A stretch of 64,000 nucleotides of DNA. It comes from Pseudomonadota bacterium. Lineage in GTDB: Bacteria; Desulfobacterota; Desulfobacteria; Desulfobacterales; JBDRRP01. Below are positions 1 through 64,000 of the stretch, in pieces. The notes beneath the pieces are model-generated. The model was not told where the DNA came from and did not search any database. It was given only the letters and a program-made list of their open reading frames with translations. The stretch is taken from positions 1 to 64,000 of the forward strand of contig JBDRRP010000040.1 in the NCBI GenBank assembly GCA_043825735.1, read 5' to 3'. A program made the translations under genes and the position numbers. Within the stretch, counting starts at the first letter, position 1; each line of letters opens with the position of its first letter.

Positions 1-245
1 GGGTTTGACGGCGCAGCGTGCTTTTGATGCCGGAATGAATCGTGTCCGGCGTTTTCCAAGCACAGCGCCCGGTTTTTCGATACCGATAGCGATCCCGATT
101 TCGAGGTCACAGCCCAAACGGATAAGTTAGCGCATATGGGGGTAAACCCCGCCCGCAATCCTCAGATGACCGCCAACGCCTCAACCAAAGACGCTGAAGT
201 ATTTGCCAGAATACGTTCCGTTTCATCGCCAAAGTCCTATCGGTA

Positions 246-2231
246 TCATCCATTCTCTGCGGTCTTGGCGTCTTTGCGAGAGTCATTTCTTATGTTTTCG
301 TGCAGCCTGGATAGGACATCGGGAAACGGCACCTGCGCTGCCGCCCCAAACAGCGGGTGGGATGTCAGTTTTTCCTTGGAGAGTTTCGGCGAGCTGACCC
401 CGCACAGAAACCGGGCGGCGGCCTGTGGGTGTGCGAGGGGTTGCGGGTGCGCGCGTCGCAACGCGATGACCTGCCGGAAAAGGTCTTCTTCCGGCACCGG
501 ATGCGATCGTGGCGGTATTGTCACCGGCCGGTTTCCGCCGGTGCACCAGGCGCAGTGACCACAGGCATTTTTTCTTTTTTCGCCGAAATGCTCACACAGG
601 GTCATCCAGTGGCATCCGTCGCCGCCGGCCAGCGCCAGCACCTGATGCAGCCGGGCGATCTCACGGCGTTCGCGCGCCAACGATTTCTCATAAAGTGACG
701 CTGCCAGCGCGTGAAGATTCTCGCAGGGCATGACACGGCGATAGCGATTTCGCACGCCCTGAACCTTGACCTCGAGCATCTGCTGTTCATCCAGGTAGTC
801 CAGAGCCCGCACGATGCGCTCGCGGGGGCATTTGATAATCAGCGCAGCGGCATCCACATCCAGTGAAAACCATGTCCTGGCCTTGACCGCTTGGTTGAAC
901 ATCTGTGACAGAAACCGGCGGCGGTCTTCGTCGAAATGAGCCAGGATTTCCTGTGAGGGCACACGCTCCTTGAACTGGTAGGTGGCGTAAAAAGGGGTGC
1001 CCCCGACGAGGTAACCTTCCAGTTCCAAATAGGTCAAAAGCGTTCGCACGACCAGTATCCGGATATCGACTGTCGCTGAAAGCTCGTAATAGCTCACATC
1101 AAAGGCTTCCTCCTCACTGAACACGGCCGTGACCAGTTCTGATACGGCCTCCGGGGTGGGGGTGTCGCCATAGGCGAAATTTTCCAGGGCGTTGAGATCG
1201 TCCGGGCAGACCAGCATCTCGCACACTGACGGCAGCCCGTCCCGGCCGGCGCGACCGATTTCCTGAGAGTAGTTCTCGAGACTCTTTGGCAGGTTGTAGT
1301 GGAAAATCGAGCGGATATCAGGCTTGTCGACGCCCATGCCAAAGGCGATGGTGGCCACGACGATTCCGGTTTTGGAAGCAAGAAACCAGTCCTGCACGGC
1401 GCTGCGGTCGTCGTCTTTCATTCCGGCGTGATAGGCCCTGGCCGGAAAGCCGGCATCGACCAGGCGACGGGCCACCTGTTCCGCGGTGCGCTGCAAGGTG
1501 ACATAGACGATAGCGGCGCCGGCACCGCGGGCGCGCAGCCGTTCGATGAGTTGCCGGTCCCGGTCCTTAGCGGTCACAGGTGTCGTTCGCAGCGTCAGAT
1601 TGGGGCGGTAAAACCCGGTACAGGTGCTGCACGCGGGCGAAATGTCAAATGCCGCCTGCATGTCTTTGAGGACTTTCGGCGTGGCGGTGGCTGTCAGCGC
1701 AAGGATGCGCTCGGCCTTGCAGCGCCGGCCGAATTCGGCGAGCTTCAGGTAGTCGGGGCGAAAGTTGTGGCCCCACTCGGAGATGCAGTGGGCCTCATCG
1801 ATGGCAAACAGCGACACCCGGCTCTGCAGGATCGCTTCGGTGAACCGTTCATTGCCGAAGCGTTCCGGGGCCACGTAGAGCAGTCGCAGCGACCGGTTGC
1901 GAAGGCCGTCCATCACCTCGCGATATTCATCCAATGAAAGAGTGCCATCCAATCGTCTGGCCGGGATACCGCGCAGCTTCAGGGCATCGATCTGATCCTT
2001 CATCAGGGCGATGAGCGGAGAGACCACCAGGGTCACCCCGTCCAGCAGCAGCGCCGGCAGCTGGTAGCAAAGGGACTTGCCCCCGCCCGTCGGAAATACA
2101 GCCGCTGCCGAACGTCCGGCAAGGAGGTTTTCGATGACCTCCCGCTGGCCGGGAAGAAACGCATCGAACCCGAAATGTTGTTTCAAGACGGCAACCACAT
2201 CCGTTGAAAGCGGTGACCGCTTCATGGTCAT
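246..2231 (-). CDS. recQ: RecQ-family ATP-dependent DNA helicase
   Basis: FPTGGGKSLCYQLP, DEAHCISEWGHNFRPDY, ATIAFGMGVDKPD and QEIGRAGRDG motifs, plus RQC Zn ligands (C...CGHCAWC). Start placed at ATG 2231, which overlaps the upstream stop (ATGA); 2225 is an alternative. Confidence 0.95.
   Translation of the reverse strand: MTMKRSPLSTDVVAVLKQHFGFDAFLPGQREVIENLLAGRSAAAVFPTGGGKSLCYQLPALLLDGVTLVVSPLIALMKDQIDALKLRGIPARRLDGTLSLDEYREVMDGLRNRSLRLLYVAPERFGNERFTEAILQSRVSLFAIDEAHCISEWGHNFRPDYLKLAEFGRRCKAERILALTATATPKVLKDMQAAFDISPACSTCTGFYRPNLTLRTTPVTAKDRDRQLIERLRARGAGAAIVYVTLQRTAEQVARRLVDAGFPARAYHAGMKDDDRSAVQDWFLASKTGIVVATIAFGMGVDKPDIRSIFHYNLPKSLENYSQEIGRAGRDGLPSVCEMLVCPDDLNALENFAYGDTPTPEAVSELVTAVFSEEEAFDVSYYELSATVDIRILVVRTLLTYLELEGYLVGGTPFYATYQFKERVPSQEILAHFDEDRRRFLSQMFNQAVKARTWFSLDVDAAALIIKCPRERIVRALDYLDEQQMLEVKVQGVRNRYRRVMPCENLHALAASLYEKSLARERREIARLHQVLALAGGDGCHWMTLCEHFGEKRKNACGHCAWCTGGNRPVTIPPRSHPVPEEDLFRQVIALRRAHPQPLAHPQAAARFLCGVSSPKLSKEKLTSHPLFGAAAQVPFPDVLSRLHENIRNDSRKDAKTAENG
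255..300. repeat. CTTTGCG-type interspersed repeat arm inside the recQ 3' end
   Basis: tctgcggtcttggcgtctttgcgagagtcatttcttatgttttcg is nearly identical to 42077-42121 and related to 30097-30177. Confidence 0.8.
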
Positions 2232-2638
2232 TTTGTCACCAGCGATTTTTTCACCCAGATATGGGGCCACTGTTTAAGGTCGCTCACCAAACCCTTTCGG
2301 ATCGGGTTGCTGGCAACGAAGAGGCAGATATCCTTCAACATGGCGTCATCTCTGATGGGCAGGTAAAGGACCCTGCTCCATATGCTCTCGTAATTGCCGC
2401 TGTCACAGTCCGCCAAGCCGGTGGCGACCTTGAAATCCTGCATAAGCTTACCGATACTCGATCCGCCCTGCGGAGCGGCGACGATGTGGAGATGATCGGG
2501 CATGAGACAGTAGGCGTATAGCGTCATCCGGTGCTCGCGTACAAACCGGCGGATCGCATCAATAATGGCCTTGGTCACCGTTTCCTTTCTCAGAACGGGC
2601 GGTTTCACCTCGGAAATGAACCGCATTGAATAAATCAT
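2228..2638 (-). CDS. REP-associated tyrosine transposase (RAYT/Y1 HUH)-like protein with Phe at the catalytic Tyr position
   Basis: HUH motif YAYCLMPDHLH, then FK, W...IR, NPIRKGLV and W-P tail. The canonical YIxxNP reads FVASNP. Confidence 0.8.
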   Translation of the reverse strand: MIYSMRFISEVKPPVLRKETVTKAIIDAIRRFVREHRMTLYAYCLMPDHLHIVAAPQGGSSIGKLMQDFKVATGLADCDSGNYESIWSRVLYLPIRDDAMLKDICLFVASNPIRKGLVSDLKQWPHIWVKKSLVTK

Positions 2639-2768
2639 TGCGATGCCGTTACCTTATCGCATCCATACCCGTTATAGTAAATGTCATAATAACAACCGCG
2701 CTAACCTGGATTCGTCGATGGACCGCAGGATCGCGGTGCAGGGCGCCGTTGCTGCGAGCTCATGATTT

Positions 2769-3467
2769 CTAACTGGCGATCTGTATTGGAGAGAGCCCCA
2801 GTTCGCGGCGTTTGGCTTCCATAATCAGTTGGAACAGGTCCGTTTTGATCTGTCTGGGGATGACTTTGTTGGGGACGTACCTGAAGCGGTATCGGCCTTC
2901 GGTGGTCGAAATCAGAGCCATTGCGGCCTCTTCTTTTCTCAAGTCACCGCAGACGGCGTTGAACAGGACCCCGCCGTCGAAATAGAACCGCCCTCTTTGG
3001 CCGTCCGGGCGCTCGATGTCGAAAAGGCAGGTTTTTTGCTCCATGGCGATCATTTGAAGAAAGCCCGTGACGGAAATACCATACAACGATCCCCGGGGAA
3101 TGTCGCGCTCCAGCACTTGCATAATGACACCGGCGAGGACATCGACATCCACGGGTTTTGGGAAAAAGCTGACGGAGTCGTCGGAAACACGCTCACGCGC
3201 CTTCTCAGGATTGTGGGATGACATTACCAGGCAGGGAACCACCGGATGGTGCTCACCCATATAGGCCAAAAGCTTTAATCCGTCGATATTGGGCATTTGA
3301 ATATCGGTCACCAGCAGCGACACCGGTTTTTTTCCCATAATGCCGATCGCTTCCTGACCGTCGAGTGCGAAAAGGACCTCGAAACGGTCCTTGTACTTTT
3401 TAAATTTGGTTTTCAAAACCCGCGATAGTATTCTGTCGTCTTCGGCGATCAATACGGTATGCTTCAT
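2769..3467 (-). CDS. Response regulator (REC + DUF4388-like domain)
   Basis: REC motifs LIAEDD, TDIQMP, FPKP; C-terminal GSLYGISVTGFLQMIAMEQKTC...GRFYFDGGVLFNA. Confidence 0.85.
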   Translation of the reverse strand: MKHTVLIAEDDRILSRVLKTKFKKYKDRFEVLFALDGQEAIGIMGKKPVSLLVTDIQMPNIDGLKLLAYMGEHHPVVPCLVMSSHNPEKARERVSDDSVSFFPKPVDVDVLAGVIMQVLERDIPRGSLYGISVTGFLQMIAMEQKTCLFDIERPDGQRGRFYFDGGVLFNAVCGDLRKEEAAMALISTTEGRYRFRYVPNKVIPRQIKTDLFQLIMEAKRRELGLSPIQIAS

Positions 3468-3624
3468 ATATCTCTCCAGTGAATGTGCGGTACTGATGTT
3501 TCGGCGTGGTTGTCATTTCCAGCGCACTTGAAGCCCTGGGCCGTGTCTGCCGACCGGCGGTGGCGGTTTCCGGCGCGTATAGCCGCATGTGAAAGGCCGC
3601 AAGCAGGGCATTACGATGGCCTGT

Positions 3625-3640
3625 AGCAGTTATCGTGCCA
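3625..3640 (-). promoter_or_regulatory. Putative sigma-54 (-24/-12) promoter for the response regulator
   Basis: Minus strand TGGCACGATAACTGCT = GG-N10-GC, about 160 bp upstream of the start at 3467. Confidence 0.6.
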
Positions 3641-4209
3641 CCGAACCGGTATTCAGCGAGATGATTTCAGGCAAGCCTTTCAATCGGGAGACGGGGTGGC
3701 TGAAAAATCAGGCGAAGCGAGTCCATACCCAACCGAGCAACAGTCACTGCGGTTCTAAAAAGTTTTGAACTCTATTTAATGGAGTCTATGGCTGATATTC
3801 GAATTCCATTGTAATTAGTTAGTTAGAGCCATCGATGGCGGATTTCATCATGCTTTGATGCATATCGAGCCGCCGACTATCAAAATTTGTTGATTTTTGA
3901 CAGCTGCGCGAATAGCTGAAACCGAACTTCTGAGCGAATCGATGCCAGGGAGTGGGAAGGCGGTAAATCTTTTTGTTCTGTCCTATTTAAGGAAATAACA
4001 ATGAAAACCGTCAGTCCCAGGAGGCTCATTCCCAATTCGGATATAATTTAGCTGGAGTCCATCCTTAAATACACCGCCCCTTGCGGGAGGGGCTTTGGGC
4101 GGGGGCGGGAGACAGGGCGAACCTCCTCGAACGTGGGGCTGCGGAAAGCGTTCCCGTACCGTTTCGGGGGAATGCGCGGATGCAGTGTTGCGGGGGGGTG
4201 CAATGAGAC

Positions 4210-5007
4210 TCAGCGATGCGCGTCAGCGATCATTTGCTGCAGCGCCGCGGTCTGCGTAAATGGAAAACGCCTGTTTTTCAGCAGGACGTCATCGGAATAC
4301 CGGACCAATACATCGTAGTCCCGCAAATAGGCCAATAATTGCGCCAGGTCATATTGTCCCTCGAAGAGTTCCTTGTTGCTGTATTCGGTGTATAGAAAGC
4401 GCGTATTGGCCAGCGTTGCACCGCCGCCGCGGAAAACATCGATTTCAGCGCCTTGAACGTCCATCCAGATAAAGTCGATATGCCCTACGCCATGCCGGCT
4501 GCACCACGAATCGATGGTTGATGTCTCAACGGTGATACGCTCGCCAAAGGTAACCCATGGGTGAATTCTGAGATGATCCTTGGGGGGGCGGATCGAGCCT
4601 GAGTAGTCCCAGCCCTCGGGAAGCGCGGGTGTGGTCGCTTCGTCATTTTGGCCGCTGCTTTGGTAAAACGTTGTCTCGCCGTTCTTGTCGCTGAGCGCGA
4701 TCTCGAAAAGCGTTACATTCGGCCGCTGCCCCACATTTTGTTTGAACCGCGTGATTGCCCGGGGATCAGGCTCAAAGCAATAAATTGTCGGGTTTTCAAA
4801 AACGTCGAGAAACCACCCCGTATGGGTGCCGTCATTGCAGCCAATTTCAAGAATGGTCGGATTCGGCTTGCCGACGCATTCCTTGACGATATCTTTGGTG
4901 ATCACCTTTTTTGCCACCGGGGGCAGCCCCGGTGAAGTCCCAAAAAGAGACTTGGATATTTTTTTCAAGGATGGGAAGCGTTCAAGCACGCGTTGTAAGG
5001 GCTGCAT
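4210..5007 (-). CDS. FkbM-family SAM-dependent methyltransferase
   Basis: ILEIGCNDG, CFEPDP, IDFIWMDVQGAE motifs. Confidence 0.9.
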   Translation of the reverse strand: MQPLQRVLERFPSLKKISKSLFGTSPGLPPVAKKVITKDIVKECVGKPNPTILEIGCNDGTHTGWFLDVFENPTIYCFEPDPRAITRFKQNVGQRPNVTLFEIALSDKNGETTFYQSSGQNDEATTPALPEGWDYSGSIRPPKDHLRIHPWVTFGERITVETSTIDSWCSRHGVGHIDFIWMDVQGAEIDVFRGGGATLANTRFLYTEYSNKELFEGQYDLAQLLAYLRDYDVLVRYSDDVLLKNRRFPFTQTAALQQMIADAHR

Positions 5008-5287
5008 TCGTTACCTCCGAAGATGGGAAAAAAATCGCTGGACCCTGCAGTGTGTCACCGTGGCCCGAAGTTGGCAAGTTTTCATAAAAGATGGGCAATT
5101 GCAATATGAATGGGGGGCGCGGTTGAGGGGACGCATTCGTGTTGATGTCGTGAGCGGTCCCAGGCGCCGTCAAGGGAAACCGTCTGCATGCCGCCCAAGG
5201 GTCACCCCGTGATCTTCACGATTGGTCTGGCGGCGGGGTCTTTTCTCATTGAAAGACAACAGAGCGCCCCTGTGAACCGCGAATCCA

Positions 5288-6550
5288 TCAGGGTGAATTC
5301 ATTTCCTTGTCGATGAGACAGGTCTGGTATGGCGTTGCGGCGTCCGGACGCCAGCGGTACAGTTTGAAAGCGATATCCTCGCTGTTGACCGCGATGGTCA
5401 GGTAATTGTATTCCATCCGGCGGCTTTCCCCATGCCAATACAGCTCCCCCTGGCAGTACGGATCGCTCGGGTCGCAGGGATTTACGCGATAGACCTGATC
5501 CGCCCCGCCGCCGCCGAGGACCAGATATCGGATGGTGTCCTTGAAATACATTTCAGTGCTGTGCACATGGCCCGAAAAGACGGTGATGTCCAACGGTCGG
5601 CTCGGGTCCGTGGCAAAGGGGATCAGGTAAGGATGCGGGTTGTGTTCACTGAGAAGATGACCGTGCCCTGCGCCGCAGAACGGCGGTTTGTGCAGTGAGA
5701 TGAAGACGTGCTCGATATGCTTGTCCTGCGCCGCGCGAAGCCAACGCCGCAGTTCGGCCATCTGCGCAACAAAGCCAGGGTTTGAGCTCGGGCTCCAATC
5801 GTCCTTGGGCGGGTAGGCCCCGGTATCCAGGAAGATGAAACGGCTGCCGCTGTAATCGAAAGAATAGATATGCCGGCTGGTCGAGACATCGAGTTCGGTA
5901 AGATACGGCACGGTGGTGAGCAGGCCCCGCATGTCGGGGTCCAGCCACGTTTCATGGTTGCCGACGGCGGGGAAAAACCGGCCGCGGAGCCCTGCGGGGG
6001 CGCCTTCGGGCAACCGGTCGAGCAGGCGGTCCTTGAAATCGCGCCAATAGATGCTGGCCTCCGGGTCGGTGCCGTAATAGCCATTGTAGGCAATATCACC
6101 GGTATGCAGAACAAACCCTTCGATGCCGGAGGCACGGACGGTCTTGACGACCGACGCATAGACCCACGACTGGCCGGCAGAAATCAACGTTTCGGTCGGA
6201 TTTTGCGACGTGTCCGTGACCCGCTCGGGCCAACCGGCATTGTTGAAAGTGGTGTCTTTGTATTTGGCGCCGGTCTTTGGAATTCTCAAGCCGGTGAGCC
6301 GGCCTTCGCCGTCAAAGCGCAATTGGCAGTCGTTGATACTGCTGTCGTAATTGGCGCGGATATACTGGTCTATTGGGCCGCCCGCACCCTGCTGATCCCT
6401 GGTGAAGGCCATGTTGCCAGGAAGACGGCTGTCGCCGAAGACAACGAATGAGAAATTCCCCGCGAATGCGGGGATAACCGGCAGGGCGCTCAGCAGTACC
6501 AGTGCAGAAAGTGCAATGGAGAAAGTCAAAGATTTCCTGTTGAGTTTCAT
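5288..6550 (-). CDS. Secreted calcineurin-like metallophosphoesterase
   Basis: N-terminal signal peptide; FGDSR, HTGDIAY, VGNHE, LHKP and SGHVH metal-binding motifs. Confidence 0.85.
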   Translation of the reverse strand: MKLNRKSLTFSIALSALVLLSALPVIPAFAGNFSFVVFGDSRLPGNMAFTRDQQGAGGPIDQYIRANYDSSINDCQLRFDGEGRLTGLRIPKTGAKYKDTTFNNAGWPERVTDTSQNPTETLISAGQSWVYASVVKTVRASGIEGFVLHTGDIAYNGYYGTDPEASIYWRDFKDRLLDRLPEGAPAGLRGRFFPAVGNHETWLDPDMRGLLTTVPYLTELDVSTSRHIYSFDYSGSRFIFLDTGAYPPKDDWSPSSNPGFVAQMAELRRWLRAAQDKHIEHVFISLHKPPFCGAGHGHLLSEHNPHPYLIPFATDPSRPLDITVFSGHVHSTEMYFKDTIRYLVLGGGGADQVYRVNPCDPSDPYCQGELYWHGESRRMEYNYLTIAVNSEDIAFKLYRWRPDAATPYQTCLIDKEMNSP

Positions 6551-6680
6551 ATTTATAGAAATCCTTTCATTATGACTTCCGCTTTAAGGCGTCGCGCAAT
6601 TTTTCGCGCAGCGGTGAAAACTGCAGGCTCCGGCGGTTCGGTTTCTTAGGGGCAAGTGCCCGCGGTGACTATCGACAGGT

Positions 6681-7136
6681 TCATTTCTGGTCCACCGCCA
6701 CCTTGACAACGACCTTGTGGATTGCCCCCGATGAGATCAGGGGCATGTGTGCATCATCAGGGAAAAAGATCGCGAAAAGGCCGCTGCTGACTGGCAGGAA
6801 GGCATCCGGCGCATCCGCGAAAAAATGAATGTCAGCGGCTGCGTCATATTCGTCGGTTGGCTTTTTGCACCACGATTTCGGTTTCCATCCCATTTCATCG
6901 GTCCCGGACAGGACCAGTTGGATATCGATATATTTTTCGTGCGTCTCGAGCAGCGCGTCTCCTTTTTTGCGACCCGAATCCTTTGCAACCATCGCATAAA
7001 CGCGGTCACCGTCGATCTTATAGGTGCCTACCGGCAGCTCGGCCAGGTCCGGGCGCTGGAGAAAACCGATTGCCTCCGGAAACCCCTTGCCAAGGATCAA
7101 ATAGCATTTCGCATTGTCGAGCACATCCAGAATCAT
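6681..7136 (-). CDS. YhcH/YjgK/YiaL (DUF386) family protein
   Basis: ETHEKYIDIQLVLSG and FAIFFPDDAHMP...KVVVKV motifs. Confidence 0.9.
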   Translation of the reverse strand: MILDVLDNAKCYLILGKGFPEAIGFLQRPDLAELPVGTYKIDGDRVYAMVAKDSGRKKGDALLETHEKYIDIQLVLSGTDEMGWKPKSWCKKPTDEYDAAADIHFFADAPDAFLPVSSGLFAIFFPDDAHMPLISSGAIHKVVVKVAVDQK

Positions 7137-7209
7137 GTCTATCCCTTTATGAAACGCAATTGTTGCGGATTGTTCGTGTCCATTCAGGTCAAGGATTCAG
7201 CTTGAAATT

Positions 7210-7551
7210 TTATTTTACTGTCTTGGCATACGACGCTCGGTCCATATCACAGATTTCGACAGTGAGTGTAATCGAAGACAAATCGATCAGAGTCAATTCC
7301 GCCAGAATGCAATTTGACAGGTTGGCTCGCAGCGCGTCGCTTCGCCCGGACAGTATTTTGGCTGTAACATGAATGAAATCCATCACCCGCTCGCCGGTCG
7401 TGTGGTTTTCGTACGAAACCGATCTTGTCTTGATGTCATCAGATACAAAGAGTCCTGATTTCAAGGCGCCTCGATAGACAGCCGTCAATAATTCTGAAGG
7501 AGAGACTTTCGCTTCCAGTTCTTTCGAATATTCGACAATACAATGCGGCAT
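7210..7551 (-). CDS. 5-carboxymethyl-2-hydroxymuconate isomerase (tautomerase superfamily)
   Basis: Catalytic Pro1 start MPHCIVEYS; DIKTR, FIHV...ILSGRS. Confidence 0.85.
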   Translation of the reverse strand: MPHCIVEYSKELEAKVSPSELLTAVYRGALKSGLFVSDDIKTRSVSYENHTTGERVMDFIHVTAKILSGRSDALRANLSNCILAELTLIDLSSITLTVEICDMDRASYAKTVK

Positions 7552-7568
7552 AATAATATCCTTTCAGC

Positions 7569-7817
7569 TTCATCCGGATTATCGGGTTTGTAATTGCCGA
7601 TTGAGACATCGCCGCAGGAAGATATGATCAAGACCAGCAGCATCAGGAATAAATACGACTCGCGTATGTACCTCTTTAGTCTCATCGGTAAATTCTTGTA
7701 AGCTACGGGATAGGGGGACATCCATGAATAAATACCTGAATAGCATTACCTGTATCAGGAGCGTTGGGTAAAAGCTCAAATCTACAGTTAGCTATTTATT
7801 CATGGATGTCCCGCTTT
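7569..7817. repeat. 249-bp direct repeat, copy 1 (includes a truncated 5' end of the NTF2-like lipoprotein gene and a 20-bp perfect inverted repeat)
   Basis: Matches 12359-12607 with about 9 mismatches by manual count. IR arms are 7715-7734 and 7793-7812. Confidence 0.95.
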
Positions 7818-7820
7818 ACT

Positions 7821-7855
7821 CGGCTTTTTGGGTCCGGTGAATTTTCAGGTTGGCG
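7821..7855 (-). mobile_element. Truncated attC (R''/L'' half) of the TA cassette
   Basis: Directly after the toxin stop: CGCCAAC-CTGAA-AATTCACC-GGACCCAAAAAGCCG. R'' is the exact complement of the GTTGGCG at the cassette start. Confidence 0.75.
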
Positions 7856-8146
7856 TTAAAATGATGGTCCTTTTGGGAGCTGTGCGCCATGCCACACCGC
7901 AACAATCCAAACGACATCGTCTTTGATTTTATAAAAAAACCGGTAAGGCGATATGATCACTTCTCGGTAGGGTAGTTCTGGAAAATCTGGTATAATTCTT
8001 CCTGATTCAGGAAAGTCTTCAAGCCTTCTTAGGATTTTTTCAGCCCGCGTACGAAAATCAATAGCCGCTGAAGGTTTGTCCTTTCGAATGTATGATAGCG
8101 CGGTAAGAAATTGAGTTTTGGCAGAAGGTGTAAATTTGACCTTCAC
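7856..8146 (-). CDS. RelE/ParE-family type II toxin
   Basis: MKVKFTPSA...LEDFPESGR...YREVIISPYRFFY...IVAVWHGAQ; overlaps the antitoxin stop by 4 bp. Confidence 0.9.
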   Translation of the reverse strand: MKVKFTPSAKTQFLTALSYIRKDKPSAAIDFRTRAEKILRRLEDFPESGRIIPDFPELPYREVIISPYRFFYKIKDDVVWIVAVWHGAQLPKGPSF

Positions 8147-8424
8147 GAAGGCATCCTGGCCAAAATGTCGTCGGCTTCAGCAAGAACTGTATCCAGATCA
8201 TACCCGTGGCCCGTTTCGATTTCCCTATCTCCCTTAGCCAAGAGGCGCAACAGTTCCTTCTCGTGTTCAGATTTCTCATAGGCATCAACACCGATTATTA
8301 CCGCTGTTGCCCGACCTCTTTGCGTGATTATCAAAGGCTCTTTGCTGTTCCGCAATTGTTTCAGTAGCTTTGCAGCATCTTGCCTTAAATCGCTCACGGG
8401 AATGATATTTGATAGCTTGCCCAT
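8143..8424 (-). CDS. Phd/YefM-family antitoxin
   Basis: IIPVSDLRQDAAKLLKQL...EPLIITQRGRATAVI; GGAGG RBS upstream. Confidence 0.9.
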   Translation of the reverse strand: MGKLSNIIPVSDLRQDAAKLLKQLRNSKEPLIITQRGRATAVIIGVDAYEKSEHEKELLRLLAKGDREIETGHGYDLDTVLAEADDILARMPS

Positions 8425-8510
8425 ATTGTACCTCCTCTGGTACGTATGGATGTATCACCAACAATCCCATGAAACAAGTTTTTTATAAATTTGACGACTC
8501 GATATGGATA

Positions 8511-8568
8511 CGCCAACGCGGAACTGTGCCGCCCGGCTTTTTGGGTCGGCACCAGTGTGAGATTGTGT
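8511..8568 (-). mobile_element. Integron attC site (58 bp, R'' degenerate)
   Basis: Minus strand ACACAAT-CTCAC-ACTGGTGC-CGACCC-AAAAAGCC-GGGCG-GCACAGT-TCCGC-GTTGGCG: R''/L''/L'/R' spacing with two unpaired bases, as in short classical attC sites. Confidence 0.8.
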
Positions 8569-9014
8569 GCCGGGTACGGCATGGTTGCTGAATGGTGATG
8601 GTAGGCATCGTGACACAAGTGCTTACCAAAGTCCAGGTCCACCCAAACGGAGGGGGGGAGCGCAGCGAACGGCAACGATAGCCAAAGGCAAGGTTGCGCC
8701 GGCAATGGACGGCTGAAGGAGGCCGGAGGCAAAAGCGCGGATTATGGCGCCTGCCCCGGACTCGATCCGGGGTACAGGTATGCCCCGCACCGAGAGGTGG
8801 AGGGCAGGCAGATTCGAGGCGGGGTGGCGGCGGGACGAGTCCGCAACACAGGATGAATTCCGCTATTCGTCGATGCCTCGCTCCGTATATCTGACGATCG
8901 TTCGCGGAAAGCAGCCGGTGTTCACTCCGGGAGGCCCCGTACGTCTCGACACGCAGGTCCGGGCAACCTACCGGATCGGGGGGAATCCATTTTGAAAAAG
9001 ACGCCGATCGGACA

Positions 9015-9043
9015 TTGACACTTTCAGATCCGGGAACTATCGT
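9015..9043 (+). promoter_or_regulatory. Putative sigma-70 promoter
   Basis: TTGACA-N17-TATCGT upstream of the ORF at 9323. Confidence 0.4.
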
Positions 9044-9322
9044 TCGTCATTAATTCAGCGCTAAAATCGTTCCCATTTCTGATCGGAACGCGGCGACCAT
9101 TCATCGACCTGCTGTGCGCCTTACCGACACTGATTTCCTGAACTTAGTCGCGTCCTACTGAAGAACCCGGCAGGGAACACATTGGTACCATCACCATAAC
9201 GGGATGCCGGCCCAGCCGTCACCCGGCGCCTTACTCGACCATTCCCGCTGCCGGAGATCGCTTCAATCCGCGCTGTATCGACCACCTAAAACGATATCCG
9301 GTCTTACCGGAGAGGAGGAATC

Positions 9323-10201
9323 ATGGATATGCCAGCACATTCCATTCAAGAATCGGTCGCCACCGATTTCGACAACGACGACCATTTCATCGACAACACC
9401 CGCGGCAAATACAAAGCCAAAGCCGATGCGGTTTGCCCGAGCAATAATCAATTCATCGAATTCGCAGGATACAAATGGTGGATCAACTACCATTGGTCAT
9501 TAAATCAAGGAACCTACGCGTGGGAACCTTTCCGCTCCAATTTCGATCCACATGTCATCAAAAGGACGCCCGACGGTGTCCAGCTAAATATCATCCCCGG
9601 CGATAAATCCCAGGACGACAGCCGCACCTCCGAGATCGTACTCTCTGAAGTATTGGGATACGGCACCTATCTCGTCACGGCGCGGGCCGACGGCGACAGC
9701 TTTCAGAAACTGGATCCCAATGCGGTTTTTGGCATATTCACCTATCAGTATTCGGAGGGACCTCCCGCGGACGGGATCAACCGGCACAGAGAGCTCGACG
9801 CCCTCGAGGTCATCTACCGGGGCAAACCGGGCGATGCCCAGTTCACGCTCCAGCCCTGGACTTACGATCTGAACATCAAACCCGGATATTTCTTCGATAT
9901 CCCGCCGGATGCCAAGTACTTGACGTCGACGATGAATTGGCAGGGGGACGGCAGCTTGGCCTACAGCCTGTACAACGGGGATTACAGCTACAACGACATC
10001 ATGAGCAACCCGACCATCAAACCATTCGCTATTTGGAAGCCGTCGGAAGATCCGGTTTTACGGAAGTACATCGCCAAACACACGCCGCTAAGTCGCGAGC
10101 GGTTTCACGTCAATCTCTGGCTGATGCACGGCAACCGACCGGCAGCACCGCAAACGGTCACCGTCACCCGGTTCCAGTTCATCCAGCCGGGCACGGATTG
10201 A
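9323..10201 (+). CDS. Hypothetical protein, probable GH16-like / concanavalin-A fold
   Basis: Strong RBS (GGAGAGGAG); LGYGTY, VFGIFTY and ELDALE (ExDxxE) motifs. Confidence 0.6.
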   Translation: MDMPAHSIQESVATDFDNDDHFIDNTRGKYKAKADAVCPSNNQFIEFAGYKWWINYHWSLNQGTYAWEPFRSNFDPHVIKRTPDGVQLNIIPGDKSQDDSRTSEIVLSEVLGYGTYLVTARADGDSFQKLDPNAVFGIFTYQYSEGPPADGINRHRELDALEVIYRGKPGDAQFTLQPWTYDLNIKPGYFFDIPPDAKYLTSTMNWQGDGSLAYSLYNGDYSYNDIMSNPTIKPFAIWKPSEDPVLRKYIAKHTPLSRERFHVNLWLMHGNRPAAPQTVTVTRFQFIQPGTD

Positions 10202-10273
10202 TCGTAAGGCAGGAGAAAACGGACAACCGATGGAATGGCTCCGGATGCATCGAATCCGTATTTGCCGTGGCGT

Positions 10274-10336
10274 TGGGGTCATCCTAAAAATATAAGTTTC
10301 ACATCATAAAGCTTAAATTTTTAAGGGATGTCCCCA
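10274..10336. repeat. GGGG(A/T)CATCC-type inverted-repeat element
   Basis: tggggtcatcctaaaaatataag ... cttaaatttttaagggatgtcccca; a further half copy lies at 10379-10397. Confidence 0.65.
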
Positions 10337-10747
10337 TATCTCCCCAACGGCGAATCCGCTGCATTTGGCTGGAGAGTTGGGGACACCCCTATAATTTCAA
10401 CGGAACTATTTACCAATTCAAGGTGACTATGATTTACTGGTTGTGCCGCAGCGCCGGCCAACCTTACTTTGGTAGATAGTACCGAATTTCAATTTCCTTG
10501 GTCACATCCGGAAATCATTACCGTTTGTTAGTGATCGCCTCGATAGAGACATTCAGCCCGGGGTCGAGCCAAGCTATCCGACTGTCATTCCGACAATAAT
10601 CTTGGAAATACCTCCCGCGCAATGGTCTTAAATACTTTCTTTAGCAGCGACATCATCTTGCAATAATCGGGGCATGCACGCCCGGTCTTAATGGCGGCGT
10701 GGCAGCGCCAATGCTCACTTACCTCAAAGCAGAAAATGGATAGAATC

Positions 10748-11938
10748 ATGAAAAAAATACTAATACACGTTTTTTTGTCACTCATCATGAGCGCTCAAGC
10801 CTACGCAGGCGAAATCAACGGGGAAATTCAATCAATCCTCACGCGGCACTATAACCAATATAAAGGAATTGAGTATTTTAGCGGGATCTCACTGGCTGTT
10901 TCCTCACCACTTGTTCCCACGTGGCGCTTTTATGTTGGCCAAACGTCCCATGATCAAAGCGGTAATCCCATAGGAGAAAGCACCCTTTTTTCGATTGGCA
11001 GCATTACGAAATCCTTTACGGCGGTGCTGATTTTACAACTGGAAGCGGAAAAAAAACTCAAGCTAAGCGATAGCGTCAGAGATCACCTGCCGGGATACCC
11101 AAAATGGGGGCACCTAACGATTGAGCAGTTACTCAATATGAGCAGCGGCCTGCCCAATTACACGGATTCCCCCACGATGAATTACGTTGCATCAAAAGAA
11201 TTAGAAAAGCAGTGGACTGCTGAGGAATTGTTGGGTATCGTGTACCCCCGCAATGAAACAAACCCGCCGCTGAAACCCGGCTATTTTTATACGAACACGG
11301 GTTATTTACTTTCAGCACTCATCATCGAAAAAATTACCGGAATGTCGTTTAAAGCCGCGCTGGAATCTCGATTATTGATTCCTCTGAAATTGAACAACAC
11401 CTTCTACCCTATTCCCAAATCAACCCAAAACGTACAAGAACGGCTTGCCGGCGGCTATGCGTACAATCAATATGAAAATCCAGAATTGGTAGGCCAGGAC
11501 ATCAGGAATAACAATCTGAGCTGGGCCAGGGCGGCGGGTGCCATTGTTTCCAATCCTGCAGATATCATCCAGTGGGTTGATGACGTATTCATCAAAGATG
11601 CACTGTTAACGAAAGAAGAAAAGCAAAAGATGCAGAAAATCATTTCCGTGAAAACCGGGTTGCCCATCAACCGCACCACGGCTGAGGACCCTAAAGGTTT
11701 CGGATTGGGCATCATTCAAAACTATAATAGTGATATCGGCCGCTTCTGGTATTATCAGGGCGAAACGCTCGGTTACCGCGCACTTTACATGTTCGTGCCA
11801 TGCAACCGGATTATTATTGCTACAGCCATCAACAGCGCAACCAACGGGGAAAACGATCACGCAGGTGAACTGCTGCAATCAGTATACAGTGCCATCCTGA
11901 ATCAATACCCTGATTATCGCTGCAAGGATCAATCATGA
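10748..11938 (+). CDS. Secreted serine hydrolase (class C beta-lactamase / DD-peptidase family)
   Basis: Signal peptide MKKILIH...AYA; SITK (SxxK), LLNMSSG and YTN (YxN) motifs; lower GC than the host genes. Confidence 0.85.
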   Translation: MKKILIHVFLSLIMSAQAYAGEINGEIQSILTRHYNQYKGIEYFSGISLAVSSPLVPTWRFYVGQTSHDQSGNPIGESTLFSIGSITKSFTAVLILQLEAEKKLKLSDSVRDHLPGYPKWGHLTIEQLLNMSSGLPNYTDSPTMNYVASKELEKQWTAEELLGIVYPRNETNPPLKPGYFYTNTGYLLSALIIEKITGMSFKAALESRLLIPLKLNNTFYPIPKSTQNVQERLAGGYAYNQYENPELVGQDIRNNNLSWARAAGAIVSNPADIIQWVDDVFIKDALLTKEEKQKMQKIISVKTGLPINRTTAEDPKGFGLGIIQNYNSDIGRFWYYQGETLGYRALYMFVPCNRIIIATAINSATNGENDHAGELLQSVYSAILNQYPDYRCKDQS

Positions 11939-11968
11939 TGGCCCCGTAAAAAGTAGGGATCTCTCGCA

Positions 11969-12475
11969 TCAGCTTTGTCCCCATTCCGTCCGGGTGATCA
12001 GCCATTGGTCGTTTTCGCGTATCAGCGAAAAAAACTGTTCCACCCGGCTGATGCCCTTGGTGAACAATACCGTTGCGGTTGCGGTGTCTCCATCGATCAG
12101 AACTTGCGGATTGTTCAGCGCGCCTGATTTGTAATAATCACCGTTGATGCATTCATGAACCATCGGGATGGCCGACGGATCACCCGACCGGATACCGGCC
12201 CAGAAGCCGGGGAGCTCATTTTTTAACCGCTCCTTTGAAACCATCAGCCCGCATTCAAAGGAAAACGCGCCGTTGTCATGCAGGCAAGACAGTAGCCTTT
12301 CGAGATCGAAGTGGTTTTTTGCGTCCTGGTATTGAATCAGCAGCGCAATGATTTCTTTTTCATCCGGTTTATCGGGATTGTAATTGCCGATTGAGACATC
12401 GCCGCAGGAAGATATGATCAAGACCAGCAGCATCAAGAATAAATACGACTCGCGTATGTACCTCTTTAGTCTCAT
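11969..12475 (-). CDS. NTF2/SnoaL-like putative lipoprotein
   Basis: Hydrophobic stretch ending ISSC (lipobox-like); IDGDTATATV...LIRENDQWLITR NTF2-type tail. Start uncertain. Confidence 0.6.
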   Translation of the reverse strand: MRLKRYIRESYLFLMLLVLIISSCGDVSIGNYNPDKPDEKEIIALLIQYQDAKNHFDLERLLSCLHDNGAFSFECGLMVSKERLKNELPGFWAGIRSGDPSAIPMVHECINGDYYKSGALNNPQVLIDGDTATATVLFTKGISRVEQFFSLIRENDQWLITRTEWGQS

Positions 12476-12607
12476 CGGTAAATTCTTGTAAGCTACGGGA
12501 TATGGGGACATCCATGAATAAACACCTGAATAGCATTACCTCTATCAGGAGCGTTGGGCAAAAGCTCAAATCTACAGTTAGCTATTTATTCATGGACGAC
12601 CCGCTTT
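12359..12607. repeat. 249-bp direct repeat, copy 2
   Basis: Matches 7569-7817; copies are offset by 4790 bp. Confidence 0.95.
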
Positions 12608-12623
12608 CCTTGTAATTAACTCA

Positions 12624-13370
12624 TCACCGCCGCATCAGCGCGAATACACCCCAGCCCAGGTATTCACGGGTGTAAGCGGCGTGACGCTCTGGTCCCGAGG
12701 TCAGTTGGGCTCGAACCTCTTTCGCTAACTCGTCGCCGGGATTGGCTTCAAGCCATCGGCGCATGGTGAGCCATTTGGCCGCCTCGTATCTGTCCCAACC
12801 GTCTTGGCCTGCCAAAACCATTTCCACAACGTCATAACCAAGGTGGCCGAAAGACGCGAGAAGTTTTGGAAGCATGAGAAAGTCGGAGATCGAGTTGGCA
12901 AGACACCCCTTGGCAACATCTTCCGTCGGAGGTAATTGCCGCCAGTAGGGCTCGCCGATAAGGGTGATCCCTCCGGCCCGGAGGCTCCGCGCCAGAAGCT
13001 CGATAGTTCCGGCGACTCCCCCGGCGATCCACGAGGCACCGACACAGGCTGCCACACTGACCTTCTCGTCAGAGACGAAGCCGGCAGCATCGCCATGGAT
13101 GAATTTGACTTGATCGGCGACGCCAAGTTCTACAGCACGGAGTTTCGCTTGCTCGGTGAACAACTGGCTCATGTCGATGCCTGTGCCGATGACGCCGTGA
13201 TCGCGTGCCCAGGTGCACAGCATTTCCCCCGAACCGCTGCCGAGGTCGAGCACTCGGGTCCCTGATTCCAGACGCAGCGCCGCGCCGAGAGTGGCGAGCT
13301 TTTCGGGTGTAAACGGGTTATGGATGCGGTGAGCACTTTCGGTGATGTTGAAGATCCGTGGAATATCCAT
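12624..13370 (-). CDS. YjhP-like class I SAM-dependent methyltransferase
   Basis: MDIPRIFNITESAHRIHNPFT...VLDLGSGSGEMLCTWARDHG...WDRYEAAKWLTMRRWL, recognisably like E. coli YjhP. True start is 13370, not 13658. Confidence 0.9.
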   Translation of the reverse strand: MDIPRIFNITESAHRIHNPFTPEKLATLGAALRLESGTRVLDLGSGSGEMLCTWARDHGVIGTGIDMSQLFTEQAKLRAVELGVADQVKFIHGDAAGFVSDEKVSVAACVGASWIAGGVAGTIELLARSLRAGGITLIGEPYWRQLPPTEDVAKGCLANSISDFLMLPKLLASFGHLGYDVVEMVLAGQDGWDRYEAAKWLTMRRWLEANPGDELAKEVRAQLTSGPERHAAYTREYLGWGVFALMRR

Positions 13371-13614
13371 TGCAGAAAATCTACTTTCGGGTTTGAATAG
13401 ATTCAGTCGCTGCCTTACGGATGAATTAAGGGGTAGGGCGCGGTTTATAGTAATTTGATTCATTTTATTTTTATCATAAGGTATTCGCCCGCCGAAGTTT
13501 TTGAGAAAAGCCGCGTGGTTACGCGGCGTATGGCGGTTGGTGGAAATTGATTGATCCCATAAAAATTGAGCAATTGCAATAATTTGTTGAATATATTGTT
13601 CAATTGTGGATGCT

Positions 13615-13646
13615 GACTTCGCCCGCTTGGTTGAGCGGGCGAAGTC
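13615..13646. terminator. Perfect 13-bp hairpin downstream of the intI remnant
   Basis: GACTTCGCCCGCT-tggttg-AGCGGGCGAAGTC; no clear U-tract. Confidence 0.45.
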
Positions 13647-13663
13647 CGAGGACACCAAGCAAT

Positions 13664-13807
13664 CTACAATTTGTCGGCCGGGCTCTGAATTCCATGGGCT
13701 CCTCTGGACAGAACATGGGTGTAGATCATCGTCGTGCTCACATCTTTGTGACCGAGCAATTCCTGGATGCTGCGGATATCATGACCGTCTTCAAGCAGGT
13801 GGGTCGC
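13664..13807 (-). pseudogene. intI: Integron integrase C-terminal remnant
   Basis: Manual translation: [47 protein letters not shown]. Similarity stops upstream of ATHLL. Confidence 0.85.
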
Positions 13808-14081
13808 AATGGCGCACGCGAAGCGCCGTGCGCATCTGGTCCAGAAGGCGTGGTTGTCTGGTGGCCATGCCGGGCGCAGGTATCGTTGTCTTCATCGCCG
13901 CTCCTCAAAGCAAAGTCTGTTATGGATGGGCACTACCTAACGCAGAGTCCGTGCCAACACTGAAAGCCTTTATTTTTGGGGATTTTCTGTCAGGTTCAGT
14001 TGGATGCATGCACAGTTTCCTGTGCATGGTGCACAATATTCAGGGCATGAAACTGGGGAGGGGGCGGCAGGCATCGGGACA

Positions 14082-14107
14082 GGGCAGGCACGGGGGCCTG
14101 CCCCTGC
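14082..14107 (-). repeat. GTAG-type REP (GCAG variant)
   Basis: GCAGGGGCAGGCCCCCGTGCCTGCCC hairpin. Confidence 0.6.
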
Positions 14108-14207
14108 GGGTTGGTGCAAGCTCAGCGATCGTTTACAAGGATGCACTGGAAAAAAAATCAGAACGGCTTGCTGTCGTAAGAAAAGATCCGGTTTATCCTT
14201 GTCAATT

Positions 14208-14546
14208 TCAACTGCCAATGATTTCGTTCAGGCCTTCGATGATCCGAGATATTTCTTCTTCGGATGCCTTTGAAATTTTTTTGCGGATGCGTTTTGTGGA
14301 AAGCGTTCTTATCTGACTGATTTTGACCCAGGACTGTTTGGGCAGCTTTGCGTCTTCAAGTTCGAGGGTCAGGGGAAATCCGGCCTGCTGGGGTTGACTC
14401 GTTATGGCAATGGCGATGACGGTTCCGGATCTTTCGTTAAAAACATTCTGGCTCAAAACAAGCACCGGGCGAAGTCCGCCCTGCTCGCTGCCGATCACCG
14501 GGTTCAAATCGGCCCAGTAGATGTCGCCCCTCAATATTCCGGCCAT
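14208..14546 (-). CDS. mazF: MazF/PemK-family endoribonuclease toxin
   Basis: [27 protein letters not shown]...[11 protein letters not shown]. Confidence 0.92.
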
Positions 14547-14773
14547 TCTTCCATCTCTGCCGTAAACCCTTCATCAGCCATGCTTTGCTCAAAAGCCGGA
14601 TCCAGTTTTGCGCATTCCTGTGCCAGGCGGCTCTTTTCAAGGTGGGCCAGTTTTTCCGAAACGGCTTCCTGAATGATCTTGCTGCGGTTCGGAAAACATT
14701 TCGATTTCACGAGCATATCGAGCTGTTTTAAAACCTTGTCGTCGATTGTGATCGCTATTTTTGAAACAGCCAT
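14531..14773 (-). CDS. Ribbon-helix-helix (CopG/NdoAI-like) antitoxin
   Basis: KIAITIDD...[12 protein letters not shown], acidic tail, overlaps the toxin gene. Confidence 0.85.
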
Positions 14774-14787
14774 GTCATTGCCTCCGA

Positions 14788-14806
14788 GTATGACAATATA
14801 TCATAC
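14788..14806. promoter_or_regulatory. Putative TA autorepression operator
   Basis: GTATGA-N7-TCATAC palindrome just upstream of the antitoxin RBS. Confidence 0.5.
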
Positions 14807-14829
14807 CCCAGTCGTTTCCAAGTCAATTC

Positions 14830-15010
14830 TGATGGCCCTGCAAAAAGTCCCAACACCCGTCACCCTGGCAAATGCCGGGTTTCAGAAGTGATTGAAATCC
14901 CCGGATTGTCTTGGAAACCGGAGGCTTCGTATCGAGCTCCAGACGAACAGCGCCGGAGCTCGCTTCGCTCGCCCGGAATGACGAAAAAGAAAAAAGGCCA
15001 ACTTTCTCTG
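14830..15010. repeat. CGTC-type palindromic / MITE-like element
   Basis: Similar along its length to 25890-26083 (caaaaagtc, cgtca..., ttggaaacc, cagcgccgga, cggaatgac). Confidence 0.7.
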
Positions 15011-15056
15011 TCCGCGTCCTATTTAGCCCTTGCAGTTGATTTTTGTTTTTGATTTT

Positions 15057-15167
15057 TCTGCCATCTGCCATCTGCCATCTGCCATCTGCCATCTGCCATC
15101 TGCCATCTGCCATCTGCCATCTGCCATCTGCCATCTGCCATCTGCCATCTGCCATCTGCCATCTGCC
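15057..15167. repeat. Perfect heptamer tandem repeat (TCTGCCA), about 16 copies
   Basis: 111 bp: 15 full units plus TCTGCC. Confidence 0.97.
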
Positions 15168-15245
15168 CTCCCGCGGGTTGACGGGCGGTTTTTCGGCGTG
15201 CTACAGCAAACCGCTGTTTTTACCCGATAACAGACAGGATCAGCG

Positions 15246-16190
15246 TTGTTGGAATGCACTGACCAGAGAACCTTTACCGGCTTCGGCCGCCTCCGCCTTT
15301 TCCTGGCGCTGTCACGGACCACTCACGGCCTTCTGGACATGGCCGCGCCCGCCTTTGCCGCGCTGTTGTGGCTGGGCCGGCTGCCGGATGCGGCGGTCAC
15401 CCTGGTGGGCCTGGTGACGACCTTTGCAGGCTACACGGCCGTTTACGCGCTCAACGACGTGGTGGGTTTTCGCAGCGACCGGCTGAAATTTTTGCAGGGC
15501 GGGTTCGGGGAGTCCGGCTGTGATATCGACGCCGTATTTATCCGCCATCCCATGGCCCAGGGGTATTTGAGCCTGACCGAGGGAACGCTGTGGGCGGCGA
15601 CCTGGGGCGTGGTGGCGCTGGCCGGCGCAATCTATCTCAATCCGGTGTGCATCCTCATTTTCCTGGCCGGATGCCTGCTGGAGGCGTTGTACTGCCTGCT
15701 GTGGCGGGTGAGCCCCTACCGGGCGCTGGTCAGTGGCGGGGTCAAAACGCTCGGGGCGGTAGCAGCGGTTTTTGCCGTGGACCCCCGGCCCGATCCCGTG
15801 TTTGTGGCGCTGCTGTTCGGGTGCTTGTTTGCCTGGGAAATCGGCGGACAGAACGTGCCCAACGACTGGGCCGATCTGGCCGAGGACCGCCGCTTCGGCG
15901 GCAAGACCATCCCGATCCGCTTCGGCCTTGTGGTGTCAAACAGCATTATCCTGTGGTCCAACGCTGTCGCTGTGGTCCTGTGCGGCGCGCTTTTCCGGTT
16001 TGCCGGCGGTAGCGGCGCGGCCCTCTGGGGCGCCATCGCAGTTACTGTGGCCGTGTGCCTGCTGATTGTTCCGGCTGTGCGCCTTACCGTAGGCCCCTCT
16101 GCCGAGCTGGCAATGAAGCTCTTCAACCGCGCCAGCTATTTTCCTCTGAGCCTGCTGTGCGTTGCGGTGTTGCGGGGCCTATTTTCCTGA
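15246..16190 (+). CDS. UbiA-family prenyltransferase
   Basis: Multi-TM protein with NDVVGFRSD and NDWADLAEDRRFGGKTIP aspartate-rich motifs. Confidence 0.88.
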   Translation: MLECTDQRTFTGFGRLRLFLALSRTTHGLLDMAAPAFAALLWLGRLPDAAVTLVGLVTTFAGYTAVYALNDVVGFRSDRLKFLQGGFGESGCDIDAVFIRHPMAQGYLSLTEGTLWAATWGVVALAGAIYLNPVCILIFLAGCLLEALYCLLWRVSPYRALVSGGVKTLGAVAAVFAVDPRPDPVFVALLFGCLFAWEIGGQNVPNDWADLAEDRRFGGKTIPIRFGLVVSNSIILWSNAVAVVLCGALFRFAGGSGAALWGAIAVTVAVCLLIVPAVRLTVGPSAELAMKLFNRASYFPLSLLCVAVLRGLFS

Positions 16191-16271
16191 TTGCCGGGCT
16201 GGTGCGCATCCTGGTTTTCTCAAACTCGGTTATACCGGAGGCTTCAGTTGTGCTCTTCGAAAAGGGGTATT

Positions 16272-16405
16272 GCACCACAGTCACGGAGGACACGGAGGAA
16301 CTCAAAAACAGTTGATGTTGATTACAAAATCTCCGTGTCCTCCGTGGCTCGTGGTGCAACATCACTGTGGGAAAGATCCACTGGCGCTTTCTGCATCAGC
16401 GTATT
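16272..16405. repeat. CACGGAG/CTCCGTG long-hairpin interspersed repeat
   Basis: cacggaggacacggag...ctccgtgtcctccgtg arms. Related copies at 21859, 30231, 56885, 58491, 58941, 63113 and 63920. Confidence 0.85.
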
Positions 16406-16484
16406 TTAAAATCGCGGTGATTTCGATCTGTTTCGCATCAACCGCGTCTTCACTTTCCGCCCATTTTGATTTATAGCCTTAAGC

Positions 16485-21809
<5,325 letters not shown>

Positions 21810-21858
21810 CCGCCGATAGGCCCCCGCAAGGTTGATGAAGCCGTAGAAAACCAATTTT

Positions 21859-21950
21859 GAACCACGGAGTCACAGAGGGCACGGAGAAAGCCAAAAGCAG
21901 TTGATGTTGATTACAAAATCTTCGTGTCCTTCGTGAACTTCGTGGTGATC
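21859..21950. repeat. CACGGAG/CTCCGTG long-hairpin repeat
   Basis: Shares the loop cagttgatgttgattacaaaatc with the copy at 16272. Confidence 0.85.
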
Positions 21951-21986
21951 AAAAATATCCGCGGGCGCAGCGTTTCCGGCAATGCA

Positions 21987-22802
21987 TCATAGCGGTTTTC
22001 GTCCGGTGTGGATGACGGCGATGCCGTTGGTCAAGCGCCGGTAGGCAACGTCGGTGAAGCCGACGTCGGTCAACAGCGCGGCCAGTTCATCGGGCAGCGA
22101 GAACAGGCGGATGGTTTCCGGCAGGCAGACATACCCCTCCCGGTTGCCCACCAGGATCTGCCCCATGAGCGGCATGACATGGAAGGAATGAAAATCGTAG
22201 AGCCGGCGAAAAACCGGATTGACCGGTTTTGAAAACTCCAGGCACATGAATCGTCCGCCCGGTTTCAGCACCCGGTGCATTTCAGAGAAAGCCCGCCGCA
22301 GTCGGGTCACGTTCCGGATGCCGAACCCCACCATGGCGCCGTCGCAGATGTCATCCGGCAGACTGATGGCTTCGGCGTTTCCCTGGACGTAGTGGATGCG
22401 TTTTCTTGCGGCGCGGTGGCTGTTGCTCGCGCGCCCAGCCTGAATCATCTCCCGGTTGATGTCAAATAGCACCACCTTTCCGGCGGGGCCTGTCTTTTCA
22501 TCGGCCAGAATGGACAGATCGCCGGTGCCGCCGCACACATCCAGCACCACATCGCCCGGCCGCAGGTGCAGCCGGTTGATGGCCATGCGCTTCCACAGGT
22601 GGTGGATCCCCAGGCTGCACAGCGTGTTCATGAAGTCGTAGTACGGCGCCACCGTGTCGAAGTGCCGCCGCACCCAGGATTCCTTCTCCGAGGCCGACAC
22701 TTCCTTGAAGCCGAACGTCGCTTTGCCGGTGCGCTCGATATAATCGTCCAACTGCTGGCGGCGGATGCCGCGCTCGAACCATTTGGGTTGGTCGAATGAC
22801 AT
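21987..22802 (-). CDS. ubiE: UbiE/MenG quinone C-methyltransferase
   Basis: FDTVAPYYDFMN...SLGIHHLWKR, VLDVCGGTGD, GFGIRNV, RVLKPGGR...LEFS. Confidence 0.92.
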   Translation of the reverse strand: MSFDQPKWFERGIRRQQLDDYIERTGKATFGFKEVSASEKESWVRRHFDTVAPYYDFMNTLCSLGIHHLWKRMAINRLHLRPGDVVLDVCGGTGDLSILADEKTGPAGKVVLFDINREMIQAGRASNSHRAARKRIHYVQGNAEAISLPDDICDGAMVGFGIRNVTRLRRAFSEMHRVLKPGGRFMCLEFSKPVNPVFRRLYDFHSFHVMPLMGQILVGNREGYVCLPETIRLFSLPDELAALLTDVGFTDVAYRRLTNGIAVIHTGRKPL

Positions 22803-22820
22803 GGTGGAGTCCGTATCCTT

Positions 22821-23594
22821 TCAGCCGTTTTCCGTTGTTCTGGCAGCGGCAACCGGTCGCAGGGTGGCTGTGGGCGCCGGTGCCGGGGCCAAGGTCAGGT
22901 GCATCATGTAGTTGACGGACGTGGACCGGCACAGGCCGGCATGATTGAGATAGGGCAGGTAGCGCAGGCCGGTGACTGCGTTCGTACGAAGGCCAGCCGA
23001 TGCCCCCCAGGCGGCGATGTCGGCCGGCCTCACGAACTGTCGCCAGGAGTGCGTTCCTCGGGTGACGATCCCGAGCACCCATTCGGCCATGACGATTGCC
23101 AGCAGCCAGGAGCGCAGGGTCCGGTTCAGGGTCGCGATCACCAGGTGCCCCCCCGGTTTTAAAAGCCGGGCGCAACCGCCGATGACCGATGCGGGTGACG
23201 GCACGTGCTCCAGCAGTTCCATGCACGTGACGGCGTCGTAGCCGCCGGCCGGGGCGTCTTCAAATGCTTCCACCGTGCTTCGGTGATAGGTCACCGGCAG
23301 ACCGTTATTCCGGCCGTGGCGGCGCGCCACCGACAGCGCCGCCTCACCCATGTCGATGCCGGTGACACGGGCGCCGCGAGCGGCCATGGCCTCGGCCAGC
23401 ACCCCGCCGCCGCAACCGACGTCCAGGACCATTTTGCCTGAAAGGCCGGCCACACTGGTGTCGATGAACCGGACCCGCAGCGGATTGATGCAGTGAAGCG
23501 CGGCGTAGCCGCCTTCAAGATCCCACCATTTGGAGGCCGCCGCCTCAAATCGCCGCAGTTCATCCGGATTGATGTTGTCGTTTATATCGCTCAT
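22821..23594 (-). CDS. ubiG: UbiG-type quinone O-methyltransferase
   Basis: NINPDELRRFEAAASKWWDLEG...LHCINPLR, LDVGCGGG.LAE, CMELLEHVP, AEWVLGIV.RGTH. Confidence 0.88.
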   Translation of the reverse strand: MSDINDNINPDELRRFEAAASKWWDLEGGYAALHCINPLRVRFIDTSVAGLSGKMVLDVGCGGGVLAEAMAARGARVTGIDMGEAALSVARRHGRNNGLPVTYHRSTVEAFEDAPAGGYDAVTCMELLEHVPSPASVIGGCARLLKPGGHLVIATLNRTLRSWLLAIVMAEWVLGIVTRGTHSWRQFVRPADIAAWGASAGLRTNAVTGLRYLPYLNHAGLCRSTSVNYMMHLTLAPAPAPTATLRPVAAARTTENG

Positions 23595-23708
23595 CGTTTT
23601 TCCGATTTTGGGCCCTTGAATTGGATCCCCGTTCACCTATGACGGCTGAGGCGAAAAATCAAGGCGCGGCCTGCATGATTGCAGACCGATTTAGGAAGGA
23701 ACTATAGG

Positions 23709-24632
23709 ATGCCCCCTTCTACCCTGGAAGATCCGCAAGACGGCTACGTCAGCACGCCGGGCGGCCGCCTCCATTACCTGAAATGGGGCGGGGCCGGTCC
23801 CTGCGCCCATCTGCTGCATGCCAACGGGTTTTGCGCGGGCACCTACGGGCCCTTCGTCCGGTACCTGACCCGGGAACTGACGGTATTTGCCAGCGACATC
23901 CGCGGGCACGGCGGCTCCGATCCGTTGAGCCACCACCGGATCGGCCACTGGAAGATCTTCGCCGCCGATCTCAAAGAGCTGATCGCGTCGGCCATCGGAC
24001 CCCCTGTCGTTGGTATCGGCCACTCCCTGGGGGCCGTCACCACCTATATCGCAGCCGCCCAATATCCCGGCCTGTTTTCCGCGATCATCCTGATCGATCC
24101 GCCGATTTTGCCCCGGCATTGGCTCTGGGGGCTGGCCATACTCAAGCTGGCGGGGCTCGGCGGACGCATCCCTCTGGTCCGGGGCGCCCGGCGGCGGCGT
24201 GTGTTCACGGACAAGCATGAGGCGTTGAAGCGATTTCTCTCCCGGCGGAGTTTCAAGACCTGGTCAAAAGAGTTTGTGGAGGCGTATCTGGAGTGCGGTC
24301 TGCTCGAAAAGGACGATCAAACGGCCATGCTGCGCTGCGATCCGGAACTGGAGGCCCAAATTTTCGAATCGATTCCAATCGACGTGTGGCGATACGGTCC
24401 GCGGATCTCCTGCCCGGTGCTCACAATCCGCGGCGCGGCCTCAGACACCTTCCTGCCCGATGCTGCAGCGCGTCTTGGGCGCATCGTGCCCCGCTGCGAA
24501 TCGATCACGATCCCCGACGCCGGCCACTTCGTCCCCATGGAACAGCCCGAGGCCTGCGCGCAGGCCATCGTCGCCTTTGTCCGGCGCGCCAGGCACAGTG
24601 ACCCCACGCCGGGTGAAGCATTATCACACTAA
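23709..24632 (+). CDS. Alpha/beta hydrolase
   Basis: HANG, DIRGHG, GHSLG nucleophile elbow, AGHFVPME. Confidence 0.9.
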   Translation: MPPSTLEDPQDGYVSTPGGRLHYLKWGGAGPCAHLLHANGFCAGTYGPFVRYLTRELTVFASDIRGHGGSDPLSHHRIGHWKIFAADLKELIASAIGPPVVGIGHSLGAVTTYIAAAQYPGLFSAIILIDPPILPRHWLWGLAILKLAGLGGRIPLVRGARRRRVFTDKHEALKRFLSRRSFKTWSKEFVEAYLECGLLEKDDQTAMLRCDPELEAQIFESIPIDVWRYGPRISCPVLTIRGAASDTFLPDAAARLGRIVPRCESITIPDAGHFVPMEQPEACAQAIVAFVRRARHSDPTPGEALSH

Positions 24633-24909
24633 GCCGCTGTCTTCACATCCTTGCAGTGTGCCGTGGCATGTTCATGGCCGCGTCAGGGAGGACCCCAACC
24701 CCAGCTTTGTAATGGCATTCCTTGCTGGCCGTGGTCGTTATTTTGGAATACTGTCTTTCCATAGGCGCTGTTCGAGACGGATGCGGATAGACCCAGAAGG
24801 TTCATCCCCGAGGAATGATTGTCGGGAAAAGCGGTCTTGAACTGTCAATGATCGGATTGGTTGTTGATATTTGCAAAGCCAACGAAGGTTACGCTCAGGA
24901 AAATTATAC

Positions 24910-25860
24910 TTAAGTTTTTTCATCACCATAAAGGTCCATATCCGGATAATATTTTTTTGCGCACTCAGGACAAATCCCGTGGCTAAATACGACATCGGAA
25001 TGCTTATGAATATATGATTCAATATGATTCCAATATCCCTTATCATCGCGTATCTTTTTACAGGTAGAGCATATCGGTAATAGACCACTTATAATCTTCA
25101 ACTCCTGTGTTTTTTCTTTGACGGTCTTTTCCAGTAAAAGATTCATTTTTTCGACTTTACCATGAATGTTGAGGAACGCATTTATCAGAATTAAGGCCAT
25201 AGAAATATTAAGAGCTGAAAACGCATATTCAAATAAATATAGGAATGAAACAATTCCCATATCTACCAGCACATCATTTATAGTAGCACAATATAAGACA
25301 GCCATTGCCACAACTACTGGGGTTTTCCCATGGCTGGAACTTCGTTGAAATTTGATCAGCCCAACTATTAAGGTCGTAAATATGATAAGCGAAAAAATAG
25401 TCTGAATATTATAAATAACACCCGGGCGTGATTCAAGAATATGAATATTCAGTATCTCACCAAGAACAATGAATTTTTCTGCAGTATACTCGGGAGATAA
25501 AGTCAGGTGGCTTTTAATTGTATATCCAGCAATGATGAATCCAATATTTATGCTCGTAATTATGATAAGGGTTCTTAAAGATAACTTTCCAGTCAAATTG
25601 TGATAAAAAAAGCTAAGTGTGATAGTTAAAAGAGCAATCGACATGAATTGAAGCCTCTGCCATTCAGCTGAGGTTGAAAAATCAATCGAGTTGTAGAGGC
25701 CAACACACCCGATATCGTATACGACGCTGGCAAAACATACGAGAGCGAAACTTCCGTTTGTTTTGTCACTTGGATATCGTATATAAATGAAAATAAAAAG
25801 GATACCAACAAAGCCACTAATTGCGGCCATCGCGACAACAGGCACTGAATGTGGAATCAT
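24910..25860 (-). CDS. 7TM sensor-type membrane protein with C-terminal Cys/His motif (LPICxxCKKIRD...SHGICPEC)
   Basis: About 7 hydrophobic helices, a short coiled coil, then LLPICSTCKKIRDDKGYW...FSHGICPECAKK; markedly AT-rich. Confidence 0.8.
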   Translation of the reverse strand: MIPHSVPVVAMAAISGFVGILFIFIYIRYPSDKTNGSFALVCFASVVYDIGCVGLYNSIDFSTSAEWQRLQFMSIALLTITLSFFYHNLTGKLSLRTLIIITSINIGFIIAGYTIKSHLTLSPEYTAEKFIVLGEILNIHILESRPGVIYNIQTIFSLIIFTTLIVGLIKFQRSSSHGKTPVVVAMAVLYCATINDVLVDMGIVSFLYLFEYAFSALNISMALILINAFLNIHGKVEKMNLLLEKTVKEKTQELKIISGLLPICSTCKKIRDDKGYWNHIESYIHKHSDVVFSHGICPECAKKYYPDMDLYGDEKT

Positions 25861-25889
25861 AGTTGGCGGACCTTTGCTTTCTTATCGAT

Positions 25890-26083
25890 ATTGATAACCC
25901 GGTAAAAAGTCCTCCGACCGTCATGCCGGACTTGATCCGGCATCCATTAGCCTTAGAAATCACTGGATTGCCTTGGAAACCCGGTGCTTCGCATCGAGTT
26001 CCAGACAGACAGCGCCGGATCTCGCTTCACTCGTGCGGAATGACAAAAATGGTGGGAATCCGACTTTTTACGGGACTGTCAAT
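25890..26083. repeat. MITE-like element with 22-bp imperfect terminal IRs and internal CGTC-type palindromes
   Basis: attgataacccggtaaaaagtc / gactttttacgggactgtcaat (18/22 match); internal cgtcatgccggacttgatccggcatcc...cggaatgac. Confidence 0.8.
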
Positions 26084-26157
26084 GAAATGACCAATGCCCG
26101 GTGGTGTCTTTGACAGTTTCCACCCTAACACGGTCTCCGTCAATCATTTTGTCCGTA

Positions 26158-28677
26158 TTATTTGAGGGCAGCGGTGTCAGGGACTGGCTGCGCAATTGGC
26201 TGCCCCTGGCCGGGTTGCCGCTGTGACTGCCGCATCATGCGCAGCGTGTTGCCGATGACGCTCAGACTGCTCAGCAGCATGGCGATGACCGCCACCACCG
26301 GAGACAGCAGCCCCGTCATGGCCACGGGAATCATCAGCAAATTGTAGACAAAGGACAGCGCGAGGTTTTGATGGATATTGCACCGGACGCGGCGGGCGAT
26401 CTGCAAAAAATCCAATAGCTGCTCCGGATGGCTGCGCATGAGGGAGATATCGGCCACCTCGGCGTCCAGGGCGTTTCCGCTGAATACGGTTACCGCCAGA
26501 TCGGCCGCGGCCAGGGCCGGTGCATCGTTGATGCCGTCGCCGATCATGGCCACACCGGCGCCTGCTATTTGGAGGGTTTTCACACGGCTGGCTTTGGCTT
26601 CGGGAGACAGTCCCCCTTCGGCCGATAGAATGCCGATTTGCTGGGCTACCTGTCGGGTCACCGACGGCGCATCACCGGAGAGCAGCGACAGGGACAGCCC
26701 CTCACGGGCAAGACTGTCGACGGCCAGTTTCATGCCGGGACGCAGGCGATCTCCGAAGTGCAGGGTGCCGATCAGCCGGTCGTCTTCACTGATGTACACC
26801 GCCGACGACACGCCATCCGGGTCCGTGGACAGCGGCAGGGTCCGGGGCAAAGGATTGCCTGCGCCGGTAAAGCGGGCATTGCCGATGTTGATCCTGCTGC
26901 CGCCGATACGTCCGGTCACGCCGGCGGTGTGGGCCGTGATCTCCGATGCCGCGGGGATCTCCAAACACCGCTCTCTGGCGTTACGGCGGATTTCCTCGGC
27001 GATGGGATGCCGGCTGGCGGTCTCCAGGGCGGCGGCCATGGCCAGTACCGTGTCGGGAGCGATTCCGGGTGCGGCGGAGATGCCCAATAAACGCCACCGT
27101 CCGGTGGTCACGGTGCCGGTTTTGTCCAGAATTAGGGCGGAAACGCCGGCAGCGGTTTCGAAGGCGTCGAAATCGCGTACGAGAATGCCCTGGCGTGCCG
27201 CCATCGAAACGCCGGCCACCCGTGCCAGGGGAACGGCCACGCCCAGGGCGCAGGGGCAGGCGATGACCAGGACCGTGACGGCGCGAATCAGTGCCGTCTC
27301 CCCGCCCAGGCCGGCGACGGCGGTGCCAACGGCAGTGAACACCGCGAGCGCGATGACGGTCGGCACAAAGTATAGCAGCCATTGTTCGGTGCGGCTCTCA
27401 TGCGACGTTTTTACGGCAAGGGCCGCCTGCATGATCCGGATCATCTGCATGAGGGTGGTATCCGGTCCCACTTGAAGGGCACGCACCCTGAGATCTCCGT
27501 CCACAACCGTGCAGCCGCTGATGACCGGAGAACCTGGGCCTTTTCCCACCGGCCGCGGCTCACCGGTGAGGGTGGATTCGTCCATCGTGCCGTCACCGGA
27601 GATGACGACGCCGTCGGCGACGGCCGCCTCACCGGGACTCAACCGGAACATGTCCCCTGAGGCGAGCCGCAGCGCCGGCACGTAGCGGCCCTCAGGGCGC
27701 TCGGTCGTGCACAGGCGCACCTTGGCCGGCACCAGGGCGCTGAAGGCACCCAGGTCGCTGTGGACAGCGGCCTTGGCGCGCTGCTCGAGGATCTGGCCCA
27801 GTAGCACCAGGGTAATGAGCATGGCGCAGGTGTCAAAGTACAGATGAATGCTGCCCCGGATCAGGTTGACGGTGCTGTAGGCAAAGGCGCTGGTGGCGGC
27901 GATGGCGATCAGGGTCTCCATGCCGAACGCCCGGGCGCGCAGACCGGCGGCGGCGCGCATGAAAATGGGCTGGCCGCCGTAGCCGTAGACGATCACTGCC
28001 AGCAGGAACATGGGCAGCGATATCTTGAAAATGCTGTCGGCATCCAGATTCGTGACGAATCCGGTGTATAGGGCTGCGCTGAGCATCATGATGTTCATGG
28101 TAAGCAGTGCGCACACTGAAAAGCGGATGAACGCCCTGCGGTGAAAGCCGCGCGACTCGGACTCGCCCACCAGGGCAGCCCGGTAACCCAGCCGGTCAAC
28201 GGCGGCGATGATGTCGGCGGGTCGGCGGCGCCGCGGGTCGTAGCGGCAGGAGAGGCGGTCGCTGGAGAAATGGCTGGTGGCCTCGGTCACGCCGGGCAGC
28301 CCCGAGACGGCACGCTGGATGACCCAGGCGCAGGCCGGGCACCACATCCCATGAATCGCTATCGCCAGAGGCAGGCTGTCGTCTCCGGCAGTGCCTGCCG
28401 GTTCGCCGCTGGACCCCGGAGCGTCGCCCCCGGCAAGGCGGTCGAGATCGGCGGTGGTGGTGGGGATGATGCCCAGGCTGCGGCATTCCTGGAACAGTTC
28501 ACTGGCGGCGGCATCACCCGCGATCCCCGCTTCGGCCAGGATGGTGTAGACCTGTCGGCAGCCGATGCAGCAAAATCTCAAGGTGCGGCTGCCTTCTGAC
28601 AGCGTCCGGGCTCCGTGGGTGATCGGCAGCCCGCACAGCGCACAGATGTCGGCGGTGGTCATCGGCCTACTGTCCAT
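26158..28677 (-). CDS. ccoI: P1B heavy-metal (Cu) ATPase, CcoI/FixI-like
   Basis: N-terminal CxxC...FCCxGC, GMWCPAC HMA, TGEP, CPC, DKTGT, HP, GDGINDAP; last gene of the cbb3 operon. Confidence 0.85.
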   Translation of the reverse strand: MDSRPMTTADICALCGLPITHGARTLSEGSRTLRFCCIGCRQVYTILAEAGIAGDAAASELFQECRSLGIIPTTTADLDRLAGGDAPGSSGEPAGTAGDDSLPLAIAIHGMWCPACAWVIQRAVSGLPGVTEATSHFSSDRLSCRYDPRRRRPADIIAAVDRLGYRAALVGESESRGFHRRAFIRFSVCALLTMNIMMLSAALYTGFVTNLDADSIFKISLPMFLLAVIVYGYGGQPIFMRAAAGLRARAFGMETLIAIAATSAFAYSTVNLIRGSIHLYFDTCAMLITLVLLGQILEQRAKAAVHSDLGAFSALVPAKVRLCTTERPEGRYVPALRLASGDMFRLSPGEAAVADGVVISGDGTMDESTLTGEPRPVGKGPGSPVISGCTVVDGDLRVRALQVGPDTTLMQMIRIMQAALAVKTSHESRTEQWLLYFVPTVIALAVFTAVGTAVAGLGGETALIRAVTVLVIACPCALGVAVPLARVAGVSMAARQGILVRDFDAFETAAGVSALILDKTGTVTTGRWRLLGISAAPGIAPDTVLAMAAALETASRHPIAEEIRRNARERCLEIPAASEITAHTAGVTGRIGGSRINIGNARFTGAGNPLPRTLPLSTDPDGVSSAVYISEDDRLIGTLHFGDRLRPGMKLAVDSLAREGLSLSLLSGDAPSVTRQVAQQIGILSAEGGLSPEAKASRVKTLQIAGAGVAMIGDGINDAPALAAADLAVTVFSGNALDAEVADISLMRSHPEQLLDFLQIARRVRCNIHQNLALSFVYNLLMIPVAMTGLLSPVVAVIAMLLSSLSVIGNTLRMMRQSQRQPGQGQPIAQPVPDTAALK

Positions 28678-28702
28678 TCACAGGGCAATCGCGCACAGGA
28701 TT

Positions 28703-28725
28703 GTAGGAGCGGGCCATGCCCGCGA
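28703..28725 (+). repeat. GTAG-type REP
   Basis: GTAGGAGCGGGCCATGCCCGCGA. Confidence 0.7.
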
Positions 28726-28750
28726 TTTGGCCAATCGCGGATGGGCCCGA

Positions 28751-29272
28751 TTAATTTCGGGCGCCCAGCGATTTGACAAAGGCGATGATGCGCCACCGGT
28801 CGGGGGGGGCAATCGTGGTGGCCAGTGCCGGCTGGCGGCCTCCCGGAATGCCGTAGCTGATTTCCTTGAACATCGCTCCCGGAGAAAGCGCCTGCACCTT
28901 GGCGCTGCGAAGATCACCGGGAAGTGGGGCGAAACTTTGTCCCACGGTGCCCTGGCCGTCGAAAGCGCGGCCGTGGCATTGCTGGCAGTATCGCCCGTAA
29001 AGGATCTTTCCGGCCGCAACGACTTCGGCTACCGGCGTGCCCGCCAGCGGTGATGTGAGATCACCGGTTGCTGCCAGGCGCCACAGTGTTTCGCCGCCGG
29101 TTACCGGGACCAGACCCGTATCCATGACCAGCAGCGGCTGCTCGTGGGGCCGGACTGCCGGCGTTTCCCACATGCGGCCAACCTTCATGTTATAGTCATA
29201 CGTCGTGATGACCCCGTAAGCGGCGAACAGGACGACGGAAACGGCTATCAGCAGTATTGTCACGCGCTTCAT
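28751..29272 (-). CDS. Membrane-anchored monoheme cytochrome c, ActE-like
   Basis: N-terminal TM, MWETPAVRPHE, CQQCH. Confidence 0.75.
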   Translation of the reverse strand: MKRVTILLIAVSVVLFAAYGVITTYDYNMKVGRMWETPAVRPHEQPLLVMDTGLVPVTGGETLWRLAATGDLTSPLAGTPVAEVVAAGKILYGRYCQQCHGRAFDGQGTVGQSFAPLPGDLRSAKVQALSPGAMFKEISYGIPGGRQPALATTIAPPDRWRIIAFVKSLGARN

Positions 29273-29500
29273 CTATTCCCCCATACGCCCTTTGACGTGT
29301 TGCGGAAATGGCAGAAACTGGTAGGCCGCGTAGGCGGACTGCGCCGGCACATCTGCCACCGGGCGGTAGCTCCAGGTGGGTTGTCCCAGGTCGGATACCA
29401 CGTAAAAGGACAAAAACCCTTTGCCCAGGATAATGGCTACCAGCACGGCGATCCACAGCCAGGTGCGCCAGACGGATTCGTTTTTGGTGGCGTGCGTCAT
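29273..29500 (-). CDS. Small single-TM hypothetical protein
   Basis: Tightly coupled to both neighbours; one hydrophobic helix. Confidence 0.65.
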   Translation of the reverse strand: MTHATKNESVWRTWLWIAVLVAIILGKGFLSFYVVSDLGQPTWSYRPVADVPAQSAYAAYQFLPFPQHVKGRMGE

Positions 29501-29775
29501 GATATCTTCACTCCCAGTGCACCGTGAAGGGTAATGTAGAGAACGGCCCAGATAAATACCCCGACGATGATCAGCACCATGAACAGGGGAAAAGGCGCGT
29601 CGCGGTCTTCGATGCCGTCGGGAAACACATGGGTGATGGCGGTTTTTCGGTGCTCGGCGTCTTTGGTGCGAAAATGCATATAGCCCAGGCCGATGAAAAA
29701 AATCACCATGAACACCAGGGTGGGGAAGACCACCCCCATGACATGTTGAAAGTTGAGCAACGCGAATAACCGCAT
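29497..29775 (-). CDS. Small two-TM protein resembling the CcoP/FixP N-terminal anchor
   Basis: THVFPDGIEDRDAPFPLFMVL...IWAVLY resembles the CcoP H-x-x-DGI-x-E-x-x-NPLP motif; GGAGG RBS. Confidence 0.65.
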   Translation of the reverse strand: MRLFALLNFQHVMGVVFPTLVFMVIFFIGLGYMHFRTKDAEHRKTAITHVFPDGIEDRDAPFPLFMVLIIVGVFIWAVLYITLHGALGVKIS

Positions 29776-29785
29776 GGCGCCTCCT

Positions 29786-30043
29786 CTACGGTGCCTTGAT
29801 CAGTGCAAAGAGTATTACCGCCGCGCTGGTGGCCAGGCCGGCGATTGCCAGAAATACCAGCGCTGCCATCTCGTAGCGCCCCCACCGTGACACGCGTGTC
29901 GGCTCACCGCCGTCGTTTTCCAGGGGCAGATAACGCGCCCGCTGCTGATCGGTGAACTGACCGGTGTTGAGCGCCCAGAAAAACACCACCAGGCTCAGCA
30001 CCAACCCGACACTCATATAAGCCATGAAATAAGGAAAATACAT
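29786..30043 (-). CDS. ccoS: cbb3 oxidase maturation protein CcoS/FixS
   Basis: FFWALNTGQFTD motif after a TM helix. Confidence 0.85.
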   Translation of the reverse strand: MYFPYFMAYMSVGLVLSLVVFFWALNTGQFTDQQRARYLPLENDGGEPTRVSRWGRYEMAALVFLAIAGLATSAAVILFALIKAP

Positions 30044-30068
30044 CGTCTCGTCCTTTTATACGTCCAAT

Positions 30069-30312
30069 CTTGATGCGCCCGTAAAAAGTCCGGATCTCTC
30101 GCAAAGCCGCCAAGATCGCAAAGTTAATACAGTGATATTAAATAATTTTTTCTTGGCGCGCTTGGCGTCTTTGCGAGCTTGTCAATCTTACTCCTCAGAA
30201 ACAGTCTCTACTGTGTCGTTGAAAATTAGCCACGGCACTTATGAAGTGCACGGAGTTTTTGATCCATTACTGTTTTTTAGGCTTTCTCCGTGTCCTCCGT
30301 GATCCGTGGTGA
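30069..30312. repeat. Nested repeats inside the respiratory operon (MITE-like end, CGCAAAG hairpin, CACGGAG hairpin)
   Basis: ttgatgcgcccgtaaaaagtc; ctcgcaaagccgccaag...cttggcgtctttgcgag; cacggag...ctccgtgtcctccgtg. Confidence 0.75.
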
Positions 30313-30335
30313 ATACATATTGCTGTTTTTTACGA

Positions 30336-31271
30336 TTACGGCTCATAGGCCGCATCGATGCCCCGGGGCTCGGCGTTGGCATCGCTCTGGTTGATGAAAT
30401 AGACGGCGACATAGTTGCCCACGTCCCAGATTTTCTCAGATTCCAGCTCCCGCTTGAAGTACGGCATGGCCGTGCCGGTGATGCCGTTCATGATCTGGTA
30501 GTAAAGGATGCCCCCGGAGATGCCGCGGTTTTTCACGATGGTGAAATTGAGCGGCGGCGGATAAATGTACGGCTGCGCCGGTCCCATGCCGTCGCCCACC
30601 GGGCCGTGGCAGCCGAGGCAGAAATCCTGATAGATCTTGTGGCCGCGGGCCAGCCCGGCCGCCGTCGTGGGGTAGGGGTTGGGGATCTCACGCCAGCCGG
30701 CGGGCACTTCACTGTGAAGCCATTTCACGTTGGCTTCCACGCCGGCCTCGTATGCCGCGATCGCCTTTTCTTTCCAGTATCGCTGGCGTGCCATGCGCCG
30801 GTCCGCATCTTTCATGCCCAGTCCCTGGACGTAGGCGATGAGTTCGTCCGTCTCGCCGTCACCCAGAAACCCAAAAGCGGGCATGATGGACACGGGCCGG
30901 GTGTAGCGGGGGTTGGTGAAGTGGGCCAAGTGCCAGTCGTCGGGGTGCTCTCCCCCGTCCTGCGAGAGGTCCGGACCGGTGCGCTGCGAGCCCAGCAGGA
31001 TCGGGTGATCGCTGATATAGTCCCCGGCCTGGGCAATGCGCTCGGCCCCCAGGCCCCAGTCGACGGTGCGGATGGACTGGCTGTGGCAGTAGACGCAGCC
31101 GTTGCTGATATAGATGGCCCGGCCGGCGTTTTCAGGGGCCGTCCGCAGGCGGTAGATCTCCGAAGGGACTGTTTTGCTCGTGTTGGCATAAGGGAGCACG
31201 ACCACCACGAACACAACGGTGAACAGGATGATCAGGCTGCCGAAAACCACCGATAGGGGCGTCATTTTCAT
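30336..31271 (-). CDS. ccoO: cbb3-type oxidase subunit II fused to an extra cytochrome c domain
   Basis: GRAIYISNGCVYCHSQ, LGSQRTGPDL, SIMP; second heme site CLGCH...TAMPYF. Confidence 0.9.
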   Translation of the reverse strand: MKMTPLSVVFGSLIILFTVVFVVVVLPYANTSKTVPSEIYRLRTAPENAGRAIYISNGCVYCHSQSIRTVDWGLGAERIAQAGDYISDHPILLGSQRTGPDLSQDGGEHPDDWHLAHFTNPRYTRPVSIMPAFGFLGDGETDELIAYVQGLGMKDADRRMARQRYWKEKAIAAYEAGVEANVKWLHSEVPAGWREIPNPYPTTAAGLARGHKIYQDFCLGCHGPVGDGMGPAQPYIYPPPLNFTIVKNRGISGGILYYQIMNGITGTAMPYFKRELESEKIWDVGNYVAVYFINQSDANAEPRGIDAAYEP

Positions 31272-32641
31272 GATGACGATACTCCCGGGTTGAAAAAAAG
31301 CGTCCGGACGATGTTGTAGAGCCCGAGCGCCGAGGAGGTGAAGATCATCAGGCCCAGGGAGGCCCTTACGAGGTAGTAGACGTGGATTTCGGGCAGCACC
31401 CGGTAGACGGTTTCACCGTTGAGCCAGGCGTTGCCCTGGATGAGGCCGGCGATGGTGAGCACCACCGTGAAGCCGACGACGCCGATGAGCACCATCCAGT
31501 ACTGGAAGTCTGCGAGAAGACGGCTGTAGAGCGGTTTTCCCGCAATACGCGGCAGGATGTAGTAGATGCCGCCCAGACTGATCATGCCGGCAAAACCCAG
31601 CACGCCGATGTGGGCGTGGGCCACCACCCAGTTGTTGAAATGGGTGACGCGCTGCACGTCGGGTAGTGCCATCATCGAGCCCTGGATGCTGACGAAGAAG
31701 TACATGATGGTGCCGGTGAAAACGAACTTGGCGCCGATGTCGGCGTGGATTTCCCCCAGTTTGCCCTTGGCCGTGTACCAGATGTTGATGAGGAAGGCCA
31801 TGACCGGGATGACCATGGCCACGGAGTCCACGATGGCCACCACCTTGAGCCAGGTCGGTACCGGCACCTGCAGCAGGTGATGGGTGCCGATGTGGGTGTA
31901 GACCACCAGCAGCGACCAGAACCCCAGCAGCGACAGGGTGTGACTGTAGAGCGGCGCCTTGCATGCCCTGGGGATGACGTAGTAGGCCACGGCCGCCGAC
32001 AGCGGCGTGAGCAGCAGGCCGAACACGTTGTGGCCGTAAAACCAGAGCAGAATCGCGTCGGGGATGCCCACCAGGGCGCCCGTGTCGGGCCGCCAGATGA
32101 CGTTGCCCATGGCAAAGGTGCATGCGGTGAGCACCGCCCCGGCACAGGCATACCAGACCGATACGTAGAGCAGCGGCTCCTGGCGGTGTTTTACCGTCAT
32201 GAGCAGATTGATGATCACCATTCCGAAGACAGCCACCACCAGCATGTCGACGGGCCAGATCATTTCGGCGTACTCGCGCCCCTGGCTGTGCCCGCTGGCC
32301 AGTGTGGCCACCACCCCCACCAGCATAATGTTCCAGACGATCACCGTGGCCACGCCCAGTTTCTCACTGAACAGCGGGGCCCTGAGCACGCGGGGCACGA
32401 TGTAGAAGACCCCGGCCATCAGACCCGGCGTCACGAAACCGAACAGCACGAGGTTGACGTGGATGGGGCGTACCCGGCCGAAGACGATCCAGGCGATGTT
32501 TTCCGTAAGATCGGGCGCCACCAGTTCAAGGGCGCCGGTAAACCCGAAGAGGGTCGCCACGATCATCCAGCTTCCGGCGGTCAGGCAAAACCCTTTTGCC
32601 GTGTTGTAGGAGGGGCTCGCCGTATCTGTGTTCCTTGACAA
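31268..32641 (-). CDS. ccoN: cbb3-type (C-family) heme-copper oxidase subunit I
   Basis: FGRVRPIHVN, GREYAE, WFYGHN, YTHIGTHH, WVVAHAH: six His ligands plus the helix VII Tyr. Confidence 0.92.
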   Translation of the reverse strand: MSRNTDTASPSYNTAKGFCLTAGSWMIVATLFGFTGALELVAPDLTENIAWIVFGRVRPIHVNLVLFGFVTPGLMAGVFYIVPRVLRAPLFSEKLGVATVIVWNIMLVGVVATLASGHSQGREYAEMIWPVDMLVVAVFGMVIINLLMTVKHRQEPLLYVSVWYACAGAVLTACTFAMGNVIWRPDTGALVGIPDAILLWFYGHNVFGLLLTPLSAAVAYYVIPRACKAPLYSHTLSLLGFWSLLVVYTHIGTHHLLQVPVPTWLKVVAIVDSVAMVIPVMAFLINIWYTAKGKLGEIHADIGAKFVFTGTIMYFFVSIQGSMMALPDVQRVTHFNNWVVAHAHIGVLGFAGMISLGGIYYILPRIAGKPLYSRLLADFQYWMVLIGVVGFTVVLTIAGLIQGNAWLNGETVYRVLPEIHVYYLVRASLGLMIFTSSALGLYNIVRTLFFNPGVSSS

Positions 32642-32695
32642 ATCAGGTTCTCCTTGTGATGGACGCCCGCGCGCGCGGCCGTCGTTGGCGACGGA

Positions 32696-33328
32696 TCAAC
32701 TGTGGCAGGCCAGCCAGCATCCGATGTTCGCCTTTTTCTCCCGGTGGCATTCTATGCAAAATCCCATGTAAAAACGCTTCCCCTTGAGGCGGTCCATGGT
32801 TTCCACCGCCCCGTGGCAGGACTGGCACTCAATGCCTTTGCGGATGTGCCGCTCATGGTTGAACAGCACGTGCTCGGCCACGAGGTAGACTTTGCGCCAC
32901 GGCGTCGGGGTGTTGGTGTCGAAGTAATTGTGCTCTTTTTTAATCTGCGGGTGGCCGGCGATAATGTAGCGGTGGCAGTACAGGCATTTATCCACCGGCG
33001 GCAGCCCCGGGTGGATGGACTCGCCGACGTAAGGGTGGCAGAACTGGCACTGGATGGCCTTGTGGCCGGCGTGCAGCCGATGGGAAAAGGGAATGGGCTG
33101 CTCCGGACCGATCGCCGTCGCCGGCGACATGTAGAAAAAGTACAAAAACCCCAGAATCAGCAGCACGCTGGCGGTGATGAGCGCCAGCGGCCCGAGATTT
33201 GCCCGAAGGGCGGCAATGGTTTCGCCAAAGGCGGTGAACAACCGCTGCAGGCGGCCGCGGGTCGCCACCAGGATGATGGCGAGTGCCAGAGCGAGCAGGG
33301 TAGCGGTGGCGATCAATATCTCCATCAC
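32696..33328 (-). CDS. actA: Membrane-anchored pentaheme cytochrome c (ActA-like)
   Basis: PEQPIPFSHRLHAG; CQFCH, CLYCH, CQSCH, CIECH and CWLACH. Confidence 0.8.
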   Translation of the reverse strand: MMEILIATATLLALALAIILVATRGRLQRLFTAFGETIAALRANLGPLALITASVLLILGFLYFFYMSPATAIGPEQPIPFSHRLHAGHKAIQCQFCHPYVGESIHPGLPPVDKCLYCHRYIIAGHPQIKKEHNYFDTNTPTPWRKVYLVAEHVLFNHERHIRKGIECQSCHGAVETMDRLKGKRFYMGFCIECHREKKANIGCWLACHS

Positions 33329-34500
33329 GCCACCTCCTTGGCCGCCTCGGAGTCGATGGGCGCGCCCCGCACGAGGTCGGGAAAGGTATTCATCCCCCAG
33401 GATACGGCTGCCGCCATGAGCCCCAAAAATCCGATCGAGATGAAAAGGTCCGTCAGGTTCAGGGGCAGGTGTGCCGTATGGTGGTGAAAGGCCGGCCCGG
33501 TCACCAGATAGTGCTCCATCCAGATCGCCACCAGGACTACCGAGCAGATGGCGATCATGGCTTTGGGCATGGTTTTGATCCGCTGGTTGATGAGGATGAG
33601 AAACGGCCCGATGAATCCGGCAATGAACACCCCCCAGGCCAGCGCGTTCCAGGGCTGGGTCATGGTGCGCTCAATGACAAATGAGGTCTCTTCAGGAATG
33701 TTGCCGTACCAGATGACCACGAGCTGGCAGTAGAAGAAGTCGGCCCACAGGAGACAGAAGGCGAAAAACAGCTTGCCGATGTCGTGAAACTGGTTTGGCT
33801 TGAGGGAAAACGCCACGCTGGGGCTGAGATGCAGGAGCGCCGCGGTGATGATGATCCCTGCCAGACCGACATAAATGGCCTTGACGAAGGTATAGGCCCC
33901 GAACAGGGTGGAGTACCAGTGCGGGTCCACGCTCATGATCAGATCGTAGCCCAAGAGGGACAGGATCAGTGCAAAGACCATCAGGTACACGATGGCCAGA
34001 ACGTTCACCCGCCCGCGCACCGCTTCGTTGCCCTGCTTGAGTGCCATGGCGGCCCGCACGTAGGCCAGTCCGGTGCCGTAGAGGATCAAAAGGCCAATGA
34101 GGTCGCGGGTGAAAAGAAACGGCAGGTTGAGCCAGACTTCCTTGCCGTGCAGGTCGTGATGGAGCCCGGGTAACACATGGGCGTGGCCTGCCAGCATGAT
34201 GACAAAGAGCGCCACCGATACGGGGAAAAACGCCGTGAAGGATTCGGCCACGCCGGACAGCGGCCCGCTCCACCGGGCCCGGGTGGTGTGCATGATGGCG
34301 GAAAAGACAAGCCCCCCCTGAGCGATGCCGGAAAAGACCATAAAATTGATGAGGTAAACCTGCCACGCCTTTCCCGGATGGCCGCCGAATACTTCCAGGG
34401 CAAAGGCCGCAAGGCCGATGATTACCATGACCAGAAAGACGACAAAGGCCGGCTTGCCAATGATGGGGGTGCGCGCGTTGGCGGCCGTGTCAGCGGGCAT
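33325..34500 (-). CDS. actF: Alternative complex III subunit ActF
   Basis: WLNLPF, DLIMSVDPHWYSTLFG, HDIGKL, QLVVIWYGNIPEE. Confidence 0.85.
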   Translation of the reverse strand: MPADTAANARTPIIGKPAFVVFLVMVIIGLAAFALEVFGGHPGKAWQVYLINFMVFSGIAQGGLVFSAIMHTTRARWSGPLSGVAESFTAFFPVSVALFVIMLAGHAHVLPGLHHDLHGKEVWLNLPFLFTRDLIGLLILYGTGLAYVRAAMALKQGNEAVRGRVNVLAIVYLMVFALILSLLGYDLIMSVDPHWYSTLFGAYTFVKAIYVGLAGIIITAALLHLSPSVAFSLKPNQFHDIGKLFFAFCLLWADFFYCQLVVIWYGNIPEETSFVIERTMTQPWNALAWGVFIAGFIGPFLILINQRIKTMPKAMIAICSVVLVAIWMEHYLVTGPAFHHHTAHLPLNLTDLFISIGFLGLMAAAVSWGMNTFPDLVRGAPIDSEAAKEVA

Positions 34501-35008
34501 CGGGCACCTCCCGGGTTTGCGCGCCGTTTTCTTGAAAGAAAGCGGTCAGATCGATTTTGCCTTCTGCCCCGCAGGTGGCCACGATACCGTAATGCTCGCC
34601 GGAGCATCGGGGATCGTAGTGATCCATCCCTCGGTAGTCCGGCAGCCGGGCGAAGGCGATGAGCCCCATCACATTGGCCAGGACGGCAAACAAAATCGTG
34701 CACTCGAAGCCCACGATGAAAAAGGGCACCAGTGCCACCACCGGTTTGCCGCTGACGATAAGGCCCCAGCGCGAAGCGGTGAAGGCCGCCAGCAGAAAGC
34801 CGATGAAAAATCCGGCGACGCCGCCGCATAAGGTGATCCATCCGATCAGGCTCTTTTTTGCGGACAGGGCCGCTGCGATCTTGTGACTGGGGATGGGGCT
34901 GTGCACCCCGGTGATCCGCCAGTCCGAACGCGCCTTGAGGCGCCGGATCGTTTCGGCCGCCCGGTTTTCATCGGTGAACAGGCCGATGATGTGTGTTTCA
35001 GCCGGCAT
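34490..35008 (-). CDS. actD: Alternative complex III subunit ActD (DUF3341)
   Basis: HSPIP, IVSGKP...PFFIVGFECTILFA, YDPRCS. Confidence 0.85.
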   Translation of the reverse strand: MPAETHIIGLFTDENRAAETIRRLKARSDWRITGVHSPIPSHKIAAALSAKKSLIGWITLCGGVAGFFIGFLLAAFTASRWGLIVSGKPVVALVPFFIVGFECTILFAVLANVMGLIAFARLPDYRGMDHYDPRCSGEHYGIVATCGAEGKIDLTAFFQENGAQTREVPDAR

Positions 35009-36314
35009 GGTGGCCTCCTTCGTGCAGCGTTTCCTTGATCTCGGTCATGGAGATGGCGGGCAGGTGTTTGACGAACAGCAGAAAGAGGAAAAAGAAGAGG
35101 CAGAAACTGCCGATCATGATGCCGAACTCGACCGCCGTCGGGGTGTAGTGCCCCCAGGCGTTGGGGATGAAGTCGTGGGCCACGCTGGTGACGATGATGA
35201 CAAAGCGCTCGTACCACATCCCGACGTTCACCAGAATAGAGACGATGAGCAGTTTCGGGATCGAGGTGCGCACCGATTTGAAGAAAAGCGTGAGCGGTAC
35301 GACGGTGTTGCAGATGACCATGATCCAGAAGCCCACCCGGTAGTCTCCGGTAGCGCGCCATTTGAAGATGGCAGCCTCGACCGGGTTGTGGCTGTACCAG
35401 GCGATGAAAAACTCGGTGCCGTAAGCAAAGGCGACGATGAGCCCCGTGAAGATGATGGTCTTGGCCACGGCTTCAAGCACCCCCATGGTGATGATTGACT
35501 CGCAGTTGAGGATGCGCCGCAGGGGGATCATGAGGGTGAGCACCATGGCGAGCCCGGAATGGATGGCGCCGGCCACGAAGTAAGGGGCGAAAATGGTGGT
35601 GTGCCAGCCCGGGACGACGCCGAGAGCGAAGTCCCAGGACACGACGCTGTGCACGGAGATGACGAGCGGTGTTGCCAGGGCCGCAAAGAACAGATAGGCC
35701 CGGCTGTAGTGCCGCCACTGTTCCCACGCGCCGGTCCAGCCGAGGCTTAGGACGGTGAAGATCTTTTTGCGCATGCCGGTGGCATTGTCCCTCACCACTG
35801 CCAGGTCCGGGAGCATGCCGGTGTACCAGAACAGCGAGCTCACCGTCAGGTACGTGCTGATGGCGACCACGTCGAACATGAGCGGCGACTGGAAGTTGGG
35901 CCACAGGGTCCGCTGGTTGGGCACGGGGAGCATGTAGAAGACCAGCCAGACTCGTCCAAGGTGGATAAACGGGTAGAGACCGGCCGTGCACACGGCAAAG
36001 ACGGTCATGGTCTCAGCCGCCCGGGCGATGGGATTGCGCCATCCGGCCCGAAACAGGTGGAGAATCGCCGAGATCAGGGTGCCCGAATGGGCGATACCCA
36101 CCCAGAATACGAAGTTGATGAGATAGGTGCCCCAGTGGATGGGGGTGTTCATGCCGGCGACCCCGACTCCCACGAGGATCTGGTAAAGCCAGCAGGAGGC
36201 CCCTCCCAGGATGCCTAAGATTAGCAGGGCGATGGTCAGCCAGTAGGCGCGCCCGGGGGGCTTGAGCGTGTCCAGGACGATGCGGTCAACCTTGCTGAAC
36301 GTCAGTTCGGACAT
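34998..36314 (-). CDS. actC: Alternative complex III subunit ActC (NrfD family)
   Basis: NFVFWVGIAHSGTLISAIL, HLGR.W, SPLMFDVVAISTY, SVHSVVSWDFA...PGWHTTIFAPYFVAGA. Confidence 0.92.
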   Translation of the reverse strand: MSELTFSKVDRIVLDTLKPPGRAYWLTIALLILGILGGASCWLYQILVGVGVAGMNTPIHWGTYLINFVFWVGIAHSGTLISAILHLFRAGWRNPIARAAETMTVFAVCTAGLYPFIHLGRVWLVFYMLPVPNQRTLWPNFQSPLMFDVVAISTYLTVSSLFWYTGMLPDLAVVRDNATGMRKKIFTVLSLGWTGAWEQWRHYSRAYLFFAALATPLVISVHSVVSWDFALGVVPGWHTTIFAPYFVAGAIHSGLAMVLTLMIPLRRILNCESIITMGVLEAVAKTIIFTGLIVAFAYGTEFFIAWYSHNPVEAAIFKWRATGDYRVGFWIMVICNTVVPLTLFFKSVRTSIPKLLIVSILVNVGMWYERFVIIVTSVAHDFIPNAWGHYTPTAVEFGIMIGSFCLFFFLFLLFVKHLPAISMTEIKETLHEGGHHAG

Positions 36315-36330
36315 GGGGTCATTTCCGTTG

Positions 36331-39267
36331 CTACAGGTCGTGGACGACCTTTTTAAGGTAGATGACAGCCGGTTTGGTGTTCAGATATCCCATGACCTGG
36401 TAGGCCCGGGGGTCTGCCGCCAGTTGCCGGATGCGGCTTTCGGGATCCATGAAGCTGCCGAACGTCAGCGCCCCGGTCGGGCAGGTCTGCACGCACGCCG
36501 GCACCACTTCACCGTCTGCGATGGCCCGCGCCTCGTTTTTGGCCGTGCCGTGGGCCTCCTTGATCCGCTGGATGCAAAAAGAGCACTTTTCCATGACCCC
36601 CTTGCTGCGAACGGTTACGTTGGGGTTGAGCTGAAGATTCATGGGTTTGGGCCATTGCCAGGTGTACCAGTTGAAGCGGCGGACTTTGTACGGGCAGTTC
36701 TGGGCGCAGAACCGGGTGCCGATACAGCGGTTGTAGATCTGGTTATTGAGACCTTCCTTGGAGTGGTGCGGCGCGTAGACCGGGCATACCGATTCGCACG
36801 GGGCGTTGTCGCAGTGCTGGCACATCATCGGTAAAAATGAGATGCGGTTGCCATCGGCCGGCGCGACGTAGCGCTCGATGCGCATCCAGGCCATCTCACG
36901 GCCTCTTCGGATCTGGTCTTCGCCGGCGATACCGATGTTGTTTTCCGCATAGCAGGCCACCGCGCAGGCGCCGCAGCCGACGCACCGGTCCAGGTCCACC
37001 ACCATTCCCCATCGGTAGCCCTCATGGTCGTGGGGCGGATAGAAATCGCGCTTGGGATCGTAGCCTTCGGCAATGGGCAGGGTCAGGGGAAAATTGTCCA
37101 TGGTGAGCCCTGCGGGTTCGGCCGCCGGCGGATCGATCAGATCGGCCACCGCAACGCTGAGGGCGATTTTCCGGTCGTGTTGTTCACGGCTGCCATCGGT
37201 ATGAGCTAACGCACCTTTTTCCCCGGTCGAGAGGATTGTCACCGGCGTCACCATCAGCAGGGGGCCGTCGGATACGTGCTGCCGCTCGGACGGCAGCACA
37301 TCCAGCGGGTTGGTGCCCACGCCTTCGGCCCAGCGGCCACCGGCGGTTCTGCCTTGGCCCATGTGCATGGCCAGCAGACCGGGGACCACATCAGCGCTTT
37401 CATAAACGGGAGCGCCCACCCGTCCCCACTTGGACTGAATCCGGACCATGTCGCCCTGTGCGATACCCAGTTTGGCGGCGGTATCCGGATGGATGACCAC
37501 CGGGTTTTGCCAGGCGGTGCTGGTGATGGGGTCCGGGACTTCGCACAACCAGGGACGGTTGGCATTGCGGCCGTCGAAAAATCGCAGAGACGGCACCGCG
37601 GTGAAGGCCAGGTCCGAGGCCGGCACATCGACAATGCGATGAAACAGATCGGCAAAGGAGGCGGCCGGAACCGGCGGAGTGTCGCGGGCGACCGGTGCAC
37701 CGGGCGCGTCGAACCGGCCACCGGTCTGGATGACGTCCAGCCAGTCCATTTCAGAAGAGACGCTGCCTTTTCTGAGCATCTGGGCATAGAGCCATTCCCG
37801 GGCGCGGGTGTCATGGCGCGGCCCGGGCACTGAGCTGTCCAGCAGGATTTCCACCAGGTGCGGGGCGTCTGTGAGCGCGCCCATGGCGGGCTGGAGCGTC
37901 CCCGTGACGCCGTCCCTGCCGCTGTAGTCGTCCCAGGATTCCAGCGGCAGGCGAACGGGGATCACCAGATCGGCCAGGGCTGCGGTTTCATCCATAAACG
38001 CCGAAAAACAGACGGTGAAAAAGGCTGGGCTTTGAAGCACCCGCGCCTGGGATCCCTTGGGGAGTGCATAGACGGGGTTGACGTTGTTGAGCAGCACCAG
38101 ATCGGCGTCACCGGATTTCAAGGACTGAAAAAAAGCGGCAATGTCACCCCGGCTGGCGGCGATTTCCACCCGGTGGCGGTGCTCCATGTCGATGAGCCGC
38201 AGCGTGGGATCCAGGATCAGATTCAACAGGTTGGCGGCCATGTCCGTCTGGACGCTGTTGGCCACCGCCGGCCCTGTACCCAGGATCAGGGGGGCCGTTG
38301 CCGCCATCAGGCAGTCTTTGAGTCGCGTGAAGTCTCTCGCTGAAATGCCGGTAGCGGCCTGAACGGCTGCGTCATCGTAGCGCTCGGATACCTGCTGGAT
38401 GCGCTGGTAGATGACTGGGGGCAGCTCGCGGCCTTTGCCCGCGGCAACGGCGTGGCGCAGCAGCCCCAGTGCAATCGCTACCTCCGAACCGGGCCGGCAG
38501 GCCAGCCAGTGGTCGGCATTGGCGCCGGTGAGGGTCCGACAGGCGCTGATGTGGAAAAACCGGGCTTTGCGCCCCTGGGCAAAACGGTGCATTTCTTTGA
38601 ACTTGCGGGTGTACTCCACCGGCGAGAGCCAAGTGTCGAGAAAATCGGCACCGAAAGACACCAGGCAATCGGACGCATCTATCCGGTAGGAAGGTAGACC
38701 GTCCACCTGGAAAATATCTCGGTTGGCCGCCTTGAGCGATTCATAGGCAACCGGCTCGAACACGATCGGTTTACCGGAGTGCCAGGTCTTGAGAACTGCC
38801 GCGGCCGTGGCCATAAAGCTTTCACCGGCGACTTCCGTCATGAGCTTGACGCGGTCCCGGCCCTTGGCGGCAGCCGCTGCACCTTTGCTGCGGATCATGC
38901 CGACAGCTTCCTCGGTGGTGACGGGCTGCCATTTTTCGCCCTTCTTCACCATGGGCGTGGTGAGCCGATCGGGGTGATAAACGGCCTGCAGGGCGGCCTG
39001 ACCGCGCATGCACAGCGCACCCTGATTGATGGGGCTCAAGGGGTTGCCCTCGAGCTTGATGACCCGCCCTTCGCGGTTTTTGGCGATGACACCGCAGCCG
39101 GCCGGGCATTCGCGGCAGGTGGTGGCGTACCAGGCGGCCTTTCCGGTGACCATGTCGTCCGGGGCGTTGACCAGTGTGTAGAGGTGTTTTTCCGCATCCG
39201 GCGAGCAGCCCGCAGCGATGGACAGGGAGCCGATTCCGGCGATTTTCAGAAAGGTGCGTCTTTTCAT
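36331..39267 (-). CDS. actB: Alternative complex III subunit ActB (Tat-exported molybdopterin-oxidoreductase-like + Fe-S fusion)
   Basis: MKRRTFLK twin-arginine signal; C-terminal CVGCGAC, CQHCDNAPCESVCP, CIGTRFCAQNCPY, RSKGVMEKCSFC. Confidence 0.9.
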   Translation of the reverse strand: MKRRTFLKIAGIGSLSIAAGCSPDAEKHLYTLVNAPDDMVTGKAAWYATTCRECPAGCGVIAKNREGRVIKLEGNPLSPINQGALCMRGQAALQAVYHPDRLTTPMVKKGEKWQPVTTEEAVGMIRSKGAAAAAKGRDRVKLMTEVAGESFMATAAAVLKTWHSGKPIVFEPVAYESLKAANRDIFQVDGLPSYRIDASDCLVSFGADFLDTWLSPVEYTRKFKEMHRFAQGRKARFFHISACRTLTGANADHWLACRPGSEVAIALGLLRHAVAAGKGRELPPVIYQRIQQVSERYDDAAVQAATGISARDFTRLKDCLMAATAPLILGTGPAVANSVQTDMAANLLNLILDPTLRLIDMEHRHRVEIAASRGDIAAFFQSLKSGDADLVLLNNVNPVYALPKGSQARVLQSPAFFTVCFSAFMDETAALADLVIPVRLPLESWDDYSGRDGVTGTLQPAMGALTDAPHLVEILLDSSVPGPRHDTRAREWLYAQMLRKGSVSSEMDWLDVIQTGGRFDAPGAPVARDTPPVPAASFADLFHRIVDVPASDLAFTAVPSLRFFDGRNANRPWLCEVPDPITSTAWQNPVVIHPDTAAKLGIAQGDMVRIQSKWGRVGAPVYESADVVPGLLAMHMGQGRTAGGRWAEGVGTNPLDVLPSERQHVSDGPLLMVTPVTILSTGEKGALAHTDGSREQHDRKIALSVAVADLIDPPAAEPAGLTMDNFPLTLPIAEGYDPKRDFYPPHDHEGYRWGMVVDLDRCVGCGACAVACYAENNIGIAGEDQIRRGREMAWMRIERYVAPADGNRISFLPMMCQHCDNAPCESVCPVYAPHHSKEGLNNQIYNRCIGTRFCAQNCPYKVRRFNWYTWQWPKPMNLQLNPNVTVRSKGVMEKCSFCIQRIKEAHGTAKNEARAIADGEVVPACVQTCPTGALTFGSFMDPESRIRQLAADPRAYQVMGYLNTKPAVIYLKKVVHDL

Positions 39268-39395
39268 GAATCCGGTACTCCCTCGGAAAGAGGTGGTTCG
39301 CTGATGACTACCGGCCGATGATGCTGTCGTGCGGATGATGCGGGCCGGCCATTTGGAGAGGGGCAAGAAAATGGCGGCACCCGCAAGTGCCCCGG

Positions 39396-39424
39396 ATTAT
39401 ATGGAAGGGGGCCTGGGGTGTCAA
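39396..39424 (-). promoter_or_regulatory. Consensus sigma-70 promoter of the act-cco operon
   Basis: Exact TTGACA-N17-TATAAT on the minus strand, about 130 bp upstream of actB. Confidence 0.8.
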
Positions 39425-39544
39425 GCCGGCTGATGCGTCTGACAGGGATTGGGGTATTGATACCTATCGTTTCACTATGATACCGGCGGCGGATTGTTCT
39501 TTTCTTCCCTCCCGGCCTCGGTCGGCGGTACGGCTGGTCGACGG

Positions 39545-40393
39545 TCAGCCGGTCAGGGGCAGGCCGGCCGCTTCGAAGATGGGCCGAAGATGCGCCAGGC
39601 TTTCGCGGCCGGCGGTTTCGGGCATGTCCACGTAGGGATAGAGCTCCAGGCTGATATCACCCGCGTATTCCAGCCGGACCATGGCTTCGAAGACACCGGC
39701 GAAGTCGATGGCGCCGAGACCGGGGATGAGATGGTTGTGCTTGCGGGTGGGGGCGATGTCTTCGATGTGGACGTGGCCCACCCATTCGAACAGCGTCTCA
39801 AAGGCGGTGCGGGGGTCTTCACCAGCGCAGAAGAAGTGGCCGATGTCGAAGTTGATGCCCACCCAGGGCGAGCGGACTTCTTTAATGAATTCTTTGAATT
39901 CTGAGGAGTTTTCCAGCAGCAGATCAGGTTCGGGCTCCACAAGCAGGCGAATGCCCAGCGCTTCTGCTTGAGGGGCCACCCGCTCGATGCCCCGGTGAAA
40001 CAAGGCCATGGCGGCTTTCCGGTCCATTCCGTCCAGGGGGCCTCCCGGGGGGATGGAAATGTTTGCGCATCCCAGGGTTTTAGCCACGTGCAGCGAGGCC
40101 AGGGTGTGGCGGATGCGGATTTCCCGTCGGTGGGCTTCGGGTTCAATCCAACTGGGCAGATAGGTGTCTCCTACGGCGAACAGGGTGAAGCTGTTGAGAT
40201 TGGTGACTTTCAGGTTGAGTGCGGTGAGCTGGCGACCGAGCGCGGCCAGATCCTCAGGGGCGTATTCAGGCGGATACAGGTGCGGGCTGTCGCACATGAT
40301 TTCCACGCCGCCGAATCCGAGCGCGGCGATCTTGTCCAGTGCTTCGGGTAGTGAGAATTTGGTAAATGCGTTGGTGCTGTAGCCGAAGATCAT
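39545..40393 (-). CDS. Sugar phosphate isomerase/epimerase (AP-endonuclease-2 TIM barrel)
   Basis: EPEP, NFDIGH, HVHIED...H, LELY metal ligands. Confidence 0.88.
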   Translation of the reverse strand: MIFGYSTNAFTKFSLPEALDKIAALGFGGVEIMCDSPHLYPPEYAPEDLAALGRQLTALNLKVTNLNSFTLFAVGDTYLPSWIEPEAHRREIRIRHTLASLHVAKTLGCANISIPPGGPLDGMDRKAAMALFHRGIERVAPQAEALGIRLLVEPEPDLLLENSSEFKEFIKEVRSPWVGINFDIGHFFCAGEDPRTAFETLFEWVGHVHIEDIAPTRKHNHLIPGLGAIDFAGVFEAMVRLEYAGDISLELYPYVDMPETAGRESLAHLRPIFEAAGLPLTG

Positions 40394-40612
40394 CGGGGAG
40401 GGTCCTTTCAAAAAATCCAGAGCCGGTAGCCTGCGATGATCAAGTGCCACAGGAAGCGGCAATTTTCAACACTCAATGCTTATGACGGCGTTTCCCTTTT
40501 AGGATAAAACCACCGGAGTGTAGCGAAACCCATTTGAACATTGGGCATCGGTAGTATCCGCGAAAAGCGTTTCCATCAGCCGTCGACGCACGCCGCCTTT
40601 AGTGCCGCTTTC

Positions 40613-40730
40613 CGTCATTCCGGCGACCTGTCCGCCATAGCGCAGCGACGGCGGAAGACCGGAAGCCAGTATTTTCAGGAGTTTTCGGCCTGTCTTGGAA
40701 ACCCGATGTGGCGCACGGGGTTTTCAGACG
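40613..40730. repeat. Degenerate CGTC-type palindromic element
   Basis: cgtcattccggc...ccggaagccag and gtcttggaaacccg...cggggttttcagac. Confidence 0.55.
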
Positions 40731-40780
40731 GATACCGCCAGGGCGCGTCTGAGTAATAAGGCGCAATTGCGGTTCCGATG

Positions 40781-41926
40781 TCAAAAGCCGCACCGGGCGC
40801 CCAGCGCCGCCAGACGCGCCGTTTGCTCCTGGAACGTCACGGGCGGGCGCTGGCCCACGGGTTTTTTGAAAAAGAAGCCCAGATCCGGGACGGCGCCGCC
40901 GATGCCGGCATCCTTGAGGGCCGCCACCCAGCGGGCCAGGTCGACGACCATGGGCGCGGCCAGGATGGAATCCCTGCCCTGCAGATTGATTCGGATGCTC
41001 ATGGGCATGTCGAAGAGACCTTTGAGATCGATGACGTCCCAGGCTTCCTTGGCATCGCCCCGGGGCGGGTAGTAGTCGATGCGCACCGTGTGAGTGGGCT
41101 CGCCGGCGTCGTTTTCCACCCGGTAGCCCAGGACCTCGTTGAGCAGGTGCGTCTTGTTGGCGAGTTTGCCGCTGCAGCGGCCCGGGTCCATGAGATTGCG
41201 GCCATCGGCGTTGCCCAGGATGTTGGTGCTGTACCAGCCGTCGACTGCCAGATTCCGGGCGCGGAAGGCCGACGCCAGTACCACTTTGAGGAAGGTCTGA
41301 CCGGTTTTGCCGTCACGGCCGGCCACGGGTACCCCGCGGGATGCGGCTTCGGCGAGGACCCAGGGCAGTTCCACCGTGTTGGGGGTGAAGTTGACCACCG
41401 GCACCCCTTCTCTGACGGCGGCCGCCACGTAGGCCAGATCCGGCAGCTGCGCAGCCGCGGCAGGATCGATGTCTTCGGGGCCGGCGCAGGCCGTGAAGTC
41501 CGGATCACAAGCCGCGGGCAGCAGGTTCACCAAAACAGCCCGGGCGGTGCCGGCGTCCGCCATGAACTGCCGGATATCGGCCCGCAGCCGGGCCACCTGG
41601 GCGCTCATGCCGGCTTCGGTTTCCGGGGCCGTCTTTACCGGGATCCGATCCAGGCGCTGCCCCAGGATGGCGATGCTGTCCTTCGGTACGACGCCCCGGG
41701 CGGCGATGCAGTCCCGAAATGGGATCGGCCGGGTATCCCAGCCGGCGACCCGCATGCCCGCCAGGGGGCCAAGGCCGGTAAAGGCCTCGGCCGTCGTGAG
41801 ATACGGTGTAACGCGCTGCGGGGCGGCTTCAAGGGCGGTAACGGCGGCGGCCACGGTGCTGCCGACGGCGCCTTGGATGCCGGCCACCAGCAGCAATAGC
41901 GGTGGGTTTGCCTTGTCTGGGATCAT
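40781..41926 (-). CDS. ino1: myo-inositol-1-phosphate synthase family protein
   Basis: GRDGKTGQT, WYSTNILGNADG, GDAKEAWD, RDSILAAP, FFFKKP. Confidence 0.88.
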   Translation of the reverse strand: MIPDKANPPLLLLVAGIQGAVGSTVAAAVTALEAAPQRVTPYLTTAEAFTGLGPLAGMRVAGWDTRPIPFRDCIAARGVVPKDSIAILGQRLDRIPVKTAPETEAGMSAQVARLRADIRQFMADAGTARAVLVNLLPAACDPDFTACAGPEDIDPAAAAQLPDLAYVAAAVREGVPVVNFTPNTVELPWVLAEAASRGVPVAGRDGKTGQTFLKVVLASAFRARNLAVDGWYSTNILGNADGRNLMDPGRCSGKLANKTHLLNEVLGYRVENDAGEPTHTVRIDYYPPRGDAKEAWDVIDLKGLFDMPMSIRINLQGRDSILAAPMVVDLARWVAALKDAGIGGAVPDLGFFFKKPVGQRPPVTFQEQTARLAALGARCGF

Positions 41927-41962
41927 CAGATCGTCTCCGGAGTAACTGCGTAAAACCGGCTG

Positions 41963-41991
41963 AATTTAATGAAACGGGCCATTTTTGTCAA
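41963..41991 (-). promoter_or_regulatory. Putative sigma-70 promoter for ino1
   Basis: TTGACA-N17-TAAATT. Confidence 0.55.
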
Positions 41992-42076
41992 GGCATCGGC
42001 GCCGCTGCGCGGCGCCGATATGGTCAGTGGTGGACGCTTCGGGGCGGGACCTGCCGATGTCATCCTCAATCTATTG

Positions 42077-42177
42077 TCTGCGGTCTTTGCGTCTTTGCGA
42101 GAGTCATTTCTTTTGTTTTCGAACACAAGGTTCGCCGGTACGGCGTAGGTGAGGGCAAACACTAGGTTCGCCCCTAC
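42077..42177. repeat. CTTTGCG-type arm followed by tandem GTAG-type REPs
   Basis: 42077-42121 matches 255-300. Minus strand GTAGGGGCGAACCTAGTGTTTGCCC at 42153-42177, plus a decayed copy at 42118-42141. Confidence 0.7.
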
Positions 42178-42235
42178 GGTTGACACTGGTAAATCCGACC
42201 CTTACCGTTCGTAAAAAGACAAAAAAGGAGGCATC

Positions 42236-42457
42236 ATGAGCGATCAGGAAAAATGCATATTCAACTGCGCCACCTGCGGCGGCACCGTGGTGATCAACTC
42301 CGCGGCGCCCAGCGAGACTCCGGAATGCTGCGGCGCGCCTATGGGAAAACAGGCGGATAGCGGCGGCCTGGACCAGTGCACCGCCCCCAGCAGCGCCCAG
42401 TACAGCCGGCATGACAATTTTGATGATGCGTGTGATGACGGCCGCTCCGGCTCGTGA
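42236..42457 (+). CDS. Small Cys-rich protein with a desulforedoxin-like CxxC...CCG motif
   Basis: AGGAGG RBS; CATCG...PECCGAPM. Confidence 0.75.
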   Translation: MSDQEKCIFNCATCGGTVVINSAAPSETPECCGAPMGKQADSGGLDQCTAPSSAQYSRHDNFDDACDDGRSGS

Positions 42458-42780
42458 CCATCCACAGACGGCATCTTTTGGCTCAGAGCGGCGTTCTCAC
42501 ACCTTTTGACATTCCGCCAAAAACCGATGGCGGACAAGCCTCGATCCGCCGGAGGTCGCCATTTATAGCCTCGTCATCGGGATCGATGTTTTTCAAGGAC
42601 GATACCGATACCGGTTCCGGCATCCACCATGACCCGTTGTGCAAACCGAACGTATTGATGACGATGGCCATATATGCATTTCCCCACCGGTTCCTTTACG
42701 ATAAAGGAAATCAAAATCGCCAGCGAACCGAATGCTTTTTCAATCCGCTGAAATCCTGCTGATTAAGGGATATTACGTAT

Positions 42781-43068
42781 AGTGGCGAATACTTTTCTCT
42801 CGGCGCCGGTGCGGACATCTCACCGTTACTCGTGGGGCTGGAGGGCGACCTTTGCCAAAGTCCACACTGGTGGGGCAACCTGCTGCAGGGGGAACTTACC
42901 GTTACCTACGCAGACGGCAACCAGGAAATGGTCAACGGCGGCGACCTGTTTTACTGGCCACCCGGTCACACGGTCAAAGTCGGCCAGGATGCTGAGGTTG
43001 TTCTGTTCAGCCTGCAGGACGAGCATAGCAAGGCCATAAATCACATGCTGGGCACGATGGGCGCTTAA
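42781..43068 (+). pseudogene. Cupin-like protein, probably 5'-truncated
   Basis: In-frame SGEYFSLGAGADISPLLVGLEGDLCQSPHW...FYWPPGH. An upstream in-frame stop at 42760 and no ATG/RBS before the conserved-looking part. Confidence 0.55.
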
Positions 43069-43364
43069 AAGGCAACCAAGTGCTCAATCATGCTGGGCCG
43101 GGTAGACCTGCCGGTAATGACTGCAACAAATACATTGCCCCCAAAGGTTCATTTTCCGCAGCCACATCGAAGCAACCGGACCACCACCGAGAAGTCGAAT
43201 ATAGACCCCTTGCCTGTGGGAAACATTATAAGAGGTAAAGCCTATCATAAAGCCACTTTTTAGCTAATATTGCATCCAAGGCCATCCACTCCTTATCTTT
43301 CTGCTCAAAGCTTGTATCGCAACGCGCGTTGCAGTGGCGGCAACACATATATCGAGGTAGCGCT

Positions 43365-44438
43365 ATGAGATGGTCATACAAAATTGGTAGATACGCCGGC
43401 ATCGACGTATTCATGCATTTCACATTTGTGTTGCTGGTCGGGTGGGTCGGCCTGGTCCACTGGCGGCAGGGGCAGAGCATCTCCGCCGTATTGGCAGGGG
43501 TGGGGTTCATCCTGACTGTTTTTCTCTGTGTGGTCCTTCACGAGTTCGGCCATGCGCTCATGGCAAGGCGTTATGGAATCAAAACGCGCGACATCATATT
43601 ATTGCCCATCGGCGGTGTCGCGCGACTCGAGAGGCTGCCCACCAACCCGATCCAAGAGTTGTGGGTGGCCCTCGCCGGTCCGGCCGTCAACGTGGTGATC
43701 GTTATCGGGCTGTTCGTCTGGCTTAAGATGACCGCGTCCTTCGAGCCCCTGCAGGACCTCACCGTCACCACCGGGCCGTTTCTGGAACGGATCATGGCCG
43801 TGAACATCTTTATGGTCGTCTTCAACATGATTCCTGCATTCCCCATGGACGGCGGTCGCGTCCTGCGCGCCATCCTGGCCACCCGCCAGGAGTACGGACG
43901 CGCCACCCAAACAGCGGCAACCATCGGACAGGGCATGGCGGTTCTCTTTGGGCTTTTTGGCGTGTTTTATAACCCCTTCCTGCTGTTTATTGCCCTCTTT
44001 GTGTGGATCGGTGCGGCTCAGGAGGCGGGTATGACCCAAATGAAGGCGGCTATCGGCGGCATACCGGTTCAGCAGGCCATGATCAGCGATTTCCGATCCC
44101 TTGAAGCCAACGACAGTTTAAACCGGGCTGTGGAATTGACCCTTACCGGCTCACAAAAAGACTTTCCCGTTACGTATAACGGTCGGCTCGAAGGCGTTCT
44201 CACCCAGACCGACCTGATCAAGGCACTTTCCAACGGCGGCAGCCGTGCAACCGTGGCATCGGTGCTGAGAAAGGATTTTGTCGCCGTGGATTACTACGAC
44301 ATGCTCGACGCGGCTTTCGAAAAGCTCAACACATGCGAGTGCCACACCCTTCCGGTAACGCACAACGGTGAACTGGTGGGCCTGGTAACCATGGATAATC
44401 TTGGAGAGTACATGAGAATCCAAGCCGCGCTGAACTGA
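43365..44438 (+). CDS. Site-2 protease (M50) with tandem CBS domains
   Basis: HEFGH, AGPAVN, FNMIPAFPMDGGR; C-terminal CBS pair. Confidence 0.93.
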   Translation: MRWSYKIGRYAGIDVFMHFTFVLLVGWVGLVHWRQGQSISAVLAGVGFILTVFLCVVLHEFGHALMARRYGIKTRDIILLPIGGVARLERLPTNPIQELWVALAGPAVNVVIVIGLFVWLKMTASFEPLQDLTVTTGPFLERIMAVNIFMVVFNMIPAFPMDGGRVLRAILATRQEYGRATQTAATIGQGMAVLFGLFGVFYNPFLLFIALFVWIGAAQEAGMTQMKAAIGGIPVQQAMISDFRSLEANDSLNRAVELTLTGSQKDFPVTYNGRLEGVLTQTDLIKALSNGGSRATVASVLRKDFVAVDYYDMLDAAFEKLNTCECHTLPVTHNGELVGLVTMDNLGEYMRIQAALN

Positions 44439-44455
44439 CCCGGTCAGCCCCTAAA

Positions 44456-44594
44456 ATTGACAGCCCGGCAAAAAGTGCCTCGGCCGTCATGCCTGACTCG
44501 ATAAGGTACCCATAAGTATCCAAAATTAAAGGATCAACACCATCACGGGGATGAAATAAAACAGGCGATTTATACTTTTTACGGATCCATCAAT
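44456..44594. repeat. MITE-like element (same terminal IR family as 25890-26083)
   Basis: attgacagcccggcaaaaagt ... actttttacggatccatcaat, with internal cgtcatgcc. Confidence 0.7.
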
Positions 44595-44680
44595 TTTCAA
44601 CGTTCAATATTAACGGATACTTTACCGCTCGATGAGAAGCGGGGCGTTCCCTCAAACTGAGGAGGTGGTTTTAAACTCTT

Positions 44681-46294
44681 TTAGGCATTAACGCTTTTAT
44701 TAGGTGCAACATTCAGTTGGCAGTAATCCATGTCCTTGCAGACATGATCGCTGAAACCGACGCCGGCTTCTTCATAGAGGCTGTAGACCGCATCGATGCC
44801 TTCGGCTTTGATGATGTCGATTTGATCCTCATGGCGGACCGATACGGCGATCCGTCCCCGGTAGCCGCTTTGACGCATCTGGCGAATGGCGAAAAGACTG
44901 GAATTTGGATCCGGCAGGGCTAACATGACCAGGTTGATGCGGCTGGTGGACGGTTTGAAGCGTTGCCAGAAATCGCTGTCACCGGCATCCCCGTACACCA
45001 CATTTCTCCCTTCTGCCTGGTGGTATTCCACCGTCTCGGCGCAAAAATCGACACCGATGACCGCATTGGCGTATCGTTTGGTCATTTCGTCGTAAGCACT
45101 GCTGCCCACGCCGCCGAGGCCGATAATGGACACCGATGCATCTCCGGTGTCGATGGGCTCGTCACCGGGAAGCCGGGTGGCCGTTTCAACAGGTTTTAGG
45201 CGATCGGAAAGCCTTGCATAAATGGTGTGCGCCTTGGCGTTTAGGGGGGCAGCCATGAGAAACGTCATCGAAAGCGCGATGGCGATGATGACCAGCCACT
45301 CCGCGCTCATCCAGCCCATGGCAACCCCGATGGCGCCTACGATAAGGCCGAACTCGCTGTAATTGGATAGACTGAGGGCCGCCAGCAGGGCGGTCCGAGC
45401 CCGAAGCTTGAAGCGCGTCAACAGCAGGAAAAACAACACCGACTTAAAGGGCATCACTAGTGCCAGTCCGAGGGCGGCCGCCAGGCCCGCGACGGTCAGG
45501 GCGCCAGATATGCCGATATTCAGAAAAAATCCCACTAGAAAGAGGTCCTTAAAGCTCAGCAGGCGGTCGGCCAGTTCCGAGGCTTTGGGGTGTGCGGCCA
45601 GTAGCCAGCCGAATACAAGGGCGCCCAAATCGCCCTTCAGGCCAACCAACTCGAAACTGCTGTATCCCCCCGCCGTCATCAATATTCCGAAAAGCATTAA
45701 CAATTCACCGTGGCCGCACTGGACCATGAGTCGGTTGAGCAGTGGCCTCACTGCCAGAAGGGCCACCGCCAGGCCAAAGGCCCACGGTGATGGGATCGTG
45801 CCTGCGGATGCCGTCAGGAAGGAGACCGCGATGATGTCCTGCATGATCAGGATACCGATGGCGGTATCAGCGTGGCGGGATGAAAGCTCCTTTTTTTCCT
45901 CAAATACCTTTACGGCGAATACCGTACTGGAAAAGCTCAGCGCGAAGGCGATCAGCGCCGCGGTCTGCCACTGTGAAAATTGGAAACGGGCGGCACCAAG
46001 AGCGCCGACAACGGTCAGACCGCCAAAGAAAAGGGCCACGGTGATCAGCAGGTGGACCGTTGCGCCGCCCCAAACCTCCGGCCGGACGAGGGTCTTGAAT
46101 TTCAGCTTGAGCCCGATGGTGAAAAGCAGCAGGGTGACGCCGGCATCGGATATTTTAGCCAGGACGTCACCGCCGGCGACGCCGAAACTGTTGAGTACGA
46201 AGCCGGCCGCCAGGTAGCCGACAAGCGGGGGCAGGCCGATTCGCGTCGATACAGCTCCGAATGCAAAAGCAGCCACAATCCAGAGGGGATCCAT
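44681..46294 (-). CDS. CPA2 cation:proton antiporter with KTN/TrkA-N domain (Kef-like)
   Basis: LLFTIGL, SFSST, ILIMQD, FFLNIG, SEFG, GLGGVG. Confidence 0.9.
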   Translation of the reverse strand: MDPLWIVAAFAFGAVSTRIGLPPLVGYLAAGFVLNSFGVAGGDVLAKISDAGVTLLLFTIGLKLKFKTLVRPEVWGGATVHLLITVALFFGGLTVVGALGAARFQFSQWQTAALIAFALSFSSTVFAVKVFEEKKELSSRHADTAIGILIMQDIIAVSFLTASAGTIPSPWAFGLAVALLAVRPLLNRLMVQCGHGELLMLFGILMTAGGYSSFELVGLKGDLGALVFGWLLAAHPKASELADRLLSFKDLFLVGFFLNIGISGALTVAGLAAALGLALVMPFKSVLFFLLLTRFKLRARTALLAALSLSNYSEFGLIVGAIGVAMGWMSAEWLVIIAIALSMTFLMAAPLNAKAHTIYARLSDRLKPVETATRLPGDEPIDTGDASVSIIGLGGVGSSAYDEMTKRYANAVIGVDFCAETVEYHQAEGRNVVYGDAGDSDFWQRFKPSTSRINLVMLALPDPNSSLFAIRQMRQSGYRGRIAVSVRHEDQIDIIKAEGIDAVYSLYEEAGVGFSDHVCKDMDYCQLNVAPNKSVNA

Positions 46295-46439
46295 TGGGTG
46301 ACCCGCCCTTCAGTTGGGTGATATGCTCGTTGATGGCAGCCCGCACGCGGTTGATGATGCCGGGTAGGGTTGCTGAAAGGCATATGGCACAAGGCTTCGA
46401 GTCAAATAAATCATTGTCAAGGGCTGGGCCAGGTTAAGC

Positions 46440-46631
46440 TCAAAAGCGATAGCCGACACTCGCAAAGACGTAATTGAACCAGCTGAAATTGTAGGTGTCG
46501 TCGGTGTCCACCCCGCCTTCCAGCGTCCGGTAACCGCCCCCTACACTCCAATTATCGGTCAGGTCGTAGCGCACCTTCAAGGCCAGGTCCAATGCCCGTC
46601 CTGGGCCGCCTGCAAGTCCTTCAAAGTCCAC
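46440..46631 (-). pseudogene. C-terminal fragment of an outer-membrane beta-barrel protein
   Basis: Amphipathic strands ending ASVGYRF (beta-signal); no signal peptide or N-terminal part. Confidence 0.55.
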
Positions 46632-46634
46632 CTC

Positions 46635-48050
<1,416 letters not shown>

Positions 48051-48051
48051 G

Positions 48052-49320
48052 TTAGATCTCCATCATGATCCGTTCGGGGTTTTCGACAAATTCCTTGACC
48101 CGCTTCAGGAAGGTGACCGCGCCCTTGCCGTCCACGACGCGGTGATCGTAGCTCAAGGCCACATACATCATGGGACGGATGACGATCTGGTCATCGACCA
48201 CCACCGGACGTTTTTCGATCTTGTGCATGCCGAGGATGGCGCTTTGGGGCGGATTCAGGATGGGGGTGCTCAGCAGCGAGCCGTAGACCCCGCCGTTGCT
48301 GATGGTGAAGGTGCCCCCTTCAAGGTCCGCCAGGCTCAAACGGTTGGTATTGATCTTCTCGACATACACCACGATGGCCTTTTCGATGTCGGCAAAGGTC
48401 ATGTCCTGGGCGTTTCGGATCACCGGCACCACAAGGCCTTTTTCGTTGCCGATGGCGATGCCGATGTGCTGGCCGTGGTTGTAGATGATGTCGTCGCCGT
48501 CGATAAAAGCGTTGATCTCGGGGATTTCCCGGAGCGCGGCCACGCAGGCCGCGGTAAAAAAGCTCATGAAGCCCAGGGAGATCCCGAACTTCTTCTTGAA
48601 GGCATCCTTGTAGCGGCTCCGGATATCCATGGCGCGGCCCATGTCGATTTCGTTGAAAGTGGTGAGCATGGCCGTGCCTTGCTTGGCCTCAAGAAGGCGG
48701 GCGGCGATGCGCCGGCGGATGGGGCTCATGGGTTTTCGTGTGGTGGCCGGCGGCGCCGGGGCGGTTTCCGCAATCGACGGCGCTGCCGGGGCGCTCTCGG
48801 CGGGGGTTTGTTCCAGATGCAGCAGGACGTCGCCCTTGGTGATGCGTCCGCCAGGCCCGGTGCCGGTGATGGCGGCCGCATCCAGGCGGTGCTCGGCCAC
48901 CAGTCGCCGCACGGCCGGTGAGAGGGCGATGTCGGTCTTTTCCGGGGCGGCGGTTGCAGCGGCGGGCGGTATGGGCGCTGCCGCCGTTATGGGCGGTGCA
49001 GTCTTCTCGGGCGGTGGCGTCGGTGCGGCGGGGGCGATTTTGTCGGGCTCGGGCGAGGGCGCGGTAGGCGCCGTGGTTTGCGCCCCGGCGGTGTCGATGG
49101 TGCCCACCACAGCGCCGATGGCCACTGTCTCGCCCTCGGCGACGAGGACTTTCAAAACGCCGTCCGCCTCGGCGGCCACCTCGAGCGTGACTTTATCGGT
49201 CTCCAGAACGAAAAGTACGTCGTCCTTGGCCACGCGCGCGCCGTCCTTTTTGAACCATTCGGCCAGAATGGCTTCCGTGATGGATTCCCCGACGCTGGGT
49301 ACTTTGATGTCGATGATCAT
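48052..49320 (-). CDS. sucB: 2-oxoglutarate dehydrogenase E2
   Basis: ETDKV lipoyl site, AMLTTFNE, LSYDHRVVDG. Confidence 0.97.
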   Translation of the reverse strand: MIIDIKVPSVGESITEAILAEWFKKDGARVAKDDVLFVLETDKVTLEVAAEADGVLKVLVAEGETVAIGAVVGTIDTAGAQTTAPTAPSPEPDKIAPAAPTPPPEKTAPPITAAAPIPPAAATAAPEKTDIALSPAVRRLVAEHRLDAAAITGTGPGGRITKGDVLLHLEQTPAESAPAAPSIAETAPAPPATTRKPMSPIRRRIAARLLEAKQGTAMLTTFNEIDMGRAMDIRSRYKDAFKKKFGISLGFMSFFTAACVAALREIPEINAFIDGDDIIYNHGQHIGIAIGNEKGLVVPVIRNAQDMTFADIEKAIVVYVEKINTNRLSLADLEGGTFTISNGGVYGSLLSTPILNPPQSAILGMHKIEKRPVVVDDQIVIRPMMYVALSYDHRVVDGKGAVTFLKRVKEFVENPERIMMEI

Positions 49321-49338
49321 GAGGTAGCTCCTAAAACA

Positions 49339-52068
49339 CTATTTGGTGACATGGGCGTCCGGTGACTGGGGGCCGACCGCCGTATCGGTGATGGCGGCCT
49401 GGTCTCGTTTGTAAATGGCCGGAAATCCGGTGGCCGGGCTGGCCGCCGGGGGGCGGCCGATATAGGTCAGCGGTTTTCCGATCAGCGTTTCCAGGTGTGG
49501 GCGCACGAAACTCCAGCCGCCCATGTTCCGGGGCTCTTCCTGCACCCACAGCCAGTGCTTCGCCCTGGCGTATTTCTTCACCAGCGGTTTGAGGCGGTTT
49601 TCAGGGAAGGGGAAGAATTGCTCCAGGCGAATGATGCGCGTGCGGGGTTTACCGAGTTCAACCTGCCGTTGAGAAAGCTCGTAGTAGATCTTGCCGCTGC
49701 ACAAAAGCACCGTATCGACGGCGGCGCCCTTGCCGGCATCGTCGATCACTTCCTGGAATCCGCCGGCGCTCAGATCGGCGAGCGTCGATACGGCCCGGGG
49801 ATGCCGAAGCAGGCTCTTGGGGGTCATGACCACCAGCGGCTTTCGGGCCTGTCGGTGGATCTGGCGACGCAGCAGGTGAAAATACTGCGCCGGCGTCGTG
49901 GGATAGCAGACCTGAATGTTGTCTTCGGCGCACAGCTGTAAAAACCGCTCCAGGCGGGCGCTGGAGTGCTCGGGCCCCATCCCCTCCCATCCGTGCGGCA
50001 GCAGCATGACCAGGCCGCAGAGCCGCTGCCATTTCGACTCTCCGGCGGTGATGAACAGATCGATGACCGTCTGGGCGTTGTTGACGAAGTCGCCGAACTG
50101 GGCCTCCCACAGGGTGAGCACATCGGGGCGCGTGACGGCGTAACCGTACTCGAAACCGAGAACGCTCACTTCGGCCAGCAGGCTGTTATGCACCCGGTAG
50201 GCTGCGGCGCCGTCCGGCAGGGTGTTGAGCGGTACATGCGTGGCGCCGGTATCCGTATCAAAAAGGACGCTGTGCCGCTGGCTGAAGGTCCCTCGGCCCA
50301 CATCCTGGCCGCTGAGGCGGATGGGAGTGCCTTCGGTGAGCAGGCTGGCAAAGGCCAGTGCTTCGGCGTTGGCCCAATCAATATCGACGCCCTGGGAGAC
50401 CGCTGACATGCGCCGTTTGAGCAGTGCGGCCAGCTTCCGGTTGAGGGCGAACCCGTCGGGTACGCGATTGAGCGCCTCGGCCATGGCCGTGAGACGGGCG
50501 GCGTCCACTCCGGTGTCGACCGGGGTGTCGTCAATGTTTCCATGCAGTCCGTTCCACTCTTCGAAATAACGCGATTCGGGAAACGTGCAGACGCTGTCGT
50601 GAACCTCGGCGTAGGCTTTCTCCAGGGTTTCGTTGACGCTGTTCTCCATGGCCGACACCGGTTCCGGTGGCAGTGCGTCTTCGGCTGCAAGCCGGTCGGC
50701 ATAGAGCCGGTAAGCCGGCGGGCGTTCCTGGATCTGACGGTACATGAGCGGCTGGGTGAAATAGGGCTCGTCGCCTTCGTTGTGACCGTAGCGCCGGTAG
50801 CAGATGATATCGACCACCACATCCTTGTGGTAGCGGGCCCGGTAGTCCGCGGCAAGCCGTGCTACATGGATCAGGGATTCGGGGTTCTCCCCGTGGACGT
50901 GGAACACCGGCGCCATGATCATTTTGGCGACATCCGTGGCATATCGGGTGCTCCGGGCGTCTTCGGGCAACGTGGTGTAGCCGATCTGGTTGTTGATGAC
51001 CACGTGCACGGTGCCGCCGGTGCGGTAGCCGGCGAGCTGCGACATGTTGAAGACTTCGGCCACAACGCCCTGGCCGGCGAAGGCCGCGTCGCCATGGAGC
51101 AGCACCGGGGTGACCTGCCCCTCGGCGCCGTCTTTCATGAGTTCCTGACGGGCCCTGGCAATGCCTTCAACCACCGGGTCAACGGCTTCCAGGTGGCTCG
51201 GGTTGTTAACCAGGAGCATTCTGACGGGGCGACCCTCCGGGGTCGTGAAATCGGCCAGATAGCCGTTATGGTACTTCACGTCACCGGCGCCCACCAGCTG
51301 GGAGGGGTCGTAGCAGTGCTCGAATTCGCTGAAAATGTCCTCGTAGGGGCGCTTGAGGATGTGAGCCTGCACGTTGAGCCGTCCCCGGTGGGCCATGCCG
51401 AGAATGACTTCACGCGTGCCGGCGGCGCTCAACTGCCGGACCAGCATATCGAGAAATGGGATCAGCCCCTCTGCGCCTTCAATGGAAAACCGGGTGACGC
51501 CGACGTATTTTTTATTGAGAAACTGCTCGAACAGGGTGGCTGTCACGAGCTGCTCCAGGATGCGGCCACGATCCGCCGCGCTCACCGGCGGTTGATTTCT
51601 CACCGGCTCCATCTGGTCCTGCAGCCACTGACGTTCGGCCGGATCCTGCAGGTGCATGTACTCCACACCGATGGACCGGCAATAGGTCTCCCGCAGGGCG
51701 CCGACGATGTCTCGAAGGATTGCGGTGCCGTCGCGGCCAAATCTTCGGGTGTAGAAAGGGCGGTCCAGATCCTCGGGCGCGAGGGAGAACGCGGTCAGCT
51801 CCAGCAGCGGATGGCTGACAGGGCAGGCGGACAGCGGATCCATGCAGGCCAGCAGATGACCCAGGTCTCGGTATCGGTATTTGAGGGCTTCCACGCGGGC
51901 TTGAGCCAGCCCTGCGGGAGCGTCTCCGTCGACGGGCGTTTGCTGAAGGCCGATTTCGAAGCCTTGGAAGAAATGGTGCCAGTCCGATGGCACGGATTCG
52001 GGATTTTTCTTCCACAACGCGTATTGCGATTCGATGTAACGGGCGTTCAGTGTCTCGGGCATGCTCAT
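49339..52068 (-). CDS. sucA: 2-oxoglutarate dehydrogenase E1
   Basis: GMAHRGRLN, GDVKYH, HGDAAFAGQG, WEAQFGDF, GPEHSSARLERFLQ. Confidence 0.97.
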   Translation of the reverse strand: MSMPETLNARYIESQYALWKKNPESVPSDWHHFFQGFEIGLQQTPVDGDAPAGLAQARVEALKYRYRDLGHLLACMDPLSACPVSHPLLELTAFSLAPEDLDRPFYTRRFGRDGTAILRDIVGALRETYCRSIGVEYMHLQDPAERQWLQDQMEPVRNQPPVSAADRGRILEQLVTATLFEQFLNKKYVGVTRFSIEGAEGLIPFLDMLVRQLSAAGTREVILGMAHRGRLNVQAHILKRPYEDIFSEFEHCYDPSQLVGAGDVKYHNGYLADFTTPEGRPVRMLLVNNPSHLEAVDPVVEGIARARQELMKDGAEGQVTPVLLHGDAAFAGQGVVAEVFNMSQLAGYRTGGTVHVVINNQIGYTTLPEDARSTRYATDVAKMIMAPVFHVHGENPESLIHVARLAADYRARYHKDVVVDIICYRRYGHNEGDEPYFTQPLMYRQIQERPPAYRLYADRLAAEDALPPEPVSAMENSVNETLEKAYAEVHDSVCTFPESRYFEEWNGLHGNIDDTPVDTGVDAARLTAMAEALNRVPDGFALNRKLAALLKRRMSAVSQGVDIDWANAEALAFASLLTEGTPIRLSGQDVGRGTFSQRHSVLFDTDTGATHVPLNTLPDGAAAYRVHNSLLAEVSVLGFEYGYAVTRPDVLTLWEAQFGDFVNNAQTVIDLFITAGESKWQRLCGLVMLLPHGWEGMGPEHSSARLERFLQLCAEDNIQVCYPTTPAQYFHLLRRQIHRQARKPLVVMTPKSLLRHPRAVSTLADLSAGGFQEVIDDAGKGAAVDTVLLCSGKIYYELSQRQVELGKPRTRIIRLEQFFPFPENRLKPLVKKYARAKHWLWVQEEPRNMGGWSFVRPHLETLIGKPLTYIGRPPAASPATGFPAIYKRDQAAITDTAVGPQSPDAHVTK

Positions 52069-52790
52069 ATTGGAGAGTCCTTGAGATTGGCAGTGCCGGC
52101 GCCGCAGCACAACACCGGCGCAAAAGTCTTCTGCCGGCCATGGCAGATGGCACCAGGGCCATGATAAGGCCTATTGAGGGTTCCGCAACCGTTTGTCATT
52201 AAGTCATAGTTCACTTTCGGGGTCAACTCCGAAAGCGGCACCGGGAACGGGCGTTTTCTTATTAATCTTAATCTGTTACTTGAAATGCGCGCATTCGAGC
52301 GCTACAACTGTGCTCCGGCGGAATGATCCAGGGGCGCCGGGGTTTCCGACAAAATTTTCAGACCACCCATGGACATGGCCACCAAGAGTGTTTACCTATT
52401 AGACAATTCCACTCCAATTCACCCTGCACGACTTTTACGAAGTCTTCTCAGCGATAGCGCCTTTGCCACCTGCAAATGGTTGCTTCTACGACATGTTGAG
52501 CGGGAAATCCCCGCTGGTCATCACCAATGGGAAGACGGGCCCACGAACGGGTCACGCACCGCGGTTAAGGCCCATTCGCTTCTTGGCCCCATTGCCGGCA
52601 TGGTTTCCAACGGTGATTGACGGCGGTGCCGGGTGGCAGCCGGCCAGAGGCCGTCCCGGCGCCGCCGTCGCGACCGGCTCCCGGCATCACCGGGCCGCGG
52701 GGTCCGGCACGTGCCGGGTTCGGAAAATGGCGCGTCGCAGGCGGCGCATTATCCACCCGGAACAAGAAAGGCACTATCAAAGGAGGCGCT

Positions 52791-53492
52791 ATGGTAGGAC
52801 CCAATCGATCATTGATGCGCATCATTGAAGATCAATGCCGCGCCTGGCAGATGGGAAAACAGCAGGCAGCGCCGCCGGTTGCGGGCCCACAGGTCATTAC
52901 TGTTTCCAGGGAGCCCGGCAGCGGCGGAAAACTGGTGGCGGCCGGCATTGCCAAATCCCTGGGCTATGACTTGTTCCACCGGGAAGTGCTCCACGAGATG
53001 GCCAAAAGCGCCGATATGAACCGCTGCATTATGGAAACCCTCGACGAAAAGGGGTTGAGCGTCCTTGACGAATGGATCGCCTCTCTGGTGGATGCGCGGC
53101 ATCTGTGGCCCGATCGCTACCTCCAGCACCTCATGCGGGTCGTCGGGGCCATCGGAAAGCATGGGCGCGCTGTGTTGGTGGGGCGCGGCGCCAATTTCAT
53201 TCTGCCACCGGAAATGCGGTTTCGTGTTCGCGTCATCGCGCCGCGGGAGGATCGCATCAAGAATGTTTCCCGCGAGTTCAGTGTTTCCGAAGAGACCGCC
53301 CGGCGTCGGGTGCTCAAAACCGAATCCGAGCGAAAGGCCTTCATCCGCAAATACTTCCATGCCGACATTTCCGACCCGGTCAACTACGATCTGGTGATCA
53401 ACACGGAGGCTTTGGGCCTCGATGCGGCCGTCAGTGCCGTGATCGCGGCTATTGCCGTTTCTCGGGAACAAGGGTCCAGCATCGCGGCCTGA
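52791..53492 (+). CDS. Cytidylate kinase-like family protein
   Basis: ITVSREPGSGG, VGRGANFIL, YDLVINT; AGGAGG RBS. Confidence 0.88.
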   Translation: MVGPNRSLMRIIEDQCRAWQMGKQQAAPPVAGPQVITVSREPGSGGKLVAAGIAKSLGYDLFHREVLHEMAKSADMNRCIMETLDEKGLSVLDEWIASLVDARHLWPDRYLQHLMRVVGAIGKHGRAVLVGRGANFILPPEMRFRVRVIAPREDRIKNVSREFSVSEETARRRVLKTESERKAFIRKYFHADISDPVNYDLVINTEALGLDAAVSAVIAAIAVSREQGSSIAA

Positions 53493-53536
53493 TGTGCGGT
53501 CCTGCCCGCGACCATGCATTCACGTTAGGAGATCCC

Positions 53537-53959
53537 ATGAACCCACGACGGATTTTGTTGCCGGTGGACGGCTCGGACCATTCCACCAAAGCGGTAGATA
53601 CTGCCATCGAGATGGCAGAGCTGATGTCAGGGGACATCATCCTGGTGCATTGCCGAAAATCGCTTCCCCTTTATCTGGGGGAACCGTACTTTCAGGCCGT
53701 TCACGATCAGGTGGTGAGTCATGCCGACGAGATGATGGTGCCATATCGCCGTCAGTTGGAAGTCAGCGGCATCACCTTTTCCGAACGCATTCTGGAGGGG
53801 CGCCCCTCGGAAGTGATCTGCCGGGTCGCCGAATTGGAAAAATGCGATCTGATCGTCATGGGCTCACGCGGCCGGACCGATCTCCAGGGGCTGCTCCTGG
53901 GCAGTGTCACCCATCGGGTGCTTCACTCGGCGCCTTGTCCGGTCGTGGTGGTGCCGTGA
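53537..53959 (+). CDS. Universal stress protein
   Basis: ILLPVDGS, DLIVMGSRG...LLGSVTHRVL...PCPVVVV. Confidence 0.93.
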   Translation: MNPRRILLPVDGSDHSTKAVDTAIEMAELMSGDIILVHCRKSLPLYLGEPYFQAVHDQVVSHADEMMVPYRRQLEVSGITFSERILEGRPSEVICRVAELEKCDLIVMGSRGRTDLQGLLLGSVTHRVLHSAPCPVVVVP

Positions 53960-54116
53960 CCCGCCGACGGTACGCGCCGCCCGTGGTCTTCCGCAGCGCC
54001 CCTTCCGGGCAGCGTCTGATCCCCTCTGTTTTGTTGCGGTCTTCGCGCGCGTGATCGCAGTCGGTAGTTGAATCGCATCCATCCAAGACAGCCCATCGAA
54101 ACAAGCACGCCTTAGA

Positions 54117-54230
54117 TAGTGTCCATCCATGGGAAGTCTCTCCCTCAATGGGAGAGGGCCGGGGTGAGGGTGACAACCCACCGATAACAAGGGATAATCT
54201 CATCCCCACCCGCCAGGGGAGGGGGGGGAT
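54117..54230. repeat. Intergenic palindromes (TAGTGYCCATCCAT end + CTCTCCC/GGGAGAGGG hairpin)
   Basis: tagtgtccatccatg matches the reverse of 13921-13935 and 59972-59986; ctctccctcaatgggagagggccggggtgaggg. Confidence 0.55.
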
Positions 54231-54357
54231 GGATGGGCGCTGGTTGATACCGCCGTGTCAGGCTATTGAATTGCCGGCTCCGGTGCCGTACAATCTTATG
54301 CATCTGGGCGGCGTAACCGTCAGACATTTCTGAACGATCCCGGGGCAGAGGGGACCG

Positions 54358-55602
54358 ATGGCAACCAGAAAACTTACATTTGCCAACGCCGACGGTGTGA
54401 TGTTGTCGGCACGGCTGGATATGCCTGCTGACGGGCGCCCGGATCTGTATGCCTTGTTTGCCCATTGTTTTACCTGCGGCAAGGATTTAAAAGCGGCGCA
54501 CTACATCAGCAAGTCCCTCAACCAGCGGCGGATTGCCGTCTTTCGGTTCGATTTCACCGGTCTTGGCGAGAGTGCCGGCGATTTTTCCGAAACCACGTTT
54601 TCCTCGAACGTGGCGGACCTGCTGTCGGCGGCCCGGTTCATGGAGGCCTCCCTCGAGGGGCCGCGGCTGCTCATCGGCCATTCACTCGGCGGGGCCGCGG
54701 TGCTTCAGGCCGCCTCGGGCATTCCCACCAGCCGGGCGGTGGTCACCATCGGCGCTCCTGCCGACCCGGCCCACGTCATGCATCACCTGGCGTCATCACT
54801 GCCCCAGATCCGCGAGCAAGGCCAGGCCCGTGTAGAATTGGCCGGACGCCCTTTTACCATCAAAAAAGCCTTCGTGGATGATGTGTCGGCGACCCGTATG
54901 GACGATGTGGTCCGTCGACTCGGACGAGCCCTGATGGTCATGCACGCGCCCGGTGACGATGTGGTGGGCATTGACAATGCCGCCCGGCTTTTTACAGTAG
55001 CCCGGCATCCCAAAAGTTTTGTCTCTCTGGATACCGCCGACCATCTGCTCGGCGACCGTGAAGACGCGCAGTACGCCGGCGGGGTCATCGCCGCCTGGGC
55101 GGCCCGCTACGTGGGTGCACCCCTCCGGCCCCATATTGACGATCCCGCGGACAACCGGATCGTGGCCCGCACGGCCGCAGATGGTTTTTACACGGAAATC
55201 ATGGCCGGGCGGCACGTTCTGGCTGCGGACGAACCGGTATCGGTGGGGGGCACCGATCGCGGGCCCACCCCCTACGACCTGTTGGCGGCAAGCCTGGGGG
55301 CCTGTACGGCCATGACTTTGCAGATGTACGCGGATCGGAAAAAATGGCCCCTGGCGGAAGCGGTGGTGCGTTTGCGGCATGAAAAGATCCACGCCGAAGA
55401 CTGCCGCAATTGTTCGGAAAACCGCACCGCCGTGGATCGCATATCCCGGGAACTCGAACTCGTGGGACCACTGGACGGCGAGCAGCGCCGGCGTCTGGCG
55501 GAGATCGCCGACCGGTGCCCGGTGCACCGGACCCTTCAAGGCGAAATCGTGGTGGATACGCGACTGGCGGAAACGGAACCGGACAAGGAGCGAGATGAAT
55601 GA
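54358..55602 (+). CDS. Bifunctional alpha/beta hydrolase-OsmC protein
   Basis: FAHCFTCGK, GHSLGG, ADEP...GPTPYDLL...GAC, CPVHRTL. Confidence 0.92.
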   Translation: MATRKLTFANADGVMLSARLDMPADGRPDLYALFAHCFTCGKDLKAAHYISKSLNQRRIAVFRFDFTGLGESAGDFSETTFSSNVADLLSAARFMEASLEGPRLLIGHSLGGAAVLQAASGIPTSRAVVTIGAPADPAHVMHHLASSLPQIREQGQARVELAGRPFTIKKAFVDDVSATRMDDVVRRLGRALMVMHAPGDDVVGIDNAARLFTVARHPKSFVSLDTADHLLGDREDAQYAGGVIAAWAARYVGAPLRPHIDDPADNRIVARTAADGFYTEIMAGRHVLAADEPVSVGGTDRGPTPYDLLAASLGACTAMTLQMYADRKKWPLAEAVVRLRHEKIHAEDCRNCSENRTAVDRISRELELVGPLDGEQRRRLAEIADRCPVHRTLQGEIVVDTRLAETEPDKERDE

Positions 55603-56162
55603 AAGTGTACACCGGCAGCGGCGACAAGGGGAAAACCAGCCTTTTCAGCGGTGAGCGCATCACCAAGTCCGACCGGCGCATCGCCGCTTATGGCGATGTT
55701 GATGAGCTGAACAGCATTCTGGGCATGCTGACCTCCGTGATGCCGGAATCGCTGGCCGAGCGCCGTGCGGAAGTGCTGACGGCACAAAGCGATCTGCTCC
55801 ATGTCGGCGCCTGGCTGGCTACCACGCCGGGCGCAGCCGCGGCCGATAGCCTCAAACCCTTCGATGAGAACCATGCGGCTGCGCTGGAGGGCGCCATCGA
55901 TGCCATGGACGCCGCCCTGCCGCCGCTCACACAGTTTGTGCTGCCCGGCGGGCACATGACCGCGGCCTGGGCCCATGTGGCGCGAACCGTGTGCCGGCGG
56001 GCCGAGCGCCATGTGGTTGCGGCGGTGGCCGATCAACCGGCGGCGGATACGACCGCGAAAACGATCCTGGTGTATCTCAACCGGCTGTCCGACTATCTCT
56101 TCGTACTGGCACGCTTTTGCAACCACGCACTGGGCGTGGCCGAAGCGCGCTGGAATCCGTGA
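55599..56162 (+). CDS. pduO: PduO-type ATP:cob(I)alamin adenosyltransferase
   Basis: YTGSGDKGKT, YGDVDELNS, ARTVCRRAER, YLNRLSDYLF. Confidence 0.92.
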   Translation: MKVYTGSGDKGKTSLFSGERITKSDRRIAAYGDVDELNSILGMLTSVMPESLAERRAEVLTAQSDLLHVGAWLATTPGAAAADSLKPFDENHAAALEGAIDAMDAALPPLTQFVLPGGHMTAAWAHVARTVCRRAERHVVAAVADQPAADTTAKTILVYLNRLSDYLFVLARFCNHALGVAEARWNP

Positions 56163-56177
56163 AGAGATCCATAGACC

Positions 56178-56840
56178 ATGCGCTTTCCCATATCGACCAC
56201 TCGGGTGCTCGCATCCCGCCGGCTCAATGACAACGCCTTTGAGCTGTACCTTGAGCGCGCTCCGGGATTCCACTTTTCACCCGGGCAGCGGCTTCGGGTG
56301 CACTGGGGCGCTCACGAGCGGGAGTACTCCATCGCATCCTCGCCTGCCGATGAGCATCTGATGCTCTGTGTGCGACGTGTGTCGGGGGGGACCGTCTCTC
56401 CCCTGATGGCAGCACTGAGCCCGGGTGAGCCTGTTCAAGTCAGCGGTCCATATGGCCATTTCCGCTACCAGTCGCGCGAACACCGCGCGGTCTTCGTCGC
56501 TACCGGAACCGGAATTGCGCCGTTTCGGGCCATGATCGCCGACGGCTGTGGCGCCGGCGAGTCGCTGGTGCTGCACGGGATCCGCTCCGCGAAAGATCTT
56601 TTCTACAGGGAACTTTTTTTGACGGGGGCTGGATGCTACCGGGCATGCCTCAGCGGCGCAGACGCCCCCGGAGGCGCCGACATTTTCCAAGGGCGCGTGA
56701 CCGACTATGTTGCGCATCACCTCGCGCCGGGCCGCTACGATTTTTATCTCTGCGGCCGACAGGACATGATCCGGGATGTCATCCTTATTGTCGACGACCA
56801 ATTCAGCGCCGCACGCATTTTTACCGAAGCCTTTTATTGA
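56178..56840 (+). CDS. FNR-family FAD/NAD(P)-binding oxidoreductase
   Basis: PGQ, REYSIAS, GPYG, ATGTGIAP, YLCG. Confidence 0.88.
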   Translation: MRFPISTTRVLASRRLNDNAFELYLERAPGFHFSPGQRLRVHWGAHEREYSIASSPADEHLMLCVRRVSGGTVSPLMAALSPGEPVQVSGPYGHFRYQSREHRAVFVATGTGIAPFRAMIADGCGAGESLVLHGIRSAKDLFYRELFLTGAGCYRACLSGADAPGGADIFQGRVTDYVAHHLAPGRYDFYLCGRQDMIRDVILIVDDQFSAARIFTEAFY

Positions 56841-56884
56841 AAACCGACCGTGCGTCCTTACTCTTTCGTTTACTGCGGTTTTTT

Positions 56885-56983
56885 GATCACCACGGAGTAC
56901 ACGGAGAACACGGAGAAAATCCAAAATCTTGGTATTTAAAATAAAATCTCCGTGCTCTCCGTGTACTCCGTGGTTCAACATCA
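56885..56983. repeat. CACGGAG/CTCCGTG long-hairpin repeat
   Basis: accacggagtacacggagaacacggaga...tctccgtgctctccgtgtactccgtggt; near-perfect arms with 9-nt periodicity. Confidence 0.9.
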
Positions 56984-57031
56984 GTTCGCTTGGGATCCGG
57001 CTTGGGTATTGGAGATAAGGAGACAACGGTT

Positions 57032-58417
57032 ATGGAATACCGGGAAGAGCGCGACTCGATGGGCGTGTTGATGGTGCCGGCCGATGCCTACTACGGGGCG
57101 CAGACCCAGCGGGCCGTGGAGAATTTTCCCATCAGCGGGATGCTCATGCCCGGAGAATTCATTTCGGCATTGGCGCGGATCAAACGATTCGCGGCGCAGA
57201 CCAACCGTGACCTGGGGCTTCTCGACACCGGTCTTGCCGAGGCCGTCATCCATGCCGCCGATGACGTCCTGGCCGGGCGGCTGGCCGATCAGTTTGTGGT
57301 GGATGTTTTTCAGACAGGCTCCGGCACGTCTACCAACATGAACGTCAATGAAGTCCTGGCCGGCCGTGCCAATGAAATCCTCACCGGCAAACGGGGCGGC
57401 AAGTCGCCGGTCCATCCCAACGATCACGTCAATCTGGGTCAATCCAGCAACGATGTGATTCCCACCGCCATCCACGTGGCCGCCCTCTCGGAGATCCGGT
57501 TCAGCCTGGTGCCGGCCATGAAACGATTGCACAGCGCTTTGGACGAGAAGGCTGCCGCGTTCAAAGACATTCGGAAGCTGGGCCGCACCCATCTTCAGGA
57601 TGCCGTCCCCATGACCCTGGGCCAGGAATTTTCCGGCTACGCCCGGCAGGCGGCCCTGGGCGTGGAGCGATTGGACGCCCTCACACCGCGGTTGGCAGAA
57701 CTGGCGCTGGGGGGGACCGCTGTGGGCACGGGACTCAACACCCATCCGGGCTTTGCCGCCGGCACCATCGAAAAACTGGCCGTCGCACTGGCGCTGCCGT
57801 TTCGCGAGGCCGCCAATCATTTCGCCGCCCAGGCCGCCCAGGACACGGCGGTGGAAGCCAGCGGTGCATTGAAGGCCATTGCCGTCTCCCTGGTGAAAAT
57901 CGCAAACGATGTCAGATGGCTGGCGTCGGGTCCCCGCAGCGGGCTGGGAGAAATCACCATCCCCTCCCTGCAGCCGGGTTCATCCATTATGCCCGGCAAG
58001 ATCAACCCCGTGGTGCCCGAAGCCGTCATTCAGGTTGCCGCCCAGGTGATCGGAAATGATGCGGCCATCACTATGGGGGGCCAAAACAGCGCGTTCGAGT
58101 TGAATATGGCCCTGCCGCTCATTGCCCACAATCTGCTCCAGTCCATCATGCTGCTCAGCCGCGCCGCCGGTGTTTTCTGTGATCGCTGCATTGTCGGCAT
58201 ACAGGCCAACCAGGGCACCTGCGAAGGGTATATCGAAAAGAGTCTGGCGCTGGTGACGGGGTTTGTCCCCCATTTGGGATACGACCGCGCCGCCGAGGTG
58301 GCCAAAACCGCATTGGTCGAGGGGAAAACAGTCCGCGAGGTGGTCACTGCCCTGGGAACGCTGTCCGATGCCGTGATCATCGAGGTTCTGGGTCCCGAAC
58401 CGGAAGATGGTTCATGA
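57032..58417 (+). CDS. fumC: Class II fumarate hydratase
   Basis: QTGSGTSTNMN, HPNDHVNLGQSSND, GRTHLQDA, GSSIMPGKINP. Confidence 0.93.
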   Translation: MEYREERDSMGVLMVPADAYYGAQTQRAVENFPISGMLMPGEFISALARIKRFAAQTNRDLGLLDTGLAEAVIHAADDVLAGRLADQFVVDVFQTGSGTSTNMNVNEVLAGRANEILTGKRGGKSPVHPNDHVNLGQSSNDVIPTAIHVAALSEIRFSLVPAMKRLHSALDEKAAAFKDIRKLGRTHLQDAVPMTLGQEFSGYARQAALGVERLDALTPRLAELALGGTAVGTGLNTHPGFAAGTIEKLAVALALPFREAANHFAAQAAQDTAVEASGALKAIAVSLVKIANDVRWLASGPRSGLGEITIPSLQPGSSIMPGKINPVVPEAVIQVAAQVIGNDAAITMGGQNSAFELNMALPLIAHNLLQSIMLLSRAAGVFCDRCIVGIQANQGTCEGYIEKSLALVTGFVPHLGYDRAAEVAKTALVEGKTVREVVTALGTLSDAVIIEVLGPEPEDGS

Positions 58418-58490
58418 CGGCACCATAGCGATGACTGTTGAGAAAAAACAGTGAACACGCTAAACTGATGGCATTTCAAATGGTCTGAAA

Positions 58491-58582
58491 TCACCACAGA
58501 GGACGCAGAGACCGCAGAGATAACTTGCTAATTACTCAATATATTCTCTGTGGTCCTCTGCGGTCTCTGTGGTTCAAAATCA
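58491..58582. repeat. Long-hairpin repeat (CRCAGAG variant)
   Basis: accacagaggacgcagagaccgcagaga...tctctgtggtcctctgcggtctctgtggt. Confidence 0.8.
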
Positions 58583-58648
58583 CTTTTTACGGGTTTATCG
58601 AACTTATTACTGTTGTGAATTCACCCCCCAATCAACGGAGGTTAGCCC

Positions 58649-58855
58649 ATGCCCAAAAAGTATCGCGTGAAGACGGCGTGCCCGCAGTGCGGCTGCAGTG
58701 CGGTTCAGCACCTTTCCGAAGAAGAGATCAAAAAGCGCTTTGGCGATGCGCCCAATGTCCACCTGGAATGCGGCGAATGCATGCTGCAGTTTGAAACCGC
58801 GGTGGCTGATGCCTGCCCCGAGTGGGATGATGCCTGCAAGCTGAAATCCAAGTAG
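58649..58855 (+). CDS. Small Cys-rich (2x CxxC) hypothetical protein
   Basis: GGAGG RBS; CPQCGC...CGEC...C...C. Confidence 0.7.
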   Translation: MPKKYRVKTACPQCGCSAVQHLSEEEIKKRFGDAPNVHLECGECMLQFETAVADACPEWDDACKLKSK

Positions 58856-58940
58856 AAACGATCTCAGAAAGACTTTACCGCTTCTCCAGGAAGCTCAAGC
58901 CACAACCGAATGCCATTGCAATCGGGAGATATGAATTATA

Positions 58941-59020
58941 AAAACTCCGTGTCCTCCGTGACTCCGTGGTTCAACATCACTTTGTTAAAAGACCAACTGG
59001 CGCTTTCTGCATAAGCGTAA
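58941..59020. repeat. CTCCGTG repeat arm with extended tail
   Basis: Matches 16328-16405, including ctggcgctttctgcat.agcgta. Confidence 0.8.
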
Positions 59021-59096
59021 TGACATTTTTGAGATTGTTCATCGCCTGATGCCTATGTTTGCGCGACCGTGTTCGTCAAGCCCCGGCCCCCGCCAG

Positions 59097-59768
59097 TCAG
59101 TTCACCGCCAGCGTGCCGTCCGAGACGGTAATACTGCGCTGTGCCATGGCGGCGCATTCGGCGTTATGCGTCACCATGATGATGGTCATTCCCCGCCGGT
59201 GAAGCCTTTTCAACAGGGACATGATTTCAGTGGCGGTGCGTGAGTCCAGATTCCCGGTGGGCTCGTCCGCCAGCAGAATGGGTGGTTCGTTGACAATGGC
59301 CCGGGCGATGGCCACCCGTTCCTGCTCTCCGCCGGAGATATCCGCGGGCAGACGGTCGGCCTTGTCGGCCAGCCCCACCTGTTCGAGCGCCGATAAGACC
59401 ATGGCGCGCTGCTCCCGGCGGTTTTTGCCGGTGATGGTCAAGGGCAGCTCCACGTTTTCCAGAACGCTCAGGTAGGGCACCAGGTGGAAACTCTGGAAGA
59501 CAAAGCCCAGAAATTCACGCCGGAAATCGGCACGGCGCTCTCCGTCGAGGGCATACACATCGATGCCGTCCACCAATAGACGGCCGCTCGTGGGTGCGTT
59601 CATCGCTCCGAGAATGGATAGAATCGTCGACTTGCCAGCACCTGAAGCGCCCATGACGGCAACGAACTCCCCCGAATCGATTTCGAAACTGACCCCTTTC
59701 AAAGCCCGAACGGCAGCGCTCCCCCGCCCGTAATCCTTGGTCAGTGTTTCTGCTGCGATATGGCTCAT
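59097..59768 (-). CDS. ABC transporter ATP-binding protein (LolD/MacB type)
   Basis: [32 protein letters not shown]. Confidence 0.95.
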
Positions 59769-59813
59769 AGGTGGTGTCCTTTTCTTCGGTCCCTCTTTGG
59801 TTGAGTCGGTGAA

Positions 59814-59856
59814 GAGGGTTCAAGGGTTCGAGGGTCCAAGGGTTCAAGGGGTCAAG
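59814..59856. repeat. Degenerate octamer tandem repeat (AGGGTTCA-like, x5)
   Basis: agggttca agggttcg agggtcca agggttca aggggtca. Confidence 0.8.
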
Positions 59857-59983
59857 CGACGGCATTGGGCGTCGTGCAGGGCTTGAGCATTTTCAAAACC
59901 GGAGGAATAGCGTGCTATTTGTCTTGGAAACCCGGTGCTTCGCACCGGGTTTCTAAGGCAAAGATGCCGTTTATGGATGGGCA

Positions 59984-61141
59984 CTACAGGCTGCGCAGGG
60001 CATCGTTGGGATCCATCCGCGATGCCATTCGGGCCGGGTATGCGCTGGCCCCGAGTCCCATCACCAGGGCGATGCCCACGGCTGCCGCCGCCAGCATGGG
60101 GTCCCAGTGAAAGACCACCTGCTGGCCGCTGAAAAAGATCCGGCAGGCGGCGAGTGTGCCCAGCACGCCCAGCGCGTAGCCGGTGATGCCCGAGAGCGCC
60201 GACAGGCATGCCGCTTCGGTGAAAATAATCCGCAGGATGTGCCCCCGCCGGAACCCGATGGCCCGGAAGATGCCGATCTCACGCGTTCTTTCCCGGACGC
60301 TGCCCATCATGGTGACCAGCACCACCATCGCCCCCACCAGGACCACTACGGCGGAGATGGCCAGGGAAAAGGCGCGGAACTGGGCCAGGGTGGCCATGCG
60401 GCCTTTGACCACCTGCTGGATCGCCATGACCCGTGCCGTCGGCAGGACCGAGGCGATCTGGCTCACCATGTCCTCGATCGGGCAGTCCTTGCAAAGCGCG
60501 GCCACTTCCACCATTGAGATGCGTCCCGGTTTGCCTAAAAGGGCCTGAGCCGTGAGCAGATCGGTAAACACCAGCTGGTCGTCTTGAGAGCCCGTTTCCG
60601 CGAGCACCCCGGCGATCTTGAGCCGCCGCTCGCCCACCACCAGATCCCCGCCCGTGGAAAGCGACAGTGCGGTGGCGGCGGTGCGGCCGATGAGCGCCTC
60701 TCCTGCCGCAGGCGTCGTGCCGGTCACCGACCACCATGGTTTCAGGATGCGTGCTGCCTTGAAATCGATCCCGGCCATCAACAGCCGGGAGCCGGACACC
60801 GTCACCACGCCCAGGACCATGGGGCCCAGGGCGGCGATATTGCCGGTGTTTTTGATGGTGCGGATTTTTGACAGTGCATCTTCATGAATCTCGCTCAGGT
60901 CGAAGGAGACGCCCCCGAGCGACAATCCCCCGTAAGACAGCGACAGGTTCTCCGTTTTGGGCAGGATCAGGATATTGGCCCCGTATTTTTCCAGCTTGTG
61001 GTTGATATCGTGGACCATGGTCCGGGAAAACCCGATCACGGTCACTACCGTGGCCACCCCGATGGTGAGCCCGGCCAGCACGAAGGCGGCCTTGGCCTTG
61101 CGCCGCCTCAGATTCTGGATGGCAATTTCAGTCAGTGTCAT
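59984..61141 (-). CDS. ABC transporter permease (FtsX/MacB type)
   Basis: NLRRRK, SVRERTREIGIFRAIG, YPARMASRMDP. Confidence 0.92.
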   Translation of the reverse strand: MTLTEIAIQNLRRRKAKAAFVLAGLTIGVATVVTVIGFSRTMVHDINHKLEKYGANILILPKTENLSLSYGGLSLGGVSFDLSEIHEDALSKIRTIKNTGNIAALGPMVLGVVTVSGSRLLMAGIDFKAARILKPWWSVTGTTPAAGEALIGRTAATALSLSTGGDLVVGERRLKIAGVLAETGSQDDQLVFTDLLTAQALLGKPGRISMVEVAALCKDCPIEDMVSQIASVLPTARVMAIQQVVKGRMATLAQFRAFSLAISAVVVLVGAMVVLVTMMGSVRERTREIGIFRAIGFRRGHILRIIFTEAACLSALSGITGYALGVLGTLAACRIFFSGQQVVFHWDPMLAAAAVGIALVMGLGASAYPARMASRMDPNDALRSL

Positions 61142-61143
61142 GG

Positions 61144-61701
61144 CTAAACCTGCTTTCGGAAATCAAAGAAGCGGCTCCCATCGACAATGTCTCCGATGCG
61201 GATGACCAACTGGCCGTTTTCTACGGTCCGGACCAGGGGCGCGGGGTTGCACCCGCCCTTGACCTCGTTGATCAGAACGGAGGCAAAGCGCCGGCTGCAG
61301 TTGCGGCAGACCATGGCGTCGCCTTCCTGATAATAGCCCTTGCCCGCCGGCCAGCAGACATCACAGGCGTCGAAAGCGGCGCGAACGATGCCGTCACTGC
61401 TTTTGAGAACAAAATAGCGGATCTGAATGGCCCCATGCGTGTAGCTGAAATGCTGTGCGCGCCCATCGTTGAAGAGGGCGAGGGCATGGGAGATGTGGTC
61501 GCTGCCGTTTTGGGCGTCGGCGGTCTGTGCCGTGTCGGGTCCGGAGGCGGCGCCCATGAAGGACACAGCGGCGATTCCGCCGGCCACCAGCACCACGCAG
61601 ACGGCGGCGGCCACGAGAAACCACCGTTTCCGGTTGGAAGGCGCTTCGGTGATCAGTGCTTTTTTGGATTCGCGGTCCGCGCCAAATCGTTTCTGGGTCA
61701 T
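61144..61701 (-). CDS. DUF2318-type membrane-anchored Fe-S/metal-binding protein
   Basis: AFDACDVC...GYYQEGDAMVCRNC...GGCNPAPL. Confidence 0.85.
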   Translation of the reverse strand: MTQKRFGADRESKKALITEAPSNRKRWFLVAAAVCVVLVAGGIAAVSFMGAASGPDTAQTADAQNGSDHISHALALFNDGRAQHFSYTHGAIQIRYFVLKSSDGIVRAAFDACDVCWPAGKGYYQEGDAMVCRNCSRRFASVLINEVKGGCNPAPLVRTVENGQLVIRIGDIVDGSRFFDFRKQV

Positions 61702-61845
61702 GGCTGTTCTCCTATGAGTGGCTATCGCGGCCATCGACGGCGTCTCCCATGGGAACGGAAACGCGCGAGGCGCAGAAAAAAAAGTTTTATTATCCAGTGT
61801 GATGAACCCGTAAAAAAGCAATTTTCTCGCTAAAATGCAGGGGCA

Positions 61846-62307
61846 TCACCGGCGAAGGACGGCAATGGAAAGGTATAGCGGGGGTCCGGGAAGGTGGGTG
61901 CTTGCCGTGATATCCGGCGTGGCGTTCGGAGACGGTATCTGGGTGAGCGTTTCCACGGCACTGCGATACAGGGTGTCGCCGGCGCCGGGTTTGCCCGTGT
62001 GGTGCGCCACTGCCGCGGTCAGTAGCGAGAACCCGTCCATGGATGTTTCCTGAAGACCGCAGCGCGTTTCGGCGGCGGCGTTGCAGGCGGACGCCGCTGC
62101 GGTTTGCGCCGCCGGGTGGTGCATGGCGTTAGCCGGCGGGGCGCAACAGGCTCCGGTGCATCCCTGGCCCGCCCACGCCGTTCGGAAAACGCCCGACATC
62201 GCCATCGCCACGGTGCAAACGATGACGATGGTGTTGAAACGGACTGCAGCGCTGTGGCCTCGATTGAACATGGACATACTGCTAATGGCAACCGGCCCTC
62301 TTGTCAA
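61846..62307 (-). CDS. Hypothetical Cys/His-rich protein at the head of the DUF2318-ABC operon
   Basis: Signal-like helix, CTGACC, HH, C-terminal PPLYLSIAVLRR; start uncertain. Confidence 0.5.
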   Translation of the reverse strand: MTRGPVAISSMSMFNRGHSAAVRFNTIVIVCTVAMAMSGVFRTAWAGQGCTGACCAPPANAMHHPAAQTAAASACNAAAETRCGLQETSMDGFSLLTAAVAHHTGKPGAGDTLYRSAVETLTQIPSPNATPDITASTHLPGPPLYLSIAVLRR

Positions 62308-62467
62308 TAGAATTAATCATAGCGCTTCGATATGTTATAGGGCGTCCGGGTTTGCGCGGTACAGTGGGGGCCGCCCCGGTCTTTACAATGGCCCGGGCAA
62401 CCCTTATATTGCCCCCGTTCCAGCGAAATATTCACCCCCATTAACCCCAAGAAAGGATCTGTGCGCG

Positions 62468-62944
62468 ATGTCTTACGATTTTACAGCTGACGACGTGTTT
62501 GAAATGGCCGGTCAACTCGAAAGAAACGGTGCCGCATTTTATCGTGGGGCCGCCGGGAAGGTCGCGGGCGATCCATCGGCGCAGAAACTGCTGCTCGGGC
62601 TTGCAAAAATGGAAGACGAGCACGAGAAAACCTTTGCCGAGTTGAGGGCCTCACTTGCCGGTGGAGACAAAGCACAAACGGTTTTCGACCCGGACGGGGA
62701 CGCCGTGAACTATCTGAAAGCCTTGGCTGATACCCGGGTATTTTTTGAGAAGACCGTAAATACCTCATCCATGAGAGAAATTCTCAAGGCGGCGATCGAG
62801 GCGGAAAAAGACTCAATCGTGTTTTATCTGGGGATGAAGGAGGCGGTGCCTGAGAAATACGGTAAAAATCGCCTGGAAGCTATTATCAAGGAAGAGATGG
62901 GCCACATCCGATTGTTGAGCAAGGAATTGATGGCGCTGAAGTAA
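62468..62944 (+). CDS. Rubrerythrin/ferritin-like di-iron protein (no rubredoxin domain)
   Basis: ERNGAAFY, EDEH, EKDSIVFY, EEMGH. Confidence 0.9.
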   Translation: MSYDFTADDVFEMAGQLERNGAAFYRGAAGKVAGDPSAQKLLLGLAKMEDEHEKTFAELRASLAGGDKAQTVFDPDGDAVNYLKALADTRVFFEKTVNTSSMREILKAAIEAEKDSIVFYLGMKEAVPEKYGKNRLEAIIKEEMGHIRLLSKELMALK

Positions 62945-63112
62945 TTCCTGTCCTCCCTCATCCTTCCTGCCTGACGCGTCCCGTGCCGCCCCTTGAGCTT
63001 CGGCCGGCACGGGTGCTTTTCCTGTGATTGCAGAGGGTTTTCGGATCTATCGGTAAACCCCCATCTGCTTGTGCACTATTCTCAGGTTGACGTTACCCGC
63101 AGCCCTGCGTGT

Positions 63113-63196
63113 GAACCACGAAGTGAACGAAGAAAAATAAATAACGAGAGGGTTAGAACGCCTTCGTGTCCTTCGTGAACTTCGTGGTGATCAAAA
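63113..63196. repeat. CACGAAG/CTTCGTG long-hairpin repeat
   Basis: Right arm cttcgtgtccttcgtgaacttcgtggtgatcaaaa is identical to that at 21920-21954. Confidence 0.85.
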
Positions 63197-63210
63197 CCAT
63201 CGGCGCCGGC

Positions 63211-63915
63211 TCACAATCCCTCGAATTTGCCCGACATGGCGAGCGTTTCGAGGCCTTCAGGGTCCAGCAGTTTGATCTGGCGGCGGTCACCGAGGATGAG
63301 ATCGGCGGCGGCCATGCGGGTCAGGATCCGCGAAAGGGTTTCGGGAATGGTTCCTATCAGGCTGGCCAGCTGGCTTTTGGAGATGGGCAAGGTCACCGTC
63401 TCTCGTTTCTCCTTGCCGGACAGCAGCAGCAGGTAGGACGCCAGGCGCGCCGGGACCTCTTTGAGCGAGAGGTTTTCCACCTGGACAGTGAACTGCCGCA
63501 GCCTGCGTGAGAGCACCGCGAGCATGTTCAGGGCCAGCGTTGGGTTCTCGGCGATCAGGCGCACGAAATCCGCTTTTGGAAAAAATGCCGCCCGGCTGGC
63601 GGCCAGTGCTTCAGCGCTGGCCGGGTAGGGTTTCCCTGAAAACACGGGGACTTCCCCGACCGGTTCACCCGGGCCGAAGATGTGAAGGATTTGCTCTTTT
63701 CCTTCCGCTGACAGTTTGAATACTTTGATCTGGCCGGTGATCATCACATAGAAACCGATCCCGTCATCTCCCTCGGAAAAGAGCGTTTCTCCTTTGGCAT
63801 AGGCGCGTGTGACGGCAATCTGCCGGACGGCATCCACCTGCTCCGGCGGCAGGCCCTCGAACAGGGCCGAGGCGGCGAGCGCGTCGGCCAGGTTTTTTGT
63901 TCTTTTGTTTTGCAT
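63211..63915 (-). CDS. Crp/Fnr-family regulator (Dnr/HcpR-like, no FNR Cys cluster)
   Basis: cNMP-binding fold (GKEQIL...GE...YPASA); HTH TIPETLSR. Confidence 0.92.
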   Translation of the reverse strand: MQNKRTKNLADALAASALFEGLPPEQVDAVRQIAVTRAYAKGETLFSEGDDGIGFYVMITGQIKVFKLSAEGKEQILHIFGPGEPVGEVPVFSGKPYPASAEALAASRAAFFPKADFVRLIAENPTLALNMLAVLSRRLRQFTVQVENLSLKEVPARLASYLLLLSGKEKRETVTLPISKSQLASLIGTIPETLSRILTRMAAADLILGDRRQIKLLDPEGLETLAMSGKFEGL

Positions 63916-63919
63916 GATC

Positions 63920-63985
63920 CTCCAATGGGTCTCTTGCCACAGTGAAGTTGAACCACGGAGTCAAGGAGGACACGGAGTTTTTATT
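63920..63985. repeat. CACGGAG repeat arm abutting the regulator RBS
   Basis: Reverse complement matches 58941-59000 and 16328-16385. Confidence 0.75.
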
Positions 63986-64000
63986 ATTAAAATCATCTGC

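What the first reader, a model, noticed from the sequence alone, without database searches (positions are those of the whole stretch)
246..2638. Tyr-less RAYT-like HUH protein overlapping the recQ start: candidate hairpin-targeting helicase module
Seen: the 136-aa ORF keeps the HUH metal motif (MPDHLH) and the NP-x-K-G-L-V and W-P tail, but the YIxxNP position reads FVASNP (TTC at 2318-2320). The usual dH-x-IR segment reads LYLPIR. Its TGA overlaps the recQ ATG (ATGA, 2228-2231), and no obvious REP pair flanks it. Established: RAYT/TnpA-REP enzymes bind REP hairpins and cleave ssDNA through this Tyr; RecQ unwinds DNA secondary structures. Inference: a cleavage-dead, domesticated hairpin reader co-expressed with RecQ could handle the many palindromes in this genome. 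I know of no described system of this form.
Basis: partly seen in the sequence, partly recalled or inferred. Interest (0 to 1): 0.78.

Follow-up and report, generated by a model that had tools for sequence, protein, structure and literature searches.

The report
Rare tyrosine-less, REP-free RAYT lineage
This intact gene descends from a bacterial DNA-hairpin-cutting enzyme but has Phe in place of the cutting tyrosine, a change shared with two distant relatives that also keep the metal-binding residues, so it is likely a repurposed non-cutting protein, and its position against recQ is likely incidental.

Summary
In detail: the 136-aa ORF (2228-2638, minus) keeps MPDHLH and N111, has Phe at the catalytic Tyr (TTC, 2318-2320) and overlaps a RecQ-family gene by ATGA. 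It is not an error or a lone decay. Two other proteins, 53% and 34% identical, share the Phe, and the three form one clade (95/95); 262 of the other 264 homologues have Tyr. All three keep the metal ligands but have lost the GTAG-guide contacts (Gln, Asp/Glu, His) and carry an acidic instead of basic hairpin-binding helix (net -1, -3, -1 against +3.9). GT[AG]G REPs flank 15 of 17 Tyr-bearing relatives and 0 of 2 Phe loci. The RecQ module is not supported: the one other member with known context has no recQ within 8 kb, and 0 of 31 recQ-subfamily loci carry the gene. The closest member's context is unknown. Best reading: a domesticated, cleavage-dead, metal-binding RAYT derivative that probably no longer reads REP hairpins; function untested. 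Earlier scan notes report other Tyr-less TnpA-Y1 lineages on other DNA (not checked here); six literature searches found none described.

The parts
2228..2638 (-). Tyr-less RAYT-derived HUH protein, 136 aa (P0001)
   Evidence: PF01797 33 bits, cut-off 23; NF047646 65.9 bits, cut-off 80; pLDDT 91.7; best fold match 4ER8, Z 14.0, rmsd 2.7 over 131 residues
2486..2503 (-). MPDHLH, HUH metal motif (H49, H51), invariant in all three Phe members
2372..2455 (-). helix C region, residues 62-89; basic in Tyr-bearing relatives, net charge -1 here
   Evidence: role of this helix from PMC3479197
2351..2380 (-). W87-R96 segment: W kept, guide-contact Gln, Asp and His replaced (WS...YLPIR)
   Evidence: guide contacts from PMC6006769 and PMC8266576
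2318..2320 (-). TTC, Phe107 at the catalytic Tyr position
2306..2308 (-). Asn111, third metal ligand position (N119 of E. coli TnpA-REP), kept
   Evidence: PMC3479197
246..2231 (-). RecQ-family helicase (DEAD, Helicase_C, RecQ_Zn_bind; no RQC or HRDC hit); neighbour, linkage not conserved
2228..2231 (-). ATGA stop/start overlap
   Evidence: frequency in this genome
2769..3467 (-). upstream same-strand gene: response regulator with DUF4388, 130 nt before the HUH ORF

Best explanation
The gene encodes a RAYT-fold HUH protein with Phe at the catalytic tyrosine and its metal-ligand residues intact, and it is likely a domesticated, non-cutting protein that holds a divalent metal and would bind a nucleic-acid or nucleotide phosphate without REP specificity and independently of RecQ. 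Steps: (1) shown: descent from short GTAG-REP-flanked RAYTs; (2) shown: one clade of three proteins shares Phe and lacks the guide-contact residues, the basic helix and flanking GTAG REPs; (3) shown by sequence comparison: the coding frame, fold residues and metal ligands stay constrained after the Tyr was lost; (4) inferred from TnpA Tyr-to-Phe mutants: no phosphotyrosine cleavage or strand transfer; (5) inferred: the metal site is still loaded and used for phosphate binding; (6) inferred from one other locus: the gene moves between neighbourhoods and the recQ overlap is a local arrangement.
For: Phe in 3 of 267 proteins, Tyr in 262. Trio is one side of a branch at 95/95 among 40 rows and at 98.3/100 among 39 rows after removing seven columns that include the lost functional sites. 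Of 31 sites conserved at 70% or more in Tyr-bearing homologues, 16 are kept in all three, 5 are lost in all three (Q88, D93, H94, E99, Y107) and 10 in part; only 4 of 62 variable sites are invariant. P0001 against P0017: 21 of 31 conserved sites identical against 8 of 62 variable ones; codon-position identity 0.50, 0.64, 0.32 with dS saturated. Helix C net charge -1, -3, -1 against mean +3.95, sd 1.7, n 262, one sequence at -1 and none lower; an alignment-free recount gives +3.9, n 234. REPs within 220 nt: 15 of 17 Tyr relatives, 0 of 2 Phe loci. L044 context has no recQ. PMC3479197 describes Y132F of TnpA ISDra2 as inactivating with the active site still assembled.
Against: Only three sequences and two contexts are known, so no conserved neighbour or operator points to the new job. 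Metal binding, phosphate binding and expression are untested. K70 (E. coli K81) and R89 (E. coli R97) are kept in P0001, and its whole-core charge is +4, so some DNA binding may remain. G000 holds small GTAGGG hairpin families (18, 17, 7, 6, 5 copies by first 14 nt) and no short Tyr-bearing RAYT was found in it, which leaves possible substrates for a hairpin binder. P0017 is no closer to the other two (35-38%) than to its best Tyr-bearing match (41%). A neutral simulation left the frame open in 5.8% of 5000 runs at 53% identity, which alone is modest evidence.
Confidence: 0.5

Rival explanations
1. It is still an enzyme: the kept metal site activates water, so the RAYT has become a hydrolytic nuclease or phosphodiesterase that forms no covalent intermediate and has lost REP specificity.
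For: H49, H51, D48 and N111 are invariant across the trio. The residue three after the Phe is Ser, Ser, Thr, against Ser or Thr in 17 of 262 Tyr-bearing homologues. Phe rather than a random residue keeps the helix packing (inference).
Against: The same Tyr-to-Phe change inactivates TnpA ISDra2 (PMC3479197). The three sequences are kin, so Ser/Thr110 counts as one or two events. No precedent was found in the literature searches.
Confidence: 0.15
2. It is a cleavage-dead reader of REP or other hairpins that acts without RecQ, for example shielding orphan REPs or competing with active Y1 nucleases.
For: RAYT fold is intact. W87, Y92 and K/R70 are kept. G000 has GTAGGG hairpin families and no short Tyr-bearing RAYT was found. 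A CGTC-type inverted pair lies just downstream of P0017 (z -3.81).
Against: Guide-contact Gln, Asp/Glu and His are lost in all three and Arg in two; PMC3479197 reports that without the GTAG contacts hairpin binding is not detected. The hairpin-binding helix is acidic. No GT[AG]G REP flanks either Phe locus within 220 nt. The CGTC-type repeat is also a dispersed family in G000 and is not beside the window's gene.
Confidence: 0.12
3. It is a relic drifting after loss of function, and the three Phe proteins are slow to decay or were inactivated independently.
For: Only three singleton clusters were found. PMC6006769 treats sequences lacking core motifs as non-functional. The start lacks the N-terminal arm seen in 173 of 210 Tyr-bearing homologues. 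Ten of 31 conserved sites are changed in each member.
Against: The losses are the same sites in all three and share a new Y-[LV]-P motif; monophyly survives removal of those columns. Third codon positions are saturated while second positions are 64% identical. In the neutral simulation all 16 motif sites were kept in 1 of 5000 runs; those 16 were chosen after seeing the alignment, so this figure is optimistic. GC3 is 0.71, like recQ at 0.72.
Confidence: 0.1
4. One reading: a non-cutting hairpin reader co-translated with RecQ that directs the helicase to palindromes, at least in the P0001/P0002 sub-branch.
For: ATGA overlap on the same strand. This recQ is an outlier in its order: one match at 60% and the rest at 39-45% among 60 other genomes. 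The context of P0002, on a 16,981-base contig, is unknown. Y1 domains do occur inside other helicases: P0285, Tyr kept.
Against: P0017 has no recQ within 8 kb either side. 0 of 31 recQ-subfamily loci carry a Phe-type gene; the closest, L059 at 61%, has an AbiEii-family gene upstream. ATGA overlaps are common here. The hairpin-reading surface is lost.
Confidence: 0.08
5. It supplies only the metal half of an active site, with the tyrosine coming in trans from another Y1 protein, as between the two subunits of an IS200/IS605 TnpA dimer.
For: Metal ligands kept, Tyr lost. IS608 TnpA uses hybrid active sites (abstract of PMC3597680 in the listing). G000 encodes several long Y1 frames with Tyr.
Against: E. 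coli TnpA-REP, the closest fold, is a monomer (PMC3479197). No Y1 gene was found beside P0017 within 8 kb, and its own helix D with Phe would occupy the site (inference).
Confidence: 0.05

Closest known systems
RAYT / TnpA-REP (E. coli MG1655, PDB 4ER8; class 2 TnpA-Y1 of PMC6006769; NCBIfam NF047646)
   Same: Fold (Foldseek E 1.3e-7, TM 0.72; VIA Z 14.0), HUH motif, Asn of Y---NP, conserved Trp, single short domain; nearest sequence relatives are short RAYTs in GTAG REPtrons.
   Different: Phe for the catalytic Tyr; guide-contact Gln, Asp/Glu, His lost; acidic helix C; no N-terminal arm; no flanking GT[AG]G REPs; score 65.9 under the 80-bit cut-off.
IS200/IS605 TnpA (IS608, ISDra2) and the engineered ISDra2 Y132F mutant (PDB 2XO6)
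   Same: HUH-Y1 core fold; Y132F is the laboratory equivalent of the natural change.
   Different: NF033573 only 18.8 bits, cut-off 55; Y---NP context of class 2, not Y---Q; single copy in G000; no tnpB or IS ends seen.
Tyr-less TnpA-Y1 lineages in earlier notes of this scan (e1-5134578, e1-3564025, e1-4596171; unchecked AI notes)
   Same: Reported loss of the catalytic Tyr with the gene kept under selection.
   Different: Those are reported as TIRYT/subclass 2.1-like or IS200-like, widespread, each with a fixed neighbour (gltB, polysaccharide operon, lexA). This clade is a short RAYT derivative with three known members and no shared neighbour; a sequence look-up of P0001 found no look-alike note.
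RecQ-family helicases (TIGR00614)
   Same: The neighbour passes the family cut-off and has the Zn-binding domain.
   Different: Below the recQ equivalog cut-off, no RQC or HRDC hit; no conserved link to the HUH gene.

Membership tests
RAYT / TnpA-REP | HUH motif with metal-ligand Asn (Y---NP context) | tested here: met
   H49, H51, N111 align with H59, H61, N119 of 4ER8
RAYT / TnpA-REP | catalytic tyrosine on helix D | tested here: not met
   Phe107; Tyr in 262 of the other 264 homologues
RAYT / TnpA-REP | guide-contact residues W94, Q95, E/D100, H/R101, R104 | tested here: not met
   W kept; Q, D/E, H lost in 3 of 3; R lost in 2 of 3 and shifted by a deletion in P0001
RAYT / TnpA-REP | flanking GT[AG]G REP hairpins (REPtron) | tested here: not met
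   0 within 1000 nt in the window; 0 within 220 nt at L044; 15 of 17 Tyr relatives have them
RAYT / TnpA-REP | NF047646 score over curated cut-off | tested here: not met
   65.9 bits against 80
RAYT / TnpA-REP | RAYT fold | tested here: met
   predicted model pLDDT 91.7; best match 4ER8 in two searches
RAYT / TnpA-REP | REP-dependent ssDNA cleavage and strand transfer | not testable with these tools
   needs a biochemical assay
TnpA-Y1 superfamily (PF01797), by descent | PF01797 over gathering score | tested here: met
   33.1 bits against 23; P0002 35.8, P0017 25.8
IS200/IS605 TnpA | NF033573 over cut-off, Y---Q context, multiple copies or IS ends | tested here: not met
   18.8 bits against 55; single copy in G000
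   absent at L044 and at 31 of 31 other recQ loci examined; P0002 context unknown
RecQ family (neighbour gene) | TIGR00614 over cut-off | tested here: met
   375.4 bits against 219.8

The most novel reading that the evidence does not exclude
A RAYT lineage has switched chemistry: with the tyrosine, the guide contacts and the hairpin surface gone but the HUH/Asn metal centre and a new Ser/Thr beside it kept, it is a natural tyrosine-free HUH hydrolase that cuts phosphodiesters with water and forms no covalent intermediate.
Probability: 0.15. Interest if true: 0.8.

Novelty: new variant of a known kind. Interest (0 to 1): 0.45.

Why it matters
A published survey set aside TnpA-Y1 sequences lacking core motifs as non-functional (722 of 924 kept, PMC6006769). 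This clade suggests that some of the discarded kind are under selection and have left the REP system in a coordinated way: nucleophile, guide contacts, hairpin surface and flanking REPs gone, metal ligands kept. It gives a small natural protein for asking what an HUH metal centre does without its tyrosine, which bears on the open question of what hosts gain from RAYTs. Its weight is limited by rarity (three sequences, two contexts) and by the failure of the RecQ link.

Tried and rejected
Sequencing error or recent TAC-to-TTC change: rejected, Phe is shared by two diverged relatives. More members: peptide-pattern scans with the P0001/P0002 alignment found none in genome contigs (0 of 34 candidates) or metagenome contigs (0 of 476). 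A clade-shaped DNA pattern gave 2 hits in metagenome contigs (L044 = P0017; L045 chance, opposite strand of another ORF), 1 in genome contigs (L046, chance, 15 residues opposite another ORF) and 0 in viral contigs; the pattern is strict and would miss members that vary at its fixed sites. Whole-genome searches of 41 relatives and of 401 genomes each at order, phylum and class level (overlapping samples) gave no non-self match near the clade's score. Of 28 loci read, 23 showed Tyr and 5 did not match the print-out pattern; of 11, 10 showed Tyr and 1 did not match. Longer or fused forms: 19 hits at 21-32% identity, 17 showing Tyr and 2 not matching the pattern; weak evidence by the tool's own note. 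Plasmids: 2 distant hits at 27-28%. ESM Atlas: top cluster for both P0001 and P0002 is a 50-member Y1_Tnp cluster with a 137-aa representative (0.96 against 0.95 for the next); its members could not be read, so whether it holds more Phe proteins is unknown. dN/dS against L044: dS saturated, no value. Expression: no RNA holder listed; one same-study RNA run laid nothing. Runs X2-X4 do not cover the Phe codon. Promoter scan: nothing on the minus strand upstream; the upstream 141 nt folds no better than shuffles (z -0.47). The record behind L044 is not held for whole-record search, so only 8 kb each side of a 171,923-base contig was read. Co-fold with RecQ: tool not available, no result. Literature: searches found no description of a conserved Tyr-less RAYT or of a RAYT-RecQ link; supplements were not read, and the Additional files of PMC6006769 may list Tyr-less sequences.
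Full report
Observation. The window is G000:C40:1-64000. An ORF of 136 codons lies at 2228-2638 on the minus strand. Its codon 107 is TTC at 2320-2318, and its TGA overlaps an ATG in frame with the downstream helicase. The stop-to-stop frame is 141 codons, so no longer N-terminus is hidden upstream. GC3 is 0.71, like the helicase at 0.72. The protein passes PF01797 (33.1 bits, cut-off 23) and falls short of the RAYT model NF047646 (65.9 against 80). In the alignment to E. coli TnpA-REP (4ER8) Phe107 sits on the Tyr of YIYINP. The predicted model is confident (pLDDT 91.7) and its best match in two fold searches is 4ER8. A Logan assembly of run X1, possibly the source sample, shows 0 differences over 1671-3600.

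The Phe is a lineage trait. A word-indexed search returned 16 proteins, of which one other, P0002 (53% identity, 137 aa), has Phe, the YLP motif and the same MIYSMRF start. A full HMMER pass over 1.84 billion cluster representatives put a third, P0017 (160 aa; 37% over matched stretches, 34% in alignment), first among non-self hits; it too has Phe. Of all 267 proteins gathered by then, 262 have Tyr, 3 Phe, 1 Asn and 1 a gap. Each Phe protein is a singleton cluster. The three are one side of a branch at 95/95 in a 40-row tree (37 of 207 core-length Tyr-type rows chosen: the 28 closest and 9 spread), and at 98.3/100 in a 39-row tree without the longest row and without seven columns that include the lost sites. 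Against this, P0017 is 35-38% identical to the other two and 41% to its best Tyr-bearing match, and the stem is long.

The gene stays constrained after losing Tyr. Of 31 sites conserved at 70% or more among Tyr-bearing homologues, 16 are kept in all three (AYCxMPDHLH, W87, Y92, N111, R114, GLV), 5 are lost in all three and 10 in part; 4 of 62 variable sites are invariant. Pairwise, conserved sites are identical in 22, 21 and 20 of 31 against 26, 8 and 15 of 62 variable sites. Between the window ORF and the L044 ORF, identity by codon position is 0.50, 0.64 and 0.32 over 135 codons, with dS saturated. A neutral simulation to 53% identity left the frame open in 5.8% of 5000 runs and kept all 16 motif sites once; the 16 were picked after seeing the data.

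What was lost is the REP-reading apparatus. PMC6006769 (sections 8 and 12, outline and passages read) names W94, Q95, E100, H101 and R104 as the guide-contact region. PMC8266576 (section 26 read) names Q95, D100 and R104. In the trio Gln becomes S, D, H; Asp becomes L, L, V; His becomes P, P, P; Arg is R (shifted by a deletion), D, P. PMC3479197 (Results parts 1-2 of 3 and passages read) shows that the hairpin is bound mainly by basic residues of helices B and C, that binding is not detected without the GTAG foot, that H59, H61 and N119 are metal ligands, and that Y132F inactivates TnpA ISDra2. Over residues 62-89 the trio has net charge -1, -3, -1; 262 Tyr-bearing homologues average +3.95 (sd 1.7), one at -1 and none lower; an alignment-free recount agrees (+3.9, n 234). 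P0001 does keep the equivalents of K81 and R97 (my reading of the alignment), and its whole core is +4. The nearest Tyr-bearing relatives are REPtrons: 15 of 17 loci have a GT[AG]G hairpin within 220 nt; the two Phe loci have none, and the window none within 1000 nt. The rule has a background of 157 shuffled against 260 real sites per 1.7 Mb.

The recQ link fails where it can be tested. A DNA pattern scan retrieved the locus of P0017, L044. There the gene lies between a large secreted fn3/CarboxypepD_reg protein and an OMPP1/FadL gene, near an S8 peptidase; the helicase query has no hit in the 16 kb held. From the other side, 60 of 400 other genomes of the order have this RecQ subfamily. I read 31 of the 60 loci, 29 with 600 nt or more upstream: none carries a Phe-type gene; two carry pieces of ordinary RAYTs; the closest orthologue (L059, 61%) has an AbiEii-family gene upstream. 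Most are only 40-44% identical, so this side is weaker than the L044 result. An in-frame ATGA overlap occurs at about 316 of 1843 adjacent long-ORF pairs in G000, a rough count. The context of P0002, the closest member, could not be fetched, so a link confined to that sub-branch is not excluded. No co-fold result is available.

How it most likely works. Shown: a RAYT-derived clade with Phe, intact metal-ligand residues, no guide contacts, an acidic helix C and no REPtron. Inferred: no phosphotyrosine chemistry; a metal site still in use, since two His and an Asn would otherwise be expected to drift over this distance; binding of a phosphate-bearing ligand without REP specificity, in a role that does not depend on RecQ (0.5). 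Rivals: a water-activating hydrolase (0.15; Ser/Ser/Thr at position 110 against 17 of 262 is the only extra hint); a RecQ-independent hairpin binder (0.12; G000 has small GTAGGG hairpin families and no short Tyr-bearing RAYT was found); a drifting relic (0.10); the RecQ module (0.08); a metal-half donor to another Y1 protein (0.05).

Comparison with what is known. It is a TnpA-Y1 protein by descent and fold but fails four RAYT criteria (Tyr, guide contacts, REPtron, HMM cut-off), so it is not filed as a RAYT. PMC6006769 dropped sequences lacking the full core or its motifs as non-functional (722 of 924 kept). PMC3733652 (passages) finds the Tyr conserved in all RAYTs and TIRYTs it aligned. bioRxiv 10.1101/2021.07.10.451892 (passages) reports that the non-functional Neisseria RAYTs are frameshifts. 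PMC3333891 (passages) added nothing. Six searches found no conserved Tyr-less RAYT and no RAYT-RecQ link; supplements were not read. Earlier notes of this scan describe other Tyr-less TnpA-Y1 lineages beside gltB, polysaccharide operons and lexA; I did not check them, and none resembles P0001 by sequence look-up. Subclass labels for the long Y1 frames of G000 are recalled, not tested.

Verdict. Observation confirmed; domestication supported; hairpin-reader role argued against; RecQ module not supported. New variant of a known kind, interest 0.45.

Noticed in passing
window 248-300: The last codons of the RecQ-family gene lie in a dispersed repeat with roughly 9-nt period (16-mers with 41-45 copies in G000); the five homologues aligned end without this tail.
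   Followed up: partly
window 1-180: Shared at 92-99% with the first bases of contigs C67, C90 and C91: a repeat at which the assembly breaks.
   Followed up: no
G000 whole genome; L003: G000 has GTAGGG hairpin families, one with the same first 14 nt as the REPs around the Tyr-bearing RAYT of same-genus G001 (L003), but no short Tyr-bearing RAYT was found in G000: possible orphan REPs.
   Followed up: partly
L044:7770-7870: CGTC-type inverted pair just downstream of P0017 (z -3.81); related copies occur in G000 (26 BLAST hits, one at window 25919-25946).
   Followed up: partly
P0285, P0278, P0282: Y1 domains with Tyr inside longer proteins: an 882-aa helicase, a 1379-aa class I tRNA ligase and a 593-aa aminotransferase-family protein.
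   Followed up: no
window 7856-8424: Phd/YefM antitoxin and ParE toxin pair.
   Followed up: no
L083:2-304 and L026:867-1145: Pieces of ordinary RAYTs within 1.5 kb of recQ-subfamily genes in 2 of 31 loci; probably background.
   Followed up: partly
G000:C14:970-2007: A second RecQ-family gene in the genome, 44% identical over 349 aa.
   Followed up: no
window 2308-2311 (residue 110): Ser, Ser, Thr in the three Phe proteins at three residues after the Phe, against Ser or Thr in 17 of 262 Tyr-bearing homologues.
   Followed up: partly
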